Position numbers and translations under genes: made by a program | DNA from: an uncultured archaeon | Lineage (GTDB): Archaea > Asgardarchaeota > Lokiarchaeia > Sigyniarchaeales > SOKP01 | Direction: 5' to 3' | Assembly: GCA_964583985.1 (NCBI GenBank) | Contig: CAZOYD010000042.1 | Span: 9,203-31,272, forward strand | DNA: 22,070 bases | The notes under the pieces: generated by a model | Told to the model about the DNA's origin: nothing | The model's database searches: none | The model's input: the letters and a program-made list of their open reading frames with translations, nothing else | In this document: piece by piece, positions 1 through 22,070 of the stretch | Numbering within the stretch: the stretch's first letter is position 1 | Layout of the letters: each line of letters begins with the position of its first letter

Positions 1-1
1 T

Positions 2-1249
2 TTTACCCAATTCCTATTTCTTTGGACAGGTCAATTGTTTTCGATATTAGGGTCTGCTATAGTCGGCTTTGCTATTACGTGGTGGATAACAATCACAACC
101 GAAAGCCCAACATTGCTTTCTATAAGCACTTTCATGTACGTTTTACCAATGGCACTTCTTACTCCTTTTGCAGGAGTAATAGCAGATAGGCATAATAGAA
201 AAATCATTATTGCAATAGCGGATTCAGCGCAAGCATTAATCACTTTCATAGTGATCGTGCTTTTTTGGCTCAATTTAGCTTATCCAATAGTTGTTGTTCT
301 AATAATGGGTTTTCGAGGTATTTGCCAAGCATTTCATGTTCCTACTTTCAGTGCCGTATTACCATCGATGGTTCCAAAAGATAAATTGAGTAGAATGAAT
401 GGAGTTAATTACCTATGTATAAGTGTAATAAATATCATTGGACCTGTTTTTGGTGCGACATTATATTCAATTTGGAGCATTCAATTAATCTTATGGATTG
501 ATGTTATTACTTATGGTATCGCAATGGTTCCACTTCTATTAGTTAAAATACCCTTGATGATTAAACCTAAAGAAGAAAAAGAGAAAGATTCTTTCCTTCA
601 TGAATTCAGACTTGGATTAAAAACAATAAATCTCATACCGGGTTTGGTTGCTCTCTTGTTATGGTCAATGGTGCTTAATTTTTTACTCATGCCCACGAAT
701 GTTCTATTACCTTATTACATTGCATTCGAACATGGTGGGAATGAATTTGATTTGGCTATATTAACCGTCTTCTTTAGTATCGGGATGATAGGTGGTAGTC
801 TATTAACATCCATAAAGAAAAATTGGAATCGAAAACTCTTTTCATATTTCGGCTCACTCATCATTTTAATGGGGGCTATTTCGATATTAGCATTTGTTCC
901 AAAAGGATTTTACTTGCCCATGTGGATTGGAATGATGATTGTCGGGTTCATGTTACCGATAGGAAATACGATCTACATGACAGTGATTCAACTCACGGTG
1001 CCAAAAGAAAAAATGGGAAGAGTTGCCTCAATTGACCAATCATTATCGTCTATAATGTCGCCAATTGGAGCAATTTCTGCCGGACCTTTAGCTGATCTTA
1101 TCGGGGTTAGACCATTATTTTTATTAATATCGATAATAGGCTCTTTTGGTTCAATTGTGGTATGGAAGGGAACAAGACTAAGAAAAGCAAATTATGATGA
1201 TCAAGAGGAACTCGATAGGATAAGTGAAAGCATGAACCACGTATCATAA
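2..1249 (+). CDS. MFS transporter, DHA3/MefA-like efflux family (5'-truncated by window edge)
   Basis: The frame is open from base 2 (FTQFLFLWTGQLFSILGS, typical TM1 of DHA3 MFS), so the track start at 35 is internal. Motif A-like GVIADRHNRK is present, with about 12 hydrophobic segments. Confidence 0.92.
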   Translation, partial: FTQFLFLWTGQLFSILGSAIVGFAITWWITITTESPTLLSISTFMYVLPMALLTPFAGVIADRHNRKIIIAIADSAQALITFIVIVLFWLNLAYPIVVVLIMGFRGICQAFHVPTFSAVLPSMVPKDKLSRMNGVNYLCISVINIIGPVFGATLYSIWSIQLILWIDVITYGIAMVPLLLVKIPLMIKPKEEKEKDSFLHEFRLGLKTINLIPGLVALLLWSMVLNFLLMPTNVLLPYYIAFEHGGNEFDLAILTVFFSIGMIGGSLLTSIKKNWNRKLFSYFGSLIILMGAISILAFVPKGFYLPMWIGMMIVGFMLPIGNTIYMTVIQLTVPKEKMGRVASIDQSLSSIMSPIGAISAGPLADLIGVRPLFLLISIIGSFGSIVVWKGTRLRKANYDDQEELDRISESMNHVS

Positions 1250-1257
1250 AATATAAC

Positions 1258-1283
1258 TATTTTTTTATTTTTAATTTTTTTTT
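1258..1283 (+). terminator. Oligo-T tract terminator (archaeal type)
   Basis: Long T-rich run immediately after the MFS stop codon. Confidence 0.5.
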
Positions 1284-1500
1284 AAATTTATTACTCTATC
1301 TCAACTTTAATGGCAATTAGTAATATCGATCTTAGAGTAAGCATTAACCATATGCAGTCTGTTCGATTAGTTTTCAGATATGGACACAAGTTGATTGTAT
1401 TGTTTTTAAAATTATGTTGTTAAAAAAAGGAGAATAAGTACTTAATTTGTTTGATTATTTTATCATATTCTTGCATAAAAAGATTCTTAAGGATTCGGAT

Positions 1501-2163
1501 CTAAAAATTGAAGGAGATCTCAAATGGCATGTCATTAAAACTCTCCTTTATATAGTTCTTGAATTCTCGCGAAATCGGACCAAACCCTCCTTCTGTGTAC
1601 TCTCCAATTGAAAAGCTATGTGGTCGAATTTCTATGATGAAGTCTTTAAGCTCCGTCACGTTCTCAACTGTATCATTCACTCCATTTAAAAACATTGTAT
1701 AAACGAATAAGTATCCTTGAAAATCTCTTGCAAAATCCCTGATCCCCTTTTTTACGTCATTTAATTTCACGGGTTCATTACAAGCACATACTTTAGAAAA
1801 ATTTGATTCATCCATGCTATTCAAGTTAATGGCTAGCAAATCACATCCCAATAAATCATCTCGAATATCTTTTCTTTGAAAAAGAGTGCTATTGGCGTAT
1901 AGACCGATCTTTTGTTCGGGATATTCAAGATGGATTAGTTTAACTAATCGTCTTAACCCAGAATAAAGTGAAAAGTCTCCAGGACCTTTTAGCCATATAT
2001 AATCTGGGACCCCAGAATTTAAAATATAAGTTCGAATTTCAAAATAAATATCCTCAGCGGGATAAGTTCGAATAGATCGAAGACGATAAGGGTTAAAATC
2101 GACTGGTAATAACTTGCCGAATTTCGGGCTTATTTTCGCTTTTTGGAGGTATTTATATCCCAT
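1501..2163 (-). CDS. Radical SAM-fold protein (COG0731/TYW1-like Fe-S oxidoreductase family) lacking the CxxxCxxC motif
   Basis: Family-like segments: SPKFGKLLPVD (~SRRLGRSLGID), PDYIWLKGPGDFSLY (~PDYITFSGSGEPTLY), ANSTLF (~TNGSLL), MFLNGVND. No CX3CX2C. Start is ATG 2163 or GTG 2172. Confidence 0.7.
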   Translation of the reverse strand: MGYKYLQKAKISPKFGKLLPVDFNPYRLRSIRTYPAEDIYFEIRTYILNSGVPDYIWLKGPGDFSLYSGLRRLVKLIHLEYPEQKIGLYANSTLFQRKDIRDDLLGCDLLAINLNSMDESNFSKVCACNEPVKLNDVKKGIRDFARDFQGYLFVYTMFLNGVNDTVENVTELKDFIIEIRPHSFSIGEYTEGGFGPISREFKNYIKESFNDMPFEISFNF

Positions 2164-2277
2164 CCCTTTCACGTTATCATGTAATTTTTTTAATTGAATT
2201 ATCTATCTCCTTCTATTCTGCAATCAAGTATTCTGTACTTGCATACTTGAAATGTGTTAAAAATGTTAAAAAAATAA

Positions 2278-5277
2278 TTATGAATTTTTCATTTTTTCTT
2301 TGAGTTCCATGAGATAAACATCAGGATCATGATCAAACAATGTTCGCTCTTTAGGAGGTTTTTTCTCCAATAACTCCTTGCCAATTTCAAAATTCTTTTT
2401 AGCTTTCTCAAATTCTCCTAAGTTCATATAGCACAATCCCATTTTTATATAAGATTGATCAATAAACCAGCCTGTTGGATCCAATTCTATTGCTTCTTCA
2501 AATTGCTTTATGGCATCTTCATAATCCCCAACAATGAGCAATATTTCTCCAAGAGAATCGCGTAGATTTCCATCTTCCTTATTATATTCAATCATTTCTT
2601 TAGCCGTTTTAATTGCTTCATCCTTTTTACCAAGTTCTGCTAATATTACTGCTCTATTATTAAGAATATTTGGATATGACGTTTCATATTTATCTTTTGG
2701 AAATCGTTTAATTATCTCATCGTTAACTTTTAATGCTGATTCAAAATCTTTCATCTGGTAATAAATAACTGATTTTGTTTGAATCATTTTAAATCGCTCT
2801 TCTTCAAAGTGCTCAATGATGTAATCTATCAAATCTATTGCTTCCAGCTTTTTATTTGAACTATAAAGGATATATACTTTTTGATGATGAAGTTTAATGT
2901 CATCTGGTGCGAGTTCGAGAGCATTGTCAATGGTATTCAGTGCTTCGTTAATATCGCCTGTTTCATGAAAAACGGCTGCTTTAAATGATAAAAATCGAGA
3001 TTGTATTCCTTTATTAGGAGCCGAAATTATTGCTTTATCGATTTGTTCTATGAATTCTTCTTTATCATTTTGATCTGGCTTGAAATTAAAGATCAGATTA
3101 TATCCTAATACTAAAGCGCTTGATGCAAATGCTGTATAATGATTCTCATAGTGAACTCTTGATTTTTGAGCATCCTTCATTGCTTTATCAAATTTACCAC
3201 GAGCAGTATACGAAAATGCTCGTATAAACAAACAAGAGGTTCCAACTGAAGAATATTCTTCATCATAATAGTACATGTTAAGATCCTTATCAAGAAATCG
3301 TTTGGCGTCTTTATAATTCTCAGTTATGCAATAGATAATCGCTTTTAATAGTTTAAAATCTAAATTATTCGAACTTAATTCTAAACCGCTATTAACTAAG
3401 TTAAAAAGTAATTCTGGATGTTCATGACAACATTTATTATTACTAATATTAACCATTATTTTAGTACGGAGTAACAAAATGTTTTCAGAATCGCTCTCCA
3501 ATGCTTTATCCAATATTTCGTTTGCTAAATCGTATTTGCTCAGTTTACTTAATGCTTGTGCTTTTTGACAAATCAACCAATTCTGTTGAGCTATCCCCTC
3601 TGATTCATTTAAACTTTCCAAAGCATCATTATAGTTACCCATCGCAAGGTGAGTCAGCGAATGGAATAAAAATCCTACTGGCTGATCTGGATAAGAATCA
3701 CTGATTTTTTCTGAGGTTTTTAATGATTTTTCGAAATCGTTATGATAGGTGTAAAGAATGTCATCTAAAATCAGTTCCTGTAATTCATTAAGTTCATCTT
3801 TCATTGATTCTCTCAGGTCTTTTAACTTTTGATAATCAGCACCTTTCTTTAATCCCTTGATTATTTTTTGATAATATTTAATTCCAGTTAAATTGTATCT
3901 CTCAGCAAAATCCTTATCCTTCAATAGCATTAATTTATCTATATAATATCCATCCAAAGTTTCAAAAAGACAATTATCCAATTTATAATTATATTCTATC
4001 TTCCCAGAGGATGTCTTTATGGAGGTTACATTATAGGATTTTAAATCTTCCATTGCAGCCTGAATTATAATACTTTCCAATTTCGCATCAGTATTGGTCA
4101 ATTTAGTTTCTGATTCAATCTTATAGGCAAGATATTTGATATATTCTGGTAAAAAATTTTTTAAAGATGATTTCAGTCCATCTTGAAAAAGATTTATGCA
4201 AATCTCATTAATAATTTCGTCAAAAACTATATCTATCTTAATAGATGGCCCGTTTTTGGCATTAATACCTTGCAATTTATTTAAATATGTAAATCTCGTA
4301 ATTTTATCATCGACAATAGCACGTAACACGCGTTCTAACTTCCCGTTTGCTTGAAAATAATATTCTTTATCCGGAATGACTTCCAATTTGTGAAATTTAA
4401 CCGAATAAAACTCCTCTTCGACAATTTTTTCCAGGAAAAATTCTAAAGTCGTTTGCTTTATCCCATATTTACTTGCAAATTTATTGATAGAAATATACTC
4501 TGGATAATAATCAGGATGATTGAAAGATAAAAATAATATTATCTTGTTAAAATCCTCCTCACTGCTCAGCAAATTTTCCACTTTTGAATAGTTCAGTTTT
4601 AGAATGTTATTCAAGAAGCGAAATTTGACCTTATTGTCGTGGACCTCATACCTCTCAAAAAATTCGTTTGTATTCCGTGTAATCTCCTCTATCCTTCGAC
4701 TTTCTTCCTCTAATATTGATTGCCGATCTAAATCATAACGCTTGAGCATCTCAAAGTATCGAATTTTTCCCCCTGGAGTTATTTTATATTCGCTATTCTC
4801 TTTCACTAAAAGTTCATCCTTTATTAAAGACTGCAATGCTCCTGATAGGGATGAAGAATTAATCCGTAGTGGCTCTGAAGTAAAGTCTGACCACTTGCAA
4901 TAATCATTATTGAATACCATCCATAATATCCAATCGTTATAATTTCTCTTTCTTGTTATGGTTTTAGGGGGAAAATTTAATGCCCTTTTTCCGTGTTTCT
5001 TCAAATATTCGAGCTCTCTAAGTCTTTCTAATCCATCTTGCGTGATCTCATAACGATTTCGCTGAGGTCTAATGATATATCCATCGTCCATCAATGAATT
5101 CAAATTTGTAGATAGACTTGAAGTGGGAATATTCACGCTATCCTCATCTGTAAAATTAGCCCACTCACATTGTTTGTTCTTTTCCAACATCCATAGTATG
5201 ATATGTTCCCAACTCTTTCCTATCGCAGGCTCTAAAATCTCTTTTGGCGGGATCTGTATTTTTTTACTGACTTCCAT
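2278..5277 (-). CDS. Large protein with two tandem N-terminal winged-HTH-like repeats and a C-terminal TPR array
   Basis: Repeat 1 HIILWMLEKN..CEWANF..IPTSSLSTNLNSLMDDGYI..YEITQDG; repeat 2 DWILWMVFNN..CKWSDF..INSSSLSGALQSLIKDELL..YKITPGG. Many TPR-consensus units, e.g. DSLGEILLIVGDYEDAIKQFEEAIELDP. Confidence 0.85.
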   Translation of the reverse strand: MEVSKKIQIPPKEILEPAIGKSWEHIILWMLEKNKQCEWANFTDEDSVNIPTSSLSTNLNSLMDDGYIIRPQRNRYEITQDGLERLRELEYLKKHGKRALNFPPKTITRKRNYNDWILWMVFNNDYCKWSDFTSEPLRINSSSLSGALQSLIKDELLVKENSEYKITPGGKIRYFEMLKRYDLDRQSILEEESRRIEEITRNTNEFFERYEVHDNKVKFRFLNNILKLNYSKVENLLSSEEDFNKIILFLSFNHPDYYPEYISINKFASKYGIKQTTLEFFLEKIVEEEFYSVKFHKLEVIPDKEYYFQANGKLERVLRAIVDDKITRFTYLNKLQGINAKNGPSIKIDIVFDEIINEICINLFQDGLKSSLKNFLPEYIKYLAYKIESETKLTNTDAKLESIIIQAAMEDLKSYNVTSIKTSSGKIEYNYKLDNCLFETLDGYYIDKLMLLKDKDFAERYNLTGIKYYQKIIKGLKKGADYQKLKDLRESMKDELNELQELILDDILYTYHNDFEKSLKTSEKISDSYPDQPVGFLFHSLTHLAMGNYNDALESLNESEGIAQQNWLICQKAQALSKLSKYDLANEILDKALESDSENILLLRTKIMVNISNNKCCHEHPELLFNLVNSGLELSSNNLDFKLLKAIIYCITENYKDAKRFLDKDLNMYYYDEEYSSVGTSCLFIRAFSYTARGKFDKAMKDAQKSRVHYENHYTAFASSALVLGYNLIFNFKPDQNDKEEFIEQIDKAIISAPNKGIQSRFLSFKAAVFHETGDINEALNTIDNALELAPDDIKLHHQKVYILYSSNKKLEAIDLIDYIIEHFEEERFKMIQTKSVIYYQMKDFESALKVNDEIIKRFPKDKYETSYPNILNNRAVILAELGKKDEAIKTAKEMIEYNKEDGNLRDSLGEILLIVGDYEDAIKQFEEAIELDPTGWFIDQSYIKMGLCYMNLGEFEKAKKNFEIGKELLEKKPPKERTLFDHDPDVYLMELKEKMKNS

Positions 5278-5355
5278 CGTTAATCTTCTGTTTATTGTTT
5301 TCTATATATTAATATAAGATGACTTCCATATAAGGTTTTAGTTCTGAATTTTATA

Positions 5356-5393
5356 TGAACTCCCATTGAAGTTTGAACTTCGGTTTGAAGTTT
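5356..5393. promoter_or_regulatory. Tandem imperfect palindromes in a divergent promoter region (candidate operator)
   Basis: tgAACTCCcattGAAGTT (5356-5373) is directly followed by tgAACTTCggtttGAAGTT (5374-5392). TATA-like tatatat lies at about 5406-5412. Confidence 0.45.
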
Positions 5394-5486
5394 TGATGCT
5401 GAATCTATATATGAACAAATCTCTTACTTAAAATTAAGAAAAAAAAAGAAAAACCTAAAAAAAAAGAAAAAAAGTGAGTGAAAAAA

Positions 5487-5699
5487 ATGGCACAAATAAG
5501 TTTAGAAGTAGGAAAAAAGCAAGAACAATGTGTATTAGAAGTTGAATTTCCTGAATTTATCCCTATTAAAGAAATTGTGGTTGAAAAAGCCTCATTCGGT
5601 AAGAAACTTTCCAAATTAGTCAAATCTAACGTTAAAGAAATGCGAAGAATAGAAGATGTCAAGAGCATGCAAAACTTCAGGCAACATGCAATTTTCTAA
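5487..5699 (+). CDS. Small hypothetical protein (70 aa)
   Basis: ATG 5487 follows GTGAG/A-rich leader; T-run after the stop; contains EVEFPEF, shared with the next ORF. Confidence 0.7.
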   Translation: MAQISLEVGKKQEQCVLEVEFPEFIPIKEIVVEKASFGKKLSKLVKSNVKEMRRIEDVKSMQNFRQHAIF

Positions 5700-5854
5700 T
5701 ACACACCTTAATTTTTTTTAAAGTAAAAAATCACGATAATAAGATTAATAAAAATAAGTAAAGAAAAATATAAAACAATCAAATTAACCAAATCTACCAA
5801 CAAAAAATCATCAAAAAACCATTTCCAATTTGAAAATCAGGATGCGAGAAAAAA

Positions 5855-6196
5855 ATGAGCATGAGAGAAATTAACGCCAAGTGGGAGCCACTCTCTGAGG
5901 TGGAATATCCCGAGTTCAAGACTTCTGCAACGCTCTTGAATAAGTGGGAGCGATTCAAGCGAAATTTCGATGTGAAATATCGCCCATCCTTGAGTTATGC
6001 GCTCATCGTGAATAGCCTGTTTTTAGTCACGATCTTGGTGTTCACATGGGTTAGCGTGGCGTTCGAGGGATTTATCAATCCCTCTACCATGCTGAGGCTT
6101 TTCAGCCTCCCCATTCTCTTAGCTGCTTATGATTTCGCACGCTTGATTGAGCAAGAGGAAGAGAAAGCGATGGTCGAGGAAAAAGCCTTAAATTAA
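5855..6196 (+). CDS. Small membrane protein (113 aa, about 2 TM helices)
   Basis: Two hydrophobic stretches (YALIVNSLFLVTILVFTWVSVAF; LFSLPILLAAY), N-terminal EVEYPEF motif, elevated GC. Confidence 0.7.
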   Translation: MSMREINAKWEPLSEVEYPEFKTSATLLNKWERFKRNFDVKYRPSLSYALIVNSLFLVTILVFTWVSVAFEGFINPSTMLRLFSLPILLAAYDFARLIEQEEEKAMVEEKALN

Positions 6197-6233
6197 GAGT
6201 AGAAATAAAAATTACAAAATGGAGTGATATGAA

Positions 6234-6314
6234 ATGCGATCAGCAAGAAAGGATAGCGAAGAGCGAATAATTTTGCGTCCTGCGAGTTTTAATCAAATGC
6301 TTACAATGTATTAA
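6234..6314 (+). CDS. Putative 26-aa peptide MRSARKDSEERIILRPASFNQMLTMY
   Basis: Shine-Dalgarno-like GGAGTGA (6221-6227) lies 6 nt before the ATG, and T-tracts follow the stop. Below the ORF-track size cutoff. Confidence 0.4.
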   Translation: MRSARKDSEERIILRPASFNQMLTMY

Positions 6315-6540
6315 TCGATTTTTTTACCTTATTCTTTTTTATTTCCAGGATCATGTCAAATTTTTCAGAATACTATTATCTTTTAATTGGAAGGATATCT
6401 ACTTCTTTTTAAATAAATATTTGCAGACCTATATAAGAAATGCCCTTTTTTCATTGGATTGGGGTATATACTTCAAGATCGGAATATTAAAAAGTTCTAT
6501 TAGATATCTTCTTTTAAGAAACGAGAATTTGGTGGTTTAA

Positions 6541-6732
6541 TTGAATAATAAAGATAAGAAAAAGAAGCCATTTGGAGAGGAAGCGGGTGATTTAGAAGAG
6601 GATTGGGAAGATCAAGATGACTTTGATGATGAAGATGATGATGAAGACGACAATGACGGAGATTGGGATGAAAATGATGACGATGATAATGACGATGAAG
6701 ATTGGGACGATGATGATGATGGAGATTTTTAG
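6541..6732 (+). CDS. Highly acidic low-complexity microprotein (63 aa)
   Basis: GGTGGT RBS before the TTG start; basic N-terminus KDKKKK; 38 of 63 residues are D/E; three D-W-[DE] motifs. Confidence 0.7.
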   Translation: MNNKDKKKKPFGEEAGDLEEDWEDQDDFDDEDDDEDDNDGDWDENDDDDNDDEDWDDDDDGDF

Positions 6733-7042
6733 ACTCAATCTTCCTAATACATGAATATTCTTTTTTATGAATAATCACAATAAGAAAACGGATCAAACAC
6801 AAATTTATTCATTTTTTCTAATTTAAGATTAATTTCAGTTCTCATCAGGGATTGGATAAATTATCTCGATGTTCTTCCACTTTTTGCATTTGGATATTCA
6901 TTTGGATTCCTTTCATCAATGATAAATATGAAAAATGAGAATTTCATAACCACTAAAGCGAGTGATAGCGAAAATACGATCTTACCCAAGTAGGAATCAA
7001 AATTAATCTATTTCCAAAATTAATTGAAGACAATAATATTTA

Positions 7043-7066
7043 TATATACGTATTATTTGTATATAC
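7043..7066 (+). promoter_or_regulatory. vapBC promoter/operator inverted repeat
   Basis: TATATAC-N9-GTATATA (7043-7065) overlaps a TATA-box-like tttatata about 27 nt upstream of ATG 7069, consistent with a leaderless, autoregulated TA transcript. Confidence 0.55.
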
Positions 7067-7068
7067 AC

Positions 7069-7299
7069 ATGGCTAATTTTAGTATAAGAATCGATCCAGA
7101 ACTAAAAAAGAAGATGGATTCACTTAAACATTTTAATTGGAGTGAAATCATACGAAAAGCGATTAGATCAGAAATACAGAATGAAACAGAAATAAATAAA
7201 GCGAAAGCTATTTTATTGAACGAAAAAATCCGCAAAAAAGCTCCTGAAAATTTCAATAGCATGGAAATTATTCGTAAATTTAGAGAAGAAAGACATTAA
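7069..7299 (+). CDS. vapB: Antitoxin, ribbon-helix-helix VapB-like
   Basis: MANFSIRIDPELKKKMDSLKHFNWSEIIRKAI is a classic archaeal RHH antitoxin N-terminus, directly upstream of a PIN gene. The true start is probably ATG 7069, not 7024. Confidence 0.88.
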   Translation: MANFSIRIDPELKKKMDSLKHFNWSEIIRKAIRSEIQNETEINKAKAILLNEKIRKKAPENFNSMEIIRKFREERH

Positions 7300-7320
7300 A
7301 GAAAATGAGAGCAATCATAA

Positions 7321-7758
7321 ATGAGAGAAATTATTATTGATGCAAGTGTAGTAGTAAAGTGGTTTATAGAAGAAAATGATTCAGATAAAGCACTACTTTT
7401 AAGAGATAGGTTTATAGGCGGAAAAATTGAATTATACGTTCCAACATTATTATATTTTGAAGTCTTGAATGCATTAAAATACAGTCAACTATTCAAACCT
7501 AGCGAGCTTGAGGATGCGGGAGAAAGTTTAGAGAATTATGGATTTAAAGTAATTATGATTAAAGATGAAATACGTAAATATATGATTAATGCTGCCATAG
7601 ACTACAATTTATCAATCTATGATGCTTCCTACCTTGGATTAAGTATGGGTTTAGATAAATTATTCTGTACTGCTGATGAGAAAATCATAAAAAAACTACC
7701 TCCGATAATGAAAAAGAAAGTAAAAAGTCTGAAACAAGTAGAAGAAATTTTCACGTAA
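7321..7758 (+). CDS. vapC: PIN-domain toxin VapC
   Basis: IIIDASVVVKW, EVLNAL, YDASY and TAD motifs provide the acidic PIN active-site residues. Confidence 0.93.
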   Translation: MREIIIDASVVVKWFIEENDSDKALLLRDRFIGGKIELYVPTLLYFEVLNALKYSQLFKPSELEDAGESLENYGFKVIMIKDEIRKYMINAAIDYNLSIYDASYLGLSMGLDKLFCTADEKIIKKLPPIMKKKVKSLKQVEEIFT

Positions 7759-7805
7759 TAAAGGGTTCTATTGTAGGAAATTTCATACACCACTAAATTA
7801 CTAAG

Positions 7806-8156
7806 TTAGTTGTGTTGAATTAGCGCTATCTTGGCTCCATTTGGATCTTCTAAGAACGCGAGGCTCCCAACGCTTATTGGTACAGGACCCATGGTGATTG
7901 TGACCCCTTTCGATTTGAGTTCTTTCACGGTGGCGTTTAAGTCGTTAACTTCCATTCCCACCGAAAACAGTCCAATTTCGTTTTCTGTATTTTTTATTAG
8001 TTCTATCATGGCATCCCCTTGGCCTTTCAACAACGTGATGATTACTCCAGGTAGGGGGGTATATTGGCTATCTACTTCAAATCCCATGACTTCCGTGTAA
8101 AATTTAACGGACTTTTCCATGTTCTCGACAATTATGGTAGCGTATTTAACCTTCAT
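7806..8156 (-). CDS. VOC/glyoxalase family protein
   Basis: [17 protein letters not shown] and [12 protein letters not shown] signatures. Confidence 0.9.
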
Positions 8157-8431
8157 ATATTATCTCCACATGAATGATTCTGTTTATCATTAATTATTAA
8201 TTCTTTTTTAATTTCAGGATCCTTGCTTTTTATTTTTCTTTCCATTCTTTCATTAGTAAATTTATTTCTTATTTAGACTCGACTCTAGTGCAAGACATGG
8301 ATACCAATTATAATGTGAAATCATTAGTTTTTCCCTTCATTATTGTACTTTTCAGATTGTAGTTTTTATTACATGTATTCAATAAGTTCTTATCATTGAA
8401 GAATTTCTTTCCTATTAATATAAACATAATT

Positions 8432-8851
8432 TCAATCCTTATCTTTAAAGGTAAATATGGCAAGTTTCTTTGCTGCATTTGTAATTTCTTCCTCGCTTAA
8501 TGCAATTACATCCATGATCGCAAAGGTTCTTTGATTGAGTACTATATACATCCCGGGTTCAAGTTTCTTGCTTTTTACTCTGCGACTTGCAAAAACAATT
8601 ACTATTATCCCTGTTGAGGTTAATGTAATATAAAGTCCCGAATTTATCGGGTCTTCTTTAATAAGTATCCCACCAATAAGTGGGGGTTCACGTAATCTGT
8701 CAATTTCATTTCTTAAATTAATATCTTCTTGTTCTAAACGAAGTCGTTCTGTATCAAGAAGCTGCTTTTCTATTTCTAAATTCCTTATACGTTTTTCTAA
8801 ATGCTTTATATACCCTATTTAACCTTCTTCATCATTTTTACTCTTATTCAT
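8432..8851 (-). pseudogene. Stand-alone proteasome-activating nucleotidase (PAN)-like N-domain (coiled coil + OB fold), no AAA+ domain, in-frame TAA at codon 11
   Basis: Manual translation: MNKSKNDEEG*IGYIKHLEKRIRNLEIEKQLLDTERLRLEQEDINLRNEIDRLREPPLIGGILIKEDPINSGLYITLTSTGIIVIVFASRRVKSKKLEPGMYIVLNQRTFAIMDVIALSEEEITNAAKKLAIFTFKDKD*. The motifs RLREPPLI, STG and L-x-PG-x3-LNQRT match the PAN N-terminus. Absent from the ORF track. Confidence 0.8.
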
Positions 8852-9055
8852 TACTAAATCATCTTTTTATTATTTATTAATTATATTTGACTTTACTAAA
8901 AAACCCAAATAAATTATTTAACATTGGTGGAAAGAGATCTGTTTACTAATATATTAAAAGAAGTATATCCTTATTACGGGATTTATTTTTTATTAGCAAC
9001 ATTAAAGTATGTGTATTTGAAAAGATACAATTAATTCAATTCAATGCGAAAGAAC

Positions 9056-10156
9056 ATGTCTAAAATACAACCTCTTTTACAAGAAATTAGGATTGGGGAT
9101 TTAACACTTAAGAATAGGATGGTAATGGCCCCCATGACTCGTTGTAGGGCAAATAATTCAGAAAACCGCCCTACTGAACTTCATGCTAAATATTATGGTC
9201 AGAGATCATCTGCTGGATTGATTATTACTTGCGGATCGCAAGTGTCGAAAAATGCGGTTGGTTATATCAATACTCCTGGTATTTATTCAGAAGCGCAAGT
9301 AGAGGGTTGGAAATTAGTAACTAATGCAGTCCATGAAAATGAAGGGAAAATATTCATACAATTGTGGCATGTGGGGAGAATGTCACATCCAGATTTTCAT
9401 GACGGCGAGCTTCCATTGGCTCCATCTGCCATAAATCCTAAATCAAAAAGTTTCACTCATGAAGGATTTAAAGATACGTTTGCTCCCAAGGCGATGACTC
9501 TCGATGATATCAAGCAGACGGTGCAAGATTTCAAGAATGCTGCTAAGAACGCTATGAAAGCGGGATTTGACGGCGTTGAAATTCATTCCTCGAATGGGTA
9601 TTTATTTCATCAATTTTTTACGAAATGTTCGAACAATAGAACTGATCAATATGGAGGATCAATTGAAAATCGCGCTAGATTACTGTTTGAGGTCATTGAA
9701 GCTATCAAAGAAGTAATACCAGAGAATCATATTGGAACGAGGCTGAATCCGTCGTTTCATGATCTGTTTGGCATCACAATAGATAAGGAGACAATTCCTA
9801 CTTTTGAATACATCGTAGAAAAACTCAACAATTACAAATTAGCTTATTTGCATTTATCCGAACCATTCACGGATGTGACTAATGTCCCCTTTTCAGAACC
9901 TCACATCGCAAGACATTTTAGACCATTATATAAAGGAACTCTAATGATAAATAATGAATTTAATCAAGAAAAGGGGAATAAAGTTCTAAAAGAAGATCTC
10001 GCTGATCTTGTATCGTTTGGAAAGTTATTTATTTCTAATCCGGATCTCCCAAAGAGATTTGAACTCAATGGAGATCTCGCACCATGGGATAAAGCAACTT
10101 TTTACACTCTTGGTGAGAAAGGATATACAGATTATCCCTTGTTGACTGAATTCTAA
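9056..10156 (+). CDS. Old Yellow Enzyme family alkene reductase (NADH:flavin oxidoreductase, NemA-like)
   Basis: LKNRMVMAPMTR, QLWHVGR, AGFDGVEIHSSNGYL (HxxNxY), NRTDQYGGSIENRAR, FISNPDL. Start is ATG 9056 or 9044. Confidence 0.95.
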   Translation: MSKIQPLLQEIRIGDLTLKNRMVMAPMTRCRANNSENRPTELHAKYYGQRSSAGLIITCGSQVSKNAVGYINTPGIYSEAQVEGWKLVTNAVHENEGKIFIQLWHVGRMSHPDFHDGELPLAPSAINPKSKSFTHEGFKDTFAPKAMTLDDIKQTVQDFKNAAKNAMKAGFDGVEIHSSNGYLFHQFFTKCSNNRTDQYGGSIENRARLLFEVIEAIKEVIPENHIGTRLNPSFHDLFGITIDKETIPTFEYIVEKLNNYKLAYLHLSEPFTDVTNVPFSEPHIARHFRPLYKGTLMINNEFNQEKGNKVLKEDLADLVSFGKLFISNPDLPKRFELNGDLAPWDKATFYTLGEKGYTDYPLLTEF

Positions 10157-10315
10157 TTTAAGTTACCCAATTCGCTTTTCCATAATTATTATAAGAAAAT
10201 CACCTCAATATGAGATATCCTAAAATGTCAAATAGAGATAGGAATACAAAAAAGTTGTAAAAAATTATTTAAGTTAATCTTTTTTTTCTTTTTAAAGCAA
10301 GGAGGTTATTAAAAA

Positions 10316-10468
10316 GTGGATGCTAAATTATACAAGAAAACATATCCTTACATTTGTTCGAACTGTGGAAAATTTACCCATTCTCAAAGAGAATATTGTG
10401 AAAGTTGTGGTAATAAAGGCTCGATTGTAAAAGCTTCAAAGGAAGATTATAAGAAAGCGGAAGTATGA
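10316..10468 (+). CDS. Zinc-ribbon microprotein (50 aa)
   Basis: GGAGG RBS at 10301-10305 and GTG start. MDAKLYKKTYPYICSNCGKFTHSQREYCESCGNKGSIVKASKEDYKKAEV has two CxxCG knuckles; a T-run follows the stop. Not in the ORF track. Confidence 0.8.
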   Translation: MDAKLYKKTYPYICSNCGKFTHSQREYCESCGNKGSIVKASKEDYKKAEV

Positions 10469-10542
10469 ATTTTTTTTCATCTTAGTTTCTCTGAATATCT
10501 AATAAGCCCCGGTAAAATCGTTGGTGTTTTCCTTTAATGAAA

Positions 10543-11259
10543 TTAGGCTATTTGATCGATGATTTCTACAATTTCATATAGATCTTTCACGACGTAATCA
10601 GCTTCTATACTTGAAATTGTAGAACTTAATTCACTTCTTATCCAGATAGCACGCATGTTGCAATTTTTCGCACCAACTATATCTGTATCGATTAAGTCAC
10701 CAATATGGATCGATAATTCCGCTGGAACTGCTAGATTCTTCAAAGCTGTTTGAAAAGGTAAAGTGTGTGGTTTATAAACCCCTATTTCATCAGAGAAAAT
10801 CAAAGTATCAAAAAATTGGAGGATTTCATGATGTTCTAATCCTTGCTTTAAAATCCTCCCCGGTGTGATGCCTGTATCGGAAATGAGGCCAATTTTATAT
10901 TTTGGGGCTAACGATTCTAGAGTTTTTTTAACATTTGGTTTTAATGATGGAGGATTGCTCAACATCGTATTTTCTAAATTTCTTACAATATCTTTTGTTT
11001 CAGCATCACTCATGCTAACGTTTAGTTCATTTAATAGATTATCAAATCGTTGTTTAGTATACACGTGATGTAATTTATTGTATTTTTGTTCAGGAGTCAA
11101 AAATGTAAAATTCGAGGTATAACTTTTCTTGATATTTTCAAACGTAAGAGAAGCATCTATTTTCATTATTTTGTCGGAAATTAATGCTATTCTGCTATCT
11201 GAATATGAAATGTTTTCAAAGAGAGTGTTCCATAAATCAAATGTAATGGCTTTGATCAT
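10543..11259 (-). CDS. HAD-superfamily hydrolase (subfamily IA)
   Basis: Motif I AITFDLWNTL, motif II ISDT, motif III KP, motif IV HIGDLIDTDIVGA. Confidence 0.92.
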   Translation of the reverse strand: MIKAITFDLWNTLFENISYSDSRIALISDKIMKIDASLTFENIKKSYTSNFTFLTPEQKYNKLHHVYTKQRFDNLLNELNVSMSDAETKDIVRNLENTMLSNPPSLKPNVKKTLESLAPKYKIGLISDTGITPGRILKQGLEHHEILQFFDTLIFSDEIGVYKPHTLPFQTALKNLAVPAELSIHIGDLIDTDIVGAKNCNMRAIWIRSELSSTISSIEADYVVKDLYEIVEIIDQIA

Positions 11260-11297
11260 GATCACGTAATAGAATACAATATTCCTAAAAATAGTAT

Positions 11298-11327
11298 CCC
11301 TATATTTATATATATAGATATATAGGG
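11298..11327. promoter_or_regulatory. 30-bp near-palindrome between divergent genes (bidirectional promoter/operator candidate)
   Basis: CCCTATAT...ATATAGGG with 13 of 15 pairs complementary and a TATA core. Confidence 0.4.
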
Positions 11328-11397
11328 TTAAAATAATTATATCGTACTTTTAATATCTTATTTTGAGAATTATTAAGAAAGAGCATGTGAAGAGATC

Positions 11398-11757
11398 ATG
11401 GAAGACCCTTTTGAAATACCAATCATTACAATGGTAAAATTTGAAGATTATACAGAATCAAAAGTAGCTATTCGAGTGCATAAATTCGAGGTAGAATGTA
11501 GAAAAGATCCGCTTCTTAAACATTTAAGATCAATTGGGGCACGTTATTCATCTCACAAGGGTTATAAACAATATGTTATTGTACATGTAATGGAGGAATA
11601 TTATGAAATCCCCTTTTCCTCTTTTGATGAGGATGATCAAGAAGATATGATCTACCAAGATTATCATGATAAGGTTAATGCTATTATTCGTTCGATAGAT
11701 AAATTAAAAAGGAAAATTCAACAAGTTGATATAGAATATTGTTATCGAGTAGATTAA
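11398..11757 (+). CDS. Hypothetical protein (119 aa)
   Basis: Uninterrupted ORF with no competing gene and normal composition; no recognisable motif. Confidence 0.7.
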   Translation: MEDPFEIPIITMVKFEDYTESKVAIRVHKFEVECRKDPLLKHLRSIGARYSSHKGYKQYVIVHVMEEYYEIPFSSFDEDDQEDMIYQDYHDKVNAIIRSIDKLKRKIQQVDIEYCYRVD

Positions 11758-11858
11758 GAATCGTAATTATTGTAAATATTCTGTATAATTCGATGAAAGC
11801 ATTTAATATCTATCTGATAAAAACCACGGGAATATTGATGTGATATTTTAGTGGTACT

Positions 11859-12662
11859 CTAAAGAGCACTTTTTACAAAACCACCATCAACTTGAATAAC
11901 TGTTCCGGTAATATAACTTGCTCTATCAGAAGCCAAAAAAACGACGAGATTTGCTAATTCTTCTGGTCTGCCTAATCTTCCTAATGGAATGGAATCAACC
12001 CATTGTTTCATGATTTCTTGTTCTGATTTGCCCGTTTCATCAACTTGTTTTTTTATTAAACTTTTCATTCTTTGAGTAAGAGTGGGACCAGGACACACGA
12101 CGTTGACAAGAATATTATCCTTTGCATATTCATTTGCTAAAGTTTTAGAATAACCAACTACTCCCAAACGCGTTGTATTAGATAAAACCAAGTTCTCAAG
12201 TGGTTGCTTCACGGATACAGATGTAATTGCTATTATCCTTCCAGATTGCTGCTGTTCCATAATGGGGATGACAGATCTACAGATTCTAATGAAAGATAAC
12301 AAGTTCAAATTAATCGATTCCTGCCAATTTTTCTCTGTTACATTACTTATCGATGCCGAAGGAGGCCCACCTGCGTTATGAACTAATACATCGATCGTGC
12401 CGAACTCTTTAAGTGTGGTGTCAACCAATGACTTGATCTGCTCTTTATCATTTAAATCTGTTTCAATTGTGATAATCCTGCCGTTTTTTAAGTTTGTTTT
12501 AACCTTTTCGATTTCCCTTCTTGCGAGATCTAAATTTACTTTCGAACGACTACAAATAACGACGTTAGCTCCTTCTTGATAAAAAAGTTTCGCACAAGCT
12601 AAACCAAATCCTTTACTTGCTGCTAAAACCAGCACTACCTTGTTTGATAATCCTAAATCCAT
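11859..12662 (-). CDS. Short-chain dehydrogenase/reductase (FabG/BKR-like subgroup with atypical active site)
   Basis: AASKGFG cofactor loop, HNAG, NVVCPG, IPLGRLGRPEE, SYITG..VDGG; SNTTR occupies the position of YxxxK. Confidence 0.93.
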   Translation of the reverse strand: MDLGLSNKVVLVLAASKGFGLACAKLFYQEGANVVICSRSKVNLDLARREIEKVKTNLKNGRIITIETDLNDKEQIKSLVDTTLKEFGTIDVLVHNAGGPPSASISNVTEKNWQESINLNLLSFIRICRSVIPIMEQQQSGRIIAITSVSVKQPLENLVLSNTTRLGVVGYSKTLANEYAKDNILVNVVCPGPTLTQRMKSLIKKQVDETGKSEQEIMKQWVDSIPLGRLGRPEELANLVVFLASDRASYITGTVIQVDGGFVKSAL

Positions 12663-12686
12663 AATTTTATTATTTTTGCATTGTAT

Positions 12687-12857
12687 TTAAAATAATTTAG
12701 AATGCTTATTTTTAAATCTACCACACTTGGAAAAATGTATATTGCATCGCATGCCGCTTTCAGCTTTATCGCACTGAGCACTATGAGGACACCTTACTTC
12801 CTCTGCAGGGGAGATGATTTTTACTCTATGTAATCTAATTTCTATTTTAGAACGCAT
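12687..12857 (-). CDS. Cys4 microprotein (56 aa), putative metal-binding
   Basis: MRSKIEIRLHRVKIISPAEEVRCPHSAQCDKAESGMRCNIHFSKCGRFKNKHSKLF, with CX5CX8CX6C spacing. Starts 6 nt after the upstream stop and ends 24 nt before the SDR start. Not in the ORF track. Confidence 0.65.
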   Translation of the reverse strand: MRSKIEIRLHRVKIISPAEEVRCPHSAQCDKAESGMRCNIHFSKCGRFKNKHSKLF

Positions 12858-12863
12858 GACTTC

Positions 12864-13151
12864 TCATAGTATAAAATGTGGTTTTGGATGACCCCCATAA
12901 TTAGCACGCTTCAAGGTTAGATCTATTTCTGATATTAACCAACAAAGGATATCATAAGAAGGTGAAGTATAATAAATTTCAGCTGCTCTTTGCGAAATGA
13001 AGTTCTCATCTACCCTTTGAAAATTATTTTGAAGGTATAATTGCCGTTCTGCTAACATCCAGCATAAATCATTAAAAGGAATTCTTTTTTCAGCGAATAA
13101 ATAGGCTGCCACGCTGATTTCTTGTTTTGTATCATCATCATAATTAAACAT
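12864..13151 (-). CDS. Small protein with two tandem DUF2934-like repeats
   Basis: ISVAAYLFAEKRIPFNDLCWMLAERQL and ISQRAAEIYYTSPSYDILCWLISEIDL resemble the I-x3-AY...W-x2-AE-x2-L pattern. Confidence 0.65.
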   Translation of the reverse strand: MFNYDDDTKQEISVAAYLFAEKRIPFNDLCWMLAERQLYLQNNFQRVDENFISQRAAEIYYTSPSYDILCWLISEIDLTLKRANYGGHPKPHFIL

Positions 13152-13321
13152 AATTTATCAAATGAATAATGGAAAATCATGCTAAAAAAGATGATGTTCT
13201 TTTTGAGAAGTGAAAAACAAACTATATTCTTAAAAATTTAACCGTATAGCAACTTCTCGATAAAATTTGAATTGAAAATGAGTATACTTGATATGAAAAT
13301 GAGAAATAAAAAAGCTCGTGT

Positions 13322-13777
13322 TTAATCGGGTGTAAGCGAATCTAAATCAGAAAGATCTAAACCACTATCTAAGGTATCTGGAATATCTGCCAAGAACTCA
13401 TCCAAGATTTCCTTTAATTCGTCTCCTGAACGTTTTAATATGAGTCGAATCAAACCGATGTTAATCTCAGGGTCAGAAATCAGAGTTAATACACCTTTTG
13501 GGCCGCAACTGGAAGCGAATATTTTTCCTCCTCCGAACTCACTCGTAACTATTTCTAAATCACCAAGTTCTAAATTCTTTCCTTGCTCCTCCGATGCACA
13601 AAAAACTGCTGAAGCAATAGCCCCAATACCATCAACATCTGCGGGGAAATACGAGAATTTCGAGACGCTTGCGATAGTCAAACCAGTTCTATCGACTAAA
13701 ATTACTTTTTTAATTCCACTTTCAGATTTGATAATTTTTGATAAAATGTTATCGAATGATTTGGTATCAAGTGACAT
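13322..13777 (-). CDS. Roadblock/LC7 (MglB/LAMTOR-like) protein with acidic C-terminal tail
   Basis: GIKKVILVDRTGLTIAS, GIGAIASAVF, IVTSEFGGGKIF, INIGLIRL form the roadblock pattern. Confidence 0.92.
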   Translation of the reverse strand: MSLDTKSFDNILSKIIKSESGIKKVILVDRTGLTIASVSKFSYFPADVDGIGAIASAVFCASEEQGKNLELGDLEIVTSEFGGGKIFASSCGPKGVLTLISDPEINIGLIRLILKRSGDELKEILDEFLADIPDTLDSGLDLSDLDSLTPD

Positions 13778-13962
13778 TCTAATACACCTAAATTTGAATT
13801 TTATATATTATATTAGTATTTCATGTTTAAAACTATTATCATAAATAAAAAAATATATGTTTAAAAGTATATGTTTTTTGATAAGCCTAATCAATTTTAG
13901 CACGAGATAAAATCGAAAATTATCACTTAGGTTATTTAAAACAGTTATCAAGGATATTAAAA

Positions 13963-15177
13963 TTAAATTAGATTATTATCTTTCACGATTTGTAAATAAT
14001 GGTCCCTTTCACGTCTTAAAACTTTTATTTCTTTCTTTAAGTCAAAGATATATCCATTGATTTCTTCTTCATGTTTAACTTTGGAAGAAAGCTGTTCTTT
14101 TAAATTCTTGATTTCTACTTTAAGGGTGGTCATTGAATCAATATGCAGATTGCTTGATTGTTTGGACTTAGTAATTTCTTCCTTGAGATTTTCATTTTCT
14201 TTTTCCAAGGCTTTAATTTCGGAATGTAATCCGAGATTAATGCTCTTCAAATCCTCCATTTCCTGCAATATTTTTTCTGCTTCTTTTTCAATATTTTTGA
14301 TTTCAAGTGCTTCATTCGTTAATTGACTTATTGCTAAGTTATTTTCAGTTAATTTCTTGTCTTTTTCATTTAACTTTTCTGTTAATTTATTCACTTCAAT
14401 TAATAATTTTGAATTATTCTCGTTTAGTTCGGCCATTTGTTGGCTCCAACTTTCTAATTTAATGTACTGTTCACTGATTTCGTTCTTTAAGGAATCGATT
14501 TCTTCTTCTTTCTGAGATTTTTCAGAAGCTAAATCTGCATATTTTCTAGTTAGTTCCCTAATTTTTCCTTTCTTCTCTTCTAATAAACTTTCAAGTTCAG
14601 AATTTCTTGATGCTGAATCTTGCATTGTTTTATCATTTGTAGGATTATCTTTTTCGTCGTTTTTTATTTGAAAACTTTCTCGTTTCTTATCAAGTAAATC
14701 ATTACTTTTTTTAATTTCTCTTTCTACCAAACTCGTCTCACCTTCAATAATTTCCTCCCAATAGGGTGTTAATTCATTACTTTTCATCATTTCATAATAT
14801 TTGCCCAGGATATCATCGAAATTAAGTGCTTCTCGTTTTGGGAGTAATTCATAAGAGATACGGCGCATCATTCCTTCAATTTCTGGGGGAAGAACCTCAT
14901 CTTCTGAAAGAAAAACCACAATAGCAAAATTTGGTGTTCCAACATAGTGCCTGAAAGAAAATCCCGAATAAAAGCTCGTAACGTTAATATCACCTTCTAA
15001 AATGACTTCGAGGTAATTTGGTTCCATTTTCTTTTTAAGATGGTAGTCAGAAAGTTCTTGAAGTGATCGTTGAGAAATATTGAGGAATTCAGCCACATTA
15101 CTTGGAAATTGCTTATCAATATAAGCTTTCGATTCTTCATTAAAACCGATAATTATAATGCCTTTCAAAGTGATCAA
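13963..15177 (-). CDS. N-terminal longin/uDENN-like domain plus long C-terminal coiled coil
   Basis: The N-terminus GIIIIGFNEESKAYIDKQFP...VTSFYSG...AIVVFL resembles the uDENN/longin opening (F-D-x3-G-P-x5-P type). About 210 C-terminal residues are heptad-rich in E/K/L. Confidence 0.65.
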   Translation of the reverse strand: MITLKGIIIIGFNEESKAYIDKQFPSNVAEFLNISQRSLQELSDYHLKKKMEPNYLEVILEGDINVTSFYSGFSFRHYVGTPNFAIVVFLSEDEVLPPEIEGMMRRISYELLPKREALNFDDILGKYYEMMKSNELTPYWEEIIEGETSLVEREIKKSNDLLDKKRESFQIKNDEKDNPTNDKTMQDSASRNSELESLLEEKKGKIRELTRKYADLASEKSQKEEEIDSLKNEISEQYIKLESWSQQMAELNENNSKLLIEVNKLTEKLNEKDKKLTENNLAISQLTNEALEIKNIEKEAEKILQEMEDLKSINLGLHSEIKALEKENENLKEEITKSKQSSNLHIDSMTTLKVEIKNLKEQLSSKVKHEEEINGYIFDLKKEIKVLRRERDHYLQIVKDNNLI

Positions 15178-15278
15178 CTGATTTTTTTTAATCAGATGGA
15201 GAACTCTTAGAATTAAGTTTATTAATCGCTATATTATTATAAACTTTATATATATAATAATAAAAAACAAAGTTCTTC

Positions 15279-15647
15279 TTAAGGATTTAGATAACTACTG
15301 ATGAGTTCTCTAAATTCTTGAACTTTAATAGGTTTTGAAACGTACTGGTTAAAACCAGCTTCCATAATACGTTCCTTATCTCCTTTCATTGCAAAGGAAG
15401 TCACTGCAATGATTGGAATGGTTTTAAATTTATCCAGTTTCCTTAATTCGCTGCAAATTTCAATTCCATTCATTTCTGGTAGTTGGATGTCCAGAATCAC
15501 AATATCCGGATCTCCTGATTTTATTAATTCAAATCCTAAATCTCCTCGAGTTTCTTCAAAAAGCTCAATATCGGGAATGATTTTTAAAATTGCACGAAAT
15601 AATTTCATGTTCTTTTCATTATCTTCAATTACAAAAACTCTCTTCAT
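15279..15647 (-). CDS. Single-domain response regulator (CheY/DivK-like receiver)
   Basis: VIEDN, phosphoacceptor PDIVILDIQLPEMNG, AVTSFAMKGD, YVSKP; no output domain. Start is ATG 15647 or GTG 15656. Confidence 0.95.
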   Translation of the reverse strand: MKRVFVIEDNEKNMKLFRAILKIIPDIELFEETRGDLGFELIKSGDPDIVILDIQLPEMNGIEICSELRKLDKFKTIPIIAVTSFAMKGDKERIMEAGFNQYVSKPIKVQEFRELISSYLNP

Positions 15648-15815
15648 CTTTTTCACTTTAAATTGTTAGAAAATGCTTTTTCTATTCTAAATAATATCAA
15701 GCTATTAAAATAACCATGAGTATTTAGATATGTTTATATATATCATTTTGCATTTATTATTTAAATTTAATTCTTCACGAAAAGCACAAAATCTTAAGTA
15801 TTAAGTGTTCTGATC

Positions 15816-17135
15816 TTGGTCGTTGGTATCGTACTCTTTAGTTGGGATAAGAAGATAGGTTCAGTTGTCGATTTCAAATATCCTCAAGGCTTTGAAATCC
15901 AAGATGATTTGATTAATAAAATATACATGACGTTTGCTTATAGCGAAGATTTTGACAAGCAAGAATTGATTGAAACTAGTTATAGTAACCTAACGATCTT
16001 GTCTTACTGCGATAAAACAAGAGTACCTACAGTTGGATACGAAATTGTGAGTCTATTTTTAGAGGAAAAAGAAGCAATCAATTCATTTAGTTTCAAAAAA
16101 AAATTAATCACTTTTGGACAAGATATTTTTACAATTGATAAATCAGAGCGTAATACATATTTTGAAAATAATATTGAGGGGTTCTTCAAATCTACTTCCG
16201 CTCAAAAAATCCTATTACTTGGTAGAGCAGGTACAGGAAAAACAACCATTAAAAAAATAATTTTTGAGGGATTTGATCCCAAAGAATTACTGGTTAATCC
16301 TTTAGATCCCACTCGTGGATTAAGTCCGTCGGTTTATTCTTGGCTAGATTTAAAAATCGGACTGTTTGATTCTTCTGGTCAGGAATTAGAAACTTTATTA
16401 AATAATAAAGATGAATATGACCTGGCATTTTATAATACCGATGCGATAATATATGTTTTTGATTATCCTACTTGGATTAGAAATCCTACCGAAATCGTTT
16501 CTGAAATTCAAAAAATTCAAAATATAATTAAAGAAGAATCCTATTCCGCTAGAATTATAATTTTCATTCATAAAATTGATTTAATCAATAATGAAAATCG
16601 TAAAGATATACTCGGAGAGATTACCAACATCTTAAAAGAAAAATTACCTTTTTCAATTTTTTATACTAGTATTCATCCGGAATTTATTTTTAGTACCTAC
16701 AATGCTTTTTATGAAATTTTAGCAAACTATTCAAAAGAGACTTTTCAACTAAAAAAAATATTGGATGATTTCATCAATGATTCTCCGAAATCAATGTTTT
16801 TCATAACAAACCAAAATAATAGCATAGTATCACAATCTACATCCAACGATTTTAATTTCGGTAATATTAACCATGCTCATAAATTAATTGCTCAAATTAC
16901 TCAAACATTTGAGGACATGTCAAACAATAGTAAGATTGAACATCTCATAATTTCTGGACAAAACGATTTAAACCTTATTTTGAATAATCTTAATTTAAAT
17001 CAATTTGAAATTAAGAATTTGATTTGTATTTCTGAAACTCTTAGCGCAAATAAATTAATTTGGATGATAGGACAAATAAGATCAAAAATAAAGAATTTAT
17101 TTTATTTTAACATAAAGGAAAAGAGTTCAAATTGA
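15816..17135 (+). CDS. Multidomain Rag/Gtr-like small GTPase: uDENN/longin-like N-domain + GTPase + roadblock/longin-like C-domain
   Basis: G1 KILLLGRAGTGKTT, G2 PTRG, G3 DSSGQ, G4 HKID, G5 TSI (HKxD and TSI are Rag-type). N-terminus GIVLFSWDKKIGSVVDFKYP; C-terminus LKKILDDF..MFFITNQNNSIVS. Confidence 0.85.
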   Translation: MVVGIVLFSWDKKIGSVVDFKYPQGFEIQDDLINKIYMTFAYSEDFDKQELIETSYSNLTILSYCDKTRVPTVGYEIVSLFLEEKEAINSFSFKKKLITFGQDIFTIDKSERNTYFENNIEGFFKSTSAQKILLLGRAGTGKTTIKKIIFEGFDPKELLVNPLDPTRGLSPSVYSWLDLKIGLFDSSGQELETLLNNKDEYDLAFYNTDAIIYVFDYPTWIRNPTEIVSEIQKIQNIIKEESYSARIIIFIHKIDLINNENRKDILGEITNILKEKLPFSIFYTSIHPEFIFSTYNAFYEILANYSKETFQLKKILDDFINDSPKSMFFITNQNNSIVSQSTSNDFNFGNINHAHKLIAQITQTFEDMSNNSKIEHLIISGQNDLNLILNNLNLNQFEIKNLICISETLSANKLIWMIGQIRSKIKNLFYFNIKEKSSN

Positions 17136-18646
17136 GTAAAAAGATAATTTTTGTGGGACCTTCAGGTGCAGGTAAAACAACTTTAAAGAAGCTCTTTTTT
17201 GAAGGTGAAAATTCAACTAAATTGTTAGAGTATGCGTTAGAGCCAACATATGGAGAAGAATCTCTCATAATAAAATTACCAGGACTAGAAGAAGATATTG
17301 GAATCTTTGATTTGGCAGGACAAGAAAATGAAAGATGGTTAAGCTCTGAAGCGAATTCGATTTTTTATGAAACAAGAATCATCATTGTAGTTATCGACGT
17401 TTCAGCAAATTTGGAAAGTACTATCGATTTTATTTCGCGAATAATTGAGATCCGTAATCAGTTAACTCCTGAAACAAAAATTTATGTTTTACTTCATAAA
17501 ATCGATTTGATTGGCGAGAAACGAATTAGAGACATCAGTGAAGGGATTAAGCATAAGTTCTCTTCTGAAAAATTGCTAAAATTTTTATTCACCAGCTTAA
17601 AAAAGAAATATCTCACGCAAACATTGTCTTACTTCATTGAAATTATGAAGGCTTGTCTTGTTGATGAGACATCTGAAGAAGCTTTAATGTTTAATGTTAT
17701 AGATGAATCTATGAAATTAATACATTTAATTGATGAAAGTATCATTCTACCAAGAGAAAATTTGCATGAAAAATTAAATCGTCCTGAAAATTTAGTTAAT
17801 TTTTTAATCAAGAGTCTTGTTTTGAAAGGTCATCTCAAGATAGAGACTAACAACAACCAAGAATTAATAAGTTTAACAGAAAAAGGAAGAGAATATTTTA
17901 AGGATGTTATAAAAACTTTCTCCAAAGCCAGCATAAATATAATTCAATTAAAAATGGAAGAAATTATTCCCCCTTTTATTGGTGCTTTTATAGCTGACAA
18001 GGATGGACGTACTTTATTAAAAATTGAAATATTTGATGAGGCCCTCGAAAAGTTTCTTATAACCGAGGTTTCAAATGATCCTAACTTTATTCCAGTAGAT
18101 TTAGATTTGATCCCAATGTTTATTAGTGCACTAGAGAAATTTTCGCTTGAACTGAATATTCAAGATTTGTCTGGTTTTGGACTAAAAGGAAGTAATTTAG
18201 GAATGCACATATTAACATATGATAATTTTACTGTTACCTTTTTTATGAATCCTAATGTAAATATAGCCCCTGTTCTCAATAAAGTTGATAATTTTTTTAA
18301 AAATTTATTTGAAGAATTTAAAGATGATTTCGAATATAGTTTAAGAACTGGTCAAATCGACGGATTATTCCCTTTAATGAAATTAGGGCAGAATTGGCTT
18401 AAAGAGTTGAATGAAACATATAATGACATGATTATTAAATTAGAAATTTATGATTTAGAAAATGCTCAACAATTATATAATGATCTTGATAATTTATTCG
18501 ATAGAGTCAATCTTAACTATTCTCTTACACTTGAAAGAATCAAAAAATTGAAAGTTAATCTAATGAAGGCCATTTTGGAAAATGATTTTGAGGAGTTAAA
18601 AAAAATAGCACAAATCACGCAAGATTTAAGTGCCAAGTTCTTATAG
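17132..18646 (+). CDS. Multidomain Rag/Gtr-like small GTPase: GTPase + winged HTH + longin/roadblock-like domain + helical tail
   Basis: G1 GPSGAGKTT, G2 PTYG, G3 DLAGQ, G4 HKID, G5 TSL. wHTH LIKSLVLKGHL..ISLTEKGREY. Longin-like FIADKDGRTLL..DLIPMFISALEKFSLEL. The TTG start overlaps the upstream TGA (TTGA). Confidence 0.85.
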   Translation: MSKKIIFVGPSGAGKTTLKKLFFEGENSTKLLEYALEPTYGEESLIIKLPGLEEDIGIFDLAGQENERWLSSEANSIFYETRIIIVVIDVSANLESTIDFISRIIEIRNQLTPETKIYVLLHKIDLIGEKRIRDISEGIKHKFSSEKLLKFLFTSLKKKYLTQTLSYFIEIMKACLVDETSEEALMFNVIDESMKLIHLIDESIILPRENLHEKLNRPENLVNFLIKSLVLKGHLKIETNNNQELISLTEKGREYFKDVIKTFSKASINIIQLKMEEIIPPFIGAFIADKDGRTLLKIEIFDEALEKFLITEVSNDPNFIPVDLDLIPMFISALEKFSLELNIQDLSGFGLKGSNLGMHILTYDNFTVTFFMNPNVNIAPVLNKVDNFFKNLFEEFKDDFEYSLRTGQIDGLFPLMKLGQNWLKELNETYNDMIIKLEIYDLENAQQLYNDLDNLFDRVNLNYSLTLERIKKLKVNLMKAILENDFEELKKIAQITQDLSAKFL

Positions 18647-18663
18647 TTCCCAAAATATTCATG

Positions 18664-20796
18664 CTACATTTTTTCTAATTTTTTAGGAATATTAAATGTA
18701 AAGGTTGAGCCAACACCTAATAAACTAGTAAAATTAATTTCTCCACCATGTAATTCGATTAGTCTTTTTGTTAGAGACAAGCCTAAACCTGTACCTTGTA
18801 CAGATCGAACATATGCGGAGTCAACTCTTTTAAATTCTTTAAATATAAGTGGAAAATCTTTTTTATCAATCCCGATCCCAGTGTCTACTATCTTAAAAAT
18901 CCAATTATAATAATTTTGTGTAATCTTCAATCTGACTGTTCCATCAATAGTGAATTTAATTGCATTACTCAGAAGATTCAGTAAAATTTCTTTAAATCTA
19001 ATCGGATCTGCATATATCTCAAGTTCTTCTTCTATCCCCTTTATTTTTAAATTAATTTTTTTTTGGTCATATAATGGTCGTAAACTTGATTTAATTTGTT
19101 CCAGTAATGAATTCAATGAAAATTTCTGAATATTCAATGTCAATTGTCCGGACTCAATTTTGGTAATGTTTAGGATATGTTTAATCATTTCAAATTGATG
19201 TTCAGCTGAGCTTTTAATATCCACTATAAATTCCTTTTGTTCATCGCTTAAGTCTCCATAAACACCTTCTAAAAGTAAATCAGTAAATCCTATTATCGCG
19301 TTTAAAGGAGTGCGTAATTCATGTGACATCGTAGCCATAAATTCGGTTTTAAATTGAGAAGATTTAACAATCTGGTCCAAGTATAATTTTTGCTGTGCAA
19401 GAGCATCGTGTAGTTCTTTAGTTCTTATTTCAACTTTTTCTTCGATTTCTTCTTTAAACTTCGCTTCGAAAAGCTCATTTCTTTTTTTTTCTGTAATATC
19501 TTGAAAGATTAACTGGATTATACTAATGCCATATTGTTTAATTAAAGATGCTTGGAGTTTTACCCAAATTTGTTTATTTCCTTGATGATTGATTTGAACT
19601 TCAATTGGTTTTGGAAATTTATTATTAAAGGATGCTTGAAATATTCTTTTAAAATAAGTTCTTATCTCTAAAGGAAAAAGATTATTAAGTTCATCTATAG
19701 TCTTTCCTTTCAAAGATTCAATACCATATCCTAAGATTTTACTTGTTATTGAATTACAATCCAGTATTTCTCCCTTTAAATTGATTAATATTATAGCATT
19801 AGGGGAATTATCGAATAAATTCTTATATCTCTCCTCAACTAACTTTCTCTCAGTTATATCTCTTGATACAATGAGCCATTTTTGCTTATTATCCTTATCA
19901 ATAAAAGATTGACCCCGGCATTCAAACCATAACCATGCTCCATTTTTGTGCTGGAATCTAAGTTCTAAAAAATTATAATTTTCATTAGATCTTGTTTTAT
20001 ATACTTGAGTAAATTGTTCAACTTCATCTTTATGTATGAAGTCTAAACAGGAGTAACCTATAAATTCCTTACTTTGATACCCTAGTAGCTTGATTAGAGT
20101 ATGCTCATTAATATATTCAAATTTATAATTTGAGTTTATTATAATAACCAAATCATTGATATTTTCCAAGATTAATCTATAGCTTTCTTCTGACTCTTTT
20201 ATTAATACTTCAAATTTTTCTCGCTCAAGTGCATTTCCTATAATTTGAGATGTGATGCGGAGCAGTGAGAAATCTTTCTCTCTCCATTCTCTTGTAAAAT
20301 TTACTGTGTCAAAGCCTAAAAAACCAAATAAACTAGATTTTACGTAAATTGGAAAAATAAGCACTGATTTTATATTCTGTAGTTCAAAGAATTCTTTTGT
20401 TGCACCTGCATTTTCGGGAAGATTATCAATATTTGAGGTATGGAAGATTTTTCCATTCATAAGTTGATCGATTAACCATGGAAATCTACTTAATTCTAAA
20501 TTTTGAAGCACATGTACTCGTGGACTTATATTTTCTTCATTCCACTCGTAAGTATTGCTGACATATTTTGCATCTTTACTAATTGTGAATATATAACTAC
20601 GACTCACACCACTAAAAATTGCGATATCTCTTAATGTTGCATTGATCACTTCATCAATGTTAAAATTTCCGAGAAATCTTGATGAAATCGTAGATATTAC
20701 CGTTTCAAGATTCAACCAATGTTCCAACAATTCGAGTGTTCCCTTCGTAATTTCCTCATGATCGCGTGAAAGATCTTCCTTATTATCCAACATCAT
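18664..20796 (-). CDS. Cytoplasmic sensor histidine kinase, GAF-PAS-PAS-HisKA-HATPase
   Basis: GAF (NTYEW..IKSVLIFPI..FGFLGFD), two PAS/PAC units ending in RDITE/QDITE, H-box MSHELRTPL, N-box NLLSNAIKF, DTGIG, GTGLGL; no TM segment. Confidence 0.95.
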   Translation of the reverse strand: MMLDNKEDLSRDHEEITKGTLELLEHWLNLETVISTISSRFLGNFNIDEVINATLRDIAIFSGVSRSYIFTISKDAKYVSNTYEWNEENISPRVHVLQNLELSRFPWLIDQLMNGKIFHTSNIDNLPENAGATKEFFELQNIKSVLIFPIYVKSSLFGFLGFDTVNFTREWREKDFSLLRITSQIIGNALEREKFEVLIKESEESYRLILENINDLVIIINSNYKFEYINEHTLIKLLGYQSKEFIGYSCLDFIHKDEVEQFTQVYKTRSNENYNFLELRFQHKNGAWLWFECRGQSFIDKDNKQKWLIVSRDITERKLVEERYKNLFDNSPNAIILINLKGEILDCNSITSKILGYGIESLKGKTIDELNNLFPLEIRTYFKRIFQASFNNKFPKPIEVQINHQGNKQIWVKLQASLIKQYGISIIQLIFQDITEKKRNELFEAKFKEEIEEKVEIRTKELHDALAQQKLYLDQIVKSSQFKTEFMATMSHELRTPLNAIIGFTDLLLEGVYGDLSDEQKEFIVDIKSSAEHQFEMIKHILNITKIESGQLTLNIQKFSLNSLLEQIKSSLRPLYDQKKINLKIKGIEEELEIYADPIRFKEILLNLLSNAIKFTIDGTVRLKITQNYYNWIFKIVDTGIGIDKKDFPLIFKEFKRVDSAYVRSVQGTGLGLSLTKRLIELHGGEINFTSLLGVGSTFTFNIPKKLEKM
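19264..19326. repeat. 63-bp near-identical repeat shared by the two kinase H-boxes (second copy 21447-21509)
   Basis: 61 of 63 nt are identical by manual alignment. Confidence 0.85.
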
Positions 20797-20810
20797 AAAT
20801 TCATTAATAT

Positions 20811-22070
20811 TTATAAAATTTTTAAAAAATGTTCTACTTCAAACGATTCTTTACGTATAAGTTCATTAGGTATTCTAATTTGGAATGTCGTACCTTCTCC
20901 CTGTTTACTATTAAATGAGATACTCCCACCATGAAGTTCCACAATTCTCTTAGTTAACGCTAAACCTAAACCAGCTCCAGGTGTCGCATCTACAAGTGGT
21001 GTTTTAACTCTTTTGAAATCCTTGAAAATGAAACCAAAATTCTCTTCTGCTATCCCAATACCTGAATCCTTGATAAATAATTCCCATCCTTCTTTATCGG
21101 AAGAAAATTCTATGATAATATATCCTTTTTCAGTGAATTTAATTGCATTAGTCAGAATATTGTAAATTATATCTTTGAGTTTTAAGGGATCTCCTTTTAC
21201 TATTTGTTTCTTTTTAATTCCTCTCATATCTACTACTAATTTTTTTTCATCAATCGCTGATCTCAAAGTTGATAAAATATTATTTATAAAATCATATAGG
21301 CGTATTTCTTCGTAGTTCAATGAAATTTGACCAGATTCTATTTTAGAAATATCTAATATCTGTGAGATCATGTTAAATTGATGTTCAGCTGAACTTTTAA
21401 TATCCTTGATAAATTCTAATTGCTCATTGCTTAAACTTCCATATATACCTTCTAAAAGTAAATCAGTAAATCCTATAATGGCGTTTAAAGGAGTGCGTAA
21501 TTCATGTGATATAGTCGCCAAAAATTCTGTTTTAAAATGCGAACTTTTGATAATTTGATCGAGATATACTTTCTGCTTTTCAAGGGCTTCAGTTAGTTGA
21601 TTCGTCCGTATTTCCACTTCCTCTTCGAGCTTCTCGCTAAAACTTCTCCTTAAAGCCTCACTTTTCTTTCTCTCTGATACGTCTCTGACAAATCCTTTAA
21701 ATCCTATAACTTTATTATTATCATTCAACTTTAAATAAACAGAAGATTCTAAATATATAATTTCTCCATTGGTTTTTCTCTGTGGATATTCTATTATTTT
21801 AAATTTCTTCTTAGTTCTCAACAATTCACTAGATTCATTAAATATATATTGTTTTGTATCTTCATCACATAATTCACTATAATTTTTCTTTAAAAGTTCT
21901 TCTCTTGTAAAACCGGTAATTTCTGCTAATGCTCCGTTAAAAAAAGTAAAGTTTCCGTCTAAATCAACCTCGAAATATCCTTCTTTAATAGTCTCAAGAA
22001 TGCTCCTATATTTTTCTTCAGATTTTTTTAACTGTTCTTGAATTAACTTTATATCCGTTATATCTCTTCC
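20811..22070 (-). CDS. PAS-domain sensor histidine kinase (5' end beyond window)
   Basis: The frame is open to the window edge (GRDITDIKLIQEQLKKSEEKYRSILETIKEGYFEVDLDGNF...), so the track start at 21824 is internal. ISHELRTPL, NILTNAIKF, DSGIG and GAGLGL are present. Confidence 0.95.
   Translation of the reverse strand, partial: GRDITDIKLIQEQLKKSEEKYRSILETIKEGYFEVDLDGNFTFFNGALAEITGFTREELLKKNYSELCDEDTKQYIFNESSELLRTKKKFKIIEYPQRKTNGEIIYLESSVYLKLNDNNKVIGFKGFVRDVSERKKSEALRRSFSEKLEEEVEIRTNQLTEALEKQKVYLDQIIKSSHFKTEFLATISHELRTPLNAIIGFTDLLLEGIYGSLSNEQLEFIKDIKSSAEHQFNMISQILDISKIESGQISLNYEEIRLYDFINNILSTLRSAIDEKKLVVDMRGIKKKQIVKGDPLKLKDIIYNILTNAIKFTEKGYIIIEFSSDKEGWELFIKDSGIGIAEENFGFIFKDFKRVKTPLVDATPGAGLGLALTKRIVELHGGSISFNSKQGEGTTFQIRIPNELIRKESFEVEHFLKIL

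Follow-up and report, generated by a model that had tools for sequence, protein, structure and literature searches.

The nutrient switch of eukaryotes is built from Rag GTPases and the roadblock and longin proteins that regulate them. In an uncultured Loki-type Asgard archaeon, genes for proteins of all these kinds stand beside genes of a two-component system, which raises the question of which of them belong together. The window analyzed is a stretch of 22,070 nucleotides, and the locus occupies its last part, from 13.3 to 22.07 kb. A first-pass annotation of the DNA had read this part as one system, a phosphorelay controlling a proto-Rag/Ragulator-like switch. We find that the receiver, the two GTPases and the kinases constitute a conserved Lokiarchaeial module, and that the roadblock gene and its longin/coiled-coil neighbor are backbone genes flanking a variable island, not dedicated parts of that module.

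The seven open reading frames were all confirmed as real, and they are contiguous, with no metabolic gene between them, as had been proposed. Three lie on the minus strand at the left: the gene for an MglB-like roadblock/LC7 protein of 151 residues with an acidic C-terminal tail (13322-13777), that for a 404-residue coiled-coil protein, CC404 (13963-15177), and that for a DivK-like single-domain receiver (15279-15656). The genes of GTPase A (439 residues, 15816-17135) and GTPase B (504 residues, 17132-18646) follow on the plus strand. The stop codon of the former overlaps the start of the latter (ATTGA), and the two form a translationally coupled pair. The sensor histidine kinases HK1 (710 residues, 18664-20796) and HK2 (20811-22070) are encoded on the minus strand. 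The divergent region between the GTPase pair and the receiver, put at about 160 bp in the first-pass annotation, measures 159 bp (15657-15815), and the convergent gap of 17 bp between GTPase B and HK1 agrees with the positions of the reading frames. None of the seven proteins contains a transmembrane segment. HK2 had been counted as a whole gene, but the end of the window is also the end of the contig; the C-terminal 419 residues are encoded here and the 5' part is missing, as compared with 559 to 973 residues in the orthologues.

Both GTPases proved to be Rag-like, as first suggested. Gtr1_RagA (PF04670) was the best-scoring Pfam family for GTPase A (3e-24, 86 bits) and for GTPase B (6e-16, 59 bits), both above the cut-off of 22 bits, and RagA/Gtr1 were the best solved relatives of each; with GTPase A, a phmmer search of the PDB aligned Gtr1 over residues 125-405. 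The Rag-type signature consists of HKxD at G4 and TS(I/L/W) at G5. It is present in both proteins, as are the other GTPase motifs (GRAGTGKT, DSSGQ, HKID and TSI in GTPase A; GPSGAGKT, DLAGQ, HKID and TSL in GTPase B), and the H, K, D, T and S of the signature do not vary in the alignments of the GTPase relatives. RagA/Gtr1 outscores RagC/Gtr2 for both members, so that descent does not make them a pair of the RagA/RagC type, and a separate duplication origin is indicated.

GTPase A comprises a longin domain (residues 1-123), a Rag-type G domain (128-303) and a roadblock domain (307-432). In its AF2 model (pLDDT 84.8), residues 307-432 have the topology alpha-beta-beta-alpha-beta-beta-beta-alpha, and a C-terminal roadblock domain is thereby predicted to follow the G domain. 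The top Foldseek matches were Gtr1, RagA and RagC over about 315 columns (E 1e-18); solved Loki Rag-like and longin structures (PDB 8yl2, 8zla and 8yqg) were also among the fold matches of GTPase A and the CC404 head. Its N-terminus shares the topology of the CC404 head, to which its profile match is weak (31-40% probability). GTPase B starts with a Rag-type G domain (1-165); a winged helix spans about residues 190-270, and residues 265-504 make up a conserved C-terminal region. Residues 165-285 gave profile matches to MarR-family structures (2e-5). Residues 265-504 had no match in Pfam, the PDB or profile searches, and thus a roadblock domain was not demonstrated in this protein. The named relatives of GTPase B are almost all from Promethearchaeota.

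The hallmarks of a two-component system are complete. The receiver matches Response_reg (5e-25), and its best solved relative, well ahead of all others, is DivK of Caulobacter (4e-28). It carries the acidic pair E11/D12, the phospho-acceptor D56 in a DIQLP motif, T86 and K108. Its description as output-less was correct: the protein is a single domain of 125 residues with no output domain. HK1 is a soluble kinase of the layout GAF-PAS-PAS-HisKA-HATPase, and the encoded part of HK2, also soluble, reads PAS-...-HisKA-HATPase. Both have HisKA and HATPase_c with an H-box (HELRTP at residue 492 in HK1; residue 189 in HK2).

Whether these genes are tied to the GTPase pair was assessed in relatives. 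HK1 orthologues adjoin GTPase B there as well. Among 37 GTPase B relatives of at least 35% identity, MK-D1 included, a receiver lies within 2.5 kb in 31 and a kinase within 5 kb in 34; like the co-occurrence counts given below, these come from related genomes and are non-independent samples. Five of the six relatives with no receiver nearby are on contigs too short to show one. More distant paralogues of GTPase B rarely have such neighbors (a receiver in one and a kinase in two of 13). Altogether, the link between kinase/receiver and GTPase is kept in more than 30 species-level genomes, in at least three gene orders and down to about 35-40% GTPase B identity. The receiver and the two GTPase genes form a triplet that stays tight in different families of the order (spacer about 100-250 bp, stop and start codons overlapping), while its surroundings vary.

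Within the genus, the receiver, GTPase A and LD222, a 222-residue protein encoded beyond HK2 in relatives, have identical distributions (12 of 30 genomes), and the presence of GTPase B matches those genomes (24 were searched for it). Several of the module-free genomes are 98-100% complete. On the CC404 gene tree, used as a stand-in for the species tree, the presence and absence of the module need about four changes, two of which are forced by well-supported branches. The grouping of kinases and receiver with the GTPases, which the first-pass annotation held open to challenge should they be unlinked in relatives with no interaction predicted or measured, thus stood up to comparison.

The other two genes behaved differently. 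The roadblock protein matches Robl_LC7 (5e-10) and also passes the MAPKK1_Int (LAMTOR3) model, with 28.7 bits for a cut-off of 25; its best solved relatives are MK-D1 Roadblock3 (9jue) and MglB. Its identity is 91-100% across the genus and 77% in MK-D1 and Harpocratesius. For a scaffold of the Ragulator/LAMTOR type, the locus offers a single roadblock gene and no LAMTOR1-like anchor. In CC404, a charged linker connects the head (about residues 1-135) to a coiled coil of some 220 residues. In Pfam, coiled-coil matches alone were obtained, and the head had none. The AF2 model of the head (pLDDT about 80-90) shows a beta-beta-alpha-beta-beta-beta-alpha-alpha topology. Its top Foldseek matches were chains of SEA/GATOR1 complexes, and VIA-align gave Z scores of 11.7 for the Loki longin 8yqg_B, 11.0 for 8adl_S of a SEA complex and 10.6 for 8fw5_B of a GATOR1 complex, over about 130 residues; DENND1A was a lower match (Z 9.1) than these SEA/GATOR1-complex chains. 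Neither CC404 nor GTPase A matched uDENN (PF03456) in Pfam at E up to 0.1. Thus, of the "longin/uDENN" head originally described, the longin part is upheld by the predicted fold, which is closest to the NPRL2/Npr2 type, and the uDENN part is not. Longin-domain GAPs (FLCN, NPRL2 and SMCR8) are marked by a catalytic arginine finger; in CC404, Arg76 is near-invariant in the alignment (Lys in one orthologue) and lies in a conserved loop, SGFSFRHYVG. The 133 relatives found are mostly from Promethearchaeota/Lokiarchaeota where named, and none carries a functional name.

Both genes are more widespread than the module. Of the 30 genomes in the genus, 22 have the roadblock gene and 21 the CC404 gene, as against 12 with the GTPase pair, and at least eight genomes have both without the pair. 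The roadblock, CC404 and module loci are hundreds of kb apart in MK-D1, and in three genomes of the genus (G016, G018 and G023) the module is on contigs other than those of roadblock and CC404. The backbone SDR-roadblock-CC404 is conserved with or without the module. The idea that these are dedicated Ragulator- or GATOR-like partners was therefore not borne out: the roadblock fold is present, but co-inheritance and, in MK-D1, linkage are not. All seven genes are contiguous here and in six further genomes (G022, G005, G020, G007, G003 and G042). The module may be functionally tied to the roadblock/CC404 pair, since the two remain adjacent in six of the nine genomes in which both are present with assembled context.

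The surroundings explain what kind of place this is. In relatives, the HK2 orthologue is followed by a 293-residue Rag-like gene, LD222 and a Rag/Arf-like GTPase of 490 residues. We count these three with the module, which is the conserved core of the island. Their orthologues are located at the end of another contig, C41, in the present genome, and synteny suggests that the contig of the window (C42) joins it. The two contig ends do not overlap, and the assembly yielded neither the missing N-terminus of HK2 nor that of the GTPase's C-terminal part. In ten loci with no module beside CC404, the order is X1-X2-X3-CC404-roadblock-SDR; X3 directly abuts CC404 in seven, and a lone receiver-domain gene stands between them in three. 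X1 to X3 are the first genes of C41 here. The window shows one edge of a variable signaling island of about 35 kb, which is absent from other genomes or reduced to one receiver-domain gene, and which carries many further kinases and receivers with likely pairings of their own. The genome totals 38 Rag-family matches, about 20 kinases and about 20 receivers.

The GTPases resemble the eukaryotic Rag/Gtr proteins, which are obligate heterodimers (RagA/B-RagC/D, Gtr1-Gtr2), in passing Gtr1_RagA, in their HKxD and TS(I/L) motifs, in the pairing of their genes and, for GTPase A, in a G domain followed by a predicted C-terminal roadblock domain, the model of GTPase A superposing on full-length Gtr1/RagA over about 315 columns. 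Roadblock and NPRL2-type longin folds, of the kinds known from Ragulator/EGO and from the longin GAPs GATOR1 and FLCN-FNIP, are encoded next door. The GTPases differ in that A and B are both RagA/Gtr1-like, with no A-type and C-type pair by descent, in the extra N-terminal longin domain of GTPase A, and in the winged helix and C-terminal region that GTPase B has instead of a recognized roadblock domain. In place of amino-acid sensors and mTORC1, the predicted input comes from a two-component system. Unlike Ragulator, the locus has no membrane anchor and no LAMTOR1, and inheritance of the roadblock and longin genes does not follow that of the GTPase pair.

Two features seen here, a protein of longin-GTPase-roadblock layout and a Rag-like pair in one operon, have been described in MK-D1, and NPRL2-like longin fusions to two-component domains in Asgard archaea (Tran et al. 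2024, PMC10933270; Liu et al. 2020, bioRxiv 10.1101/2020.10.19.343400). Control of Asgard growth through two-component systems with eukaryote-like regulators has been proposed (Liu et al. 2020), and the general idea of two-component input to such regulators is thus already published. GTPase genes of MK-D1 are mostly not in operons with regulators (Tran et al. 2024). Neither paper mentions kinases or receivers beside a Rag-like pair; the terms "histidine kinase" and "response regulator" have zero occurrences in Tran et al. 2024. In the literature searched, we did not find the cassette of receiver, GTPases A and B and kinase, or its co-inheritance. In Myxococcus, MglA and its roadblock GAP MglB are tied to receiver-domain and long coiled-coil proteins (RomR, FrzS and AglZ; PMC4316618, PMC9481161). 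A small GTPase with roadblock, receiver-domain and long coiled-coil genes is common to both, and the roadblock protein matches MglB by sequence, but in place of MglA the present locus has multidomain GTPases of the Rag type, its DivK-like receiver stands alone instead of being fused to a coiled coil, and no motility genes are nearby.

How far, then, does the association reach? If all seven genes made up one proto-Rag/Ragulator system under phosphorelay control, the roadblock protein and CC404 would be its dedicated scaffold and GAP/GEF. The contiguity here and in six further genomes, the score above the LAMTOR3 cut-off and the CC404 head fold, nearest to longin-bearing chains of SEA/GATOR1 complexes, which turn off eukaryotic Rag GTPases, all speak for this, as does a different receiver-domain gene beside CC404 in three genomes. 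We nevertheless regard it as unlikely, given the wider distribution of roadblock and CC404, the separation of the three loci in MK-D1 and of the module in G016, G018 and G023, and a backbone that is independent of the module; the high identity of the roadblock protein across the order (77-100%) would suit a general role with many partners. The Ragulator-like reading is thus weak. The opposite view, that in a hot spot where signaling genes gather and move as a group the kinases and GTPases share regulation or mobility but serve separate pathways, with no direct biochemical coupling, draws on the size and variability of the island and on its further kinases and receivers; with so many Rag-family, kinase and receiver genes in the genome, some neighboring is expected. 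We give it a slightly smaller chance, as the triplet stays tight across families of the order amid changing surroundings, the more distant GTPase B paralogues mostly lack receiver and kinase neighbors, and co-occurrence with LD222 is exact in the genus.

The signal might also run backwards, the GTPases, by their nucleotide state, binding and gating the histidine kinases and the receiver being a downstream output or phosphate sink. Feedback on kinases is established for receivers of the DivK kind, the genes of GTPase B and HK1 converge across 17 bp, and kinases flank the GTPase pair in nearly all relatives. There is a precedent in the actinobacterial conservons (CvnA-D/Mfp), where kinase, roadblock protein, GEF-like protein and small GTPase form one complex whose interactions depend on both catalytic activities (PMC4316618, PMC13621833). 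As in conservons, the genes of a kinase, a roadblock protein and a small GTPase lie side by side as one signaling unit with no DNA-binding response regulator. However, the conservon GTPase belongs to MglA group 2 and the present ones are Rag-like; conservons have their kinase in the membrane and lack a receiver, whereas the kinases here are soluble and no other component is linked to the pair as tightly as the receiver, a divergent neighbor. No CvnC/DUF742 homologue was found here (a single weak match, E 0.029, occurred in one GTPase B relative), and the roadblock gene is outside the co-inherited unit. On these grounds the locus was rejected as a conservon (a four-gene unit of membrane kinase with LPxR tail, MglB-type roadblock, DUF742 protein and MglA group 2 GTPase), and reversed signaling appears a shade less probable still than a mere hot spot.

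We consider it probable, with appreciable room for doubt, that the window holds a junction at which a module joining a two-component system to Rag-like GTPases meets the flanking CC404/roadblock pair, and that the phosphorelay sets the state of the GTPases. Synteny suggests this wiring from kinase to GTPase, and we infer the phosphotransfer, the contacts and the direction of signal flow as follows. The PAS/GAF domains of the kinases would sense cytoplasmic signals, and the kinases would phosphorylate the receiver. The receiver would act through a phospho-dependent protein contact, like DivK or RomR. Its target may be the GTPase pair or the built-in longin and roadblock regulator domains, thus setting the nucleotide state, and the output could pass through the winged helix or C-terminal domain of GTPase B and through other GTPases of the island.

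The spacer between the receiver and GTPase A bears on one possible output. A block at 15723-15769 is the sole conserved stretch among the spacers of 12 orthologous loci. It contains an inverted repeat, GATAT-N8-ATATC, over a TATA-like TTTATATA, and a second TATA-like TTTAAAT; judged by its motifs, it is likely to be a pair of core promoters with an operator. With up to three mismatches allowed, a 21-mer of the block has no second copy in the genome. The more distant clades do not share the block, and other conserved spacer motifs are found there. It is conceivable, as a long shot, that GTPase B is a GTP-gated winged-helix DNA-binding protein on this repeat, so that a phosphorelay-controlled Rag-like switch would act directly on transcription. 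To our knowledge, no Ras-superfamily GTPase has a direct transcriptional output. If true, this would give a pre-mTOR picture of how a Rag-type switch was read out.

The Ragulator-like neighbors turned out to be conserved flanks of an insertion hot spot, which is a warning against inferring function from the gene order of one genome. Asgard archaea hold dozens of Rag relatives, whose partners and inputs, according to the literature, cannot be read from gene order (Tran et al. 2024). For one Rag-like pair, the receiver/kinase genes that come and go with it are concrete candidate partners. With orthologues available in MK-D1, a strain in culture, the two-component input to eukaryote-like GTPase switches that has been surmised in print is directly testable in vitro.

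The seven open reading frames proposed by the first-pass annotation were found at the coordinates it had assigned, and outright Pfam support was obtained for five of the seven assignments. Genes for a roadblock protein (13322-13777; Robl_LC7, 5e-10, the cut-off of LAMTOR3-type MAPKK1_Int also being passed), for CC404, a 404-residue protein with a longin head and a coiled coil (13963-15177; coiled-coil noise only), and for a receiver (15279-15656; Response_reg, 5e-25) lie on the minus strand. They are followed on the plus strand by GTPase A (15816-17135; Gtr1_RagA, 3e-24) and GTPase B (17132-18646; Gtr1_RagA, 6e-16), then on the minus strand by the kinases HK1 (18664-20796; GAF-PAS-PAS-HisKA-HATPase) and HK2 (20811-22070; PAS-HisKA-HATPase). 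HK2 is incomplete because the window stops where contig C42 stops, C42 being one of 138 contigs in the 3.8-Mb assembly of a Promethearchaeota (Loki-type Asgard) genome. The divergent spacer (159 bp) and the convergent gap (17 bp) likewise agreed with the annotation, and the start of GTPase B overlaps the stop codon of GTPase A (ATTGA). No transmembrane segment was detected in any of the seven proteins. A 95-residue open reading frame without Pfam match (12864-13151, minus strand), between the roadblock and SDR genes, is conserved at that position elsewhere in the genus, in at least the three genomes G022, G008 and G023.

The P-loop, DxxGQ, Rag-type HKID and TS(I/L) motifs are kept in both GTPases. 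For GTPase A, RagA and Gtr1 are the best solved relatives by sequence, and the yeast Gtr1 alignment covers both the G domain and the C-terminal roadblock domain (residues 125-405). The AlphaFold2 model (pLDDT 84.8) displays three domains: residues 1-123 adopt a longin-type beta-beta-alpha-beta-beta-beta-alpha-alpha arrangement, and the G domain is followed by an alpha-beta-beta-alpha-beta-beta-beta-alpha roadblock domain (residues 307-432). Foldseek placed Gtr1, RagA and RagC on top (about 315 columns, E about 1e-18), with two solved Lokiarchaeota Rag-like GTPases lower in the list. GTPase B combines a Rag-type G domain with a middle region matching MarR-family winged helices (profile match, 2e-5). 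Its conserved stretch of about 240 residues (265-504) gave no PDB match by profile and no Pfam match across 16 family members. Profile-profile comparison of its C-terminal region with the roadblock protein, the roadblock and longin domains of GTPase A and the CC404 head gave probabilities below 5%.

Caulobacter DivK is the nearest solved match to the receiver (4e-28, far ahead of the rest), which carries the full set of phospho-acceptor pocket residues. The head of CC404 had been annotated as longin/uDENN; the longin fold is borne out by the predicted model and by structure matches, and uDENN as the family is not. The best match of the head, at Z 11.7, is a longin domain solved from Lokiarchaeota, followed by chains of the SEA (8adl_S, Z 11.0) and GATOR1 (8fw5_B, Z 10.6) complexes, with DENN and TRAPP longins scoring lower than these chains. 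The hhalign probability between the CC404 head and the N-terminal domain of GTPase A is weak (31-40%) and only suggestive of a relationship. In the head, residues 68-83, which link strand 4 to strand 5, form a near-invariant loop of low model confidence (SFYSGFSFRHYVGxPN, including Arg76), possibly a functional loop with a putative arginine finger. The roadblock protein has its closest matches in a roadblock of MK-D1, a cultured Asgard strain, and in bacterial MglB. It is 91-100% identical within the genus, versus down to 49% for GTPase B, and 77% identical, acidic tail included, in other families of the order (MK-D1, Harpocratesius). Because this conservation is unusually high, the sequences suggest that the roadblock protein could be a hub with many partners.

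Linkage of kinase and receiver genes to the GTPases in related genomes had been named beforehand as the test of the first-pass interpretation, and the link proved to be conserved. In orthologous loci of the same genus, the order HK2-HK1-B-A-receiver-CC404-roadblock is kept with GTPase B identity down to 49%. A scan limited to one genome per species yielded 68 loci, including 37 B-type genes with at least 35% identity. A receiver lies within 2.5 kb of 31 of these 37 genes and a histidine kinase within 5 kb of 34; for five of the six B-type genes without a receiver, the contig is too short for one to be visible. Thirteen more distant paralogues of GTPase B, at no more than 33% identity and with second copies from MK-D1, Lokiarchaeum ossiferum and Harpocratesius among them, have a receiver nearby in only one case and a kinase in two. 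The link persists in no fewer than three gene orders: in one, A-B diverge from the receiver and converge with the kinases; in another, the kinases lie upstream on the same strand; and MK-D1 has kinase, receiver, receiver, B, receiver, A-like, kinase.

Presence and absence were then counted in 30 genomes of the genus (24 for GTPase B). Orthologues of the receiver, GTPase A and LD222, a protein of about 220 residues encoded beyond the contig break, occur in an identical set of 12 genomes, and GTPase B follows them among the 24 searched. The other 18 lack receiver, A and LD222, several of them being 98-100% complete. The two soluble sensor kinases, the DivK-like receiver without output domain and the multidomain Rag-like GTPases, with longin and roadblock domains of their own, form a co-inherited set. 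Chance co-location as the cause of the receiver/kinase-GTPase adjacency was rejected on the neighbourhood counts together with the co-occurrence in the genus.

The roadblock protein and CC404 behave differently. Their proposed membership in the system is not supported, as they are more widespread than the GTPase pair (22 and 21 genomes, respectively, against 12 of 30) and at least eight genomes contain both without the pair. In MK-D1 and Harpocratesius, the roadblock orthologue is unlinked from CC404 and from the module; in MK-D1, roadblock, CC404 and module lie at 1.79, 1.33 and 2.08 Mb. In three genomes (G016, G018, G023), CC404 and roadblock share one contig, 1-3 kb apart, with the module on other contigs. 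Ten loci without the module beside CC404 display the order X1-X2-X3-CC404-roadblock-SDR, where X1-X3 are the first three conserved genes of C41, another contig of the same assembly. X3 adjoins CC404 directly in seven of them, and a lone receiver-domain gene stands between in three. The roadblock and CC404 genes are backbone genes, not cargo of the module. On the CC404 gene tree, used only as a proxy for the species tree, module presence and absence requires about four changes, two forced by well-supported branches; the module has therefore been gained or lost as a whole at least twice. A protein with a helical N-terminus and a receiver domain stands beside CC404 at loci with the module absent or elsewhere (L106, 10241-10804; L107, 7251-8000; L113, 8050-8391). 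It is related to two proteins of 285-288 residues at the far end of our genome's island and may mark ancestral content of the insertion site.

Beyond HK2, relatives carry a 293-residue Rag-like gene, LD222 and a 490-residue Rag/Arf-like GTPase, often followed by receiver-domain proteins. LD222 is a homologue of a 210-residue MK-D1 protein and has no Pfam match. The same three genes lie at the end of C41, which cuts the 293-residue gene, and the continuation genes at this contig end (L117, 13691-16478) include two x-REC proteins. No overlap between the C42 and C41 ends was found, nor did the assembly search return the missing HK2 N-terminus or the truncated GTPase C-terminus; the join of the two contigs, which we infer, therefore rests on synteny. 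Read together, C41 (8.5-33 kb) and the window (15.3-22.07 kb) would give an island of kinase, receiver and GTPase genes, about 35 kb long, between X3 and CC404, an interval that in other genomes is empty or holds one receiver-domain gene. The orthologous contig of the closest relative, G022, likewise breaks off inside HK2. The catalytic cores of HK1 and HK2 are very similar, which may be the cause of the break.

In the receiver/GTPase A spacer, one 47-nt block (15723-15769) is conserved in 12 orthologous loci, with diverged flanks. Two TATA-like elements lie within it: one at the centre of an inverted repeat, GATAT-N8-ATATC, and another some 60 nt before the GTPase A gene. Its 21-mer core has no other site in the genome, even at three mismatches. 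The block is most simply read as two putative core promoters plus a locus-specific operator. The palindrome is not conserved in the more distant clades searched; the spacers of one such clade (L060, L061, L063) carry their own conserved motif in its place, AAATAGGT(T)TAAAT, which one genome has as a tandem pair. Several Rag-like genes are preceded by the 13-mer TTATTTAAATTTA; its 11 genomic copies are close to the rough expectation for an AT-rich 13-mer, and it resembles a generic TATA-type element. Several other Rag-like GTPase genes have an element resembling TATTTAAATTTA 45-90 nt ahead of them, and a receiver-kinase gene has one some 250 nt ahead (sites on C63 near 11020, C84 near 2952, C28 near 15180 and C1 near 115358); this is probably the local TATA-box consensus.

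The module probably works as a kinase-GTPase circuit to which roadblock and CC404 do not belong. The kinases would phosphorylate the receiver, which would set the nucleotide state by protein contact with the GTPase pair or LD222. DivK acts on its kinases by protein contact. RomR, FrzS and AglZ act on MglA in the same manner (PMC4316618). Direct contact of the receiver with the GTPases themselves is a tentative proposal. Output could pass through the winged helix or C-terminal domain of GTPase B, plus other GTPases of the island.

The initial proposal, a Ragulator-like system made of all seven genes, survives in its kinase/receiver-GTPase link, conserved and co-inherited, and is not supported for the roadblock and longin-coiled-coil proteins, which are separate. 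We regard the seven-gene reading as unlikely. Co-location without coupling, to be set against a link kept through several gene orders, appears rather improbable. In actinobacterial conservons, a kinase is combined with a roadblock protein and a small GTPase; a conservon-like arrangement with the flow reversed is, in our view, also unlikely.

For MK-D1, both the longin-GTPase-roadblock layout and a Rag-like pair in one operon have already been described, by authors who note that GTPase genes in most cases do not share an operon with regulators (PMC10933270). Fusions of NPRL2-like longin domains to two-component domains were reported by Liu et al., whose proposal puts two-component systems, with eukaryote-like regulators, at the centre of Asgard growth control (bioRxiv 10.1101/2020.10.19.343400). 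In the literature searched, no description of the receiver-A-B-kinase cassette and its co-inheritance was found; searches combining Lokiarchaeota, histidine kinase, GTPase and roadblock, and for papers on solved 'LokiRag' structures, returned none. Altogether, the module appears, from its gene content, to be a small-GTPase system tied to two-component signalling. What the window adds is that its roadblock and longin-coiled-coil neighbours are a separate unit, more widely conserved than the module, and that testable partners can now be named in a cultured Asgard archaeon.

Follow-up and report, generated by a model that had tools for sequence, protein, structure and literature searches.

A conserved pair of Rag-type GTPase genes, encoded as a putative operon within a two-component gene cluster of Lokiarchaeia

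Rag GTPases are obligate heterodimers central to eukaryotic nutrient signalling, and Rag/Gtr proteins dimerise via their roadblock domains (PDB 3r7w, 6s6a). The locus described here provides, for the question of how this heterodimer design arose, a matched, conserved Rag-family pair from the archaea most closely related to eukaryotes. An earlier note on this DNA had read two overlapping genes in the window (the whole stretch of 22,070 nt that was analysed) as a possible RagA/RagC-like heterodimer; the question is whether the two products are Rags, whether they belong together and whether they would pair as Rags do. The genes and their junction are:

15816..17135, + strand: ORF1, 439 aa, longin, Rag-type GTPase and roadblock domains (L-G-R); ORF call, Pfam Gtr1_RagA 86 bits, AF2 pLDDT 83
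17132..17135, + strand: four-nucleotide TTGA overlap of the ORF2 start TTG (17132-17134) with the ORF1 stop TGA (17133-17135); read from the sequence
17132..18646, + strand: ORF2, 504 aa, Rag-type GTPase, winged helix, roadblock/longin-like domain and coiled coil; ORF call, Pfam Gtr1_RagA 59 bits, AF2 pLDDT 75, conserved family

The TTGA overlap is present in the letters as the earlier note had described it. Both genes open with TTG; the start of ORF2 is backed by its orthologues, whose own M-S-K-K start, usually an ATG codon, aligns with this position, and there is no in-frame ATG upstream of the ORF2 P-loop. Homologues of ORF1 make up a conserved family that numbers at least 120 clusters in metagenome-assembled genomes of Promethearchaeota. 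Two 151-nt contigs of one metatranscriptome run match 15787-15937 and 16051-16201, in the 5' part of ORF1, without a difference, and DNA carry-over is possible for both; none of the run's contigs spans the ORF1/ORF2 junction.

The GTPase domains and their motifs are:

16203..16724, + strand: ORF1 GTPase domain, aa 130-303; Pfam, PDB sequence matches, motifs, structural superposition
16221-16244, + strand: ORF1 G1 motif GRAGTGKT, aa 136-143
16308-16319, + strand: ORF1 G2 motif PTRG, aa 165-168
16368-16382, + strand: ORF1 G3 motif DSSGQ, aa 185-189
16569-16580, + strand: ORF1 G4 motif HKID, aa 252-255
16665-16673, + strand: ORF1 G5 motif TSI, aa 284-286
17132..17659, + strand: ORF2 GTPase domain, aa 1-176; VIA-align, motifs
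17156-17179, + strand: ORF2 G1 motif GPSGAGKT, aa 9-16
17243-17254, + strand: ORF2 G2 motif PTYG, aa 38-41
17309-17323, + strand: ORF2 G3 motif DLAGQ, aa 60-64
17495-17506, + strand: ORF2 G4 motif HKID, aa 122-125
17591-17599, + strand: ORF2 G5 motif TSL, aa 154-156

The top-scoring Pfam family for both proteins is Gtr1_RagA (PF04670; 86 and 59 bits against a curated cut-off of 22 bits), and the best PDB sequence matches of ORF1 and ORF2 are to RagA/Gtr1 (52 and 44 bits), RagC/Gtr2 scoring lower (37 and 26 bits). By VIA-align the ORF2 G domain is closest to Gtr1/RagA (Z 21-22, rmsd 2.1 Å over 174 residues) and reaches Z ~17 against Arf/Arl/Rab. The complete G1-G5 series that the earlier note had read in both proteins, with HKxD, TS[IL] and the differing G3 (DSSGQ versus DLAGQ), was borne out. 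Across 46 homologues of ORF1 and 48 of ORF2 the key residues vary little or not at all, and the H, K and D of HKxD and the G and Q of DxxGQ are invariant. Pfam, PDB sequence matches and predicted fold all agree with the Rag-type assignment, and these comparisons show both to be Rag-type G domains whose motifs for nucleotide binding and catalysis, the switch II glutamine among them, are intact. That the two may take opposite nucleotide states was a further suggestion of the earlier note.

The two are indeed non-identical, being paralogues with 33% identity over the G domain (hhalign probability 99.9%), and they form sister groups in one clade (SH-aLRT 96) of a tree of 39 Ras-superfamily paralogues of this genome. 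This G-domain tree covers archaeal sequences, and the comparison with eukaryotic RagA-D is that of bit scores against PDB chains and a published tree. In that tree the duplication behind the two eukaryotic Rag lineages predates LECA and falls within a set of Asgard relatives (Vargova et al., 10.1101/2024.02.28.582541). ORF1 and ORF2 are sister lineages of a single Lokiarchaeial subclade, and RagA/Gtr1 outscores RagC/Gtr2 for each of them; they are therefore neither ancestors nor orthologues of RagA and RagC, and the suggestion that one is RagA-like and the other RagC-like had to be given up. Any ORF1-ORF2 heterodimer would be the product of a duplication separate from that of RagA/RagC. The genome as a whole contains 38 Gtr1_RagA matches.

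Beyond the G domains the proteins diverge: hhalign gives a probability of 5% or less between their non-GTPase domains (5% for the ORF1 longin against the ORF2 alpha/beta domain). Because profile-profile comparison relates only the G domains, the remaining domain assignments rest on predicted structure, and a symmetric roadblock-roadblock pairing is not evident from sequence. These domains are:

15816..16181, + strand: ORF1 N-terminal longin-type domain, aa 1-122; AF2, two strands, helix, three strands, two helices
16734..17126, + strand: ORF1 C-terminal roadblock domain, aa 307-437; AF2, helix, two strands, helix, three strands, helix, aligned with the Gtr1/RagA/RagC and LokiRagO 8yl2 roadblock
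17675..17875, + strand: ORF2 helical and winged-helix insert, aa 182-248; AF2, helices 182-203 and 219-231, hairpin 235-248
17879..18349, + strand: ORF2 roadblock/longin-like alpha/beta domain, aa 250-406; AF2, helix, two strands, helix, two to three strands, helices
18371..18640, + strand: ORF2 C-terminal coiled coil, aa 414-503; AF2, long helices 414-435, 442-483 and 486-503

The ORF1 model (residues 126-432) superposes on full-length Gtr1/RagA/RagC including the roadblock (Z 19-20, 255-283 residues aligned), and the predicted structure firmly shows a complete Rag body of G domain and roadblock domain to which an additional N-terminal longin domain is joined. The longin-type domain has no Pfam match; an atlas look-up of residues 1-125 gave NPR2-longin as the nearest named cluster (0.79), a value within the range of shuffled sequences and so a lead only. 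The downstream roadblock/longin-like domain claimed for both proteins is accordingly firm for ORF1, and for ORF2 it is suggested by AF2 topology and by long Foldseek alignments to whole Rags, no Pfam match and no domain-level fold match having been obtained for its alpha/beta domain. Within the model range 1..267 the helix at 250-267 coincides with the opening helix of the roadblock domain in RagA, and the predicted topology of residues 250-406 fits a roadblock/longin fold; the nearest named atlas cluster for residues 250-410, 'Roadblock/LAMTOR2' (0.80), again lies within the shuffled-sequence range and is a lead only. The winged-helix insert of ~70 residues is placed between the G domain and this alpha/beta domain. 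The first reading had missed the insert, the coiled coil and the ORF1 longin-type domain. Standalone paralogues of the ORF2 alpha/beta domain, 180-270 aa long, occur in most genomes of the class.

The order of G domain, helical/winged-helix part and alpha/beta dimeriser in ORF2 resembles that of Roco proteins, in which a Roc GTPase is followed by the COR dimerisation module, and Foldseek returns RocCOR chains of archaea and bacteria, as well as LRRK2, at E ~1e-9 with long alignments, while the Pfam Roc family scores 29 bits (cut-off 27). However, Gtr1_RagA scores double that (59 bits), Rags are ahead by five orders of magnitude in Foldseek and by Z 21-22 versus 17-18 in VIA-align, ORF2 has no Pfam COR match, its G4 HKxD and G5 TS[IL] are Rag-like, and by its G domain it is the sister of ORF1, which has a clear Rag body. 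That ORF2 is a Roco-type rather than a Rag-type protein is therefore very improbable. Both architectures have been described before in MK-D1, where Tran et al. list Rag-like forms including 'LGR' and 'GXLX' (Tran et al. 2024, PMC10933270); ORF1 corresponds to LGR and ORF2 to GXLX, and the sequences in their Supplementary Fig. 6 share distinctive motifs with them.

The Rag-type pair is conserved as a pair. An ORF2 orthologue lies directly downstream of the ORF1 orthologue in 32 of 35 assessable species-representative loci, with a gap of -8 to +37 nt in 30 of those 32, and the genes are adjacent and co-directional in 27 genomes of a 100-genome sample of the class. Homologues of the two, which the earlier note had allowed might mostly occur separately, are found as a tight co-directional pair in most loci. 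Two of many GTPase paralogues might become neighbours by chance in a genome with this many Gtr1_RagA matches, but the same two orthogroups in the same order in 32/35 species loci and in the 27 sampled genomes already contradict incidental adjacency, which we regard as having almost no probability. The TTGA overlap itself recurs in the nearest relative (L013) and is otherwise not conserved. Because the spacing at the junctions of orthologues varies between -8 and +37 nt, the argument that coupling enforces a 1:1 stoichiometry rests on an unconserved detail and was set aside; tight gene spacing would favour co-translation in similar amounts.

The pair has limits in its distribution. Only ~37-40% of the sampled genomes of the class carry it, a figure from a search with the non-GTPase parts, since the full-length ORF2 query scores 15 of ~40 candidates per genome and its absences are unreliable; for the non-GTPase part of ORF2 no match was found outside two families. 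In a closed genome of the second, distant family (f2) the relatives of LGR and GXLX type still lie within 4 kb of each other, but they point in opposite directions and the interval between them contains no two-component genes; close LGR+GXLX linkage in a putative operon with two-component neighbours is a feature of the family to which the window belongs. One genus keeps ORF1 with the receiver and kinase and without ORF2 (loci L029, L035 and L047; genomes G003, G005 and G036 at 98-100% completeness). Tandem duplicates of the ORF2 type occur at G052, G043 and L036, and G043 has two ORF2 paralogues on the opposite strand. No fused ORF1-ORF2 protein was found at E<=1e-10 among longer relatives (770-2195 aa), which is weak evidence.

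The neighbouring genes, all on the opposite strand, are:

13322..13777, - strand: free Roadblock/LC7 protein; Pfam Robl_LC7 and MAPKK1_Int (LAMTOR3-type)
13963..15177, - strand: protein with longin-like head and long coiled coil; no Pfam domain above cut-off
15279..15656, - strand: stand-alone CheY-like receiver, divergent from ORF1; Pfam Response_reg only
18664..20796, - strand: GAF-PAS-PAS histidine kinase, convergent with ORF2; Pfam
20811..22070, - strand: second PAS histidine kinase, extending past the window end; Pfam, synteny

In 27 loci a receiver orthologue with 68-87% identity is found no more than 4 kb from ORF1, and an orthologue of the histidine kinase adjoins the pair in most loci. 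At L018, L022, L023 and L024 the block is rearranged yet still together, and L053 likewise keeps receiver and kinases beside the pair. The longin-headed coiled-coil gene lies upstream of the receiver in many loci (32-78% identity), and the free roadblock protein is 90-98% identical where ORF1 is only 50-60% identical; these two genes are present in a subset of loci. The neighbourhood of GTPase, roadblock and kinase/receiver genes is thus conserved, and it is like the MglA and conservon modules in design without being a member of them.

This context, together with the winged helix, could be read as that of a transcriptional output, in which ORF2 would be a GTP-gated DNA-binding protein controlled by the orphan receiver and ORF1. 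A winged-helix fold does lie between the ORF2 G domain and its alpha/beta domain, residues 235-264 match Pfam HTH_34 weakly (E 0.07), fragments of ORF2 homologues carry the source labels 'PadR family' or 'predicted transcriptional regulator', and the receiver is without an output domain in a cluster where Pfam finds no other DNA-binding protein. The HTH match nevertheless falls under the Pfam cut-off, and in GTPase regulators winged helices often serve as protein-protein modules too, as in ESCRT-II, the COR-A of Roco proteins and GATOR1 subunits. We consider a DNA-binding role for ORF2 improbable.

In our favoured account ORF1 and ORF2 are anciently duplicated, differently built Rag/Gtr members of one Lokiarchaeial subclade, which are probably expressed from one putative operon and act as a joint GTP-switch module within a two-component cluster. 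They may assemble via their roadblock/longin platforms; the simplest form would be a heterodimer joined at the C-terminal alpha/beta domains, as in Rag/Gtr, and we judge the prospects of such an assembly to be even or slightly poorer. Complex prediction with full-length ORF1 and ORF2 and alignments scored 0.00 in both runs, without controls, and counts neither for nor against binding. Because one genus keeps ORF1 without ORF2, ORF1 does not strictly need its partner, which argues against an obligate heterodimer.

The same genus, in which the receiver and kinase neighbours are unchanged, also bears on a different arrangement, possible but on the unlikely side, in which no heterodimer forms: ORF1 would homo-oligomerise via its roadblock and ORF2 via its coiled coil and alpha/beta domain, and the two would act in series, for example with the longin/roadblock of one as a GAP/GEF platform for its partner's G domain. 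MglB serves MglA in this way, and longin complexes serve Rags and Rabs. The ~90 residues of coiled coil at the end of ORF2 and the tandem ORF2-type duplicates would suit such an arrangement, as would a Lokiarchaeal Rag-like protein that is a homotetramer by its PDB title (8yl2) and the homodimers modelled for longin-GTPase architectures (Tran et al. 2024, PMC10933270). Co-directional pairing in 32/35 loci is instead what is expected of co-made subunits, although a regulator and its target would look alike in this respect, and with full catalytic motifs in both proteins neither resembles a mere regulator.

Returning to the joint module, a phosphorelay from kinase to orphan receiver could set or read the nucleotide state of ORF1/ORF2, and such a link would resemble MglA/MglB/RomR of Myxococcus or the actinobacterial conservon of kinase, roadblock protein and GTPase. 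The fullest version, which we hold to be doubtful, is an archaeal Rag-type heterodimer of its own duplication that docks on the roadblock and longin-headed coiled-coil proteins and whose nucleotide state is set or read by His-Asp phosphorelay via the orphan receiver. If true, the docked heterodimer and phosphorelay would constitute a prokaryotic Rag-Ragulator-like switch in which a two-component system takes the place of eukaryotic TOR signalling. The locus names candidate partners for the pair (receiver, kinases, roadblock protein and longin-headed coiled-coil protein), and makes it testable whether Rag-type heterodimerisation had more than one origin, whether longin/roadblock platforms regulate such GTPases in archaea and whether there is phosphorelay input. 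In general form the architectures of the two proteins, the notion of an operonic heterodimer and the connection of longin/Rag to two-component systems have been published before, and given these precedents the value of the locus is moderate.

Several known systems may inform the comparison. With eukaryotic Rag/Gtr heterodimers (RagA/B-RagC/D, Gtr1-Gtr2; 3r7w, 6s6a, 8fw5) the pair shares the Pfam family, the HKxD/TSI motifs, the best matches by sequence and fold, a roadblock-type domain behind the G domain (in ORF2 a possible one), the presence of two non-identical paralogues that are probably co-produced and a free roadblock protein (LAMTOR-type Pfam match) encoded nearby. It differs in lacking one-to-one orthology, in the extra longin of ORF1 and the winged-helix insert and coiled coil of ORF2, and in having a histidine kinase and receiver as neighbours rather than TOR, Ragulator or GATOR machinery. 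In MK-D1 an RB-mediated heterodimer was predicted by AF2 for another Rag-like pair, the only such pair that is operonic there (Tran et al. 2024, PMC10933270); from its consecutive accessions (WP_147663117/663118) it appears to consist of two plain GTPase-roadblock proteins. LokiRagO (8yl2, homotetramer) and LokiRagM (8zla/9m28, monomer; PDB titles) belong to this plain GTPase-roadblock class of paralogue, and their oligomeric states are unlike the proposed heterodimer; a limited literature search found no paper on them. The fold of LokiRagO is the same (ORF1 129-425, Z 19.4, rmsd 4.0 Å over 258 residues), but identity to the two is only 13-19% in Foldseek alignments and neither was found by sequence search at E<=0.01.

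Links of GTPase, roadblock and kinase/receiver are also known in bacteria (Wuichet and Sogaard-Andersen 2014, PMC4316618). In MglA-MglB-RomR of Myxococcus and in the conservon (CvnA kinase, CvnB roadblock, CvnC, CvnD GTPase) a Ras-superfamily GTPase, a roadblock-fold partner and a kinase or receiver are likewise encoded or act together (PMC4316618; PMC13621833). Those modules each have one single-domain GTPase of the MglA family, whereas the present locus has two GTPases of the Rag family, both multidomain, in which longin and roadblock domains are fused on. In Asgard, Liu et al. (10.1101/2020.10.19.343400) report longin-Rag fusions as well as the fusion of NPRL2-like longin domains to domains of two-component systems, and their theme, in which longin/Rag parts of eukaryotic type are connected to the two-component signalling of prokaryotes, is shared with the present locus; there the link is a domain fusion of a general kind, whereas here it is the conserved neighbourhood of one specific GTPase pair.

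ORF1 and ORF2, the upstream and downstream members of the Rag-type GTPase pair, form a conserved, operon-like unit beside a phosphorelay; the two Rag-family GTPases are paralogous and intact, and are fused to longin and roadblock platforms. The cluster in the window comprises the following genes:

13322-13777, minus strand, free Roadblock/LC7 protein (Pfam Robl_LC7 and LAMTOR3-type MAPKK1_Int), kept in many loci
13963-15177, longin-headed coiled-coil protein, kept in many loci
15279-15656, divergent and upstream of ORF1, stand-alone CheY-like receiver (68-87% identity in 27 loci)
15816..17135, plus strand, ORF1, 439 aa, TTG start
17132..18646, plus strand, ORF2, 504 aa, TTG start
18664-20796, downstream of the pair, GAF-PAS-PAS histidine kinase
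20811-22070, downstream of the pair, second PAS kinase

The pair is co-directional, and the 4-nt stop/start overlap described in the earlier note is present, as positions 17132-17135 read TTGA and the TGA stop of ORF1 shares these four bases with the start of ORF2. This TTG start is credible because the P-loop begins at residue 9, an in-frame ATG is absent upstream of it, and orthologues begin M-S-K-K at the matching aligned position, with ATG in most. Within positions 15761-15937, a metatranscriptome contig starts at 15787, 29 nt upstream of the ORF1 start, and a TATA-like AT-rich stretch (TTTAAATTTAA, 15761-15771) lies about 25 nt further upstream; a single contig of read length gives no more than a hint of where transcription begins. 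DNA near-identical to positions 15200-18700 occurs mainly in 2019 salt-marsh metagenome runs, with five runs holding at least half of the sampled words; the assembly may have come from one of these samples.

That both proteins are Rag-type GTPases with G1-G5, HKxD and TS[IL], as had been read from the sequence, is borne out by family scores, structure matches and motif conservation. The Pfam Gtr1_RagA model scores 86 bits for ORF1 and 59 bits for ORF2 (curated cut-off 22), and the best sequence matches among solved structures are RagA and Gtr1 for both, with RagC/Gtr2 lower. The motifs (GRAGTGKT, PTRG, DSSGQ, HKID and TSI in ORF1; GPSGAGKT, PTYG, DLAGQ, HKID and TSL in ORF2) have key residues that are invariant or nearly so across the homologue alignments (n=46 and n=48). 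The Arf, Ras and Roc models score below Gtr1_RagA for both proteins, and it is unlikely that ORF2 is a Roco-like protein.

Structural models (an AlphaFold model from the family alignment for ORF1, pLDDT 83; a predicted model for ORF2, pLDDT 75) give the following domains:

ORF1 residues 1-122, longin topology
ORF1 residues 130-303, G domain
ORF1 residues 307-437, roadblock topology
ORF2 residues 1-176, G domain
ORF2 between G domain and winged helix, two helices
ORF2 residues about 211-248, winged helix
ORF2 residues 250-406, long helix, then alpha/beta domain
ORF2 C-terminal, about 90 residues, coiled coil

In the model, ORF1 is a complete Rag body with an additional longin domain in front, because residues 126-432 superpose on the entire Gtr1, RagA and RagC chains (255-283 residues aligned, Z 19-20; VIA-align); the same residues also superpose on the Lokiarchaeal LokiRagO 8yl2 (VIA-align; Foldseek). 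The G domain of ORF2 superposes on Gtr1/RagA with Z 21-22 (rmsd 2.1 Å over 174 residues), whereas Arf, Arl and Rab reach about 17. In superposition, its helix 250-267 coincides with helix 1 of the RagA roadblock domain, and residues 250-406 are probably of roadblock/longin type, as suggested by the predicted topology and long Foldseek alignments; sequence-profile comparisons of these residues gave no informative match. For the winged helix, either DNA-binding output or protein-protein contact is a possible role. Most genomes of the class, including those without ORF2, also encode separate proteins of 180-270 aa (e.g. G047:C3:17514-17996 and G013:C84:9748-10218 in two sampled genomes); they match only ORF2 residues about 276-434 (the alpha/beta domain, 25-46% identity) and are a free-standing version of that domain.

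Homologues of ORF1 and of ORF2 number in the hundreds, exclusively in metagenome-assembled genomes of Promethearchaeota/Lokiarchaeia. The earlier note had pointed out that a heterodimer would be refuted if the homologues mostly occurred separately; they are instead mostly adjacent. Scanning species-representative genomes yielded 39 loci, 35 of them assessable downstream of the ORF1 orthologue, and in 32 of the 35 an ORF2 orthologue follows directly on the same strand. The stop-to-start distance is -8 to +37 nt in 30 of these 32 (five overlap), the TTGA overlap being common only to the window and its nearest relative, L013; several other loci have a clear GGAGG-type site inside the ORF1 3' end. 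In two species (L041:1314-2600 and L048:2445-3950) the ORF2 orthologue is broken by a single frameshift beside an intact ORF1; either an assembly error or incipient decay of ORF2 could explain this. When 100 genomes of the class were queried with the non-GTPase parts, to avoid paralogue crowding, 40 genomes contained the ORF1 longin domain and about 37 a full-length ORF2 tail; in 27 they lay side by side on the same strand. Loci and sampled genomes together supply about 45 or more natural pairs. In 200 genomes of the phylum, the non-GTPase part of ORF2 was not found outside families f1 and f2, the latter being distinct from the window's own. The phosphorelay genes are part of this conserved cluster, and even in rearranged loci (L018, L022-L024 and genome G043) the pair is still flanked by kinases and a receiver. 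In loci in which ORF1 and ORF2 reach only 50-60% identity, the free Roadblock/LC7 protein reaches 90-98%; it is under far stronger constraint than the genes around it.

There are exceptions to the pairing. One genus has receiver-ORF1-kinase without ORF2 (L029, L035, L047; G003, G005, G036, 98-100% completeness), and in G043 the opposite strand carries two ORF2 paralogues. The distant relatives (about 30-34% identity) in family f2, seen in a closed genome of 4.36 Mb (L052, G053:C1:3716000-3735000), are arranged divergently with 4 kb between them. This interval holds genes for a Ras-like GTPase and a KaiC/GvpD-like ATPase as well as a CoA-ligase-like gene; neither kinase nor receiver is present at that locus. 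The locus is also a paralogue hotspot (G052:C10:661160-674538; L036:2350-6844; L053, which is G043:C87), with the order ORF2-like, ORF1, ORF2 in some forms, tandem ORF2 copies in others, and additional ORF1-like and small GTPase genes adjoining the pair in still others.

It is possible that ORF1 and ORF2 assemble via their longin/roadblock platforms and that the kinase and receiver set or read their nucleotide state. A heterodimer would be the simplest form of such an assembly, and we place its likelihood slightly short of even. Several observations speak against a heterodimer being obligate: the genus that has ORF1 only, the distance between the genes in family f2, tandem duplication of ORF2, and the fact that the Lokiarchaeal Rag-like proteins solved so far include a homotetramer and a monomer. 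As the main rival we consider a cascade in which each GTPase oligomerises separately and the longin/roadblock platform of one regulates the G domain of the other.

The earlier interpretation, a possible RagA/RagC-like heterodimer whose subunits may take up opposite nucleotide states, is partly supported: it holds for the Rag-type proteins and the conserved pair; the RagA/RagC-like identity does not stand. The two G domains share 33% identity, and both are closer to RagA/Gtr1 than to RagC/Gtr2. A tree was built from 39 G domains of the Ras superfamily, all encoded in the 3.8-Mb genome to which the window belongs, together with orthologues of other species. In it the ORF1 and ORF2 groups are sisters in one clade (SH-aLRT 96), while Rag-like paralogues of plain GTPase-roadblock build and Ras/Rab-like paralogues branch outside this clade. 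According to Vargova et al. (10.1101/2024.02.28.582541), the two eukaryotic Rag lineages stem from a duplication that predates LECA and nest among Asgard relatives. ORF1 and ORF2 therefore most probably arose by a separate Lokiarchaeial duplication, rather than as one RagA-like and one RagC-like protein.

GTPases of exactly these architectures, 'LGR' (longin-GTPase-roadblock, as ORF1) and 'GXLX' (as ORF2), have already been catalogued in MK-D1, in which one Rag-like gene pair is operonic and predicted by AF2 to heterodimerise via RB domains (Tran et al. 2024, PMC10933270). The accession numbers of the MK-D1 pair are consecutive and suggest two GTPase-roadblock proteins of the plain type, which would make it a different pair from ORF1/ORF2. 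Asgard longin-Rag fusions and longins fused to two-component domains have been described, with the proposal that Asgard growth regulation is still centred on two-component systems (Liu et al., 10.1101/2020.10.19.343400), and the GTPase/two-component cluster has bacterial parallels in MglA-MglB-RomR (PMC4316618) and the actinobacterial conservon (PMC13621833). Our literature search found no paper on an LGR and GXLX operon or its kinase/receiver context.

Another contig of the window's genome carries a second coupled GTPase pair (G000:C41:9269-11234, minus strand). One member, a Rag-like GTPase of 310 aa in the ORF1 subclade, has a 23-nt overlap with the gene for the other, a 351-aa protein whose head is longin-like and which matches Gtr1_RagA weakly; a 184-aa Ras-like GTPase comes next. 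On the same contig (31895-32981, plus strand), a 222-aa longin-like gene is followed after 17 nt by an ORF2-subclade G domain that reaches the contig end, which looks like the longin-GTPase design divided between two genes.
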